A stretch of 36,456 nt of DNA from a virus. Lineage: Duplodnaviria > Caudoviricetes. Where the stretch lies: the IMG/VR virus record IMGVR_UViG_3300020403_000036, positions 1 through 36,456 of that record; one strand, given 5' to 3'. Below are positions 1 through 36,456 of the stretch, in pieces (positions within the stretch are counted from its first letter, which is position 1; the number at the start of each line of letters is the position of its first letter). A model generated the notes under the pieces. It was not told where the DNA came from and ran no database searches. It saw only the letters and a list, made by a program, of their open reading frames with translations. The position numbers and the translations under genes were made by a program.

Positions 1-2
1 TT

Positions 3-3000
3 TGTAATTGATGCAGCATCTGTATATACATTTGTGTTTGCCTCATATGGGTTTTCATTTGGACCTATGATATTAAGAACTATTCCCAAATCATTACATA
101 TTGAAGCCAATCTTAAAAACTCATCCGCATCTACTTGATTATGGAATGCGTTTTCACCTCCAGGTTTGGTGTTTGTGTATAGAATAATTTGTTTGTTTAC
201 ATTGTTTCTAAATGCTCCAGCTAAATTGTGCTCAACAATTCTACTCAAAGCAACCCCAGATGGCTGGCTTTTAAATATAATTGGAGTAGTCCCTCTCACT
301 GCATCTGTTCCAACTGTAGTGCCAAATATATATTTATGACCAGAACCAGATGATGTAAATATATCTGCATCTAAAGTAAGCTGAGTTTCGCTGTCTACAG
401 AAACAACTGTAGCAGAAACACCAGCGGACCAAACACTTGGATTTGAAGCATATTTGTATATAACATCCCCAGGTCTAATTCCGTTGGTTATAAATGTTGC
501 GCTTGAATCAATAAGTTTGTTTGCAGAAACAGAAGTAACTTGTCCGATTGTAAGGCTATTTGGTTCTATAGATATAGACCTTAAATACCTATTAAACGAA
601 TCCTTGTTTCCAGTCGAAAACTTTTCAAAGCACGTAACATATTGACTATATGATGAATCCGTATTAATGTATTTTTGTGCAGAAGGTAGATAATGATAAT
701 CACCCTGAACTGTATATTTTGGCCAGCTCCCTGCATTTGTTACTTCAGGTCCAGCAGCATATGGAAGACCAACGGCATTAAATAATCCACTTGCTACCAT
801 TTCAAGCTCTGTGCTGCTTATTTTAGAATTAACATTACTTCCATCAAATGGGTTAAGTCCCCTTGCTGGGTCTCCAGATATAGAGTTTGGAAAATTAGCG
901 TTTGAATCAATCAGCCTGTCTGCACCACCAACAGTAGTAACTGAACCAGTAGCGGTTGGAACATCAGTGTTATCAACAGCTTCATAAGTGACAAGCCCTA
1001 ATCTATAATCTCCTCCAGATTGCTGCTCTATTGTAGTTATGATACTACTCATGTCGTTCTTTAAAGTCTGAATATTCTCTGGCATCCATGTTGAGGGGAC
1101 TCCAGGCGGAGTACCATCTAACGAACTATAATCTAAAAGGAATAATACATCCATTCCAGCATTACATGGTTGAACATCTAGTCCTGGGCAGCTAATAGTT
1201 ACGGTGGCAGTGTCTGGATAGTTTTTTGTTTTTGTAAAACTCACACTTCCTGTTCCACTAATAACGCTATTCACAACTTGAGTGTTGTCCCAAACAACTT
1301 GCATGATAGTTTGATTAACACTTTGAACTGTGTAGTCTATCTCAACTGTACCGATAAATGGGTCAAACTCAACCTCATATATATCTTGGTTAATTAATTC
1401 TGTTGTGAATTCATTATCTGCAGAACATTCTACTTCTTCTATTATTTCTGTTACAACGTCTTGCTCATCTTCATTTATCGTAAGAACATATTCATTCATA
1501 TATGGGTCAAAGCCACCGAGCTTGTATGACCTGAATGATTCTATAAATGTATCTCTAAAGAAAGACCGCATTCCTAATTCAGATATAGGTACAAGCTTGT
1601 CTTGTTTAAAACTACCACCTACCAAATTAAGCACCGCACCTCTTTTGGAGTCTGTAAAATATACTTCGTTTCCGAAATGAACGAATGTTTCTGCATCAGA
1701 TGATATGCCATACTCTTCATTCCTTGCAATCTGAGTTCCTAAAACTTCAGGGACAGATGTTATCGCACCTCCACCAACCGAATCAGATAATAAGTTTTTA
1801 CCTTGAAGCACATAAGAAACTCTATCTTCTTGAAGAACAAGTAAGTCTGTTTCTCTGGCGTGCAATATACCAATGTTGCCAAAGGACTTCTCTAAATCAC
1901 TAAAGTTTGCAAGTGATAAGTTAAACTGGTTGAGCTTGTTTAAGTTTGTTTCTGCATTATAAACTCCTGAATAAGTTATAGATGCAAATCTATGTGCCTT
2001 CTTGTAGTCTTGCTCAGATACAGCGGTTGTTCTTTGCCCTATAACTACTGAGTCTCCACCAATAAGGTCCTCTACCTTATAGCTTTCTACACCGTTTCCA
2101 AAAGTATAACAGTCATGAAAATCTAATAATGATACAGCAGGAGTGTTTTGTAATTGGTTTTGTTGATTCCCCTTGTGTAATCCATTTTCTATTAAGAATG
2201 TTTCCGAAGATTCAAAATAAATATCATTATCAATAGACACTGGTTTTGTTTCAAAAACAAACCCCCCAACACCATTGCCAGAAGCAGCGCTTCTTTGAAG
2301 TTGAAAGTCAATAAAAGTAAAAGAATAAAGGCTAAGTATATCTGGGTCTACTCTTCCGTTTGTAGCCTGCCATGCTTCTGAAATAGTTGCACCACTTATT
2401 GACCTAAGGAAAAGCTCACCAGTGCTAGTGTTTTGATAAAAATCTATTCTATTTTCTCCTTCTGGAGGATTAGAACCTGCGGCCTCTACTGGCGGCGTTG
2501 TACCTGTGTATAAGGTATTATCTTGCGTAACTGGATAACATTCTAAAATGCTTGATTGATTATAATAAATCATGCCCTCTGCAAAATCTATTTGTTGAGC
2601 AATAACCATTTCCCTAAAGTCAGTATAATCTCTTTCAGCAACATACTGAGCTGTAGGACCATTAGTGTCGGCATTAATCGCAACGCACCCTACAGCCCTC
2701 GACCATCCAGTTTGTATTAGAAGAGTTACCACGCTACCTTGAGGTATAGGGACTGGTACATGTGTCCCCGTGCCATCGTCCTCAGACAGCAACGCTGTCT
2801 CCATACCTCTATCTGATATAGAAGAATTTTTATCGTCTACTATTAATCCATTATGAAATTCAGTAATGGCGTTAAAAACTAAATCTTCACTATCAGTATA
2901 TATATTAGAGTCTACAGAAAAATTAGTTGGTCTTAATTTCATGTAAACTCCAGCTGGTTGTTGAATATCAGAAACTGCCCCCCCTGGAATTAAAAAATTT

Positions 3001-5108
3001 CTTTCTTTTGCTTCAACCTCTAACACTGTTGTTTCAACAAGATTTTGAGTAGGTCCACCAGAATCTACTTTTACAATAAGTTTGTCACCTTCATTTACTT
3101 TTTTAGAATTCTCTCCTTCTAAAAGAAAATATGCAAACCCGCTGTTTTCAAAAATATTATTAAAGCAATATATCGTTTCATACGTGCCATAACTTGGCTT
3201 TATAACAGGTCTGTATGCAGTAGCCCAATATGGAGGTTCACTATTTATTTTAAATTCAATTTGATTTTTTTTCGAAGAACTATAAGCAGGTGTATAAACA
3301 CTATTGCCTGTTGAAGTAAATACTGTAGATTGTCTTCCATATTCATCTAGGTAAACAATTCCAAGCTCGTAATTTCTATTACTATGTAAAGTTTGAAATC
3401 CATCTGGGCTTGTAACTGTTACCGCAAATACATTAAAAGAAAAATACTCATATATATCAGGGTCTGTAGCATGAGTATACTTCATTGCGTTGCAGGTTAT
3501 CAAAATAATATTTGGTCCTGCAGAATTGTAATCAAATCCTTGACCAATGGCTGTAAGACCACTCCCTGCTTTTGAATACCCCGCTGGTATAGAGCTTGTG
3601 GATACGTTTGAATTAAATATATCTGTTAAAGTTCCACCGTCATCTGCACTAGCTATAGGCTGTATATTATTTGTTGTTCCTATAAATGAAGCAAACTCAG
3701 GAGATGAAACTAATTCATTTGCACTCGTATAATTTTTGCCAAGTACAAAAGATGAACTTATATTAAAAGATTTCTGAAAATCAGTTGGTGCTGTACCTGT
3801 AGTTGTATAGCTATCATGAGATATATTAATTAAAAAGTTAATTATAGAACCTTTCTTTAATTTATCTGAAGATAAAAAACTAGAAAAATCAATATCACTT
3901 CTAGCATCAGTAACCGTATAATTTTGATTTGCTGGGTCAATATCATATCTTGATGAATCAGATTGTGAAGTTAAAACAGGCTTTGTAAATGTTTCAAAAG
4001 AAACTAAATTTGCATCAATGTCAACTTCAACCGATTGCTGTCCCTCAACAACATCCATGTCATAACCATCAACATAGTTTCCATACATAATCCTATTGCC
4101 CATAATCGTCTGAGCTTTAGCAAATCTTGGAACATTATCATATAATCTAAACAGCTCATCCTGAGGAAGTACCGTATATATTTTGCTATTATCAAAGTTT
4201 ATATTAAACGTTGAGTTGCTATCAATACTTAAATTTTCTTTATTGTAATTGTCTATAACATAAACATTATTATTGCCACTTCTCTTAAAACAAATTTGAA
4301 TCTCTTCAACCCTATCGCTTCCTGTCTCAACTTCTACTACAGCATTATTTATTCTGTTTTTCATACCGCCATTAAAGGCTCCGTCAACATTTATAAAAAA
4401 TGGACTTGGTTCAAACGCCGCTTCTGAAAAAGGAGACAGTGCACTGTACTCTCCATCTTGATATCTCCATCTATATGAGAATGTTATAACCTTATCCTCA
4501 AGATAGTTACCTCTTTTCTCAGAAGTAAAAGATGATATTACAGGAGAATTAAATGGAGGCTTTACAATCACAGATAAATCATCTTCTGTAATTAAGTCGA
4601 CATCATTTTGTGGCTCTCCATATGAGCGTGTTACGTTTATCTTTCTTGGTTGGTTGTAGTTGTCCGTAAAAAACAAAAGGTCATCTACCTTGTTTATACC
4701 TACAATTCTGTTTTGTTTGTTAAAGTTAAGTACAGATGTACTAATAACATGATATCTAATAGAACCGCTAACACCATCTTCAGCTACAGTCCAAGATGCA
4801 ATGATGTCTACAATATTACTTGTTACAAAGAAGTATATGGTTTCGTTAGCTCCGTCTTCATAAGCTCCGATACACATAGCTCCATTACTTTCATCAAGAG
4901 CAGTACCATTGTACTCAAGAGTTGTAATGCCACCAGGTATATTTGTTAAGAGCTCATTTCCTTTTGAGTTTTCTATAGCACCAATCTCACTATCCTCAGT
5001 AGAGCCAGCCCTAACATTAAGTGCATCAATGTATTCCCCTTGAGGTAGCAAGCGTTCGTCGACGCTCTTATTCATCACGCCTTTTACAAAAGTAGTTTTT
5101 GTAATCAT
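3..5108 (-). CDS. Large tail protein (crAss-like tail stabilization/muzzle type), >1700 aa, 3' end beyond the window edge; vWA-like region near the C-terminus
   Basis: Not in the ORF track, consistent with having no stop before the edge. ATG at 5108, 1 nt after the upstream stop, reads MITKTTFVKGVMNKSVDERLLPQGEYIDALNVRAGSTEDSEIGAIENSKGN; the same frame is open at 1081-1199, 330-539 and 3-50 when translated by hand. The MNKxxDERLL..GEYxDALN start and the position after the ring genes resemble crAss-like stabilization proteins. Confidence 0.8.
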   Translation of the reverse strand, partial: MITKTTFVKGVMNKSVDERLLPQGEYIDALNVRAGSTEDSEIGAIENSKGNELLTNIPGGITTLEYNGTALDESNGAMCIGAYEDGANETIYFFVTSNIVDIIASWTVAEDGVSGSIRYHVISTSVLNFNKQNRIVGINKVDDLLFFTDNYNQPRKINVTRSYGEPQNDVDLITEDDLSVIVKPPFNSPVISSFTSEKRGNYLEDKVITFSYRWRYQDGEYSALSPFSEAAFEPSPFFINVDGAFNGGMKNRINNAVVEVETGSDRVEEIQICFKRSGNNNVYVIDNYNKENLSIDSNSTFNINFDNSKIYTVLPQDELFRLYDNVPRFAKAQTIMGNRIMYGNYVDGYDMDVVEGQQSVEVDIDANLVSFETFTKPVLTSQSDSSRYDIDPANQNYTVTDARSDIDFSSFLSSDKLKKGSIINFLINISHDSYTTTGTAPTDFQKSFNISSSFVLGKNYTSANELVSSPEFASFIGTTNNIQPIASADDGGTLTDIFNSNVSTSSIPAGYSKAGSGLTAIGQGFDYNSAGPNIILITCNAMKYTHATDPDIYEYFSFNVFAVTVTSPDGFQTLHSNRNYELGIVYLDEYGRQSTVFTSTGNSVYTPAYSSSKKNQIEFKINSEPPYWATAYRPVIKPSYGTYETIYCFNNIFENSGFAYFLLEGENSKKVNEGDKLIVKVDSGGPTQNLVETTVLEVEAKERNFLIPGGAVSDIQQPAGVYMKLRPTNFSVDSNIYTDSEDLVFNAITEFHNGLIVDDKNSSISDRGMETALLSEDDGTGTHVPVPIPQGSVVTLLIQTGWSRAVGCVAINADTNGPTAQYVAERDYTDFREMVIAQQIDFAEGMIYYNQSSILECYPVTQDNTLYTGTTPPVEAAGSNPPEGENRIDFYQNTSTGELFLRSISGATISEAWQATNGRVDPDILSLYSFTFIDFQLQRSAASGNGVGGFVFETKPVSIDNDIYFESSETFLIENGLHKGNQQNQLQNTPAVSLLDFHDCYTFGNGVESYKVEDLIGGDSVVIGQRTTAVSEQDYKKAHRFASITYSGVYNAETNLNKLNQFNLSLANFSDLEKSFGNIGILHARETDLLVLQEDRVSYVLQGKNLLSDSVGGGAITSVPEVLGTQIARNEEYGISSDAETFVHFGNEVYFTDSKRGAVLNLVGGSFKQDKLVPISELGMRSFFRDTFIESFRSYKLGGFDPYMNEYVLTINEDEQDVVTEIIEEVECSADNEFTTELINQDIYEVEFDPFIGTVEIDYTVQSVNQTIMQVVWDNTQVVNSVISGTGSVSFTKTKNYPDTATVTISCPGLDVQPCNAGMDVLFLLDYSSLDGTPPGVPSTWMPENIQTLKNDMSSIITTIEQQSGGDYRLGLVTYEAVDNTDVPTATGSVTTVGGADRLIDSNANFPNSISGDPARGLNPFDGSNVNSKISSTELEMVASGLFNAVGLPYAAGPEVTNAGSWPKYTVQGDYHYLPSAQKYINTDSSYSQYVTCFEKFSTGNKDSFNRYLRSISIEPNSLTIGQVTSVSANKLIDSSATFITNGIRPGDVIYKYASNPSVWSAGVSATVVSVDSETQLTLDADIFTSSGSGHKYIFGTTVGTDAVRGTTPIIFKSQPSGVALSRIVEHNLAGAFRNNVNKQIILYTNTKPGGENAFHNQVDADEFLRLASICNDLGIVLNIIGPNENPYEANTNVYTDAASIT

Positions 5109-5109
5109 A

Positions 5110-6018
5110 TTACTTTATCCACTTATACTGACCCCGTAGACTCATAAGAAGTCTGCTTGGGTGTAGATTACTCATTCTTAATTTAGCATTTCGATACAAA
5201 GCTGTCTTCTCTTTTTGTGCTCTTCGAACAATGTATTCCTGAACGCCTAGCTTTGTGCTCAATATCATATACCTAATGTAAGCATATATAAATTCTTCAG
5301 CAAGTTTGTTTACAACAACCTGACTATCTTCACCCTTTTCTAATCCATCTGATATATATTCGATAACAATCTTCTGTCCCTCTACCACTTCTGAGCTAAA
5401 ATTAATAACTCCTGAGCGATTATCTATCCTAAAGGTAGGGTTGATGTTAGCTGTCTCCGTATTAAGGCCGTAGCGAGCTCCTATGAATCTATCAAAATAC
5501 CAGTTTGTTCCGTCATAATATCCCAACTTACCGTTCATTATGCCATCTCCTGGGTATAAACTCTTCTGCAACTTATGTATTCTATCGTAATCTAGTTCAG
5601 ATAATCCCTCTAAAACTCTACCATTATTATCAAATAATATCTTATCGTTGTTGTCTTTTAGGTATGCTTTAGAATAATTTGTTTGCATATTCTCAACAAG
5701 AGGAAACAAAACATCATCTCTATACATTGATATGCGAACATAATTTACATAGTCACTTGGCAATATAACTTGAAGCCTGTCTGTAACTGATTGCTCAAGA
5801 ACCTTTACATCCTTCATTGCATCGTAGTGGAGCTCTTGAATAGCACGCTTTGCATGAAACAAAACTTTGTACCTTGGTATGTTGTTGATAATCTCGTGGT
5901 TTCCAACATACATCAACATAAAATTGTTTACAATCTCAGATAACTTTATATACTGAGACGAACCAAAGTTTTCTCCGTTGTCCTCTTCGTAATATTTAAA
6001 ATCAGATATATAAGCCAT
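5110..6018 (-). CDS. Virion structural protein (tail tubular/ring-like), 302 aa
   Basis: Long ORF tightly packed between the capsid block and the large tail gene; role inferred from synteny. Confidence 0.6.
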   Translation of the reverse strand: MAYISDFKYYEEDNGENFGSSQYIKLSEIVNNFMLMYVGNHEIINNIPRYKVLFHAKRAIQELHYDAMKDVKVLEQSVTDRLQVILPSDYVNYVRISMYRDDVLFPLVENMQTNYSKAYLKDNNDKILFDNNGRVLEGLSELDYDRIHKLQKSLYPGDGIMNGKLGYYDGTNWYFDRFIGARYGLNTETANINPTFRIDNRSGVINFSSEVVEGQKIVIEYISDGLEKGEDSQVVVNKLAEEFIYAYIRYMILSTKLGVQEYIVRRAQKEKTALYRNAKLRMSNLHPSRLLMSLRGQYKWIK

Positions 6019-6019
6019 C

Positions 6020-6724
6020 TTATTGTTCTTGTTGTTGTTCTTTTAGTTCTTCATTGTTTCCAAAAGTCACGAGGTCTTTTTCTCTTATCGACACGCCAGC
6101 GTACTGAAGTATCTTCATAACAAGAGATGGTTCATCAGAAGCTGGTAACTCAAAGTCCTGATAGTCAGATGCAGTTGCATCAAACACAGGTTCTCCAGAA
6201 GCAATGTCAATGTATGTCCATTTAGGGTCTTTTGGATATCTCACATATGTTATATTAACAGAAACCCCACCATCTAAAGCTGGATAAATAGTAATAGATT
6301 GATTTTGTAAAACATAAGCTGGGTATTCTAAGGTTGGCGATGTTAAGTTTGAACTATTTAACATTAATATTTTGCTATGATTTACTCTTTCAGCTTCCAC
6401 TCCACCCACGACTACATTATTTATTAAATAATAATCTGAAGGTGTTTGTCTTAAAGATGGGTCTCCCGATGGCATTGCAGGAGAATTGTAAGAAGTATAA
6501 AAAGAATCAATGACTTCCGCTAAACCTTTTGTAATATCAGCATATCCAGTTCCTGATTGCCTTGTGTTTTCTTTTCTTATCTGTGCATTGTATGCATAGA
6601 AATAGTCCTCAAACAAATCAAGTTGAGCCTGCTTTGCATAGAGGTTGAAATCATTCGGTGATATATAGCCAAAGTTATTCTTATTAGCTATGGCCAATAC
6701 TGTTGTTCTTACAGAGTTTATCAT
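6020..6724 (-). CDS. Tail tubular/ring (head-tail adaptor) protein, 234 aa
   Basis: GYISPNDFNLYAKQAQLDLFEDYF N-terminus, YVRYPKDPKW and DFELP motifs typical of crAss-like ring proteins; has its own upstream TATCTTTG promoter. Confidence 0.65.
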   Translation of the reverse strand: MINSVRTTVLAIANKNNFGYISPNDFNLYAKQAQLDLFEDYFYAYNAQIRKENTRQSGTGYADITKGLAEVIDSFYTSYNSPAMPSGDPSLRQTPSDYYLINNVVVGGVEAERVNHSKILMLNSSNLTSPTLEYPAYVLQNQSITIYPALDGGVSVNITYVRYPKDPKWTYIDIASGEPVFDATASDYQDFELPASDEPSLVMKILQYAGVSIREKDLVTFGNNEELKEQQQEQ

Positions 6725-6738
6725 CGTAAAAATTTACA

Positions 6739-6746
6739 CAAAGATA
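6739..6746 (-). promoter_or_regulatory. Bacteroidota sigma70 -7 element (TATCTTTG)
   Basis: Matches TAnnTTTG on the minus strand, 15 nt upstream of the ATG at 6724. Confidence 0.7.
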
Positions 6747-6749
6747 AGC

Positions 6750-6781
6750 AAAAAAAGAAAGGGCTCTAAAATTAGAGCCCT
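6750..6781 (-). terminator. Intrinsic terminator
   Basis: Inverted repeat AGGGCTCTA / TAGAGCCCT (6760-6781) followed by a U-tract on the minus strand, just after the 251-aa ORF. Confidence 0.8.
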
Positions 6782-6802
6782 CATTACAATGTTTATAATC
6801 TT

Positions 6803-7558
6803 TTAATCTTCTAAATTTTCTAGCTTGGTTTGGAGTATCTTCATTACTTCAATACCATCGTCTGTTTGAAAATAAGATGCCAACATAAAAGCTGGGTCTT
6901 CACCAAAAGGAACTGTCATTATTTTCTTTTTGTTAGACTTTAGATTATAGTATATATCCCGATTGTTATTTTTTAAAGAAATAAGACCTTCGTCAAATAA
7001 CTTGTAACAGATGTCTTGAATCTTTAACATAGGGTCGTTAAGTGCATCTAAAAACTCAAGTGGGTTTTCTTTTGCGAACAATCTAATGTCTCTTTTTATT
7101 TCAGCACTTGTCATCTTACTTACGTTTAGCCCAAGTAAAACTCTACATAAAGTTTCTGAAAGTTCTAAGTTTAATTCACGAGCCTGTATCTGAGCTTCAA
7201 GCTGATGGTCTAAACTTTCCACTTCAACCGAAGCGTCTTTTTCATTGTCAACTAATTCAAAAACTCCACCATTACCAGGATGATAAGATAAAAACTCTTG
7301 AAGAACTGGATTTGATTTAGGAACAAGTAATAATCCTGATTCAAAAATAATTGGTTCAAGAACCGCATTTCCATCTTGCTCTTCTAAGAAGGGTGACTTT
7401 TGATTTCGTGCATACCGAAGCTCCCTATTGGTTTGTCCATCAAAATAAAGGAGTGGTTTTTTTCTAGTACTTTTAGATTGAATCATATAACTAAGAGGTG
7501 TTATTCTTCTTTTCAATCTATAAACTTTGTCCGTTAGGACGGCTTGTTTCTTTGCCAT
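6803..7558 (-). CDS. Conserved phage protein downstream of the major capsid gene, 251 aa
   Basis: Long ORF bracketed by two terminators; function not recognisable. Confidence 0.75.
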   Translation of the reverse strand: MAKKQAVLTDKVYRLKRRITPLSYMIQSKSTRKKPLLYFDGQTNRELRYARNQKSPFLEEQDGNAVLEPIIFESGLLLVPKSNPVLQEFLSYHPGNGGVFELVDNEKDASVEVESLDHQLEAQIQARELNLELSETLCRVLLGLNVSKMTSAEIKRDIRLFAKENPLEFLDALNDPMLKIQDICYKLFDEGLISLKNNNRDIYYNLKSNKKKIMTVPFGEDPAFMLASYFQTDDGIEVMKILQTKLENLED

Positions 7559-7582
7559 TGTATTAAAATTTTAATTAAAGTT

Positions 7583-7612
7583 AAAAAAAGGGGGAGAGAA
7601 ATTCCCTCCCCC
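7583..7612 (-). terminator. Intrinsic terminator after the major capsid gene
   Basis: GGGGGAG...CTCCCCC stem with an adjacent A7 run (U7 on the minus strand), a few nt past the capsid stop. Confidence 0.8.
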
Positions 7613-7619
7613 ATAATTA

Positions 7620-9053
7620 TTAGTCTTCGAATAAGAAGAAGTTGTTAGCACCAAGAACACATAATGCACGCTCAGTTAAATAATTAACTGTCATTGCATC
7701 AAGAGATGAACTCATTCCTGCAGAACCTGCAGAACCAGTCACCCATGTCTTATACTTACGGTCTTCAGTTTCAGAAGCTCTATAACGAACATGCAAGAAA
7801 GGTCGTTTTGCGTTTTTACCAAGAACTTGGTCATAAACAGTTGTAGAGCCAGCAGGTACAAGTACCCCATTTATAGCTCCAGCAACAATACCACCTCGCA
7901 TAGTAGCGTCATTTAGGTATTTCCAGTCAGACTTGTAGAAATCATAACCTCTACGGAATCCAGAGAATCCAAGATTTAAGGCCATGTCTTCGTCGTTGTC
8001 AAACAACCCATAAGAAGTACCACCTGTACCATAAGAGTTTTGAGCAGCCAACATATCGTCAATGCTAAAGCTCAACTCACGGTTAAGGAAAAGAACATTC
8101 TCTTCAATAGCACCTTCTTTATCAAGACGCTTAACAACATTATCAAAGTCTGCAAGGTTATCTAAAGAACCAGCTGCAACATTTCCTCGTTGTTCAATTT
8201 GATGGAAAAGTCCGTCAGTACCTTTATTACCAGTAATAACTGAATTGTCTAAAGCAATAACTCCTGAAGCAGCCTCAGCTGGTACAGCTTCAACAAGTGC
8301 AGTCTCCATATAGTCTTCAAATCTTAAGCGAGTTTCATGCTCAGACTTGATATACCATAGGTATCCAGTTGCACCATTTTCAGTAGTTACTTCAATCCAT
8401 CCAATTTGAGCCATATCAGAACCGCTAACTTCATATTTTTCTTTGATAATAATTGGGCTATTTTCAAAGATGTTGTCATCAGCGTCTGCAGACGTAAGTG
8501 TAGTTGTATCAGTTCCTTTTTGATACTCAGAACCATAAACAAAAACAGTCAACGTCTCACTTGTAGCAAAAGTAGCTCCGCCCGCTTCATAAAAAGCAAC
8601 GTCAAACTCATTAGCAGTTGTACTAACTGACGTAATGATAGCTTTGTTTTGCTTTACAGAAGCAGCTTGGTTGTCTGAAATCATAACTGTCTGTCCAATT
8701 TTCAAAGGAAGCGACCCAGCAGCAGGAGCACCAGCATCAGAAACTACAATTGTTGCAGTGTCATCTCCAAGAGTAGTCCCAGCTTTACCAGCACAGTTGA
8801 TATATTTAATGTGTAATCTTCCTTGCTCAGCCCACTTAATAAGGTCAGAGTTGGAAGGCATCTCAGCACCTACCATTCGAAGGAATGAAGATACAGAGCG
8901 GTTTCCATAACGCTCAAATTCCTTCTCCATTAAATCAGGAAGGTATTGTTGCGTGAAAACAAAAGCATCATTACCAAGATAGTTTGCCTGTGTAGGCACT
9001 CTCTCGGCAGATGGTTGTAATGCCGTACTTGTCGGCGTAATAGTAAAAGCCAT
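7620..9053 (-). CDS. Major capsid protein, 477 aa
   Basis: Size, position after portal and scaffold, strong terminator, and WAEQGRLH / GFSGFRRG-YDFYK / FLHVRYR / ERALCVLGANNF motifs resembling Bacteroidota podophage capsids. Confidence 0.85.
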   Translation of the reverse strand: MAFTITPTSTALQPSAERVPTQANYLGNDAFVFTQQYLPDLMEKEFERYGNRSVSSFLRMVGAEMPSNSDLIKWAEQGRLHIKYINCAGKAGTTLGDDTATIVVSDAGAPAAGSLPLKIGQTVMISDNQAASVKQNKAIITSVSTTANEFDVAFYEAGGATFATSETLTVFVYGSEYQKGTDTTTLTSADADDNIFENSPIIIKEKYEVSGSDMAQIGWIEVTTENGATGYLWYIKSEHETRLRFEDYMETALVEAVPAEAASGVIALDNSVITGNKGTDGLFHQIEQRGNVAAGSLDNLADFDNVVKRLDKEGAIEENVLFLNRELSFSIDDMLAAQNSYGTGGTSYGLFDNDEDMALNLGFSGFRRGYDFYKSDWKYLNDATMRGGIVAGAINGVLVPAGSTTVYDQVLGKNAKRPFLHVRYRASETEDRKYKTWVTGSAGSAGMSSSLDAMTVNYLTERALCVLGANNFFLFED

Positions 9054-9076
9054 TATTTATTTTTTTAAATGATTTG

Positions 9077-10207
9077 TTATTTTTTATTACTCTTTATTTT
9101 GAGTCCTCTTCCACTACTATCATCTAATGCTCTAACACTGAAACCTTTGTTGTTCATATCTTTAGGTGTCTCTCTAACACCCATGTCAATGTTTTTAGCT
9201 TTTTTAGCCGCATCATCAATTGCATTTGCTTGACCTTGCTCATAAAAAAACTTAGCAAATTTATCAGGGTTCATAGCTACAGCGATAGCTTTGTGGTATC
9301 CACTAGCGTCCGATATCATACCATTCTTATCTACAAACTTAGATATAAAATTGTTTATATCTGATTGAGTAGCCTTAAGCTCCTTTGCATCTCCAGGAAG
9401 ATAAGATAAGTTTTCTTCACCAATACTAAAATCAAAACCTTTGAATTCATTGGAGAAGACTTCATCTGTCTTCTTTTGAAAATACTCAGAGCGCTTAACA
9501 GTTTCCTCTTCAACACTCTTAGACTCTTGGATATATTTCTTGTAAGCTTCATAGTCACTCTTTTCTTCTTCAGAAACAAGACCACCGCTTGACTCAAGTG
9601 GTGTCTTATACGTTTCCTTCAAATCATTGAAGTACTTCTTAGCTTTAGCAAGCTCTCTTTTTTTAGCTATCTGCTTCTGCTTAATTTCCTTTTCATCGTC
9701 AACCTCAGTATCATATGCAAACTTTTCGTTAAGCAAATAACTAATGTCTTCTCTGTCTAGGTCTGATTCTGTTGCAGAATAATATTCAGCTAAAATCTGG
9801 TCAGCATCCATTTCATCATAATCTCTATTGATTCTCATGAAGTCCTGGATACCCCTACCAGTTTCTTTCTTGTACTTTAAGAAAGCTGATACATCCTCAG
9901 GAAGTTCTTCTGCCTGAACTCTTTCTTCAAAAAGTTCTTCAACAGAATTAATTTCCTTATTGTACCTGTCTCTAATATATGAAAGAACGTCTTCTTCTCC
10001 GAGCTCGGGAGCTGGGCTCTCTTGCTCTTCTTGTTCTACTGGTTGCTCTTCAGCAACTTCTGTAGAATTTTCTTTTACTTCCTGAGCTTCTTCTTGCTCA
10101 TTTTCTTTTTGCTCCTGTTCATGCTTGTCTAACAATTCTTGTTCTACTTCTTGAACAGACTTCTCTTCTACGGTGTCATCCAACACCCTTACTTTTATTT
10201 CTGACAT
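9077..10207 (-). CDS. Putative capsid scaffolding protein, 376 aa
   Basis: Very acidic Glu-rich N-terminus and helical composition, located between portal and capsid genes. Confidence 0.65.
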   Translation of the reverse strand: MSEIKVRVLDDTVEEKSVQEVEQELLDKHEQEQKENEQEEAQEVKENSTEVAEEQPVEQEEQESPAPELGEEDVLSYIRDRYNKEINSVEELFEERVQAEELPEDVSAFLKYKKETGRGIQDFMRINRDYDEMDADQILAEYYSATESDLDREDISYLLNEKFAYDTEVDDEKEIKQKQIAKKRELAKAKKYFNDLKETYKTPLESSGGLVSEEEKSDYEAYKKYIQESKSVEEETVKRSEYFQKKTDEVFSNEFKGFDFSIGEENLSYLPGDAKELKATQSDINNFISKFVDKNGMISDASGYHKAIAVAMNPDKFAKFFYEQGQANAIDDAAKKAKNIDMGVRETPKDMNNKGFSVRALDDSSGRGLKIKSNKK

Positions 10208-10224
10208 TTGATTAAATTTTTATG

Positions 10225-10232
10225 CAAAGTTA
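10225..10232 (-). promoter_or_regulatory. Bacteroidota -7 element (TAACTTTG) for scaffold-capsid genes
   Basis: Minus strand reads TAACTTTGCATAAAAATTTAATCAAATG into the ATG at 10207. Confidence 0.7.
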
Positions 10233-10249
10233 ATTAAAAAAATATATTC

Positions 10250-12685
10250 TTATCTTGGCTCAAATTCTGCCAAGTCAAAGCCATCTAAACTATCCTCATT
10301 TGATTCAAAACTCATAGGAGGTAGATTGTTTTTACGCTGGTCTATTAGTTTAGATTGCTGTGTGTTTTGCTGACTAATTCTATCAGCTTTAGCCTTCTCT
10401 CTGTTGTTCTCTCTTTTCTGCAAAGAATTAGCCTCAATACCTTTGAGTTGCATGTTCATGTCAAACTCAAGTTGCATAAGCTGTGATTTAAGAGCAGCTT
10501 CATTCTTCATCTTTTCAATATCAAATGCAATCTCAGCTTGCTTAAGCTCCATCTTAGAACGCTTCTCAGCTTCAATCTTAGCCAGTGCGGCTTCTGCAGC
10601 CATAGCTTGTGATTGCTGATTTACTTGCGCTTGAGTCTGTTGTTGCATCATACTTTTCTGAATGTCGTTTTCTTCTTTCTTCTTTCTTTTTAATTTAAGA
10701 AGTTGATTAGCAACCTTCAGGTTCTTAACATCTCGAATATCAATTGCATCTTCCAGATGTATCTGGTCTCTTGACAGGGCGGTTTGTATATTCGCTTCTA
10801 ACTGAGCCTTTTCTTCTTCATCTGGAGAAAGCTCAATAAATATTCCAAAGTCGTACAGATATAAATCTTTAGTATCTTCAAGTGTGGCTACATTATACTT
10901 CCCTATCTGCATTGCAAACTCTTCCTTGAACTCAGAGTATTCCAATATATCTGATATTCTACAAGACAGACCTTCTGCAAGTGCCTTAGTTATTTGTAAG
11001 CTAGCATCTAATACATGTCTTGTTGCTGTATTCGAGTTTGCTGCTGCAAGTTTTTGTAAACCAACCAATGAATCTGGGTCAATCTTACTTCCATCTCTAG
11101 CCTCATTAAGCCCTGTTACATCACGCATCATGTTGAGATAGTGATTGTAACTACCAATTAAACTAGCAATCTTTGCTTGACCAGAGTTACTTGTAAGCTG
11201 CTGAATTGGAACTCTTGCGTTGTTAAACTCTCCATCTTGAGTATAGCTTCTTCCTACAACAGAACCTGTTTGAAAGTAAAGTCTTAATGCATCTTCTGGA
11301 TTATAGACTCCACCATTACCAAGGTCAACCTCACTAAGTCCATCGGCATCTATAAACACACCATCTGGAACTACCTTAGATATAACTTGCTGTAACTTTA
11401 AATGCGTAATCTGAATCAGGTCAGCAAATGTAATCATTCTTCTAACCAAAGATTCAATTACACCCTTGTACATTCTTGGAGCATTAACAATATATGGAGA
11501 CGAAACGTGCTGTGAAGCTGACTTTGGTCTAACCATATTCTTAGCCATCTCCCATTTAAGCATAATGTTTGTACCCATAACCATTACGCCTTCATACCAT
11601 ACTTCAATTTTCTTTTCAATTCTTTCGAAGTTTCCGTCAGCCATCATTTCTTCTGGAGGATTGAACGAATCATCTTTTTCAATCATACGCTGCCCACCAT
11701 TGTCAAGCATTTTCTTTTTGTAAACAAAGCTTTTGTCTGTTTTGTAGCTAAAGTAAAGTAGTGTGGCTGTGTCTCTATTAAACATAGAGTTTTCATAAAA
11801 CCTTGAAACATTGTAGTAATCGTACCAGCTCTGGCTGTATTTAGATATATTTTCTAAATCTTCGTTTGTTAATGTGGGGTCAATCTTTCTAAGCTCTGTT
11901 GTTGGAACAGTCTTTACTTCTCCCCAATAAAAACAATCTCTAAAGTTATTATCTTCAGTGTAACTATAAACTAAGTTAGCTGGGTCTACATAGTCAACCT
12001 TAACTCCAGCGCCAGGTAAAAAGCTATGTTTCGCAGCTCCTATACCTATAGTTGTCAAATCATAGTTTATTCTCTTTTTGATTTCATCATAATGATTTTC
12101 ACCAAGCACTGTGTTAATTGCTTGCTCCTGAGCTATCTCAATAGATGGCTTATACTTTAGCTGCATGTGCAGAGCTAACTCTTCATCACTTTCTGGAATG
12201 TCTTGTTGTGGTACAGCAAATGCATCTATACCAAAGCTTTCGTTCATTTGCTCCAAGAAATCTTTTGCAACCATATCGGTTTCAATCATGTCCTGATAGG
12301 CAATTCTTTTTTCTGCAGACATAGCGTCTTGTGCATATGTGTTGATAGAAAACAATCTATCAGACATTCCATTTACAACTATGTCTACAAACTTTGGTAT
12401 AATTGGTATCGGAGTCCAATCTAAGTTTAGATAAGACAAATCTCCGTCTACTGCTAATTCGTTTTTGTATTTTCCTACAGACTGCTCCCCTCGAGAATAT
12501 AATCTCAACCTGTGGAAATCATCTAATTGTCTGTAGAACTTACAGTCACCATTACCACGTCTGAACCATTCATATTGAATAGCTTGACCAACTTGGAGAC
12601 CGAACTCCATAGAAGCCTTCTCTGAGTCGCTAACAAATTGACCTGGAAACGATGCGCTATTAACTGATATGGTTACTTCCTTCAT
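10250..12685 (-). CDS. Portal protein, 811 aa
   Basis: Follows the terminase; PIIPKFVDIVVNG and TGLNEARDG motifs and a Gln-rich coiled-coil C-terminus like crAss/P22-type portals. Confidence 0.85.
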   Translation of the reverse strand: MKEVTISVNSASFPGQFVSDSEKASMEFGLQVGQAIQYEWFRRGNGDCKFYRQLDDFHRLRLYSRGEQSVGKYKNELAVDGDLSYLNLDWTPIPIIPKFVDIVVNGMSDRLFSINTYAQDAMSAEKRIAYQDMIETDMVAKDFLEQMNESFGIDAFAVPQQDIPESDEELALHMQLKYKPSIEIAQEQAINTVLGENHYDEIKKRINYDLTTIGIGAAKHSFLPGAGVKVDYVDPANLVYSYTEDNNFRDCFYWGEVKTVPTTELRKIDPTLTNEDLENISKYSQSWYDYYNVSRFYENSMFNRDTATLLYFSYKTDKSFVYKKKMLDNGGQRMIEKDDSFNPPEEMMADGNFERIEKKIEVWYEGVMVMGTNIMLKWEMAKNMVRPKSASQHVSSPYIVNAPRMYKGVIESLVRRMITFADLIQITHLKLQQVISKVVPDGVFIDADGLSEVDLGNGGVYNPEDALRLYFQTGSVVGRSYTQDGEFNNARVPIQQLTSNSGQAKIASLIGSYNHYLNMMRDVTGLNEARDGSKIDPDSLVGLQKLAAANSNTATRHVLDASLQITKALAEGLSCRISDILEYSEFKEEFAMQIGKYNVATLEDTKDLYLYDFGIFIELSPDEEEKAQLEANIQTALSRDQIHLEDAIDIRDVKNLKVANQLLKLKRKKKEENDIQKSMMQQQTQAQVNQQSQAMAAEAALAKIEAEKRSKMELKQAEIAFDIEKMKNEAALKSQLMQLEFDMNMQLKGIEANSLQKRENNREKAKADRISQQNTQQSKLIDQRKNNLPPMSFESNEDSLDGFDLAEFEPR

Positions 12686-14928
12686 GTTATTATTTCGCTG
12701 TAAATTCCCTTATTATTATATCTTGCAAATTTAATGTTTATTTTTGACTGTCTTTTCTGGGGGGTATATTTACTTCTCTGGTTAGCCATAATAGCTAAAC
12801 CTGAACTAATTGCTGCATCAAACTTTGTTCTATTTGTTATATCAAACTTGGCCCAATCTTCCAATGTTCTTGTAAAATACATAGCACCCATATCGCCAGC
12901 ATCCCTGTAATCACCATTAAAATCTATCCCAACATACTTTTCTATATAAGATTCAATAGCTGAGGCGTGAGCTTGCTTTACATCTTCAGATGAGTTGGGT
13001 ATACCTCCAATTTCTTTTTCTGCCTTAGAGAGCTTGTTAAACGCCTTATCTGGCCTGTTCATTGAAAATCCTCTATATCCTCTGTTCTTCATGTGATACA
13101 AAAGTCTTGGCTTATTATTCTCAACTAAAACAGGCATACCATAAAACACACAAGCCATAAGCACCTCTTCGAAAAATATCTCTGCTGTTTGCGGCCTTGC
13201 TATATACTCAAGAAAAAACTCATTACTTGGAGCTTCATCCATATTAAATTTAGTCAATCCATGTAAAGCTCCATTAGAACCCCTGCCAACAACTGTACCT
13301 GATATATCATAGGAGTCACAACCAAAAGAACCTATGTGTTCATTGCCAGGATACTTAGCTCCATTTTTAATAATAACTTTATTTTGTAAAGACTTGTTCG
13401 GTATCCAAGATAATAAAAATCTTCCCCTTGGGTCTGGAGTCCATATTACTTGAGAATCCTCAACCCCATCTTTCCAATGAAAAGAACCCTTGGTTAGATA
13501 CTTTTCTTTTATAATAGAATCATTATAGTCTACCTGTTGATATATTTTTGTTAGATTAAATATAGATGATTTGGTTTCATCTCTGAATGCATGCGACTCT
13601 GTTCTTGGAAACTGTCTATAAAATTCATTCAAAGCATCAGGGTCGTTCTTCAAACTATCAACCTCATTCTCCCAATATTCTACAGCCCCCTGGGGAATGT
13701 AATCACCGTAAGAATCCAACAGTGGTTTTTTTGGGGTATCCAAAACAGGCATGCCATATCTATCAATAAAACCTTCCATATTCCATTCCATGGGTATAAA
13801 CAAACTATACATTCCACTCTTTGTTTGTCCGTTAGAATTTCTTTTTGTTATGTCAGAATCATAGTACAACTTCTTAAAGTTATCACCACCTTTGTCCAAA
13901 GCATTTGAAGTAGACCCCATCATACATTTACCTATAATCCTTCTACCCAGTCTAAGACAGGTTTTTGTTACACGCCAGTTATTAAGAATATTATCTGGTT
14001 TGTCCCATTTACCACTTTCATCGTGAACAAGAAGCAAAAGCTTTTCACCATCATAAGAGTTATCTCCTGTATTCTTCCAGTCAATAGTTGTATCTAATCC
14101 TTCAAACACAATGTCAGACACCGAGTTCATGTTCTTCTTTGTAATCTTAGAAGCTGGAACACGGTATGCAAGCTCAGTCTTTGGTTTGTCCATACCATCC
14201 TGTATGGGCTTGAAAAAAAATGGATAGTTATTTGATATAGGCACTACCTTATCTGTAAACATTTTCTTTGCATCAGAACCTGTCTTTGATAATATCCCAA
14301 CCCTTGCATCTTTGGCAAGCGTTCCAGTATTTACGCATTCAGAGGAAGACATAAACGAAAATCCAGAACGACGTATCTTCAAATACACCATCCCAAAACT
14401 TCTTTGGTCTGCCTTACAAGCTTCCCAAAATATAAAAAACAATCTGTTTGCCTCACGAAACTCTGGGTTTCCAACATCTATTTTAGTCCACTGAAGATAC
14501 ATATAGTGAGTTCCCGTTATGTATGTTGGCTTTCCATTGTTCATAAACCAAAGCCCATCCTCTCTTCTGTTGAACTCTTCTTCTATATAATCAACCCACT
14601 TGTCCTTGAACTCCTGAGCAGACTCATGCCACTGGAATATACTTGGTATTCTTGAAAGCTCTTTGGGATACTCTTGAACTTCCCAGTATTGCTCAGAAGA
14701 ATCTTTGTGTCGTGAAAAAACTTTTCGTGGTTTTTTGGGTAGGGCTATATTCAGCCCACTGATAGATATTACAGAATCAATAGTTCCGTTTTTAGATATA
14801 ACAACCATATCATATTTATCGTCATATCCATACTTCCAGCTCTTAGCCCTATTCTTGTTTGAAATTACATTCTTAGGAACATGACCATGAAGCTCTTTAT
14901 ACAAATTATTTTGACCTTCTTTCTGCAA
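12682..14928 (-). CDS. terL: Terminase large subunit, 748 aa
   Basis: Walker A-like LKIRRSGFS, Walker B LLLVHDESGK, coupling motif MGST, nuclease motifs FGCDSYD and KFDAAISSGLA. Confidence 0.9.
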   Translation of the reverse strand: MQKEGQNNLYKELHGHVPKNVISNKNRAKSWKYGYDDKYDMVVISKNGTIDSVISISGLNIALPKKPRKVFSRHKDSSEQYWEVQEYPKELSRIPSIFQWHESAQEFKDKWVDYIEEEFNRREDGLWFMNNGKPTYITGTHYMYLQWTKIDVGNPEFREANRLFFIFWEACKADQRSFGMVYLKIRRSGFSFMSSSECVNTGTLAKDARVGILSKTGSDAKKMFTDKVVPISNNYPFFFKPIQDGMDKPKTELAYRVPASKITKKNMNSVSDIVFEGLDTTIDWKNTGDNSYDGEKLLLLVHDESGKWDKPDNILNNWRVTKTCLRLGRRIIGKCMMGSTSNALDKGGDNFKKLYYDSDITKRNSNGQTKSGMYSLFIPMEWNMEGFIDRYGMPVLDTPKKPLLDSYGDYIPQGAVEYWENEVDSLKNDPDALNEFYRQFPRTESHAFRDETKSSIFNLTKIYQQVDYNDSIIKEKYLTKGSFHWKDGVEDSQVIWTPDPRGRFLLSWIPNKSLQNKVIIKNGAKYPGNEHIGSFGCDSYDISGTVVGRGSNGALHGLTKFNMDEAPSNEFFLEYIARPQTAEIFFEEVLMACVFYGMPVLVENNKPRLLYHMKNRGYRGFSMNRPDKAFNKLSKAEKEIGGIPNSSEDVKQAHASAIESYIEKYVGIDFNGDYRDAGDMGAMYFTRTLEDWAKFDITNRTKFDAAISSGLAIMANQRSKYTPQKRQSKINIKFARYNNKGIYSEIIT

Positions 14929-15193
14929 ACCCCTGTAGTTTTTGTTCTGTTTTTTCTGTAGTTTTTCCAGCTAACATATTCTTCTCATTTTCTATTCTTG
15001 TTAAGATTTCAAATGCATCGAATATAGCTAGCTTCTTTGTAGCAGCTGCATTCTTTAATCTATCAGCAGCTAACTCTGGAGACAAATCATCTAGTCCCTT
15101 TTTAATAATATCTTCCTTAGCAACCTTAATCAGCTCCTTTACAGCTGACTCTCCAGCTTTTATAATATCTTCCTTTAACTTTCTAACTTCCAT
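14906..15193 (-). CDS. Small helical protein, candidate terminase small subunit, 95 aa
   Basis: Immediately upstream of and overlapping terL; role inferred from position only. Confidence 0.45.
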   Translation of the reverse strand: MEVRKLKEDIIKAGESAVKELIKVAKEDIIKKGLDDLSPELAADRLKNAAATKKLAIFDAFEILTRIENEKNMLAGKTTEKTEQKLQGFAERRSK

Positions 15194-15716
15194 CTACAAC
15201 AAGAGCTATATCATTAGACTTCATCCTATAAAGAACCTCGCCATCAACATCAAATTCATATTCGCTCTCTGGCGTAAAACATATTCTATCCCCAACATTC
15301 ACACCAGAATCCTCAAGAAATTTATTGCTGTATCTAATATAACCAATTAAATCTTCATCTGGTTTTACAAAACAAAAATCACCCAGAGTATGCCAACCAT
15401 CTTTGTTTTTATACATAAAGAATTGATTGCGCTCTAAGAAAAACGTTTTATCTTTTAAGAAACTAAATCCACTTCTTTCCTTCCCACTCATGTCATAGTA
15501 AACCTTGAATACATTGTGATGAACAAGAAGTGTATCTCCTTTTTCAATAGGTCCAGTGTATCCAGAGGGGCACTCTATAACTTTAGCGTAACGATTAGAT
15601 GCTTTGTGGTCTTCTTGGGAAGTACTTGTTATGAAATCTATATCTCCAATTTTTTTCACATTATCATACCGCCTGCCACCAACAGGTTCAACGATAAAAT
15701 AAAAAGGAGATTTCAT
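15183..15716 (-). CDS. Tandem GroES-like (co-chaperonin fold) protein, 177 aa
   Basis: Two GroES-like halves: FIVEP...AKVIECP...IEKGDTLLV and LGDFCFVKP...GVNVGDRICF...EFDVDGEVLYRMKSNDI. Confidence 0.6.
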   Translation of the reverse strand: MKSPFYFIVEPVGGRRYDNVKKIGDIDFITSTSQEDHKASNRYAKVIECPSGYTGPIEKGDTLLVHHNVFKVYYDMSGKERSGFSFLKDKTFFLERNQFFMYKNKDGWHTLGDFCFVKPDEDLIGYIRYSNKFLEDSGVNVGDRICFTPESEYEFDVDGEVLYRMKSNDIALVVDGS

Positions 15717-15940
15717 TCAAAGTTGATATTATATTCAATAGATATAGGCATGGTTTCATTGAACTCTTTCCAAAGAAACACTTCGTCTTGGCGTTCAATC
15801 CAAACCTTTATACTACCTGTATCTTTATCTTGTTGAATTAAATGTATCGAGTGGCTGTCATTAAGAATGTTTTGACCCACTATATAATGCATAGCACCCG
15901 ACTTATAGTCAGGCCCTATGGATATTTTTCTTATATCCAT
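15713..15940 (-). CDS. Hypothetical protein, 75 aa
   Basis: In-operon ORF with a 4-nt ATGA overlap. Confidence 0.7.
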   Translation of the reverse strand: MDIRKISIGPDYKSGAMHYIVGQNILNDSHSIHLIQQDKDTGSIKVWIERQDEVFLWKEFNETMPISIEYNINFE

Positions 15941-15956
15941 TTTATTTTATTTTAAT

Positions 15957-16568
15957 TTAGCCGAGCTTTGAAATCTCAAGACTGGCTGATGGTACATTTG
16001 CAAAAGAACTAGATGTAGTTATTTCTTTTAATCCACCATCGTCTTCTCCAGAGCTATCTCTTAGTACTTGAAACTTAAGAGTTGTAGAAGGTGCGGTTAT
16101 TGAAATCGTAAAAGTTTCATCATAAGGAATCAAAGTTTGGTTATCAGGAATTTGTATTCCTTTAACAAATCCAGATGCAGTATCATTCACTAATTTTCTT
16201 AAAAGAATAACAGCATCATTTGTATTTGTACTTCTTCCAAATCCTCCACAAAATTTTACAAAATACAAACCTGTTTGATTAAAAGTAACTGTTCCAGCTG
16301 CATCAATTTGAACAGCATCACTAGATGTTCCTTGAGCAGCACCAAACTCTACCTGCAATATTGTGTCCGTTGTAGATGGATTTTGACTGCTTGTAGAAGA
16401 TGCGCTCAATGAAGAACTAACAGACAATTCTCCTCCGATATATGTTTTAATATCTGAAAACAAAAATGTTTTTGTTGCACTAGCATCGCTTACATCTGTT
16501 CCAATAACAAAATCTCCATCCACTGGAGTTACTGCTGGATAATACGTTTGGTTACTTATCTTCGACAT
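15957..16568 (-). CDS. Ser/Thr-rich virion accessory protein with a possible C1q/TNF-like jelly-roll C-terminus, 203 aa
   Basis: D.VIGTD...TKTF N-terminal anchor-like motif; GTVTFNQTGLYFV resembles a C1q/BclA-like strand. Confidence 0.5.
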   Translation of the reverse strand: MSKISNQTYYPAVTPVDGDFVIGTDVSDASATKTFLFSDIKTYIGGELSVSSSLSASSTSSQNPSTTDTILQVEFGAAQGTSSDAVQIDAAGTVTFNQTGLYFVKFCGGFGRSTNTNDAVILLRKLVNDTASGFVKGIQIPDNQTLIPYDETFTISITAPSTTLKFQVLRDSSGEDDGGLKEITTSSSFANVPSASLEISKLG

Positions 16569-16788
16569 TTTCTTTTATTTCTCCTGTTTCTAGGTTAATT
16601 GTTACGTTATCTCCATACTTCTTTACAAGCTCAGCTTCTAATTCTTTGAACTCTGATTGAAGTGATGATATCTTGTGTAAGGCAACATGTTTTTGAAGCT
16701 CTGCATCTGCAACAGATGCTTTGAGAGACATAAACTCTTTATTAATTTCATTTACCTTTTCAAGTTCTTTTGTTTCTAATTTTTTCAT
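16552..16788 (-). CDS. Small coiled-coil protein, 78 aa
   Basis: Coiled-coil ending KYGDNVTINLETGEI; preceded by a promoter and A-rich leader. Confidence 0.7.
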   Translation of the reverse strand: MKKLETKELEKVNEINKEFMSLKASVADAELQKHVALHKISSLQSEFKELEAELVKKYGDNVTINLETGEIKENVEDK

Positions 16789-16803
16789 TTGATTAAATTT
16801 TTA

Positions 16804-16811
16804 CAAAGATA
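16804..16811 (-). promoter_or_regulatory. Bacteroidota -7 element (TATCTTTG)
   Basis: Minus strand reads TATCTTTGTAAAAATTTAATCAAATG into the ATG at 16788. Confidence 0.7.
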
Positions 16812-16822
16812 TACATTTTATT

Positions 16823-16948
16823 TTATCTACCCTGACCTCTATATTTTTGTTTGTATGATGACTGCCCTCTTGAAGCATTCTTAGAATGAACCCCTGGTCT
16901 TTTCTTTTTTTGAGAAATTCTAGGCCCATCAAACGTCGCTCTTGCCAT
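16823..16948 (-). CDS. Small basic protein ending YRGQGR, 41 aa (below ORF-track cutoff)
   Basis: Manual translation MARATFDGPRISQKKKRPGVHSKNASRGQSSYKQKYRGQGR; fills the gap and overlaps the holin stop. The KYRGQG ending is familiar from small aquatic-phage proteins. Confidence 0.7.
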   Translation of the reverse strand: MARATFDGPRISQKKKRPGVHSKNASRGQSSYKQKYRGQGR

Positions 16949-17330
16949 TCTTTTTATTTTTTTCCCATGTGCGCCCTACAAAATACGCTCCATAGACTGT
17001 GATTAATAATGATTGAAAAATTGGTATGTAGTCTTTTTGAACCTGGAAACCACCTATGTTTCCATCCGTAAACGCTAACAAAGTAAACATGGTTGTAAGA
17101 AACACCATGACAAGTGGCCGTATGTTCTTAGACAAAAAGCTATCGCTTTGCATGTCATACTTCCATCTTTCTGTAACTTGTGACTGAGCGTCATTATCTG
17201 CTTTCTCTAAAAGCTCCTGTATTTTATGTTTAGCATCTAGTCTTTCTTCTTCTGTTGTTGTTACCTTATCAATAACATCCCCAATATCTTTTACAAGACC
17301 GCCTGTTAAAAGTGAAATTAATTTCTTCAT
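16929..17330 (-). CDS. Holin (GTA/3TM-holin-like), 133 aa
   Basis: RW..DM.SDSFLSKNIRP motif, hydrophobic segments, YFVGRTWEK and a basic tail; adjacent to the endolysin. Confidence 0.8.
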   Translation of the reverse strand: MKKLISLLTGGLVKDIGDVIDKVTTTEEERLDAKHKIQELLEKADNDAQSQVTERWKYDMQSDSFLSKNIRPLVMVFLTTMFTLLAFTDGNIGGFQVQKDYIPIFQSLLITVYGAYFVGRTWEKNKKNGKSDV

Positions 17331-17788
17331 ATCACTCTGTATTTTGTTTTACCATCAATCCTTTCGGCTCTTAAGCATCTTCCTCTATTTCTGTCTGGCG
17401 AAACATAAGATACATGCACCCAGTCTGGGTTATCATCATCACCAAACTCCCATATCATTTGGTCAAAGTCTAAATGCTTTTTTATGTATTCAAACATTTC
17501 AGCGTTTGTTTTGTGACCATAGCTATCGTCAATATCAATTGCTCTACCCTGACAATGCTGGCTTGAAGAACTTCCGCCAACAGCCTTATTTAAATCTGGA
17601 ACTCTTAGAAAAGAATTTATTTTTATAGGACCTCTTGTCCATTTTCTTAATGGCTCAAAAATGTTTTCAGCCACAACTTGCATGTTTGTAAATTGATATG
17701 TATCTGGAATATTATCAATACCAAGTCTTAGAGCAGTAACAGAACGAGTACCCTCTTGATAGCTTATATGTTCGCTAATTCTTTCCAT
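17327..17788 (-). CDS. Endolysin, peptidase M15A family (Zn D-Ala-D-Ala peptidase fold), 153 aa
   Basis: INSFLR...LNKAVGG...SQHCQGRAIDI and WVHVSY zinc-binding motifs. Confidence 0.9.
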   Translation of the reverse strand: MERISEHISYQEGTRSVTALRLGIDNIPDTYQFTNMQVVAENIFEPLRKWTRGPIKINSFLRVPDLNKAVGGSSSSQHCQGRAIDIDDSYGHKTNAEMFEYIKKHLDFDQMIWEFGDDDNPDWVHVSYVSPDRNRGRCLRAERIDGKTKYRVI

Positions 17789-17827
17789 TTAGCAAAGTCC
17801 GCCGCAAAACAAACAAATCTCGCACAT
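17789..17827 (-). CDS. 12-aa Cys-rich micropeptide MCEICLFCGGLC
   Basis: ATG 2 nt after the upstream stop; its TAA directly abuts the endolysin ATG, so it fills the intergenic gap; CxxCxxCxxxC spacing. Confidence 0.55.
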   Translation of the reverse strand: MCEICLFCGGLC

Positions 17828-17829
17828 AA

Positions 17830-19044
17830 TTATAATCTTAAGTTTATTCCAAACCTAGTGTCATGTATTTCAGTGTCCCAAAATCTAGTATACTCACTCT
17901 CTATAAATACACCTAAACGATTTGTAATTTTCCATCCAAGGATTAATCCTGCTTGCCAATCTTCCCATTGCTCTCCCTCAAGTAAATCATTATGACCTCC
18001 TTTACCCCAAGAGTTTCTGTGAAGATAAGAAAAATCTTCGTTGCCTTTTACATACTTATGATGAGGGAGTATGTAGTTTGCGTAAGCATGAGTCCAAAAA
18101 TTATTGCTGTAATGATAAAAATCAAATCCAACTATAGGAGCTATTTCTCCAAAACTATCTAGTTCTGCCCACTTTTCCCTATTATATCTATTCATTAATC
18201 TACCAAAGATTCTATTTCTAAAATCTAAATCAGTATAAGCAACAGTTCTTCCTTGGTCATCAACCCAAACATAATCAAAAACCTGGGATGTTGTCCCATC
18301 TGCATTGTATATAGTTGACACATATGGCTTGTCTTGATATCCATACAAATATCCTAAAGTATACCATGGATTCACTGGAACTTCGACTTGCTGAACATCA
18401 TTAGGAGTGTCGTCATTAAAAACATCTATAATTTCAGTTTCATTTAACCATATTTCTATCGGATTATACCCATAAGGAGTTTGATGAGTACGATAAATAC
18501 CACCAGCTGATATGCTAAACTTTTTACCAATAGGCAATCGTAATCTTACCTCTGCCGATTGATATTCGAAACCCACGTTTCCCTGCTCTCTTTGCTCTAA
18601 CTTTACGATGTGGTATTTCCCTGTGTGTCTTAAAAAATATCTTGTGTTTACAAACTCTTCCCCTCTTTCTCTCTCTTGCTCATAGTGAAACAAATATTCA
18701 AATCCCTTTACTGCAGCAGTTGGTGCAGATAAAGCTTTGTTCATTTCAGTTCCATCGTAAAAGTTTGGTTTAACTTCGTAGTCAAATCGAGCTAGTTTTC
18801 TAATTCCGAATCCAACTCTGTAGTCATTTGGATAGTATTCGGTAACATCTATAACTTTCGGAATCCCATACAAATCTCCATCAGCAGGTTTATCTACAAA
18901 GTAATCTTTAGTAGTTTTTTCGTATGCGTTTGACACATTACCTGCTACATAAATAGATGAGTATTTGAAAAACTCATCATAAGCTTTTTTAAATATTTGC
19001 CCCTGTGCTACAAAGCACCATAGTAAAAGTATTAAGTATTTCAT
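17830..19044 (-). CDS. Secreted aromatic-rich protein, candidate outer-membrane beta-barrel, 404 aa
   Basis: Sec signal peptide MKYLILLLWCFVAQG, alternating beta-strand patterns (WQAGLILGWKI, LGVFIESEY) and terminal strand RFGINLRL. Confidence 0.6.
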   Translation of the reverse strand: MKYLILLLWCFVAQGQIFKKAYDEFFKYSSIYVAGNVSNAYEKTTKDYFVDKPADGDLYGIPKVIDVTEYYPNDYRVGFGIRKLARFDYEVKPNFYDGTEMNKALSAPTAAVKGFEYLFHYEQERERGEEFVNTRYFLRHTGKYHIVKLEQREQGNVGFEYQSAEVRLRLPIGKKFSISAGGIYRTHQTPYGYNPIEIWLNETEIIDVFNDDTPNDVQQVEVPVNPWYTLGYLYGYQDKPYVSTIYNADGTTSQVFDYVWVDDQGRTVAYTDLDFRNRIFGRLMNRYNREKWAELDSFGEIAPIVGFDFYHYSNNFWTHAYANYILPHHKYVKGNEDFSYLHRNSWGKGGHNDLLEGEQWEDWQAGLILGWKITNRLGVFIESEYTRFWDTEIHDTRFGINLRL

Positions 19045-19391
19045 TAAAATTTATTTTCTATTAATTTATCAATCTCCTTCTGTAGGTCCTCTAACTTACA
19101 CTTAAGTTTTAGTGTAATGTCAGCTTCCCATCTTTCAACCTCATTACCATTTTCAAATAGTATGATGGTGGGTAAATATACAATATTATTTTCTTCAAAA
19201 AAATCTTTGTGCTTTCCTATGTCGTAATTAAACACATTTACATCGTCTAATTTTTTGATATTTAAATTAGCTTCTTTCGTAAATTCAGCAGACGCTTGTA
19301 CAATACTTATCCCGTTCTCATGCTGGGCTTGCACAAAAACAAAACATAGAATAAATATGTATTTAACGAGCTTCATACAATCTGTCTTCAA
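19044..19391 (-). CDS. Secreted thioredoxin-fold protein lacking CxxC, ~110 aa
   Basis: Signal peptide MKLVKYIFILCFVFVQA; NIVYLPTIILFENGNEVERW matches the thioredoxin cis-Pro/beta-hairpin motif; no CxxC. Confidence 0.65.
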   Translation of the reverse strand: MKTDCMKLVKYIFILCFVFVQAQHENGISIVQASAEFTKEANLNIKKLDDVNVFNYDIGKHKDFFEENNIVYLPTIILFENGNEVERWEADITLKLKCKLEDLQKEIDKLIENKF

Positions 19392-19656
19392 TTTTATTTA
19401 AAGACTCTTTAATTTCTTGCACATCAACTTTAATCCCATCAACATCTTGTTGAGTAAGCATTATGGTTTTACGAACTAATTCATCTTTGTATTGAAACTC
19501 TTGCTGTGTGATAATTGGTTTTGGCTCCTGCATTGCTAAAGCTATATCTGCTTTCAGGGTAAAGTATACGGTCAACAAGGAACTTATGCCAAAACCTAAT
19601 GCGATTAACTCCTTAATGGTTAGTGAAAACTTCGAGCTTGGGGTTAAATCTGACAT
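19363..19656 (-). CDS. Single-TM protein with C-terminal coiled coil, 97 aa
   Basis: Hydrophobic LIALGFGISSLLTVYFTL, then heptad VDGIKVDVQEIKESLNKIEDRLY. Confidence 0.7.
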   Translation of the reverse strand: MSDLTPSSKFSLTIKELIALGFGISSLLTVYFTLKADIALAMQEPKPIITQQEFQYKDELVRKTIMLTQQDVDGIKVDVQEIKESLNKIEDRLYEAR

Positions 19657-19670
19657 AGTTATTTATTTTT

Positions 19671-19970
19671 TTATGATTCTAAAGATGCTATATAAGAAGC
19701 TACAAGCTCATCTGTCCATACACCAGTGACATAAGGGACTAAATTTTCTGGAAGAGCTGGAGAAAGAAGGTCATTGCCATCATCATCTTGACCTATAACT
19801 CTAGGGTTTAATGTGTCTGGATTGTATAAACTTCTATGATAGTCACTAGAAACAACTTTTTCAACTCCATCAATAGTTTCTACTATATCTGTACGCTCTC
19901 TCACTTGTAATATTTGAAAGTCACCTACAAACTCTACTTTATCTAAAACTGTAATTTTACTTAAACTCAT
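19671..19970 (-). CDS. Tail fibre partner/assembly-like protein, 99 aa
   Basis: Directly downstream of the fibre; DKVE.V...LQVR...HR...VWTDE pattern typical of partners of LDDYEEG-type fibres. Confidence 0.55.
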   Translation of the reverse strand: MSLSKITVLDKVEFVGDFQILQVRERTDIVETIDGVEKVVSSDYHRSLYNPDTLNPRVIGQDDDGNDLLSPALPENLVPYVTGVWTDELVASYIASLES

Positions 19971-19979
19971 TTTTTTATT

Positions 19980-22397
19980 TTATGTTGTTGTTAAATATGT
20001 CATTGTTAAACGCAATCTGTTGTTATTTGTACCTGTCCCCAATCCACTGGCTGGATATTGTGTTGTAACATTGCGTAAGTATATGTTTATTTTGCTCCCC
20101 CCATCATTAATTGAAAACGTATAATTTGCTAACGAAGTGCCAAATGAATAATTTAAACCAACGGTAGCAGCAGCATCTACGTCAGCAGATACAAAAGGTA
20201 ATCCATGTATTTCTAAATTACCACTAGCATAAGTTACAGCATCACTACCTAATTCTATAAAAGCATGAACCGCTCTACCAACCTTTACATATCTACCTAC
20301 TTGCGAGTCGTATGTAATAGCTAAACCGCTAGTTCCATAAAAAGTAGGAGTAAACGACCCTTCTTCGTAATCGTCTAAATGGTGTGGGGCTGAATTTTGA
20401 TTACCTGAGGCGCCTATATAAACACCTTCCTTGGCTACTATAGGCTTATGTGCTTGGATGTTTACAAGGGAGGTAGTTGCAGTGCTATACTGAAACGTCA
20501 TGTATTCGTTAGTATTATAACTCTGAGGCTGAGTAAGCTTGAATATCATCTTATTATCCCGATACGTTCCAGTGCTATCTTCATAAAACTCAATAGCTGA
20601 TTGCATTCCACCGCTTCCGCTTCTAGCAATATAAAGACTAGTGTCAACTGAGCCACTATCTGCTTGAACATATGCGAAATGAGTTTTTGAGCCTATATAA
20701 TTCAAATGAGTATTTATACTTCCATCTTGTACTACAAGCTTCTTTGGAGCATAAAATCCACCGTCAAATGTTTGAAAAACTATGTTCTGGCTGTTATCAT
20801 AAATCTGAGTTTGAAAATCATTTCCATCCCAATCACCTAAAGATAAATTACCTGTCGTGCCCAGAAGCATACAAGCTTTTCCATTTTGGAATATTCCATC
20901 CCCCGCCCCTCCAGAAGTTGCAGAAACATCAAGCTCTCCAACAACTTGAAGTTTAGCACCTGGCGAAGTCGTTCCAATTCCAACAAAGCCACCTGTGGTT
21001 ACAGTTATCGCTGCATCACTATCTAAATCTGTAGTTGATGCTAACTTAAACTTATCGGAATCACTATTATCTACTCCAAGAACCCATCTTCTTGTTCCCG
21101 TAAGTAAAAAACTTGCAATAGCATCACCAGCACCATCTTGTTCAATAGTTAAACCTGTTGAAGTACCAGTTCCAGTAGTATTTTCTTTAATATGTAGTAT
21201 AGAAGCAGGGGCTGTGTGTCCAATACCGACGTTACCTGTATTAGCCAATATGGTCATCTTAGCCGTTTGAACACTTCCTGTATCTCCTGTAATAAATTGA
21301 AGAGGCTGTTCAAATACAGTTCCTAAATATGTCGCATTAGCTAATGAGTTAGAATAAGTATTCCCTGCTTCTCCCTCAATTCCAAGCTTTGCTTTTATAC
21401 TTGCTCCGTCCTGACGTAACTCTAAATGTGGGTTGTCGTTTTCCGACCCTGTATTGTCTGCGTCTGCCTCAATAATAACAACAGCGTCACCTGTGTCTCC
21501 TGCAGAAACATGAAGCAATCCACCAGGCGAAGTAGTTCCAATACCAACATTGCCGTTTAAATCTAAAGCAAATGCGTCTGAATCGGTTGACGGTCCCATT
21601 AAAAAAATGCCGCCTGCATTTTTATACATTCTGTGTGAAATGGAGTTTGAGCTTGTTAAAGCAATACCGTCGTTTGAAGTGTCACCATCTTGTCGCACTA
21701 TTAATGTACCTCCCGATGTAGCCACCCCAGTTCCACCATTTACTTCTAATTTGCCCCCTGGCGCAGTCGTTCCGATTCCGACATCCCCTGCTGACGTGAT
21801 AATCATTTGGTCAGTAGAGTTCGTAATAAAATTAATAGTTCCAGCTGCAGAAATTGAAGCTATATCTAACCCTGCACTACCATCATCTTTTAGATATTGT
21901 CCATTTGCAAATGTAAATTTTGATGTCAAAGATACACGCACATCGCCATCTACATCAAGTTTAACGCCTGGCGAAGTTGTCCCTATTCCAACATTATCTC
22001 CAGTGGTAGCATTTAAAATTAAATCATAACCATCATTCGCTCTGAGTGTAACATCTCCATCATTTACCGCTTTAAATCTATTTGCATAAATAGTGTTTGT
22101 GTTGTTGCCAACCCTTATGTGCCCAACAACATGCAGCTTTTGATTTGGCGTAGTTGTCCCGATTCCAACATCTCCAGTAATATGAAGTTGAGTTGCTGAA
22201 GCATCTTGAGCAACAATTGAATCTCCAAGAGTATTTGCTGTAGTAAAAACAGGAAGAGTGTGTGTAGTTCCGTTTATAAATCCGCTTACAAGGTCGGACG
22301 AAAGTATTTTGATGTTCTGGTTGCCATCAAATCCAACTATAGTTGTTCCAGCTGTAGTACTTGTTCTGTTGGTAAATTGTGAAAACTTAATCGGCAT
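19980..22397 (-). CDS. Tail fibre protein, 805 aa
   Basis: Six xxVGIG(T/H)TxP repeats, Gly/Thr/Ser-rich, C-terminal LDDYEEGSFTP...GRYVKVGRAV...GLPF tip domain. Confidence 0.85.
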   Translation of the reverse strand: MPIKFSQFTNRTSTTAGTTIVGFDGNQNIKILSSDLVSGFINGTTHTLPVFTTANTLGDSIVAQDASATQLHITGDVGIGTTTPNQKLHVVGHIRVGNNTNTIYANRFKAVNDGDVTLRANDGYDLILNATTGDNVGIGTTSPGVKLDVDGDVRVSLTSKFTFANGQYLKDDGSAGLDIASISAAGTINFITNSTDQMIITSAGDVGIGTTAPGGKLEVNGGTGVATSGGTLIVRQDGDTSNDGIALTSSNSISHRMYKNAGGIFLMGPSTDSDAFALDLNGNVGIGTTSPGGLLHVSAGDTGDAVVIIEADADNTGSENDNPHLELRQDGASIKAKLGIEGEAGNTYSNSLANATYLGTVFEQPLQFITGDTGSVQTAKMTILANTGNVGIGHTAPASILHIKENTTGTGTSTGLTIEQDGAGDAIASFLLTGTRRWVLGVDNSDSDKFKLASTTDLDSDAAITVTTGGFVGIGTTSPGAKLQVVGELDVSATSGGAGDGIFQNGKACMLLGTTGNLSLGDWDGNDFQTQIYDNSQNIVFQTFDGGFYAPKKLVVQDGSINTHLNYIGSKTHFAYVQADSGSVDTSLYIARSGSGGMQSAIEFYEDSTGTYRDNKMIFKLTQPQSYNTNEYMTFQYSTATTSLVNIQAHKPIVAKEGVYIGASGNQNSAPHHLDDYEEGSFTPTFYGTSGLAITYDSQVGRYVKVGRAVHAFIELGSDAVTYASGNLEIHGLPFVSADVDAAATVGLNYSFGTSLANYTFSINDGGSKINIYLRNVTTQYPASGLGTGTNNNRLRLTMTYLTTT

Positions 22398-22408
22398 AAT
22401 CTATTTTT

Positions 22409-22600
22409 TTATGGGAACAAATATGTTTCTGTTATCATTGTGGCTTGTGGGTCTCCAGGCGGCTCAGAGCCTGACTCAGCTATAATTTCTATCTCTGGGT
22501 CAGCAGTTCCAATCTCAGTAATCATCTCCAGTGACTCTATAGTACCGTGGTCGTATAGGTCATGGTCAATAAAAAGTCCTACTGAAGATGATAATGCCAT
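22409..22600 (-). CDS. Small acidic protein, 63 aa
   Basis: In-operon ORF with repeated (M/I)I(T/A)E motifs. Confidence 0.55.
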   Translation of the reverse strand: MALSSSVGLFIDHDLYDHGTIESLEMITEIGTADPEIEIIAESGSEPPGDPQATMITETYLFP

Positions 22601-22601
22601 T

Positions 22602-23066
22602 TTACCAGAGTGCTATTAGGTTAGTTGCAGTTGTCCCTGTTGCAAATACCTTTTTAACATTTACTGGCACAAACTGTCCATTGTTTAGATTGTAAAAAGT
22701 AACTGTGTCTCCTCCCGAAGTTGTTACTTTAACTTGTCCTCCAACTCCCACATACAACACACATCCGCTTTGGTCTCCTCTATAAATGGTATAAGCTTCT
22801 CCAGAAGTCATAATATCTCCATTTAAGGTAAGTTGAGTGTCGCTATCTACAGCTGTAACAGTTGCTGCTGTAGCATCAGATGTATTGTAAACAATATCAC
22901 CAACTCTAACTTTTGACTCGAATGTTTCTCCTGAATCTACAAGTTTGTTTGTAGTAGTTCCAGTAGTAGTTCCACTTGCTGGAACACTTGATTTGTTTGG
23001 TATGTCGGCATTATCACTTGTGTGAACTTCTAATGCACCTTGTACTTGTAATTTTTGATAAGCCAT
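22602..23066 (-). CDS. Small virion/tail-associated beta protein, 154 aa
   Basis: LYVGVGG.VKV...V.ATGTTATNLIALW C-terminus, with an inserted KLVDS..F...GDIVY module. Confidence 0.7.
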   Translation of the reverse strand: MAYQKLQVQGALEVHTSDNADIPNKSSVPASGTTTGTTTNKLVDSGETFESKVRVGDIVYNTSDATAATVTAVDSDTQLTLNGDIMTSGEAYTIYRGDQSGCVLYVGVGGQVKVTTSGGDTVTFYNLNNGQFVPVNVKKVFATGTTATNLIALW

Positions 23067-23085
23067 TTTATTTTTTTTATTTATG

Positions 23086-23093
23086 CAAAGATA
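23086..23093 (-). promoter_or_regulatory. Bacteroidota -7 element (TATCTTTG)
   Basis: TAnnTTTG 20 nt upstream of the ATG at 23066. Confidence 0.65.
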
Positions 23094-23252
23094 TTATTTT
23101 TTGTCAAAAGGAAACATTCGATTTAGAGTGTCACGTCTTCTACCGCATCCGCAGTCTTTACCAACGGCTTTAGCCGTTTTTTCCACAACGGTTTTAATGC
23201 CTGTTTTAACTGTGATATTTTCTATAACATCACCTAATCCCCTTGCTTTCAT
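23094..23252 (-). CDS. Small basic protein with GLGD...DCGC..RR..LN motif, 52 aa (below cutoff)
   Basis: Manual translation MKARGLGDVIENITVKTGIKTVVEKTAKAVGKDCGCGRRRDTLNRMFPFDKK; starts 1 nt after the upstream stop. Confidence 0.75.
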   Translation of the reverse strand: MKARGLGDVIENITVKTGIKTVVEKTAKAVGKDCGCGRRRDTLNRMFPFDKK

Positions 23253-23253
23253 A

Positions 23254-24468
23254 TTAATTTGCTTCTAAAGCTTTTACTTTTTCAGATAATTCTTTTACTG
23301 CTTTAACTAGAATTGGCACTAGCTTTCCGTAGCTCATCTCTAGTTTGTCTGGGTTTTCATCATACACCAAACGAAGAACATCATTATCTAACGGCTGAAC
23401 ATCTTGTGCTATGAATCCAAAATCTTTTTTACCCTTGTTGGCACTTTCAATTTCTTTTTCAACTTGATTTCCTTCTTCATCAAAACCAGTTGATGTTTCT
23501 GGTCTATTGTCCCAAGTAAACTGCTTTGGTTGTAAAGACTCTATAAAGTCTAATCCATATTCTAAATCAACAATATCTTTTTTATCTCTTTCATCTGACA
23601 AAGAAGTGATAGAAGTTACAGCACATCTAAGAGTTGCAACGCTAGAGTTACCTAAAGTAAACTCGTTGCTAACAGTTGCGGTACTAGACTGAGCACCATA
23701 CCCAAGAATTGTATTGTTTGTTCCAGTTGAAAGTGTAGTTCCAGCCTCAGACCCAACAATAGTATTATGAACTGTGCCTTGTTGTTGTGTTCCAGAACCT
23801 CCCCCTACGATAGTCGTGTAACTCATTGTAGTTGGGCCACCTGTAGGACCTGACTCTTCTCCAACAACTACGTTTTTAATTGAGGTAATAAACCCTCCAG
23901 CCATACTAGAGTTGCTAAACCCACCACTACAAGAGTTATACCCTATAACGACACTGCTGGTAAGAGCACCTAAAATTTTACCTGATTTAGTACCTATAAT
24001 AACAGACTTAGTACCTCCACTTCCTAAATTAAAAGGAGAACCAGGGACTCCTCCATTACCAGCTTCGTTACCTATAACAACCATGTCTGCAGCTAGACCA
24101 TTTTTTCCAGCGTCCATACCAATAACAACAGAATGAAAACCTCCAAAAGAGGTATAACCTGCATTGCTATCTGGGTTACCTATATAAATTAGTCCATCGC
24201 CAATAGTACCTAAGCCTGAAGAATAACCCCCTAGCATTAACTTATCGTTTTTCGGGTTTGAACTTCCTCCGCTTGTATTATCTCTTAATACATCCGTTAA
24301 ATCATTAAGGTCTTCTATGCTTGGACCAGCGCCTGCATTCACAGTGTCGGTTATGTCCTGCATAGTATATACATGGGTTTTGGCATTTAGCTGTGCGGAC
24401 TTTCTTTCTGTCATATCTACACTTGCAGATGTAAATATTAGTTTATCTCCTGATGGTATTGTTGGCAT
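23254..24468 (-). CDS. Tail spike/fibre with C-terminal intramolecular chaperone (peptidase S74-like), 404 aa
   Basis: Repeated (S/N)(V/T)IIG..(A/S)G beta-roll units, then SDERDKKDI, L.P..F.W, GFIAQDV and Y.KLVPILVKAVKEL coiled coil. Confidence 0.85.
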   Translation of the reverse strand: MPTIPSGDKLIFTSASVDMTERKSAQLNAKTHVYTMQDITDTVNAGAGPSIEDLNDLTDVLRDNTSGGSSNPKNDKLMLGGYSSGLGTIGDGLIYIGNPDSNAGYTSFGGFHSVVIGMDAGKNGLAADMVVIGNEAGNGGVPGSPFNLGSGGTKSVIIGTKSGKILGALTSSVVIGYNSCSGGFSNSSMAGGFITSIKNVVVGEESGPTGGPTTMSYTTIVGGGSGTQQQGTVHNTIVGSEAGTTLSTGTNNTILGYGAQSSTATVSNEFTLGNSSVATLRCAVTSITSLSDERDKKDIVDLEYGLDFIESLQPKQFTWDNRPETSTGFDEEGNQVEKEIESANKGKKDFGFIAQDVQPLDNDVLRLVYDENPDKLEMSYGKLVPILVKAVKELSEKVKALEAN

Positions 24469-24483
24469 GGTTTTATTTTTTTA

Positions 24484-24491
24484 CAAAGATA
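24484..24491 (-). promoter_or_regulatory. Bacteroidota -7 element (TATCTTTG)
   Basis: TAnnTTTG 16 nt upstream of the ATG at 24468. Confidence 0.65.
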
Positions 24492-24496
24492 GTTAT

Positions 24497-24787
24497 TTAA
24501 TATTTTCCTTTTCTTGTTTTGGGTGAACTTGCTTTGCTACCACCAGGCCCAGCCCATAAGTGCTTACATGCCCAGTATCTAGCGGTCATTTTATCTTTAG
24601 CAGTAGAACATTTATGTCTAGCTCTGAAAGAACTTCTTGCTGCCTTAGAATAGTTATGGCCATAACCCTTAGCTCCAAAGTGGATAAGCTTTTCCTTACC
24701 ACCTGAGCAGGCCTTGACCATTTTTTTCTTTCCAGCCCTGTCGCTTTTCACAACGACATTGCATTTCATTTTTGCTTTGTTAGCCAT
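24497..24787 (-). CDS. Highly basic small protein (HFG...SFRARHKC...ARYWAC motif), 96 aa
   Basis: Lys/Arg-rich; the motif is familiar from aquatic phage small proteins; function unknown. Confidence 0.75.
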   Translation of the reverse strand: MANKAKMKCNVVVKSDRAGKKKMVKACSGGKEKLIHFGAKGYGHNYSKAARSSFRARHKCSTAKDKMTARYWACKHLWAGPGGSKASSPKTRKGKY

Positions 24788-24788
24788 A

Positions 24789-24932
24789 TTACTTTTGCAT
24801 CTTTTTCATCTTAGCTTCAATGATTGTTCTTTGAAGGTCAGATGGTAGTGTTTTTTGTTCTGCACTTAAATACATATCAACAACACTATCCTTGAATCCC
24901 ACGTCGCCATGTTTTACTGTATTAGGTTTCAT
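24789..24932 (-). CDS. Small protein, 47 aa (below cutoff)
   Basis: Manual translation MKPNTVKHGDVGFKDSVVDMYLSAEQKTLPSDLQRTIIEAKMKKMQK; fills the gap with 1-2 nt spacers. Confidence 0.65.
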   Translation of the reverse strand: MKPNTVKHGDVGFKDSVVDMYLSAEQKTLPSDLQRTIIEAKMKKMQK

Positions 24933-24934
24933 CT

Positions 24935-25180
24935 TTATGTGTATCTTTTAGTTACTCTTGCTGCGGGGGTGTTTGCAACAAACTGTCGGTTTTTCCCCTG
25001 TCTTTTTTTCTTGCGAGCAGTAGCAGCTCTTTGTGATTTGCTCATGCTCTTTGCCTTCTTTAGTGGAAGACATCTGTCTGGGTTCTTCTTGTTCTTGCTT
25101 GTACCACAAGCCCCAAGGATTGAACCGTCCGTTCCAATTCTTACCCACTTCTCGTTCACCCACTTTTTTAATTCACCCAT
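24935..25180 (-). CDS. Highly basic small protein (LKKW..EKWV...CG...CLP motif; DUF5872-like), 81 aa
   Basis: Lys/Arg-rich with TAATG coupling to the upstream gene; the DUF name is from memory only. Confidence 0.7.
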   Translation of the reverse strand: MGELKKWVNEKWVRIGTDGSILGACGTSKNKKNPDRCLPLKKAKSMSKSQRAATARKKKRQGKNRQFVANTPAARVTKRYT

Positions 25181-25539
25181 TATTTTTTTTGTTTACCATA
25201 GATAAAGTTCTCTCCAGACACAGAAAGTTTGTCAATTACCTCTGTTTGTAGGTCTCTAAGCAGCTTTTCGAGCTTATCTTTCTCGATAACCATCTGATTT
25301 ACCTTGTCCTCAAGAGCTTCGTTTTTAGCCTTCAATGACTCTAATTCCTCTGGATTCTTACCAATAAAAGTGTAAATCACCACAGATAAAGAGCCTACCA
25401 GCATACCAACTATCACTTTGAAGATATCGTTGTTAGTATCTGGTATTTCTTTAAATGCCAAAAACAATAATAATCCCATAACCATTGCAAATACTGTTGC
25501 AGCGCCTATGTAACCTCTCATTTCTTTGTTTCTAAACAT
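25180..25539 (-). CDS. Two-TM membrane protein with C-terminal coiled coil, 119 aa
   Basis: Two hydrophobic segments followed by heptad repeats. Confidence 0.7.
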   Translation of the reverse strand: MFRNKEMRGYIGAATVFAMVMGLLLFLAFKEIPDTNNDIFKVIVGMLVGSLSVVIYTFIGKNPEELESLKAKNEALEDKVNQMVIEKDKLEKLLRDLQTEVIDKLSVSGENFIYGKQKK

Positions 25540-25541
25540 AA

Positions 25542-25772
25542 CTAAGCTTTTATATTTTTTTGTGCTTTCTTCATTTTCTTTAGAAAACTTTTATTGTAAG
25601 CTCTACCAGTAGGGCCAACCTTAATGTTTTCTTGATTGTACACTCTATCTACATCTTTGTTTTTGAATGTAAACTCATTGTACTGCTCTTCAGTCATAGG
25701 GCCTCCTCGGTAAGGGTTGTAGTTTGTGCTTACTGGTTGCTCACTAAGTGGCTTTGGTTTTTTATGTGGCAT
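25542..25772 (-). CDS. Basic hypothetical protein, 76 aa
   Basis: In-operon ORF with 2-nt spacers. Confidence 0.6.
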   Translation of the reverse strand: MPHKKPKPLSEQPVSTNYNPYRGGPMTEEQYNEFTFKNKDVDRVYNQENIKVGPTGRAYNKSFLKKMKKAQKNIKA

Positions 25773-25774
25773 AA

Positions 25775-25939
25775 TTATTTTTTTCTTTTAGATGCTTTCG
25801 CATAGTTAGGGTCTTTGCAATACTTACTTGCAGCGAGATTGGCGTAGGCACTTGGATATCTATCAAAGGTTCTTTTGGCCCACGCAATCCCAGCTGGACA
25901 AATCTTATTGCCTTTCTTCTTTTTAGCTTTACGTGCCAT
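25775..25939 (-). CDS. Small basic protein with C..G.AWAKR.F..YPSAYAN motif, 54 aa (below cutoff)
   Basis: Manual translation MARKAKKKKGNKICPAGIAWAKRTFDRYPSAYANLAASKYCKDPNYAKASKEKK. Confidence 0.7.
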   Translation of the reverse strand: MARKAKKKKGNKICPAGIAWAKRTFDRYPSAYANLAASKYCKDPNYAKASKRKK

Positions 25940-26022
25940 TACTTCTTCTTTTTCTTTTTCTTAGCAGCGTAGCTTGAAGACTTCTTTTTTTTCATGTATT
26001 TAATCTTTCCTCCGAGTGGCAT
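25939..26022 (-). CDS. Poly-lysine micropeptide, 27 aa (below cutoff)
   Basis: MPLGGKIKYMKKKKSSSYAAKKKKKKK; first ORF after the promoter at 26046-26053 and TAATG-coupled to the next gene; mixed AAA/AAG codons. Confidence 0.55.
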   Translation of the reverse strand: MPLGGKIKYMKKKKSSSYAAKKKKKKK

Positions 26023-26045
26023 ATCTTTATATTTTAAGGTTTCAG

Positions 26046-26070
26046 CAAAGATATAAATTTTATAACTTTG
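26046..26070. promoter_or_regulatory. Back-to-back divergent promoter elements
   Basis: TATCTTTG on the minus strand (26046-26053) and TAACTTTG on the plus strand (26063-26070), 9 nt apart. Confidence 0.65.
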
Positions 26071-26078
26071 TTTTTCAA

Positions 26079-26561
26079 ATGAAATATACTGTAATAAAAA
26101 GAAAAAGGCACGACAGGGTTCAGCCTAAGCATGACTATCTAAAATACTTCAGGGTAGTTAGACACTGGATAAAGATGAAATACGACATTGGGCTACCTGA
26201 GCTTGAGATGTTACTCTTCTTGCACGGAGAAGGTTTGTTCAAGAAGTCAGACTTCGATGAGTTCCAGAAAATAATATCATGGGACACTGATAGATTCGAC
26301 AGAATGCTTCGAGACAAATGGATAATCGTCTGGCGCAAGCGAACAGGCAACGAAGCTACTTTGTACGAAATTTCCTACAAGGGTAAAAGAATGATTACGC
26401 ACATGTATAAAATCCTAAATGGTGAGGAGGTAATCTCAGAAGACTCAAAGCGAAACTCTATCTTCAAAAAAAATGCCCCATATAAAGATAAACTCTACAG
26501 GGGCATGATTAGAAGAATGAATGAAGCTATAAAACAATCACGACGTCCTTCAGTTGAATAA
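26079..26561 (+). CDS. Putative winged-helix (MarR-like) DNA-binding protein, 160 aa
   Basis: Only plausible plus-strand gene in the late arm; ATG at 26079 chosen because it follows the promoter; ELEMLLFL...FDRMLRDKWIIVWR...LYEISYKGKR resembles a wHTH. Confidence 0.6.
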   Translation: MKYTVIKRKRHDRVQPKHDYLKYFRVVRHWIKMKYDIGLPELEMLLFLHGEGLFKKSDFDEFQKIISWDTDRFDRMLRDKWIIVWRKRTGNEATLYEISYKGKRMITHMYKILNGEEVISEDSKRNSIFKKNAPYKDKLYRGMIRRMNEAIKQSRRPSVE

Positions 26562-26784
26562 CAGTCACTGGGTCTCCAGCGAGTACAACATCATAGGCGC
26601 TTCTCTTGTCGTAATATATTACATCATCGGCTTTTACTTGAGTAACTAAATCCCCAACCGTTTTTATCCTTCCCTTTCCATAGCGCATTTGACTTACGTC
26701 TTCACCTGAAAGAATAAGACCTGAGTCTGTTTTGACTTCTTCTTCTACTTTGTCAATGACAATAAAGTTATTTATGGCTCTCAT
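26527..26784 (-). CDS. groES: Co-chaperonin GroES, 85 aa
   Basis: Mobile loop KTDSGLIL, G...TVG, VK.DDVIYY, DVV; ATGA-coupled to groEL. Confidence 0.9.
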   Translation of the reverse strand: MRAINNFIVIDKVEEEVKTDSGLILSGEDVSQMRYGKGRIKTVGDLVTQVKADDVIYYDKRSAYDVVLAGDPVTVIQLKDVVIVL

Positions 26785-28379
26785 TTTCTTTTAAGTGTTA
26801 CTATTGCGTTTGTTGAAAGTATAGTTGTTGCTACAGATACTGCATTGCGTAGTGCGTTCTTAGTTACTTTAGCTGGGTCAATGATTCCCATCTTAAACAT
26901 ATCTCCGTACTTTTCTTCTTTTACATCGTATCCATAGTTCCAATCCACAATTTGAAAATCATTGTAGTATATCTTATTGAAATCTTTGCCAGCGTTCAAA
27001 AGTATTTGATGTGCTGGAGCTTTAAGGGCAGATGTAAAAATTGCGTGAGCAATTTTTTTTGATTTTTCGGACTTATCTTCATCTAATATGATGCATGATT
27101 TGTACAAAGCAATCCCTCCACCAGGCACAATCCCCTCTTCAAGAGCGGAGCGTACAGCACAAACAGCGTCATCAACTCTATCGTATAGCTCTTTCTGCTC
27201 CACATCAGAGTTGCCTCCAACGTAAATAATACCGATACCGCCTGTAAGACTTGCGATTCTTTCCTTCAAGAAGTCTTTGTCGCCTTTTACCTTAGCATTG
27301 TTATGCTGATGCCATAGCTCATCAACTCTCTTCTGGATATCGTCGTCGTTTCCTTTACCTCTTATGATGATGGTATCTTCACGACCTACAATAACTTTCT
27401 CAGCAAACCCAAGGTCATCCATAGAAATCAAACCTAAATCATCTCCTGTGCTTTCTGAAAAGTATTTTGCCCCAACGGCCAGCGCTATGTCGTTCATAAG
27501 CTCATGGCTTCTGTATCCGAACTGCGGAGGAATGATGTGACAAATCTTAAGACCATTACGAACTACGTTTGCAGCAAGTGTGTTAATCACATTCTGCGAG
27601 CAGTTGCCGATAATCAAAAGCTTTTTGTTCTCGTTGATTACTGGCTTTAGTATTCTTTCTATGCTAACGACATTAGAAATCTCTTGGTCTGCACAAAGCA
27701 CATGCACATCCTCAAGGATGCACTCATCACGCTTGTGGTCGTTGACAAACAGATGTGAGGTGTAACCTCTATCAATCCGTATACCCTCTGTAACTTCTGA
27801 GAATGTATCAGAGGTCTGTGACCTCTCAACTGTAACGATGCCGTTCTCACCCACCTTTTTGTAAGCTTCAGCTATCAACTTCCCAACCTTAGAGTCGTTA
27901 TTAGCAGAAACAGTAGCTACATCATCTAATCTTCGTCCGCTAACTTTCTTTGACTTCTTGTCCAGAAACTTCACAACCTCCTCTGACAATCTGGTAATCT
28001 CACGAATAACCTCCGTGACATTCACATCTTCATTAGACAAAAGCTCCATACCGTACTTAATCATAGCCTCGGTAAGAACAATCGCAGTCGTTGTGCCGTC
28101 ACCCGCACTCACTGCCGTTCTATCGGCAGCGTCTTTCATAATACGAACAGCCAGGTTCTCAACAGAATCCTCAAGTGCTATTGACCTTGCTACTGTAACA
28201 CCATCCTTTGTGATGGTGACTCCTCGTGTATGGTTTTCTGATTCGATGAGTACTGTGTTTCCTCGTGGGCCGAGTGTACTCTTGACTGCTTCTGAAATCT
28301 TTTCGATTCCATTTAGCAACTTGTCACGACCTTCTTGGTCGAACACAAGTTCTTTTGGTGTGTAACTTAATTCATTCAT
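26781..28379 (-). CDS. groEL: Chaperonin GroEL, 532 aa
   Basis: VKSTLGPRG, ITKDGVTVA, AGDGTTTA, EEGIVPGGG and GIIDPAKV motifs. Confidence 0.97.
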   Translation of the reverse strand: MNELSYTPKELVFDQEGRDKLLNGIEKISEAVKSTLGPRGNTVLIESENHTRGVTITKDGVTVARSIALEDSVENLAVRIMKDAADRTAVSAGDGTTTAIVLTEAMIKYGMELLSNEDVNVTEVIREITRLSEEVVKFLDKKSKKVSGRRLDDVATVSANNDSKVGKLIAEAYKKVGENGIVTVERSQTSDTFSEVTEGIRIDRGYTSHLFVNDHKRDECILEDVHVLCADQEISNVVSIERILKPVINENKKLLIIGNCSQNVINTLAANVVRNGLKICHIIPPQFGYRSHELMNDIALAVGAKYFSESTGDDLGLISMDDLGFAEKVIVGREDTIIIRGKGNDDDIQKRVDELWHQHNNAKVKGDKDFLKERIASLTGGIGIIYVGGNSDVEQKELYDRVDDAVCAVRSALEEGIVPGGGIALYKSCIILDEDKSEKSKKIAHAIFTSALKAPAHQILLNAGKDFNKIYYNDFQIVDWNYGYDVKEEKYGDMFKMGIIDPAKVTKNALRNAVSVATTILSTNAIVTLKRK

Positions 28380-28395
28380 TCGATTTAATTTTAAA

Positions 28396-28403
28396 CAAAT
28401 ATA
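28396..28403 (-). promoter_or_regulatory. Bacteroidota -7 element (TATATTTG) for groEL-groES
   Basis: Minus strand reads TATATTTGTTTAAAATTAAATCGAATG into the groEL start. Confidence 0.6.
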
Positions 28404-28455
28404 TCAAAACAAATACCGAAAAACAAAACATGTTAATATGACAGTTTTATTCTTC

Positions 28456-28496
28456 AGTATACTACTACTACTATATTACTACTATATACTATTATT
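28456..28496. repeat. Degenerate (TAC/TAT)n low-complexity tract
   Basis: TACTACTACTACTATATTACTACTATATACTATTATT seen directly. Confidence 0.7.
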
Positions 28497-28521
28497 TTTA
28501 AATCTCTATAATAGGAGGTAA

Positions 28522-29440
28522 AATCAACATATTAACATAAAAGACTAATAATCAATCAGTTACGAAAAAAATGTTTACATAAACTCAGCAGTCTGATGTT
28601 GATAATCAACATTCTGGCTAGTAATTAATATGTAATCCTATAAAGAATAGGTATAAGTTTAGTTCTCTGTAGTCGTATTTATTGTCTCTTGGAAAGTATG
28701 ACCATCCGATTAGCGGTCCGTGCTTAACTCTGTTAGATATGCTTAGTGTGATGTCTGTATTCATTCGGCTAATGTAATCAATACCTCTGAACAAATTGTG
28801 TTAGATATATGGAACTTGAGGGTTATACATACATATTACGTGTCGTGCCTCAAAACTAAAATCGCTTTTTTTCTCGGTGGGGGGTACATCTTTGAGCCAT
28901 GACATGCAGATTTTTTGACGTTTTTAACTGCCTGACTATCAGATAGTTACATTCTTGTTGCAATAGCTTTCACATCGCACACCCTCTGTAAATACCTGAG
29001 TATCAACGACTTACAGCTATCCCTGTTGTATCTTTTTAGATACAGAGAGAGAAAGCATAACACCCTCACTATCAACAAGTTACACTTATATTTTAGGGGT
29101 GAATACAATATATCATAACTACTTGATTATCAATAAGTTACAAACACAATTTTATTGTGTAATCGAAGGAAACAATACCAAAACAAAACCATCAAATTAT
29201 CATATTCTCAATAAATACCCCAAAAACACCTATTTTATTGCGAAATTCTCATGAGAATAATGCAACGAAATCGACATTTTATTAAATTATTCACAACAAA
29301 AACATTGTTTTGCTAAGATGTTCATAAAAATGCTATGATTTTAAGATTATTTTAGTGTTTTGTGCCAAGCCCATAACTACCTGAAAGCCAGCCACTTACA
29401 GCCATATCAGAAACGTAACTTGCTCATTATCAGCATTTTA
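28522..29440. repeat. Dispersed array of WATCARnnnnTTR (IHF-consensus) sites, several as inverted pairs
   Basis: Exact plus-strand matches at 28522-28534, 28550-28562, 28937-28949, 29001-29013, 29070-29082, 29128-29140 and 29428-29440; minus-strand match at 29116-29128. Confidence 0.75.
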
Positions 29441-29459
29441 TAGTCTAAATATATATATA

Positions 29460-29486
29460 TACGTTTGTGTCATCGTTCTTTGACAT
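29460..29486 (+). promoter_or_regulatory. Early promoter -7 element (TACGTTTG) followed by boxA-like GTTCTTTGACAT
   Basis: TAnnTTTG at 29460-29467 after a (TA)n tract; 29475-29486 resembles the rrn antitermination boxA (E. coli GCTCTTTAACA). Confidence 0.6.
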
Positions 29487-30035
29487 ATCAGCACACACAT
29501 ACAGCTCCCGACCTCGTGGAGTGTAACGCGTGTAGGAGATTTCCTACTTGTAAGAATTTTCTTACAGGTTCGAGAGTGCCTGCAAACCTGAGAGAGTAGC
29601 GTGTATAGGTGTAGCCGAGTTTGAATTGCCGAAGTACAAACGGAGTACAAAGTAGCAACGGAAGTTATCCCCGTCTTTACGGGTTAAAACGATAGCATTC
29701 TATCAAGTTATTCAACGAGCAAAACGTACGAAGTAAGGCAACCCCTTCTCATTCGGGGGTAATAGATGAGGAACTGCAAAGCCGAAAGGCTTAAAGCAAG
29801 ATAGATAGCCAACCATGGGCAACAGATTGAGGCATCGTGTAAAGTGCAACGACAAGTTTGAAAACTTGCGTGAAGTGGGATAAAAGCCACCGAATATCAA
29901 CTGCTTATTTTACGAAGTAAGTCATGGGAAAAACAAGTACAAGAACGCCATGCGTTACGAGAGAGCGTACCTGAGAAAGCGTGAAAGGTGAAAACCGAAT
30001 AACCCTATCAGAGTGAAATCTGGTAGGGTAACTAC
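29475..30035 (+). ncRNA. Candidate large structured non-coding RNA or 5' leader (~560 nt)
   Basis: No credible ORF; more GC-rich than its flanks; about 12 short hairpins with A-rich linkers, including GAAA and UACG tetraloops and G-U pairs that favour the plus strand. Confidence 0.65.
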
Positions 30036-30073
30036 ATTTTTAACACTATTATTAATCTTTAAATTCAATTATT

Positions 30074-30484
30074 ATGAAAACTCAAAATGTAACTAAATCC
30101 GTAAGTAATGCAACAAAGAAGGCAAGAGCAAAGAAAATCAGCAAAGCCATCGAATTGCAACGTAAATTGAAATCAGCACACGAGAAAGAAATCCGTGGGC
30201 TTAATTCACTTGTGAACTACGTCACAGCCAAAGGTAAATTTTCAGAATTTACAGAAGGCAAAAAAGCAATGGAGAACTTCATTGCATACGTCAATGACCG
30301 AGATAACGTACAGATAAAAATCAGCGATATATCAGTCAAAAACGTAGTGGCTAATTTGACCGAGAGAGAACTCAACAAGAAAGACGGAACGAAGAAAACT
30401 ATCTTCTCAACGTACCACACAAAACTTGCTGTTTCTCGTATGGGCAAAGCGTTAAGAAAGCAGAGAATTTCAGCCAAAGCTTAA
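30074..30484 (+). CDS. Basic early protein, 136 aa
   Basis: First ORF of the right arm with an A/T-rich leader; Lys-rich; its stop codon lies within hammerhead stem I. Confidence 0.8.
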   Translation: MKTQNVTKSVSNATKKARAKKISKAIELQRKLKSAHEKEIRGLNSLVNYVTAKGKFSEFTEGKKAMENFIAYVNDRDNVQIKISDISVKNVVANLTERELNKKDGTKKTIFSTYHTKLAVSRMGKALRKQRISAKA

Positions 30485-30534
30485 CTGATGAGACTTCAAT
30501 AGTCGAAACACCATGTTCGCATGGTGTATTAAGC
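30479..30534 (+). ncRNA. Type I hammerhead ribozyme
   Basis: Stem I GCUUAA/UUAAGC; core CUGAUGA (30485-30491); stem II GACU-UCAAU-AGUC; GAAA; stem III CACCAUG-UUCG-CAUGGUG; cleavage triplet GUA (30526-30528). Confidence 0.93.
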
Positions 30535-30556
30535 AATTTTTTTAATTACATAAATC

Positions 30557-30778
30557 ATGAAGCGTACACGAATAAAGTACAAAGTAAATGCTGGAGAATT
30601 AGGACAATTCTTGAAGCAGAAACACGAGAACACGAAGAAAAAGTGGGGAGAACTCGTGCGACATACCCTTATTGAAAGGGGGCTTGAGGTTACAAGCGAC
30701 AACTTCAAAAAGGTAAGTGCCGAACTCAACAAGGCACAAAGGTTTAAGATATTAGAACGTAAACTGGGTATGATATGA
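30557..30778 (+). CDS. Hypothetical protein, 73 aa
   Basis: Packed plus-strand ORF starting 29 nt after the predicted cleavage site. Confidence 0.7.
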   Translation: MKRTRIKYKVNAGELGQFLKQKHENTKKKWGELVRHTLIERGLEVTSDNFKKVSAELNKAQRFKILERKLGMI

Positions 30779-31050
30779 ATGTAGTGATATATTTTAACGA
30801 CATACATGGGAAACACAACCCATATACAAATGCGTTTATTTTAAACGAAGGAAAGATATCTGCGTCTATACAAGAGCCTAAATGTTATGTGACATTTTCA
30901 GAGTGGATTGAAGAACAACTCATACCACACGAGAGAATGAATGACGACGAGGTGCAAGACCAGTATGATAATGTGTATGAAGATTACTACAATGTGCATT
31001 ATACCTTATCAATAAGAGATTATTTAAAATACCTTAAAAATCATATATAA
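30775..31050 (+). CDS. Hypothetical protein, 91 aa
   Basis: ATGA overlap with the upstream ORF. Confidence 0.7.
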   Translation: MNVVIYFNDIHGKHNPYTNAFILNEGKISASIQEPKCYVTFSEWIEEQLIPHERMNDDEVQDQYDNVYEDYYNVHYTLSIRDYLKYLKNHI

Positions 31051-31051
31051 T

Positions 31052-31243
31052 ATGAGTAGATGTAAATGTGGAAACGATATACCCCAAGGCAGAGTAGCTT
31101 TGGGGTTTTTTAATTGTGTCAGTTGTTCATCAACTGAAATGTATAGCTATGTGCCGATTATATACCATAAGACAGGCAACACAATACAAATTGTAGACCA
31201 AGCTACAAGCAGAGCTGTACATAAGTCTTGGAGGAGAAAGTAA
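31052..31243 (+). CDS. Small Zn-finger protein (DksA/TraR-like C4 spacing), 63 aa
   Basis: CKCG..IP.GR......CVSCS motif. Confidence 0.6.
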   Translation: MSRCKCGNDIPQGRVALGFFNCVSCSSTEMYSYVPIIYHKTGNTIQIVDQATSRAVHKSWRRK

Positions 31244-31256
31244 AACTTAAATTAAA

Positions 31257-31475
31257 ATGAGAATAATAATTCAAAATCAAAACGGAAAATATGTGGGCGA
31301 GTTGAAGATTGAACACGACCAATACTCGTCATTGAACTACATAGACTTGAATGAAATGAGTGGATTAACCTTGATAGGAAAAAAGCCGTTCGATATAATT
31401 TTTCAAGAAAATACAGATTTAGTGTACGAAATAGAAGATGAACCAATAATCCTTAAATTAAATAGATATGAGTAG
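31257..31475 (+). CDS. Hypothetical protein, 72 aa
   Basis: Packed plus-strand ORF. Confidence 0.65.
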   Translation: MRIIIQNQNGKYVGELKIEHDQYSSLNYIDLNEMSGLTLIGKKPFDIIFQENTDLVYEIEDEPIILKLNRYE

Positions 31476-31632
31476 AGATGAATTAGTAAACAAAGTGACA
31501 GACAAGTGGACAGATAATATATACAGCGATATCGTTGATGTATTGGAAGCATATACACTTGAATTCCAAATGGAAGATGAAGCAAGCATTGTTGATGATG
31601 TGATTGCTAAGATGATTGAAATGTATAAATAA
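31468..31632 (+). CDS. Small acidic protein, 54 aa (below cutoff)
   Basis: Manual translation MSRDELVNKVTDKWTDNIYSDIVDVLEAYTLEFQMEDEASIVDDVIAKMIEMYK; fills the gap. Confidence 0.65.
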   Translation: MSRDELVNKVTDKWTDNIYSDIVDVLEAYTLEFQMEDEASIVDDVIAKMIEMYK

Positions 31633-31638
31633 ATAAAC

Positions 31639-31869
31639 ATGACTATATACGAGATAAAAGAAAGGACTGCAGAGACAAGTCCACATTACTTTAGTAGAGA
31701 TACTTTGAAATTCTTTGGGCAAACCATGAAGAGTTTTAGAGTAAGCAAACTAAACGAACACGAGTATCTTATTTCAGCACCAAGTTATTGGGGTGGAAAG
31801 CTAATGGGATATAGTGAGCGTATATTTGATAGTAGAGATAACACTTTAAATAGCACAACAAATGAATAG
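31639..31869 (+). CDS. Phage early protein (HYFSRDTLKFFG motif), 76 aa
   Basis: Packed ORF; the motif is familiar from phage early regions. Confidence 0.7.
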   Translation: MTIYEIKERTAETSPHYFSRDTLKFFGQTMKSFRVSKLNEHEYLISAPSYWGGKLMGYSERIFDSRDNTLNSTTNE

Positions 31870-32056
31870 AGATAAACATATATGGGAAGGTTGGACTGTT
31901 GGAGATTTCATTGATGAGATAGAGATATTGTTCAACATGCATGAAGGTTTTGAGTCCAAAGAACAATTAAAGAATTGGGTTAAAGACATGCAACCTTATT
32001 ACAAGAAACACATACCTGAGGTATATAGATACTTTTTAAATAGAACAACATTATGA
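31862..32056 (+). CDS. Hypothetical protein, 64 aa
   Basis: Overlap-coupled ORF (HIWEGWTV..F, QPYYKKHIPEV). Confidence 0.7.
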   Translation: MNRDKHIWEGWTVGDFIDEIEILFNMHEGFESKEQLKNWVKDMQPYYKKHIPEVYRYFLNRTTL

Positions 32057-32331
32057 GAGATTATTCAAACGGAAACACATTCAAGTACAGACTCACTGAA
32101 TACAAGTACAATGAGTGGGTTACTTGGGACGGAAGGGAAGCCAGTGGTTTCTCTTGCGAAGACAAGGGTTTATTATTTGGGTTGGACGAGGTACGCATCA
32201 CTGCTCGGACTGAAAAGGAAATGTTTCAGAAGATAGATGACTACATCGACAACAGATTACACAAGTTACAAATGCAAGACCTGAGTAGGAGAGCAGCGAG
32301 TGAATTTTATGAAGCTAAATTTATTAAGTAA
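32053..32331 (+). CDS. Hypothetical protein, 92 aa
   Basis: ATGA overlap with the upstream ORF. Confidence 0.7.
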   Translation: MRDYSNGNTFKYRLTEYKYNEWVTWDGREASGFSCEDKGLLFGLDEVRITARTEKEMFQKIDDYIDNRLHKLQMQDLSRRAASEFYEAKFIK

Positions 32332-32511
32332 ATGAAAAAATATAACTGCAAGAAGTATAGCGTATTACTCGACATAGTTGACGATGGATTCAATTATTTT
32401 GAATATAGAATGGAAGAACTTAATACAGATGACTCCTACTATGTGAAATCCTTTATGGATTATATAGAGCATTTAGAATGTAGAATAGATAGATTAACTA
32501 AACTATTATAA
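32332..32511 (+). CDS. Hypothetical protein, 59 aa (below cutoff)
   Basis: Manual translation MKKYNCKKYSVLLDIVDDGFNYFEY...RLTKLL; abuts the previous stop. Confidence 0.65.
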   Translation: MKKYNCKKYSVLLDIVDDGFNYFEYRMEELNTDDSYYVKSFMDYIEHLECRIDRLTKLL

Positions 32512-32514
32512 AAA

Positions 32515-32811
32515 ATGTATAGAATAGTAAACACAAAAACAGGAGAAACATGGGCAGATTTCTACGTTTTATCAGATGCAGAAGATGCCTATGACTACGA
32601 GGAACTTGCACCTGAGGATTACAGCATTATATATGTTGTGCCTTGCAGAGGGTGTGGAGAAGATGCTGATGAAAGGTATGACTGGTACGGAATCAGTACA
32701 GGATACTGGTGCGAGGAGTGTTATCATGGAAGTGAATACCCATATCGAAGGGATAGATATGCAACAATAGAGTATGATGGATATGGAGAGAGATTAGATA
32801 ATGACTTTTAA
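32515..32811 (+). CDS. Acidic protein with CxxC...CxxC Zn finger, 98 aa
   Basis: CRGC and CEEC pairs; Tyr/Asp/Glu-rich. Confidence 0.7.
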   Translation: MYRIVNTKTGETWADFYVLSDAEDAYDYEELAPEDYSIIYVVPCRGCGEDADERYDWYGISTGYWCEECYHGSEYPYRRDRYATIEYDGYGERLDNDF

Positions 32812-32823
32812 ATTAAGAATGTA

Positions 32824-33009
32824 ATGGAGAATAGTATATGTATAAGATGGTCAGTTGATGACATCAGATACCTCGGGTACGAGTGTACAGACGAGGAAGG
32901 AATGGCTGTATTAGAAGCCATGAAGGGAGACCATGATGCAAATTATGGTATAAGTTGGGAGACACTGGACAACTGGTGTCATAGTTTCAACTTAAAGTTT
33001 ATAGGATAA
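32824..33009 (+). CDS. Hypothetical protein (WSVDD...HDA..GISW motif), 61 aa
   Basis: Packed ORF. Confidence 0.7.
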   Translation: MENSICIRWSVDDIRYLGYECTDEEGMAVLEAMKGDHDANYGISWETLDNWCHSFNLKFIG

Positions 33010-33020
33010 TGTGCATTTAA

Positions 33021-33052
33021 TTTGCATATTATGTTTATTATTTGTAAATTTG
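33021..33052 (+). promoter_or_regulatory. Full Bacteroidota sigma70 promoter (-33 TTTG, -7 TAAATTTG)
   Basis: TTTG at 33021-33024 and TAAATTTG at 33045-33052, 20-nt spacer, upstream of the ATG at 33075. Confidence 0.75.
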
Positions 33053-33074
33053 TAAAACTAAATTAAATTAAATC

Positions 33075-34328
33075 ATGGAGACGATTGAAGAAAAATTAGT
33101 TACTACATACCCAAACGACGAAAAGTACTATGTACATAATTGTGTTTGGGCTGACCATTGCGATGCCTATATTCCAAAGGCAGAGGCATATCAATGTGAT
33201 GTTAGTGGAAGTTGGTATCATGAAAATGATGTTGACGAGTACATGATATACTGCTACGACATAGAAGCCCATGTTGAGAACGACTATGCTTGGTATTGTG
33301 AAGTTTCTCAGGAGTGGTATTATAACACAGGAGACAGGGGTCAACTCTACGATGGTGGATATATATATGAGGGAGACACAGGAGATTATGTTTACATAGA
33401 TTATGGTCAAGCAGATGGATACTATTTGCATCGTGACGAGAGTGCATGGTGCTACGACATAGAAGATTATGTACATGAAGATGACGCACATTGGTGTGAA
33501 GATGATGGCGAGTACTACTATGATGAAGATAAAATGCCAAGTAAAGAAGATGATGAGCATATCTGTACATATCACGAATCACCTGCAGTAAGGCACATTT
33601 TGATGTCAGAGTCCTATAAAATGAGAATAGGTTTCGAGATAGAGAAGACGTACTTTAAAGCATTTGACGGAGGTTATGCAGAAAACAAAGGGAACTATGT
33701 AGGTTCTCATGAATTGTTCAAGGGTTACGAGACAGACAGCTCGTGTGGAGTTGAGGCTATCACAAACATACTTCCACTGGATAGTCCAAGAAGTTTGAGT
33801 AGGAATGAAGTGTTTGAATACTTTGACGAGGCAGAATGCATTATCAATTCGCCAGTGAGCAGACGTTGTGGTGGGCATATCTGTATATCTGTACATGGAA
33901 TGAGTGGGTATGACATACTCAACAAAGTCAGAGGTAACATGGCTATACTCTACTCAATGTACAGGTACAGACTAAGCAAGGAGCATTGCAATGAAAACAA
34001 AAAGCTTGTGCGTGAACACAATACAAAGTATTCTCCAGTCAATGTCAAAGACTTTGGAATTGAGATACGAATACCAAGTGCTGTGAAGAATGTAAGACAG
34101 CTAAAGTTACGCTATGATTTGATTTACAAAATCATGTATCACAGCATGCGAACAAGGCAATCATACGACAAACTACTTGAGAAGATTGACTACATACTTA
34201 TGCGTATGTACAAAAACAGGGAGAGAGTTGACAACGTAAAGCGTTTGTCTTATGACTTCAGGAAGTACCTACTTAATGACGAAACCCCATACAGCATACA
34301 GGAATTTTTAGAACGAGAAGAAGATTAA
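33075..34328 (+). CDS. Putative amidoligase (COOH-NH2 ligase, glutamine synthetase-like fold) with an acidic Cys/aromatic repeat N-terminus, 417 aa
   Basis: RIGFEIEK, ETDSSCGVE, RCGGHICIS, KY..VN and IEIR motifs in the order expected for the putative amidoligase family. Confidence 0.75.
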   Translation: METIEEKLVTTYPNDEKYYVHNCVWADHCDAYIPKAEAYQCDVSGSWYHENDVDEYMIYCYDIEAHVENDYAWYCEVSQEWYYNTGDRGQLYDGGYIYEGDTGDYVYIDYGQADGYYLHRDESAWCYDIEDYVHEDDAHWCEDDGEYYYDEDKMPSKEDDEHICTYHESPAVRHILMSESYKMRIGFEIEKTYFKAFDGGYAENKGNYVGSHELFKGYETDSSCGVEAITNILPLDSPRSLSRNEVFEYFDEAECIINSPVSRRCGGHICISVHGMSGYDILNKVRGNMAILYSMYRYRLSKEHCNENKKLVREHNTKYSPVNVKDFGIEIRIPSAVKNVRQLKLRYDLIYKIMYHSMRTRQSYDKLLEKIDYILMRMYKNRERVDNVKRLSYDFRKYLLNDETPYSIQEFLEREED

Positions 34329-34331
34329 ATT

Positions 34332-35390
34332 ATGTGTATAATTATTGTAAAACAAGACGACGACAAAGTAATCAAGAGAGATACCTTGATTGCTTCATCA
34401 GCTAAAAACCCTCATGGATTGGGTGTTCTTTGGCTGGACAAGTGGAACATTGAATACTTTGACAGCACAGAATACGAGGTGCTACTTACAAAGCGACCAT
34501 TCATTGCCCACTTCAGATATGCAACGGTTGGTAAGGTGTCGAGAGAAAACTGCCACCCGTTCAACATCAACAAGAATGAAGTGCTGTTTCAGAACGGAAC
34601 TATCTACAATCTTGGGGATGCAGACACAACAGACACAGAAGCTATGGCTCGGATACTCAAGAACATACCCAAGAAACATTGGAGAGATGTGCTTGAGATG
34701 AATGACTGCAGGTTTGTAACAGCAGACCTGAAGAACAAAACATTCGAGTTGTACAACGAGCAGGATTGGGTACAGCGTAATGGAATATATTACAGCAAGA
34801 AGAATGTGCTTGACCTTGTGCCTGTTGCAGTGTATGGTACACTAAGGAAAGACTATTCAAACTACTCAAGATACCTTCGCACTTCAGCTTATGTAGGCAA
34901 GGGTTACACCAAAGACAGGTATCCACTTGTCATAACTGGACTACCCTATCTGCTAAACAAGAAGGGTGTAGGTTTCAATGTAGAAGTTGATGTGTTTCTG
35001 GTTGACCAGTACACACTATCTCAACTTGATATTCTTGAGGGACACCCTAATTGGTACAAGCGAGAGAAGATTAAGATTGAAATGGAGAACGAAAGCTTCA
35101 TCAATGCATGGATATACTTCAATGACACTGAAGACACTGGAATATACCACGAGAGATACAATCAGAACATACTACCAAGCTACGACAGATTCAATACTTG
35201 GGACGCATGGGATGATGATGACTTTGATGATGACTTCGGAACAGCTACATACGAGCCGAAGGTTACAGAAGAAAGGTGTTCTTGCGGGGACACACTTCAC
35301 TTTGACCCATACTATCAAGACGCTCAGTATTGTATGAGTTGTGAGGACTATATATATAATGATGATAATAAAATTTTAGAACATGAATAA
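34332..35390 (+). CDS. Class II glutamine amidotransferase fused to a gamma-glutamylcyclotransferase (AIG2-like) domain, 352 aa
   Basis: N-terminal nucleophile MC, NPHG.G, AHFRYAT, NCHPF, QNG, TDTE; then VAVYGTLRK and LDILEGHPNWYKR; C-terminal CSCG...CMSC. Confidence 0.85.
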   Translation: MCIIIVKQDDDKVIKRDTLIASSAKNPHGLGVLWLDKWNIEYFDSTEYEVLLTKRPFIAHFRYATVGKVSRENCHPFNINKNEVLFQNGTIYNLGDADTTDTEAMARILKNIPKKHWRDVLEMNDCRFVTADLKNKTFELYNEQDWVQRNGIYYSKKNVLDLVPVAVYGTLRKDYSNYSRYLRTSAYVGKGYTKDRYPLVITGLPYLLNKKGVGFNVEVDVFLVDQYTLSQLDILEGHPNWYKREKIKIEMENESFINAWIYFNDTEDTGIYHERYNQNILPSYDRFNTWDAWDDDDFDDDFGTATYEPKVTEERCSCGDTLHFDPYYQDAQYCMSCEDYIYNDDNKILEHE

Positions 35391-35472
35391 TTTTGAAGAC
35401 CTTTTCTACAAACTGGTAGGAGTTTGTGGATTGATATTTATACTGGGTGCTATCATAGCTTTACTGAGATGA
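35383..35472 (+). CDS. Single-TM micropeptide, 29 aa (below cutoff)
   Basis: MNNFEDLFYKLVGVCGLIFILGAIIALLR; overlap-coupled at both ends. Confidence 0.55.
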   Translation: MNNFEDLFYKLVGVCGLIFILGAIIALLR

Positions 35473-35606
35473 CAACACATAAAGTCCTATCGACAGGAGT
35501 ACACTGCATCCTTGACAGCAATGGAAGGGTGCATGTGTACACTGAAAATGAATACTATCATCAAGAGTGGTGGTTAAAAATTAAATATAAATATAAATTA
35601 ATATGA
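35469..35606 (+). CDS. Hypothetical protein, 45 aa
   Basis: In-frame ATG within track ORF 35424..35606, ATGA-coupled at both ends. Confidence 0.6.
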   Translation: MTTHKVLSTGVHCILDSNGRVHVYTENEYYHQEWWLKIKYKYKLI

Positions 35607-35866
35607 GTGAACTGAAGGATTACAAACCCGAAACAGTGAGAAAACACTGGACCGACAAAGTAAAGAAGGCTTTGATTGGCAAAACAATTACAGACGTACA
35701 ATATATGTCAGACCAAGAGGTTGAAGATAATATGTGGTACAAAACACCTGTTGCCATACAACTCGATAACAAGCATTGGCTCGTGCCTATAGCAGATGAT
35801 GAAGGTAATGATGGTGGCAGTGTGTACACAAACATCAAGGGAATAGAAATAATACCAGTGCTATGA
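35603..35866 (+). CDS. Phage protein (DDEGNDGG motif), 87 aa
   Basis: Overlap-coupled ORF. Confidence 0.7.
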   Translation: MSELKDYKPETVRKHWTDKVKKALIGKTITDVQYMSDQEVEDNMWYKTPVAIQLDNKHWLVPIADDEGNDGGSVYTNIKGIEIIPVL

Positions 35867-35967
35867 TAAGTAATTGTTGTAGTGCACCACCATCATACTT
35901 CAGTGATGAGTTATGTGGTGCTTGCCTAGAGTGGGCAGAGTTTGAAGATGAAGATAATTTAAATTAA
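35863..35967 (+). CDS. Small Zn-binding peptide (SNCC...CxxC), 34 aa (below cutoff)
   Basis: MISNCCSAPPSYFSDELCGACLEWAEFEDEDNLN; ATGA overlap. Confidence 0.6.
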   Translation: MISNCCSAPPSYFSDELCGACLEWAEFEDEDNLN

Positions 35968-35974
35968 ATAGATA

Positions 35975-36175
35975 ATGAAAGTAATAATTAAAACAATAGA
36001 TGGTTCAAGGACCATTGAGGACATGAGACACAAGATACAGTCTTGTGCTGACACAGTACTAGACAACTTAGAACTTATGCAGTATGTCTATGATGAGTTT
36101 GGACACGACTTAGATGTTCACGATGCCGAAAGGCTCACTAATATAGTATATCAACAAATTAAATATAGAATGTAA
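35975..36175 (+). CDS. Hypothetical protein, 66 aa
   Basis: Packed ORF. Confidence 0.65.
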   Translation: MKVIIKTIDGSRTIEDMRHKIQSCADTVLDNLELMQYVYDEFGHDLDVHDAERLTNIVYQQIKYRM

Positions 36176-36177
36176 TT

Positions 36178-36456
36178 ATGCCAAATCATGTATATAATTC
36201 TATCTCGGTTGAAGAAAAGTATGCCGAGAAGCTAGCAGAGATTGCTAAGGTAGGGCTATGTAGATACTACAAGCCAATGCCTGATGACTTGCAGGGGACA
36301 ACCAGTCCTCAGCGTATTCCTGAGACAATATCTCAGCAACAATATGATATCCTCATGGAGAAGTATGGCTGTACCGATTGGTACGAGTGGGCTAATCGTG
36401 AGTGGGGTACAAAGTGGGGTGCTTATGATAACAACAGTGAGGACCGACTTTACACC
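36178..36456 (+). CDS. DUF1281/YubB-like protein, truncated by the window edge
   Basis: MPNHVYN start and DWYEWANREWGTKW motif. Confidence 0.7.
   Translation, partial: MPNHVYNSISVEEKYAEKLAEIAKVGLCRYYKPMPDDLQGTTSPQRIPETISQQQYDILMEKYGCTDWYEWANREWGTKWGAYDNNSEDRLYT

What the first reader, a model, noticed from the sequence alone, without database searches (positions are those of the whole stretch)
17789..17827. 12-aa micropeptide that is a bare CxxCxxCxxxC motif, coupled to the endolysin
Seen: MCEICLFCGGLC* fills the 41-nt gap between the beta-barrel-like gene and the endolysin, and its TAA abuts the endolysin ATG. Four of 12 residues are Cys. Known: CxxCxxCxxxC is the bacterial-ferredoxin [4Fe-4S] binding motif, and synthetic peptides of similar length can bind clusters. 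Inference: a natural minimal Fe-S or metal-binding peptide, a Zn-endolysin modulator, or a Cys-sensing translational coupler for lysis. Gene callers would miss it.
Basis: partly seen in the sequence, partly recalled or inferred. Interest (0 to 1): 0.7.

Follow-up and report, generated by a model that had tools for sequence, protein, structure and literature searches.

The report
Four-cysteine micropeptide hiding in signal peptides
Uncultured marine phages that likely infect flavobacteria carry a conserved gene for a four-cysteine peptide of only 11 to 14 amino acids, either standing alone or written in a second reading frame inside the signal peptide of a neighbouring gene, and the peptide is predicted to bind an iron-sulfur cluster or another metal, which would make it about as small as chemists' synthetic minimal cluster-binding peptides.

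Summary
The ORF is real: minus strand 17827-17789, MCEICLFCGGLC*, with its TAA abutting the endolysin ATG. It belongs to a new family. Of 80 relatives picked by the neighbouring barrel protein, 52 carry a 4-Cys sORF of 11-14 aa (55 sense vs 7 antisense vs 2-5 simulated). Changes are mainly synonymous, and 53 of 55 have A at -3.

The conserved core is CxxCxxC (26 of 28, 3.2 expected) plus a fourth Cys.

The peptide is not tied to the endolysin: 13 of 53 lie directly upstream of it, 19 downstream. In 32 loci it is nested in signal-peptide DNA, always in the same frame relation, across six host families in all loci fetched. Standalone and nested forms never co-occur, and identical peptides occur in both states. 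Cys codons read as Val/Ala in the +1 frame, which makes this dual coding easy.

Best reading: a trans-acting metal-thiolate peptide, [4Fe-4S] favoured (about 0.5, untested). It is accessory; no partner gene was found. No paper or earlier scan note on it was found.

The parts
17789..17827 (-). 4-Cys micropeptide gene, MCEICLFCGGLC*, standalone form; extra Gly codon relative to the 11-aa relatives
   Evidence: A at -3; an RNA-library contig covers 17696-17886 with no differences (presence only)
17830..19044 (-). 404-aa signal-peptide-bearing, outer-membrane beta-barrel-like protein; marker of the module; in some relatives its own signal peptide hosts the micropeptide
   Evidence: pLDDT 70, strand-rich; porin/autotransporter barrels, TM only 0.2-0.3
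17327..17788 (-). Peptidase_M15 endolysin, start abutting the micropeptide stop
   Evidence: phrog_894 E 1.7e-25; PF08291 E 1.3e-13
16929..17330 (-). holin
   Evidence: phrog_3427 E 1.1e-28; PF11351 just under its cut-off (24.6 vs 24.8 bits)
19044..19391 (-). Thioredoxin-fold protein with signal peptide, invariant Pro at the expected cis-Pro loop and no CxxC (ATG start probably 19376); its paralogs are the commonest hosts of the nested micropeptide
19363..19656 (-). 97-aa protein with an apparent N-terminal membrane segment and coiled coil, travelling with the thioredoxin-like gene
   Evidence: sequence; synteny; no family hit

Best explanation
This is a conserved 12-codon gene of a new family of four-cysteine micropeptides in the lysis region of uncultured marine phages that likely infect flavobacteria; its product likely stays in the host cytoplasm, likely acts in trans, and is predicted to bind a [4Fe-4S] cluster or another thiophilic metal through a CxxCxxC core plus a fourth cysteine. 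Shown: the ORF family, selection on the peptide frame, the conserved core, the free placement within the module, and the nesting in signal peptides. The nesting follows from the genetic code: Cys codons read one base on give only Val or Ala, and most other common residues of the peptide give mainly hydrophobic or small residues, so the same DNA can serve as a signal-peptide core. The gene has therefore been gained by or released from exported-protein genes several times. Inferred: translation (A at -3, coding signature), cytoplasmic location (no export signal), metal binding (motif only). Speculative: purpose, most likely a late-expressed chelator or decoy that ties up host Fe-S/iron and so tunes the host's redox or membrane state before lysis; it is accessory.
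For: Selection in the peptide frame: among 27 distinct standalone 11-mer DNAs 56% of pairwise codon differences are synonymous vs 10% and 15% in the other frames; among 10 nested DNAs 79% vs 16% in the host frame (this set was picked by a Cys pattern). Unbiased census: 52 of 80 loci, with stops TAA 13, TGA 2, TAG 1 and Cys codons TGC 33/TGT 31 in 16 distinct standalone DNAs. A at -3 in 53 of 55 vs 34.5% background, a positive initiation determinant in Flavobacterium (PMC6847099 abstract). CxxCxxC in 26 of 28 vs 3.2 expected; last Cys terminal or penultimate in 28 of 28. CxxCxxC supplies three ligands of low-potential [4Fe-4S] clusters (PMC9059760 passages). Cx3Cx2Cx2C, the spacing of synthetic 11-16-mer maquettes that reconstitute [4Fe-4S] (PMC10946529 passages), occurs in 7 of 28. 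Trans action: position relative to the endolysin is free; standalone (20 loci) and nested (32 loci) forms never share a locus; identical peptides occur in both states (L242 vs L245/L246; L269 vs L387 and L446 vs L480); six host families.
Against: No binding or translation data. The fourth Cys varies in spacing (Cx2, Cx3, Cx4 before the triad, or x1-x3 after it), whereas PMC10946529 states that Cys spacing is immutable for maquette cluster formation, and 2 of 28 peptides lack CxxCxxC. Only 7 of 28 have the ferredoxin-like C[IVLM]xCGxC; 22 of 28 have CP[FIVL]C, more like Zn/rubredoxin knuckles (resemblance recalled). An exposed cluster degrades quickly in O2, and the presumed host is aerobic. 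The peptide is absent from 28 of 80 loci and no family member was seen in 4 records at least 98% complete. No partner gene tracks it among 86 families in 17 records.
Confidence: 0.5

Rival explanations
1. A thiol/disulfide redox peptide: two CxxC pairs cycle between dithiol and disulfide, acting as a redox buffer or as the missing CxxC of the co-encoded Cys-less thioredoxin-fold protein.
For: 28 of 28 peptides have at least one CxxC; the module's thioredoxin-fold proteins keep an invariant Pro but show N-x-x-N in the consensus where CxxC is expected; 31 of 53 peptides lie inside or within 30 nt after a trx-like gene.
Against: The trx-like proteins carry signal peptides and the micropeptide none, so they would sit in different compartments; trx-like genes are also present in peptide-less genomes; redox cycling does not need the CxxCxxC triad.
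Confidence: 0.15
2. A Zn buffer or cysteine-switch inhibitor dedicated to the Zn-dependent endolysin.
For: 13 of 53 copies abut an M15 endolysin start, including two different M15 types.
Against: Same-type endolysins occur without the peptide in 16 loci; amidase-type loci have it in 4 of 9; 19 copies lie downstream of the endolysin. The endolysin has no substrate in the cytoplasm (established knowledge).
Confidence: 0.1
3. A cis-acting, Cys-sensing translational coupler or leader peptide for lysis genes.
For: Tight spacing to neighbours (offsets -7 to +12); 4 Cys codons in about 11.
Against: 33 of 53 copies begin downstream of a host start and end inside the host gene, so they cannot couple anything; downstream neighbours vary (two endolysin types and at least four other genes); spacing and non-Cys residues are conserved rather than Cys runs; no folding signal (MFE z mean 0.2-0.4).
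Confidence: 0.08
4. A precursor of a modified (RiPP-like) cyclic or cross-linked peptide.
For: Size and Cys density fit; the window has a GATase/GGCT gene (34332-35390).
Against: No leader peptide; no modifying enzyme tracks the peptide among 86 gene families.
Confidence: 0.07
5. A non-functional by-product of signal-peptide DNA (Val/Ala codons give Cys in the other frame), with standalone copies as decaying leftovers.
For: The code makes such frames easy; given the host protein sequence, a nested 4-Cys ORF arises in 5% (trx) to 13% (lipoprotein) of synonymous resamplings; standalone +1 frames still look hydrophobic.
Against: Nested ORFs observed in 11 of 78 trx 5' ends vs 0.58 expected and 11 of 15 lipoprotein ends vs 1.44 expected (kin inflate these counts). 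The peptide frame is more conserved than the host frame. All 25 C-P steps in 17 nested DNAs require GTC/GCC, 4% and 6% of Val/Ala codons. Standalone copies keep Cys, start and stop while their +1 frame has lost its start or gained stops or charges.
Confidence: 0.05

Closest known systems
Bacterial-type ferredoxin motif CxxCxxCxxxCP and synthetic ferredoxin maquettes (PMC9059760, PMC10946529; passages read)
   Same: CxxCxxC triad in 26 of 28 peptides; maquette spacing Cx3Cx2Cx2C in 7 of 28; similar length to the 11-16-mer maquettes.
   Different: No ferredoxin domain, no terminal CP, fourth Cys variable; natural and ribosomal rather than designed; cluster binding untested.
CPxCG-type one-domain zinc-finger small proteins such as Brz (PMC2253796; search listing and start of abstract only)
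   Same: Four Cys, CP-x-C knuckle-like turns (22 of 28), tiny overlooked genes.
   Different: Those proteins are several times longer with two separated knuckles (recalled); here the Cys pairs are only 1-4 residues apart.
Metallothioneins and phytochelatins (recalled)
   Same: About 36% Cys, short, no folded domain expected.
   Different: About half the length of the smallest metallothioneins I recall (not confirmed by search); hydrophobic rather than polar spacers; phage-encoded; ribosomal, unlike phytochelatins.
Nested lysis genes such as lambda Rz/Rz1 (recalled)
   Same: A small gene embedded in another frame of a gene in the lysis region.
   Different: Here the embedded gene lies only in the signal-peptide-coding segment, occurs in six host families (two of them thioredoxin-fold paralogs), also stands alone, and has no export signal of its own.
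Pachyviridae/Pervagoviridae flavobacterial podoviruses (PMC8776804; passages read)
   Same: Terminase 47% identical to Flavobacterium elemo phages, 37% to Cellulophaga phi18:3, phi38:1 and Calle, 33% to Gundel; chaperonin genes.
   Different: No GenBank phage has the barrel or trx-like proteins, so no cultured member of the peptide-bearing group was found.

Membership tests
Bacterial-type [4Fe-4S] ferredoxin | CxxCxxC triad | tested here: met
   26 of 28 distinct census peptides, including the window's
Bacterial-type [4Fe-4S] ferredoxin | Conserved CxxCxxCxxxCP motif | tested here: not met
   CxxCxxCxxxC in 1 of 28; the window peptide ends at Cys with no Pro
Bacterial-type [4Fe-4S] ferredoxin | Folded domain supplying a distal fourth Cys | tested here: not met
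   ORFs are 11-14 aa (two of 17-18 aa) with a conserved start and stop
Bacterial-type [4Fe-4S] ferredoxin | Binds a redox-active [4Fe-4S] cluster | not testable with these tools
   needs reconstitution, UV-vis, EPR
CPxCG zinc-finger micro-proteins | Two CxxC knuckles separated by a hairpin-forming spacer (definition recalled) | tested here: not met
   spacings are Cx2-4Cx2-3Cx1-3C
Metallothionein | High Cys content and small size | tested here: met
   36% Cys over 63 distinct peptides
Metallothionein | Forms metal-thiolate clusters | not testable with these tools
   needs metal titration
Amino-acid-sensing leader peptide | Fixed position upstream of the regulated gene with an alternative RNA structure | tested here: not met
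   free position, 33 of 53 nested, no folding signal
Embedded o-spanin (Rz1-like) | Embedded gene encodes an exported lipoprotein | tested here: not met
   peptides of 11-14 aa have no export signal or lipobox-plus-body

The most novel reading that the evidence does not exclude
A natural ferredoxin maquette: an 11-14-residue ribosomal peptide that carries a [4Fe-4S] cluster, as small as the minimal synthetic designs, used by marine flavobacterial phages against host iron-sulfur metabolism. It was born from, and repeatedly re-housed in, signal-peptide DNA because Cys codons read as Val/Ala one base over, making signal peptides a general nursery and hiding place for Cys-rich micro-genes.
Probability: 0.25. 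Interest if true: 0.93.

Novelty: new variant of a known kind. Interest (0 to 1): 0.78.

Why it matters
It is a well-supported gene family of 11-14 codons, with 63 distinct natural variants in hand. If it binds Fe-S or metal, it would be a natural counterpart of the synthetic minimal maquettes used to model early Fe-S proteins, and the variants are cheap to synthesise and test at once. Whatever the cofactor, it shows a micro-gene kept under selection while moving between intergenic DNA and the second frame of signal peptides in six host families, with a simple codon-level reason. That predicts a searchable blind spot: Cys-rich genes hidden under signal peptides elsewhere.

Tried and rejected
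Full ferredoxin motif as the family signature: rejected (1 of 28). Fusion by readthrough or frameshift to the downstream gene: rejected, offsets and partners vary. N-terminal extension of the endolysin as the cause of conservation: rejected, the endolysin follows at -7, 0 and +1. DNA/RNA element instead of peptide: a Bacteroidetes-type -7 promoter motif (consensus recalled) was in 2 of 33 distinct contexts, and MFE z < -2 in 2 of 33; the sigma-70/terminator scan was at chance level. Host chromosomal copy: 0 hits for the MC[DE]-type pattern in 185,579 species genomes (one subfamily pattern only); the barrel was found only on 2 MAG contigs. Cultured carriers: none; MW202828 positions 15000-60850 showed no family-like ORF. 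Partner gene by co-occurrence: none perfect among 86 families in 9 with / 8 without records; 4 of the 8 are only 80-83% complete, and genes cut by 20-kb stretch ends were missed. Pattern hits outside the module (30 of 54, 15 of 75, 13 unrelated plus 5 off-frame of 120) were treated as chance. RNA run X20 holds only a small share of the region and cannot show transcription. The barrel fold search gave only weak TM scores. The peptide is below the size limit of the structure and complex tools, so no model was made. Earlier scan notes: nothing on this family; the one note returned concerns a different, secreted peptide and was not used.

Full report
Observation. The minus strand at 17827..17789 reads MCEICLFCGGLC*. 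It starts 2 nt after the stop of a 404-aa gene, and its TAA abuts the ATG of a Peptidase_M15 endolysin, which is followed by a holin. The window is a 36.5-kb virus record, about 60% complete. Its terminase is 47% identical to Flavobacterium elemo phages and 33-37% to Cellulophaga and Tenacibaculum phages, some of which are placed in Pachyviridae and Pervagoviridae (PMC8776804 passages). A flavobacterial host is therefore inferred. Runs holding the region are marine or seawater metagenomes where labelled.

Conservation at the same place. Of the best 80 of 316 viral loci with a relative of the 404-aa protein, 5 have the peptide directly behind it. One is identical to the window over the barrel; the other four are 11-mers (MCEICLFCGLC, MCEFCIYCGLC, MCEFCIHCGLC, MCELCIFCGLC), two of them in front of a different endolysin type. 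The window's extra Gly is a one-codon insertion, also seen in L193 and one metagenome hit.

Coding signature. A pattern scan gave 120 stretches. Of these, 101 were 11-mers of the family; I left out 5 off-frame hits, 13 unrelated hits and the one 12-mer. In the 56 standalone copies (27 distinct DNAs), 56% of pairwise codon differences are synonymous in the peptide frame against 10% and 15% in the other two, and the endolysin follows at -7, 0 or +1, that is in every frame. This set was chosen by its Cys codons, so I ran an unbiased census.

Unbiased census. The same 80 loci were refetched with up to 10 kb flanks (1.12 Mb). They hold 55 sense-strand ORFs of 8-20 aa with at least 4 Cys, 7 antisense, and 5, 2, 4 in Markov simulations. 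A at -3 occurs in 53 of the 55, against 34.5% of other ATGs; A-3 is a positive initiation determinant in F. johnsoniae (PMC6847099, abstract). I dropped the two with C at -3, which lie away from the module. That leaves 53 peptides in 52 loci, all within one module of membrane protein, thioredoxin-like protein, barrel, endolysin, holin and lipoprotein. Among 28 distinct census peptides, 26 contain CxxCxxC (3.2 expected on shuffling), 1 has CxxCxxCxxxC, 7 have Cx3Cx2Cx2C, 22 have CP[FIVL]C, and the last Cys is terminal (18) or penultimate (10). Further scans put 102 of 102 metagenome hits, 24 of 54 and 60 of 75 viral hits in the same module, raising the family to 63 distinct peptides, 61 of them 11-14 aa (the later ones pattern-biased).

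Nesting. 33 of the 53 census copies lie inside another gene, in the DNA for its signal peptide. Over all loci the host frame is always the peptide's +1 frame (195 of 195 occurrences, with contigs fetched twice counted twice). The hosts fall into six clusters: two thioredoxin-like paralogs, a lipoprotein, another small lipoprotein-like protein, the barrel itself, and a 221-aa protein. The code explains the fit: Cys codons read one base on give only Val or Ala, and Ile, Phe, Gly, Asn and Asp give mostly hydrophobic or small residues.

The nested copies are not a by-product. In 10 nested DNAs, 79% of differences are synonymous for the peptide but only 16% for the host. Resampling synonymous host codons predicts 0.58 nested ORFs in 78 trx 5' ends (11 seen), 1.44 in 15 lipoprotein ends (11 seen) and 0.02 in 64 barrel ends (0 seen). 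All 25 C-P steps require GTC or GCC, which are 4% and 6% of Val and Ala codons. Standalone (20 loci) and nested (32 loci) forms never share a locus, and 28 loci have neither (Fisher p 8e-6, inflated by kinship). One locus, L245, has two nested copies. Identical peptides occur in both states (L242 vs L245/L246; L269 vs L387 and L446 vs L480). On a barrel tree (63 distinct sequences, midpoint root, supports not shown) standalone, nested and absent states are interleaved. The direction of each switch is not established.

Not coupled to the endolysin. 13 of 53 copies are within 30 nt upstream of an endolysin, 20 are further upstream, 19 are downstream, and 1 locus has none. The commonest endolysin type occurs with the peptide in 43 loci and without it in 16. 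No RNA-fold or promoter signal was found.

Accessory. I fetched 17 of the 28 records (9 with, 8 without the peptide; the last 441 bases of G012 were not fetched). None of the 8 showed a family member elsewhere, 4 of them at least 98% complete; G014 has an unrelated-looking 19-aa CxxCxxC ORF. No gene family among 86 tracked the peptide.

Neighbours. The trx-like protein has a thioredoxin fold with an invariant Pro and no CxxC, and a signal peptide. The micropeptide has no export signal, so these neighbours are probably landlords rather than partners.

Mechanism. Free position, one copy per module and conserved Cys geometry point to a product acting in trans through its thiols. CxxCxxC is the triad that supplies three ligands of low-potential [4Fe-4S] clusters, the fourth coming from elsewhere (PMC9059760 passages). 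Synthetic peptides of 11-16 residues with Cx3Cx2Cx2C reconstitute such clusters (PMC10946529 passages). I put about 0.5 on metal-thiolate binding in trans, roughly half of that on [4Fe-4S]. Against it: the fourth Cys moves, that paper calls the spacing immutable and the clusters O2-labile, 2 of 28 peptides lack the triad, and CPxC turns also suit Zn (recalled). The purpose, tying up host Fe-S or iron late in infection, is speculation. An RNA-library contig covers the ORF with no differences, which shows presence only.

Novelty. Six family peptide strings were found in no paper, and topic searches returned nothing whose title or abstract start concerned this family (listings only). A review of phage small proteins has no mention of cysteine, zinc or iron in its main text (PMC11323111). 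One passage of PMC6696605 added nothing. The global phage small-gene paper was not held and smORF catalogues were not opened, so the ORFs may be listed there unannotated. No cultured phage carries the module, and the one subfamily pattern tried was absent from species genomes. It fails membership of ferredoxins, CPxCG zinc fingers, leader peptides and embedded spanins, but may work like a ferredoxin maquette or a miniature metallothionein. Verdict: a real, undescribed micro-gene family with an unusual habit of hiding in signal peptides; function predicted, not shown.

Noticed in passing
window 16823-16948 (-): 41-aa very basic ORF ending ...KQKYRGQGR, overlapping the holin end; 45 relatives in the fetched loci. 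Resembles small basic proteins I recall from cyanophages; function not examined.
   Followed up: partly
window 19044-19656 (-) and relatives: Signal-peptide-bearing thioredoxin-fold proteins without CxxC, paired with a 97-aa membrane/coiled-coil protein, often in two paralogous pairs around a phage-specific outer-membrane barrel: an unexplained envelope module.
   Followed up: partly
window 26781-28379 (-), 15183-15716 (-), 34332-35390 (+): Phage GroEL, a GroES-like protein, and a GATase/gamma-glutamylcyclotransferase gene.
   Followed up: no
L512:6406 onward (+): Five-Cys, 16-aa variant nested in a lipoprotein-like signal sequence on a MAG contig that is probably a binned phage.
   Followed up: partly
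L524 minus strand near 982 (G014): 19-aa ORF with CxxCxxC in a genome lacking the family peptide, away from the module.
   Followed up: no
L187; L382, L402, L413: Four-Cys ORFs MCDSCPICGYGC and MVSCPFCLVCPCS outside the recognised module; possibly distant members or chance.
   Followed up: no
L018:3001-4143 (G002): The barrel gene has an internal TAA while the nested micropeptide is intact.
   Followed up: no
L270, L383, L436 and others: A 46-77-aa Trp-rich ORF (MWKLTK...) often follows the standalone peptide or the barrel; unannotated.
   Followed up: no
window 11015-11059 (+): Cys-rich short ORF antisense to the portal gene; counted among the antisense controls, probably chance.
   Followed up: no

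Follow-up and report, generated by a model that had tools for sequence, protein, structure and literature searches.

A large pseudoknotted RNA behind an rRNA-operon-type boxA at the head of the presumed early arm of a podovirus-type phage genome

Here we describe a structured RNA element, almost certainly conserved, that lies between a predicted promoter and the first gene of the presumed early arm of a tailed phage. The window, which is the whole stretch of DNA analysed, is 36,456 nt long (IMG/VR record IMGVR_UViG_3300020403_000036). A first-pass annotation of it had proposed a ~560-nt non-coding RNA at 29475..30035, following a promoter and a boxA-like motif. The RNA is borne out and is more complex than described, with extensive covariation and three crossing helices; its core, however, has been trimmed to 29488-29997 (~510 nt), and the last of the hairpins originally included falls outside it. 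As modelled from aligned homologs, the fold shows four domains with three crossing helices (pseudoknots). The features referred to below are as follows, in window coordinates.

29460..29467, + strand: promoter -7 element, likely of the Bacteroidota TAnnTTTG type but imperfect, with a predicted start near 29472
29474..29486, + strand: boxA of rRNA-operon type, present in all homologs reaching it and with an rRNA-operon counterpart
29488..29997, + strand: structured RNA core of ~510 nt, recognised by covariation, G-U bias and consensus energy
29488..29618, + strand: 5' domain, with interrupted stem P1 (29488-503/29602-18), hairpin P2 and a variable insert at ~29530-29598
29626..29741, + strand: domain 2, with nested stems P4 and P5, the long arm P6/P7 and hairpin P8
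29742..29771, + strand: H-type pseudoknot formed by P9 (29742-46/29755-59) and PK1 (29747-52/29766-71)
29808..29927, + strand: P11 hairpin/PK2 domain, in which the P11 loop (29813-17) pairs with 29923-27 (PK2)
29945..29997, + strand: 3' pseudoknot domain, in which P17 (29945-48/29979-82) is crossed by PK3 (29969-72/29986-89)
30002..30029, + strand: hairpin P19, a repeated gene-start module outside the core
30074..30484, + strand: ORF1, the first early gene, whose basic, all-helical product of 136 aa belongs to no known family
30480..30533, + strand: hammerhead-like core of type I that overlaps the stop codon of ORF1; no second one was found in the window
26781..28379, - strand: groEL of the phage, listed for context as the closest gene on the divergent, structural-side arm

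Homologs were gathered through ORF1 and comprise one IMG/VR locus and 11 metagenome loci. The RNA is located directly upstream of ORF1 in ten of the 11 metagenome loci; the eleventh reaches only 80 nt and carries the last hairpin. Three loci are identical over the RNA, and the resulting alignment holds ten distinct sequences, one of them partial, that are 62-96% identical. Its RNAalifold consensus contains 113 pairs, 50 of which have double changes. The curated model was chosen by exhaustive helix search of the same alignment and comprises 125 pairs, including the crossing helices. In this model, 96.4% of 1202 cells are paired, and 55 of the 125 pairs are changed on both sides, as against 31 in partner shuffles and 3-10 when the model is slid along the alignment. 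The RNAalifold pairings 180-184/618-622 and 256-259/489-492 were dropped from the curated model, and the P18 pair 507/517 fails in nine of the ten sequences. Because model and alignment are not independent, we also ran a column-shuffle null that keeps the pattern of each column, with a strict helix defined as at least four fully paired columns with at least two Watson-Crick swaps. Covariation, which the first-pass annotation had named as a check, was clear: seven strict covarying helices were found, and none in any of 40 column shuffles. With one mismatch tolerated, there are 14 helices, of which the model contains 13, against a shuffle mean of 0.78. PK1, PK2 and P17 belong to the strict set and PK3 to the relaxed set. 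Contigs from runs X1 and X2, which were outside model building, contribute further double changes and, at 29744/29757, a pair type absent from the alignment (C-G to A-U), both among the 40 of 102 rows shown.

Within domain 2, P6 has double changes at eight of its ten pairs. P9 and PK1 are both 100% paired, with two double-change pairs each, and both are in the strict set. PK2 spans the P12 junction (29824-29902, with P13-P15) and P16 (29903-22); it is 100% paired with double changes in three of five pairs, and all six pairs of P12 are doubly changed. A further loop-tail pairing is possible in the 3' domain, judged by eye. An HDV-like reading of the 3' pseudoknot was discarded, the order of its strands differing from the HDV strand order used in the comparison. 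Unpaired positions of the core are invariant in 98 of 194 cases, and 127 of 279 unpaired bases are A; invariant, A-rich unpaired positions are expected for tertiary contacts. All 12 hairpins proposed earlier were found where they had been placed, and seven of them, at 29670, 29741, 29779 (in part), 29853, 29875, 29903 and 30002, are supported by covariation, the last being a repeated module not unique to this RNA. The hairpins at 29532, 29549 and 29565 exist in the window but are optional; they lie in the variable insert of the 5' domain, and several homologs lack them or have other sequence instead (the insert is deleted in L071/L072 and exchanged in L076/L079). Two hairpins gave way to better-supported pairings, 29691-96 pairing with 29664-69 and 29923-27 with 29813-17.

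The stretch is richer in G and C than its surroundings, as had been noted (0.446 at 29501-30000, compared with 0.30 and 0.36 in the flanking bins), and likewise holds no credible ORF: no + strand ORF of at least 50 aa is present, and the longest + strand stop-free run is 40 aa. Among homologs, 55 of 62 indels relative to the window are not multiples of three (seven are), and a coding role is ruled out because most of them break the frame. Folding energy, proposed as another check, is only mildly unusual against shuffles (z -2.26 on + and -1.94 on -). Single-sequence z values of the homologs range from -1.2 to -5.1, and a segment inside ORF1 scores better (-5.5) than the candidate RNA; this segment was rejected as a structured RNA since its fold is not conserved (consensus -19.8, covariation term 2.2). 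Folding energy by itself is weak evidence, and it is covariation that rules out chance. The consensus energy is -91.6 on + and -63.5 on -, and paired columns hold 95 G-U against 10 A-C, a count biased by the choice of model. The + strand is the favoured sense of the RNA.

Genes of the virion side (terminase, portal, virion proteins, holin, endolysin, groEL/groES) are encoded on the - strand up to 28379, and the + strand from 30074 carries small genes without assigned function. The window is part of a podovirus-type genome, about 60% of the whole, and from its gene content and layout we infer that the + strand arm is the early arm. Its terminase is 73% identical to that of the uncultured phage MW202828, 47% to those of Flavobacterium elemo phages and 33-37% to those of Cellulophaga and Tenacibaculum phages. 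The phages Gundel and Calle are assigned to Pachyviridae and Pervagoviridae (excerpt of PMC8776804). Terminase kinship and the taxonomy of relatives point to a flavobacterial host.

The promoter claimed at 29460 (+), TACGTTTG, holds up imperfectly: it fits TANNTTTG but not the revised Bacteroidota consensus TAHHTTTG, which disfavours G at -9 (excerpt of PMC6847099), the base found there in the window. The + strand of the window holds 27 occurrences of TAnnTTTG. Among the seven homologs shown, three have the same element, two have TACATTTG further upstream and two have an imperfect element. The boxA-like motif is firmer. CGTTCTTTGACAT at 29474 is kept in all nine homologs that reach that far, and the pattern GTTCWTTGACATAT has five matches in two of four flavobacterial genomes, every one of them before 16S or 23S rRNA; the two before 16S are each preceded by a TATATTTG element. 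The window boxA is one base off the host rRNA-operon form, and L071 and L072 carry the host form of that base. From this sequence match, the phage boxA is of rRNA-operon type. A Nus/SuhB complex nucleated by boxA provides antitermination in E. coli and helps rRNA to fold there (excerpt of PMC8632103), and by analogy with that work boxA would bind NusB-NusE and mediate antitermination in Bacteroidota as well. The arrangement resembles that of an rrn leader, with the same motif (one base apart) and the same order of promoter, boxA and long untranslated structured RNA. It differs from flavobacterial rRNA operons in that the element is on a phage, the RNA behind boxA is not rRNA, and boxA, at about +3, is nearer to the predicted start. 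Of 23 related groEL loci scanned, six show a boxA-like match in the arm that points away from groEL, and the other 17 lack one. On its own, boxA does not imply a large RNA, as it is also found before short leaders. The earlier suggestion of an antitermination leader therefore holds for boxA itself, and for the folded part it is one of the rival readings weighed below.

On the 3' side, P19 has seven of its ten pairs changed on both sides. A second copy is found behind ORF1 in eight of 11 loci, and the other three, including the window, have a hammerhead-like core there. By its placement, P19 is likely a processing or 5'-stabilising site at gene starts. Described with the usual names of hammerhead core elements, the candidate at 30480-30533 shows the CUGANGA and GAAA core, three stems and an NUH site, and scores below Rfam thresholds. 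The hammerhead-like copy of L075 gives a weak match to the RAGATH-1 hammerhead (27 bits, E 0.8). Behind ORF1 in L074/L075 the core of this copy carries a U-to-C substitution, and the pairs of its stem II are swapped. Read depth at the hammerhead-like site is high in run X2. No + strand intrinsic terminator was found behind the RNA, none of three terminator-like sites being one. ORF1 begins 45 nt behind P19, and the distance from boxA to its start codon is 518-615 nt in the eight loci measured; no switch over the start codon is seen, because the start lies in unpaired, A/U-rich sequence. The protein is rich in lysine and arginine and has 49 relatives down to ~27% identity with a broader profile. 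It has no match in Pfam, PHROG, PDB or BFVD, Atlas hits at 0.90 being uninformative, and on these comparisons it founds an unnamed family of basic helical proteins.

An Rfam cmscan, as the first-pass annotation had suggested, gave no gathering-level match and only chance matches up to E 10. Group I and II intron, RNase P, tmRNA, HEARO and ribozyme families have no match in the window region or the homolog loci; no interrupted gene or adjacent nuclease or maturase gene is present, and the flanking proteins are without such domains. The option of a divergent ROOL did not survive a controlled model test in either direction. The ROOL model (RF03087) has no match at E<=10 in 28400-30200, nor at E<=1 in six homolog loci, nor in the L001 contig, and scores 130.4 bits on the control pMP118; in reverse, R1, our model of the RNA core, finds nothing on ROOL. 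ROOL averages 581 nt, with six multistem junctions as well as three pseudoknots (excerpt of PMC5737381). The present RNA is ROOL-like in being phage-linked, ~500-600 nt long and built of multistem junctions and three pseudoknots, with A-rich conserved joiners and GNRA loops. The ROOL consensus motifs UGAAG-hairpin-CG.AUA, UAGCCAA and AAUAGA are resembled by eye, but their order differs here. Whereas P1 of ROOL closes the 5' end to the 3' end, P1 here closes only 29488-29618; the core is 510 nt, fewer junctions are resolved and the topology is unlike the consensus. The setting also differs, in a Bacteroidota-type phage, with boxA at an early promoter and no tRNA in the window (~60% of the genome).

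GOLLD is likewise a large ornate phage RNA with a variable 5' part and a more constant 3' part, and many of its members exceed 800 nt (excerpt of bioRxiv 2024.12.08.627333). The present RNA is ~300 nt shorter, with no tRNA neighbour among the genes of the window, in which no tRNA or tmRNA genes were found. Size argues against GOLLD, and the GOLLD model (RF02032) has no match in the window or homologs, a comparison made without a positive control. The GOLLD env-38 and ROOL env-120 sequences, taken from supplement 1 of PMC12286853, show no collinear likeness to it by eye. HK022 put and B. subtilis EAR are likewise structured RNAs that lead an operon and may alter RNA polymerase, and like them this RNA lies between an early promoter and the first gene; put is ~65 nt long (excerpt of PMC8632103). 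The present RNA is eight times longer, pseudoknotted and joined to a putatively Nus-binding boxA, and has neither the double hairpin nor an Rfam match to put or EAR. Abundant long RNAs of phage K have been likened to the ROOL and GOLLD classes by position only (excerpt of PMC9241854). The literature searched, with subscription papers and bioRxiv supplements outside its scope, holds no description of such an RNA or of boxA in these phages. A motif and identifier search of six supplementary files of PMC10690425 (other than files 1, 2 and 4) gave no match, and the list of unnamed candidates in that paper may hold this RNA. Its anatomy is of the ROOL/GOLLD kind, and we file it as a member of neither. 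By these model comparisons, that of GOLLD being uncontrolled, it appears to be a new family without a catalogued match, of an already known kind. Among the options offered at first, a new class in Bacteroidota phages is the favoured one, given the covariation, three pseudoknots, + strand sense, host-type boxA and lack of an Rfam match.

All occurrences found of the RNA fall within a single narrow clade of podoviruses related to Elemovirus and Pachyviridae. R1, run on sets without the elemoB genome, found nothing in 41 loci other than the window, matched only the L001 contig among 44 related records, and found nothing in 151 Flavobacteriales-order genomes and five bacterial genomes. With blastn, the RNA gave five short chance matches in 50,697 phage records, none covering more than 6% of it. 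A 17-mer motif scan returned the L001 contig and two chance loci, a gapped scan of invariant motifs the L001 contig and nine chance loci, and an 18-mer scan 60 genome loci, none of which R1 confirmed.

In some sister phages boxA precedes other folded RNAs. Shorter folded leaders that end in hammerhead-like or tRNA-like elements are seen by eye in several of the six boxA-positive groEL loci and in MW202828. With the broader ORF1 profile, three IMG/VR loci were found, and ORF1 is first in the two that have upstream DNA. All three have boxA and a different conserved stretch of 430-550 nt behind the ORF1 homolog, at these positions:

L158 3568-3995, L160 3594-4140 and L159 517-1063: second boxA-led stretch, behind the ORF1 homolog

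Between two of these sequences 14 of 72 predicted pairs are doubly changed, and the stretch ends in a tRNA-like T-arm hairpin; it has no match to any Rfam family or to R1 and is a candidate for a new RNA in its own right. Because sister phages place a different boxA-led RNA after ORF1, boxA and large RNA would form a movable unit that need not lead ORF1, and its fold appears, from these loci, to differ by clade. Upstream of groEL on the opposite strand in L012, L013, L029, L032 and L039, and likewise in L002 (18590-18870) and L153 (19000-19500), a boxA-like motif is followed by a leader (by eye); these leaders are 100-650 nt long, with hammerhead-like cores or minimal tRNA-like elements. A 900-nt contig of run X1 matches the window on both flanks, and 580 letters less than 80% alike replace the RNA at 29467-30026 and end in a P19 variant; this stretch is either a homolog that has diverged very far or a different RNA occupying the slot.

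What the RNA does is weighed here among several readings. To a released, trans-acting structural RNA, transcribed in the manner of rRNA and forming its own class of the ROOL/GOLLD kind, we give an even chance. Host RNA polymerase would start near 29472, and the boxA, a motif plainly present, would load the host Nus antitermination and folding complex, by which the long untranslated stretch would escape Rho and fold during synthesis like rRNA. The RNA would then be parted from the ORF1 message at P19, a hairpin also present at the following gene start, where the hammerhead-like core can stand in its stead; with no + strand intrinsic terminator behind it, a free RNA depends on this putative cut. 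Once released, it is predicted to accumulate and to assemble through loop-loop and A-minor contacts, for which PK2 and unpaired stretches without variation (AGUAC at 29633, for instance) are candidates, into an oligomer that could act as scaffold or decoy during early host takeover. Size and the three pseudoknots speak for a free RNA by analogy with the description of ROOL (excerpt of PMC5737381). Against it, all ten cases are directly 5' of ORF1, though they were found through ORF1; the spread is narrow, unlike that of ROOL and GOLLD, and the window has no tRNA; the promoter is imperfect, boxA sits at about +3 and differs by one base from the host variant, and it is missing in 17 of 23 groEL loci. 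Large structured RNAs can also be monomers, raiA for example (excerpt of bioRxiv 2024.12.08.627333), and the support comes from ten related sequences and a column-shuffle null rather than R-scape.

The constant position 5' of ORF1 in the ten homologs, the boxA at the 5' end and the lack of a terminator behind the RNA would also suit a cis-acting processivity element, whose fold remains on the polymerase together with the Nus factors, like put or EAR, so that the early operon is read through and, perhaps, the genome pulled in. HK022 put sits in the same place, between early promoter and first gene, but is only ~65 nt long (excerpt of PMC8632103); this RNA is lacking in most related phages, which run the same early arm, and in sister phages the boxA-led RNA comes after ORF1, which makes this reading unlikely. 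That ORF1 adjoins a large RNA led by boxA in either of the gene orders observed suggests by analogy that the protein could bind the RNA, as a ribonucleoprotein partner or through an autoregulatory leader, and tune its own or early expression. Lambda N binds nut; ORF1 is lysine/arginine-rich and all-helical, and the purine-rich loop of P19 may resemble boxB. Distant ORF1 relatives nevertheless adjoin RNA that R1 does not recognise, the protein has no fold match to any RNA-binding protein and no structure covers its start codon, and we rate this rather improbable. The compact pseudoknots, above all at 29945-29997, could instead form a new ribozyme or a nuclease-resistant processing element that cuts or protects the early transcript. 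Many unpaired bases are invariant, and relatives carry hammerhead-like cores or tRNA-like 3' hairpins in this slot; however, 510 nt is far above the needs of self-cleavage, no ribozyme, intron or RNase P family matches and no gene is interrupted, so that this too is quite improbable. A deeply diverged or rearranged ROOL or GOLLD is very improbable indeed: short motifs like the ROOL consensus, a similar size and the same number of pseudoknots are offset by the motif order, two ends not closed by a stem, silence of the ROOL model at E 10 despite its working control, silence of R1 on ROOL, and the greater length of many GOLLD members.

Bacterial RNAs of at least 500 nt with several pseudoknots are rare. 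A stronger form of the released-RNA reading, in which this RNA would represent a third class of RNA-only nanocage or scaffold, evolved independently, in a swappable boxA-plus-large-RNA slot of the early arm of Bacteroidota podoviruses, is tentative and on balance doubtful. If it were true, the phage would borrow the transcription and folding machine of host rRNA and thereby make a structural RNA in bulk within minutes of the start of infection, and the slot would be filled with unrelated folds in different clades. ROOL and GOLLD form protein-free cages (excerpts of bioRxiv 2024.12.08.627333 and PMC12990946), and the former source leaves open how general cage formation is; a new fold of such size offers an independent test of that generality. 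Its fixed position, leading the early arm and preceded by an rRNA-type boxA, gives a sharper prediction of timing and synthesis than is available for RNAs of tRNA islands, and cultured relatives (Elemovirus, Pachyviridae) infect tractable flavobacteria, although the phage records searched with blastn gave no more than the short matches above.

Elsewhere in the window, imperfect palindromic repeats (TAAC...TGA.TATCA...GTTAC) occur several times at 28540-29445 and are retained in L001; they may be recombination, replication or packaging sites. Of the 42 contigs of groEL loci L006-L047, some of them near-duplicates, 18 stop no more than 4.5 kb upstream of groEL and six downstream, and low-complexity repeats lie upstream of groEL in L002, L158 and L160; together these contig ends and repeats give a weak hint of a physical genome end near the early promoter. 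At 34332-35390 (+), a glutamine amidotransferase-like domain is fused to a gamma-glutamyl cyclotransferase domain.

Follow-up and report, generated by a model that had tools for sequence, protein, structure and literature searches.

Large ornate RNAs are rare in bacteria and phages, and two phage-borne examples, GOLLD and ROOL, are still without a function. The early transcript of phage T7 carries hairpins, which are RNase III sites, between its early genes; in phage lambda, the boxB hairpin lies directly after boxA and the N protein is Arg-rich and unfolded; and in type III toxin-antitoxin systems, a tandem array of short RNA repeats precedes the toxin. The available part of PMC5737381 gives ROOL (RF03087) an average length of 581 nt and three pseudoknots. 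In the accessible text of PMC12286853, ROOL forms RNA-only octamer cages, and GOLLD (RF02032) is a large RNA whose 3' region is conserved and whose 5' region varies. According to the accessible sections of PMC3088659, hammerheads in phages lie beside variable genes and may divide transcripts into gene-length mRNAs. The available text of PMC12360218 has boxA recruiting NusB/E in rrn and lambda antitermination and adds that boxA can promote Rho termination too.

Here, we compared a locus in a podophage record with these systems. The original prediction placed a self-excising unit at 29460-30534, in which a hammerhead would release a large structured RNA together with one basic protein gene behind a promoter. 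All four elements proved to be present, as judged from box position (promoter), covariation (RNA), composition (protein) and core (hammerhead); a boxA (29475-29487) and a terminal hairpin (30002-30029) had been missed. The reading that we favour, with modest confidence, is that segmentation of an early transcript yields a stand-alone scaffold RNA of GOLLD/ROOL type at this locus, the hammerhead being one interchangeable cut site. The scaffold role in this reading is proposed purely by analogy.

The probable early region and its large RNA

The window, meaning the whole 36,456-nt stretch of DNA analysed here, is a 36-kb virus record whose left part codes for the capsid, portal and terminase proteins of a podophage. 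Among the best-matching records for its major capsid protein, at 45-61% identity, are those of Flavobacterium, Maribacter and Cellulophaga phages. Minus-strand groEL and groES extend up to 28379, the strand bias flips at ~29470, and a run of small plus-strand genes follows. The sequencing runs containing the stretch were mostly marine metagenomes, with no RNA run listed among them. From layout, relatives and motifs, we infer a flavobacterial host, and the region from ~29470 is likely the early region. Positions 29460-30556 are likely the head of the phage early transcript, and a terminator-like hairpin lies downstream of the unit at 31081-31106.

Several other features of the window were observed. 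The groES/groEL genes (26527-28379) adjoin the early control region and are syntenic across the clade. A lone plus-strand 181-aa gene at 26016-26561, amid minus-strand genes, is clade-conserved and gave a weak regulator match. At 34332-35390, a glutamine amidotransferase-like domain is fused to a gamma-glutamyl cyclotransferase, and a 417-aa Tyr/Asp/Cys-rich repeat protein is encoded upstream of it (33075-34328). Five imperfect 32-nt palindromic repeats, operator- or origin-like, occupy 28925-29405 upstream of the promoter (spacing 64, 69, 58 and 258), within the segments 28925-29147 and 29374-29433; close relatives keep the palindrome core, which also occurs at 28599 and at 29423, the latter copy lying 37 nt ahead of the promoter box. 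The start of the early region carries two short sites:

29460-29467, plus strand: promoter -7 box TACGTTTG, fitting the flavobacterial sigma-A box TAnnTTTG; predicted start A29472
29475-29487, plus strand: 13-nt boxA-like site GTTCTTTGACATA, kept in 9/9 close loci covering the site

The Flavobacterium TAnnTTTG consensus sits at -12 to -5 in the available part of PMC9723704, so transcription is predicted to start near A29472. The 8-mer by itself was not above chance (56 in the window vs 46.5 expected). By position, however, the box was exact in 5 of 9 close loci, and the remaining 4 have a one-mismatch form of it in the same place, which supports the promoter call despite the chance-level frequency.

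We then considered the boxA-like site. A GTDB scan covering 2 of the 64 parts of the collection found its motif at 121 loci, mostly in Bacteroidota. The motif stood upstream of rRNA in 86 of them (81 with a 23S start, 5 with a 16S start), where it typically followed tRNA-Ala. We take this place in Bacteroidota rRNA operons to be the boxA position, and the phage motif is the same sequence as that in host-type rRNA operons (rrn-type boxA). By analogy with rRNA operons, the phage boxA likely serves NusB/NusE antitermination. In two Bacteroidota records (L099, L133), the motif lay directly upstream of tRNA arrays.

Directly behind boxA lies the large RNA, with the following parts:

29488-30029, plus strand: large structured non-coding RNA (covariation, RNAalifold and helix scan)
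29488-29618, plus strand: 5' domain of the RNA (covariation model)
29627-29740, plus strand: multiloop of the RNA (covariation model)
29747-52/29766-71, plus strand: pseudoknot PK1 (helix scan, covariation)
29813-17/29923-27, plus strand: pseudoknot PK2 (helix scan, covariation)
29945-48/29979-82, plus strand: pseudoknot PK3 (helix scan, covariation)
30002-30029, plus strand: terminal hairpin, which ends the large RNA; loop GUGAAA here, GNGAA in the long form

The RNA is ~550 nt long in the window, with an aligned span of 500-581 nt among homologs, and 29475-30035 has 44% GC vs 37% window-wide. Folded singly, the window RNA showed modest stability (z -2.25). We aligned 10 sequences, the 9 homologs being 61-91% identical to the window; they came from 15 metagenome loci found with a protein-derived pattern and from L001 in viral contigs, with L050 omitted as a copy of L047. 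RNAalifold returned 111 pairs, 49 of them with two-sided changes. In the combined 110-pair model, 97.8% of cells were paired and 50 of the 110 pairs had two-sided changes, vs 27.3 ± 2.8 in shuffles (0/500) and 3-8 in slid controls; these controls flatter the model, since the structure was derived from the same alignment and the 10 sequences are related. Each pseudoknot covaried: PK1 as UCUCAU/AUGAGG, UCCAAU/AUUGGG and UCUAAU/AUUAGG, PK2 in four variants, and PK3 as ACGC/GCGU, AUGC/GCAU and AUGU/ACAU. The terminal hairpin had two-sided changes in 7 of its 10 pairs. G-U outnumbered A-C cells 87:7, a ratio that is not independent because the structure was derived on the plus strand. No conserved reading frame was found in the RNA (longest stop-free runs of 24-69 codons, in frames that vary among the 10 sequences). 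Read from this alignment, the RNA is a real conserved structure with three pseudoknots, kept by compensating changes in relatives.

A type III toxin-antitoxin system, an idea raised at the outset, fails for want of a repeat array, none being present inside the RNA; a ToxN/CptN/TenpN-like nuclease was absent from the Pfam, PADLOC and NCBIfam results for the locus protein and from its listed fold rows. Group I/II intron and HDV-like readings, considered by eye, were dropped, and Rfam gave no such match; a tmRNA reading was also dropped, as ARAGORN reported none and the window RNA has no T-arm. Among viral contigs, a 16-nt pattern from the RNA hit 36 loci, 35 of them by chance, and a second pattern 5 loci, 4 of them by chance. 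There was no match to the RNA in cultured phage records. Our literature search returned no description of it: a search of 6 supplement files of PMC10690425 for four short motifs found none of them, and the available part of bioRxiv 10.64898/2026.09.22.753630 contains nothing bearing on it. A contig of run X10 joins 29467 to 30026 with unknown letters between, where the RNA is diverged or missing; reading this joint as a deletion of 29468-30025 was rejected, the intervening letters being unknown.

The basic protein and its distant relatives

The first gene behind the RNA encodes a small protein:

30074-30484, plus strand: 136-aa Lys-rich ORF, predicted all-helical; unnamed phage family

The protein contains 24 K and 8 R vs 12 D+E. 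Its family gave 104 profile matches and has more than 100 members at 90% clustering, of which one, P0106, is fused to Rho_N (E 1e-8). An AlphaFold2 model from 79 sequences was all-helical (pLDDT 87.8; 89 residues at pLDDT 90 or more). The structure prediction and Foldseek comparison suggested earlier as a check ended with a confident helical model and no clear fold match, since no row in PDB and BFVD reached E 0.001 or better. The protein had no Pfam, PHROG, PADLOC or NCBIfam match and no clear match in a PDB profile search; P0041, P0001 and the L205 protein had none among cultured phage records, and a longer-form search gave none, which is weak evidence. On the predicted model, the family is a new helical one. 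The protein likely binds nucleic acid.

That nucleic acid might be DNA, for example the upstream 32-nt repeats, and the RNA would then have no part in it. In favour are the small size, basic charge and helical model of the protein, its weak top VIA row, an ECF sigma domain (Z 4.9, rmsd 4.2, 77 aligned), and the five palindromic repeats as a possible target, with the core copy next to the promoter box that close relatives keep. However, Z 4.9 falls within the chance range for helical models, and the palindrome motif was not found in L038, L042 and L196 despite the kept protein family. We consider DNA binding of this kind unlikely.

We examined how RNA and protein travel together. The RNA precedes the ORF in 10/10 close loci with upstream cover. 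In distant members (L038, L039/L040, L041, L042, L046, L048, L051, L055), the gene comes first after the promoter where upstream sequence is covered, and a long non-coding stretch follows it where cover allows, the reverse of the order in the window. In L038, L039, L042, L051 and L055, the boxA-like site has remained in front of the non-coding stretch even with the gene order flipped. The distant stretch covaries as well (13 of 45 pairs, three sequences). Comparing the window RNA with the L038/L039/L042 RNA by nhmmer gave no significant likeness, and R2, a model of the RNA middle, had no match in 10 distant sources, so that homology of the distant non-coding stretches is only partial. A model of the 3' PK3 module matched in 3 of 13 sources, each time where the non-coding stretch ends (L201, 35.8 bits, E 8e-5; L204, 30.2, E 0.001; L205 weakly, 19.3, E 0.16), with off-target rows up to 17.4 bits. 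The module was not found in L195 and L196, though the family protein is kept there; nor was the hairpin motif found in the distant loci scanned.

A survey via a neighbouring gene yielded 26 loci, 13 of which extend 2.6 kb or more beyond groEL. In 9 of these 13 (L203 judged solely from its ORF list), 600-900 non-coding bases come after a small basic gene, which encodes the family protein in four and another basic protein in five; the hhalign probability for the L201, L205 and L206 basic genes was under 6%. The remaining four (L209, L210, L211, L216) showed no such RNA at the place read. MW202828.1 has neither the family protein nor the large RNA, and its early region is headed by a boxA-like site with a short non-coding stretch that has a tRNA-like end.

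The long stretches after the first gene lie at 4345-4925 in L038, 4440-5040 in L039, 4330-5050 in L042, 11075-11880 in L201, 4271-4890 in L202, 6681-7445 in L205 and 10882-11510 in L206. Their sequences are mosaic, and most end in a T-arm, which in the distant loci closes locally to form a minihelix. They could belong to a single modular RNA superfamily or to more than one. L046, L051 and L055 carry 650-750-nt non-coding stretches downstream of the basic ORF, unlike the window RNA; those of L051 and L055 start with a tRNA-like hairpin and a boxA-like site.

These data bear on a proposal compatible with the preferred scaffold-RNA reading: irrespective of the cut site, the large RNA and the protein of the basic first gene would make up a specific ribonucleoprotein. 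The constant order in the close loci, the basic gene and non-coding stretch in 9 of 13 survey loci, the joint absence of both from MW202828.1 and the Rho_N fusion all point to it, and RNA-driven viral scans gave no RNA copy without the protein. On the other hand, first-gene and first-RNA positions by themselves account for adjacency, most loci came to light via the protein, and the RNA-driven scans added no new records. The basic genes of L201, L205 and L206 have no demonstrable homology to the family, L195 and L196 keep the protein with no PK3 module found, and ROOL and GOLLD assemble without protein in the accessible text of PMC12286853. A specific ribonucleoprotein is thus possible but short of probable. 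We hold with similar reserve the wider proposal of a two-part module at the start of the early operon in a clade of marine flavobacterial podophages, in which a modular pseudoknotted 550-900-nt RNA, transcribed behind an rRNA-type boxA of the host, and a small basic protein that binds it would form an early ribonucleoprotein, with hammerhead, tRNA-like minihelix or GNGAA hairpin as freely exchanged cutters. If it were true, the module's GNGAA hairpin would be an unrecognised processing signal.

Elements exchanged after the basic gene

The end of the basic gene and the start of the next one contain the following features:

30479-30534, plus strand: type I hammerhead, core and stems; overlaps the ORF stop; predicted cut A30528/U30529
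30529-30556, plus strand: 28-nt A/U-rich leader of the next gene (..TTACATAAATC ATG), common to hammerhead, hairpin and tRNA-like slots
30557-30778, plus strand: next gene, 73 aa; hairpin instead of hammerhead upstream of it in L052 and in the X9 contig

The hammerhead core is intact (CUGAUGA / GAAA / GUA), with stems of 6, 4 and 8 bp and the open end at stem I, and its fold is the MFE of 30479-30534. The descriptor had 0 matches in 20 shuffled windows, contigs of runs X4 and X5 showed 0 differences from the window, and stem II covaries in L043/L044 (GACU/AGUC to GCCU/AGGC). Against RAGATH-1-hammerhead (RF03152), the window scored 25.7 bits and L044 27.2, both below the gathering score of 56.3. 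An exact hammerhead pattern search gave 0 matches. No loop I-loop II tertiary contact was identified, so the hammerhead may be slow. Predicted cleavage after A30528 would leave a 1057-nt 5' piece, as the original ~1.05 kb had it, and a 28-nt leader for the next gene.

Related elements were also recorded. The L043/L044 hammerhead has a CCGAUGA core (U4 to C), a GUC triplet and a stem III identical to the window's. L049 carries two near-identical hammerhead-like elements between early genes (~98-165 and ~790-860) with a 2x2 mismatch in stem III; they were counted by eye, because the descriptor missed both (2 bp before the stem III mismatch; the MFE folds differently). Descriptor matches at window 12989 (minus strand), in L041 and in L042 were discarded as chance, with weak stems and long loops. 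An X13 contig matching loosely over 30476-30511, with unrelated flanks, was excluded from counts.

We next compared the slot after the ORF in 13 close loci. It held the hammerhead in 4 (the window, L043, L044 and, by eye, L049) and a hairpin in 9 (L001, L045, L047, L050, L052, L053, L054, L056, L057), this hairpin being a second copy of the element that ends the large RNA. The phages with a hairpin in the slot include ones with a 93-95% identical protein. Among eight sequencing runs, two had the hammerhead (X4, X5) and five the hairpin type (X9, X10, X11, X12, X13), while X8 was without cover. The exchange is seen in a single 4367-nt contig of X9, which matches 29200-30473, has 79 other letters for 30474-30537 and then continues into the same downstream gene. 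The tree of 11 ORFs requires the hammerhead to have changed twice, since supported branches place its carriers in two separate subclades, and the window ORF is 89-91% identical to hairpin-bearing genes vs 70% to those of hammerhead-bearing L043/L044.

A third kind of element, tRNA-like, occupies equivalent slots in L045, L047 and L056, between early genes and directly before the shared start motif. These degenerate elements have an acceptor-like stem, a T-arm and an enlarged middle (L047, oriented, ~1730-1890; L056 ~2270-2425; L045 ~1260-1355). Further tRNA-like elements end the non-coding stretch in L038, L042, L201, L202 and L205. One A/U-rich start motif follows the hammerhead, the hairpin and the L047/L056 elements alike, 22-28 nt after their ends. 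Bacteroidetes have no Shine-Dalgarno and rely on mRNA structure and upstream adenines, as set out in the available portion of PMC6847099. Most likely, the hammerhead is one of several swappable transcript-cutting sites, the swapping being observed and the cutting proposed. The hairpin makes the weakest case among the slot elements as a cutting site and could instead be a terminator, a stabiliser or a protein site.

The exchange decides against the self-excising unit of the original prediction, in which release of a dedicated ~1.05-kb RNA-plus-ORF piece is itself the functional system. The cut would give the predicted piece in the window, in L043/L044 and in runs X4/X5, and the hammerhead recurs at the slot in two subclades and in L049. 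However, it is absent from 9 of the 13 close loci, where the hairpin takes its place, and from 5 of the 8 runs; the same hairpin also sits between RNA and ORF, at odds with a conserved 1.05-kb species; L049 has a second hammerhead-like copy between other genes; and distant relatives have the gene before the RNA and no hammerhead after the gene. In the close loci, the expected co-occurrence held for RNA and ORF only. Because the hammerhead assorts independently, the dedicated unit is largely refuted, and we regard it as very improbable.

The hairpins raise a further reading, also mooted earlier, in which boxA and GNGAA-loop hairpins serve as a nut-like site, the hairpins being boxB-like and the basic protein an N analogue. 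Its boxA part stood, with a real boxA at the place described above. GNGAA-type hairpins flank the gene in 9 loci, with a conserved loop that resembles lambda boxB loops; the protein is basic and first in the operon, and the terminator-like hairpin lies downstream. On the other side, no boxB directly follows boxA, the hairpin lying ~520 nt away; unlike N, the protein is rich in Lys and its helical core is modelled as folded with confidence; the hairpin is replaceable by a hammerhead, and its motif was missing from the distant loci scanned; and a nut site needs no 550 nt with three pseudoknots. N/nut-like antitermination appears slightly less likely still than DNA binding.

These four alternatives (ribonucleoprotein, N/nut, DNA binding and hammerhead unit) rank below the scaffold RNA, although the readings are not mutually exclusive. 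Under the preferred scaffold-RNA reading, host RNA polymerase would start near 29472, as the promoter box suggests, and boxA would recruit host NusB/NusE, as in rRNA operons, allowing 550 untranslated bases to escape Rho termination. The RNA would fold into a multi-domain structure with three pseudoknots, for which covariation was observed, and could act as a scaffold or self-assembling particle like GOLLD and ROOL, most likely binding host or phage factors soon after infection begins. Cuts in the transcript would fall at the borders of cassettes, 22-28 nt ahead of each A/U-rich start site; the cutter would be the hammerhead in the window, and tRNA-like elements or the conserved hairpin in relatives. 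Such cuts would release the RNA and leave the downstream genes with short, unstructured leaders, and the basic protein would be a co-transcribed first gene product, probably a nucleic-acid binder.

Comparison with known systems

No Rfam model matched the window at gathering level; at lax E-values, the matches were a weak RAGATH-1-hammerhead, a tmRNA T-arm, DUF805b and chance rows. The window RNA is similar to ROOL in size and pseudoknot number, a comparison covering length, pseudoknot number and the covariance model. The RF03087 model gave no match, but the control genomes were silent too and filters may drop distant members. Unlike ROOL, the window RNA stands away from a tRNA island (ARAGORN found neither tRNA nor tmRNA in the window) and heads the early operon, behind boxA and beside a basic gene.

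Like GOLLD, with its conserved 3' region, the window RNA shares only a 3' module, that of PK3, with distant relatives, and it is shorter (500-580 nt vs often over 800 for GOLLD). The RF02032 model had 0 matches at E 10 in the window genome and at E 1 in 5 relatives, the controls giving only sub-cut-off ones. That the RNA is a new GOLLD/ROOL-like large RNA class is well supported. It would add to the large classes one that covaries strongly and keeps its place at the start of a probable early operon, and a host antitermination signal and a candidate protein partner nearby make the function of a large phage RNA easier to test.

The exact exchange of hammerhead and hairpin between phages whose neighbours are 93-95% identical amounts to a natural experiment on what self-cleaving ribozymes do for phages, and it marks the hairpin as a candidate for a new processing signal. 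Like the RNase III sites of T7, the elements here lie between early genes and would segment one long transcript; unlike those sites, they alternate among at least three kinds, and the hairpin has no assigned enzyme. The hammerhead resembles the intergenic phage hammerheads in the accessible sections of Perreault 2011 (PMC3088659) in its type I core between phage genes, its place near a start codon and its variable neighbours. It differs from them in that it swaps with a non-catalytic hairpin in near-identical phages, with tRNA-like elements standing in equivalent slots.
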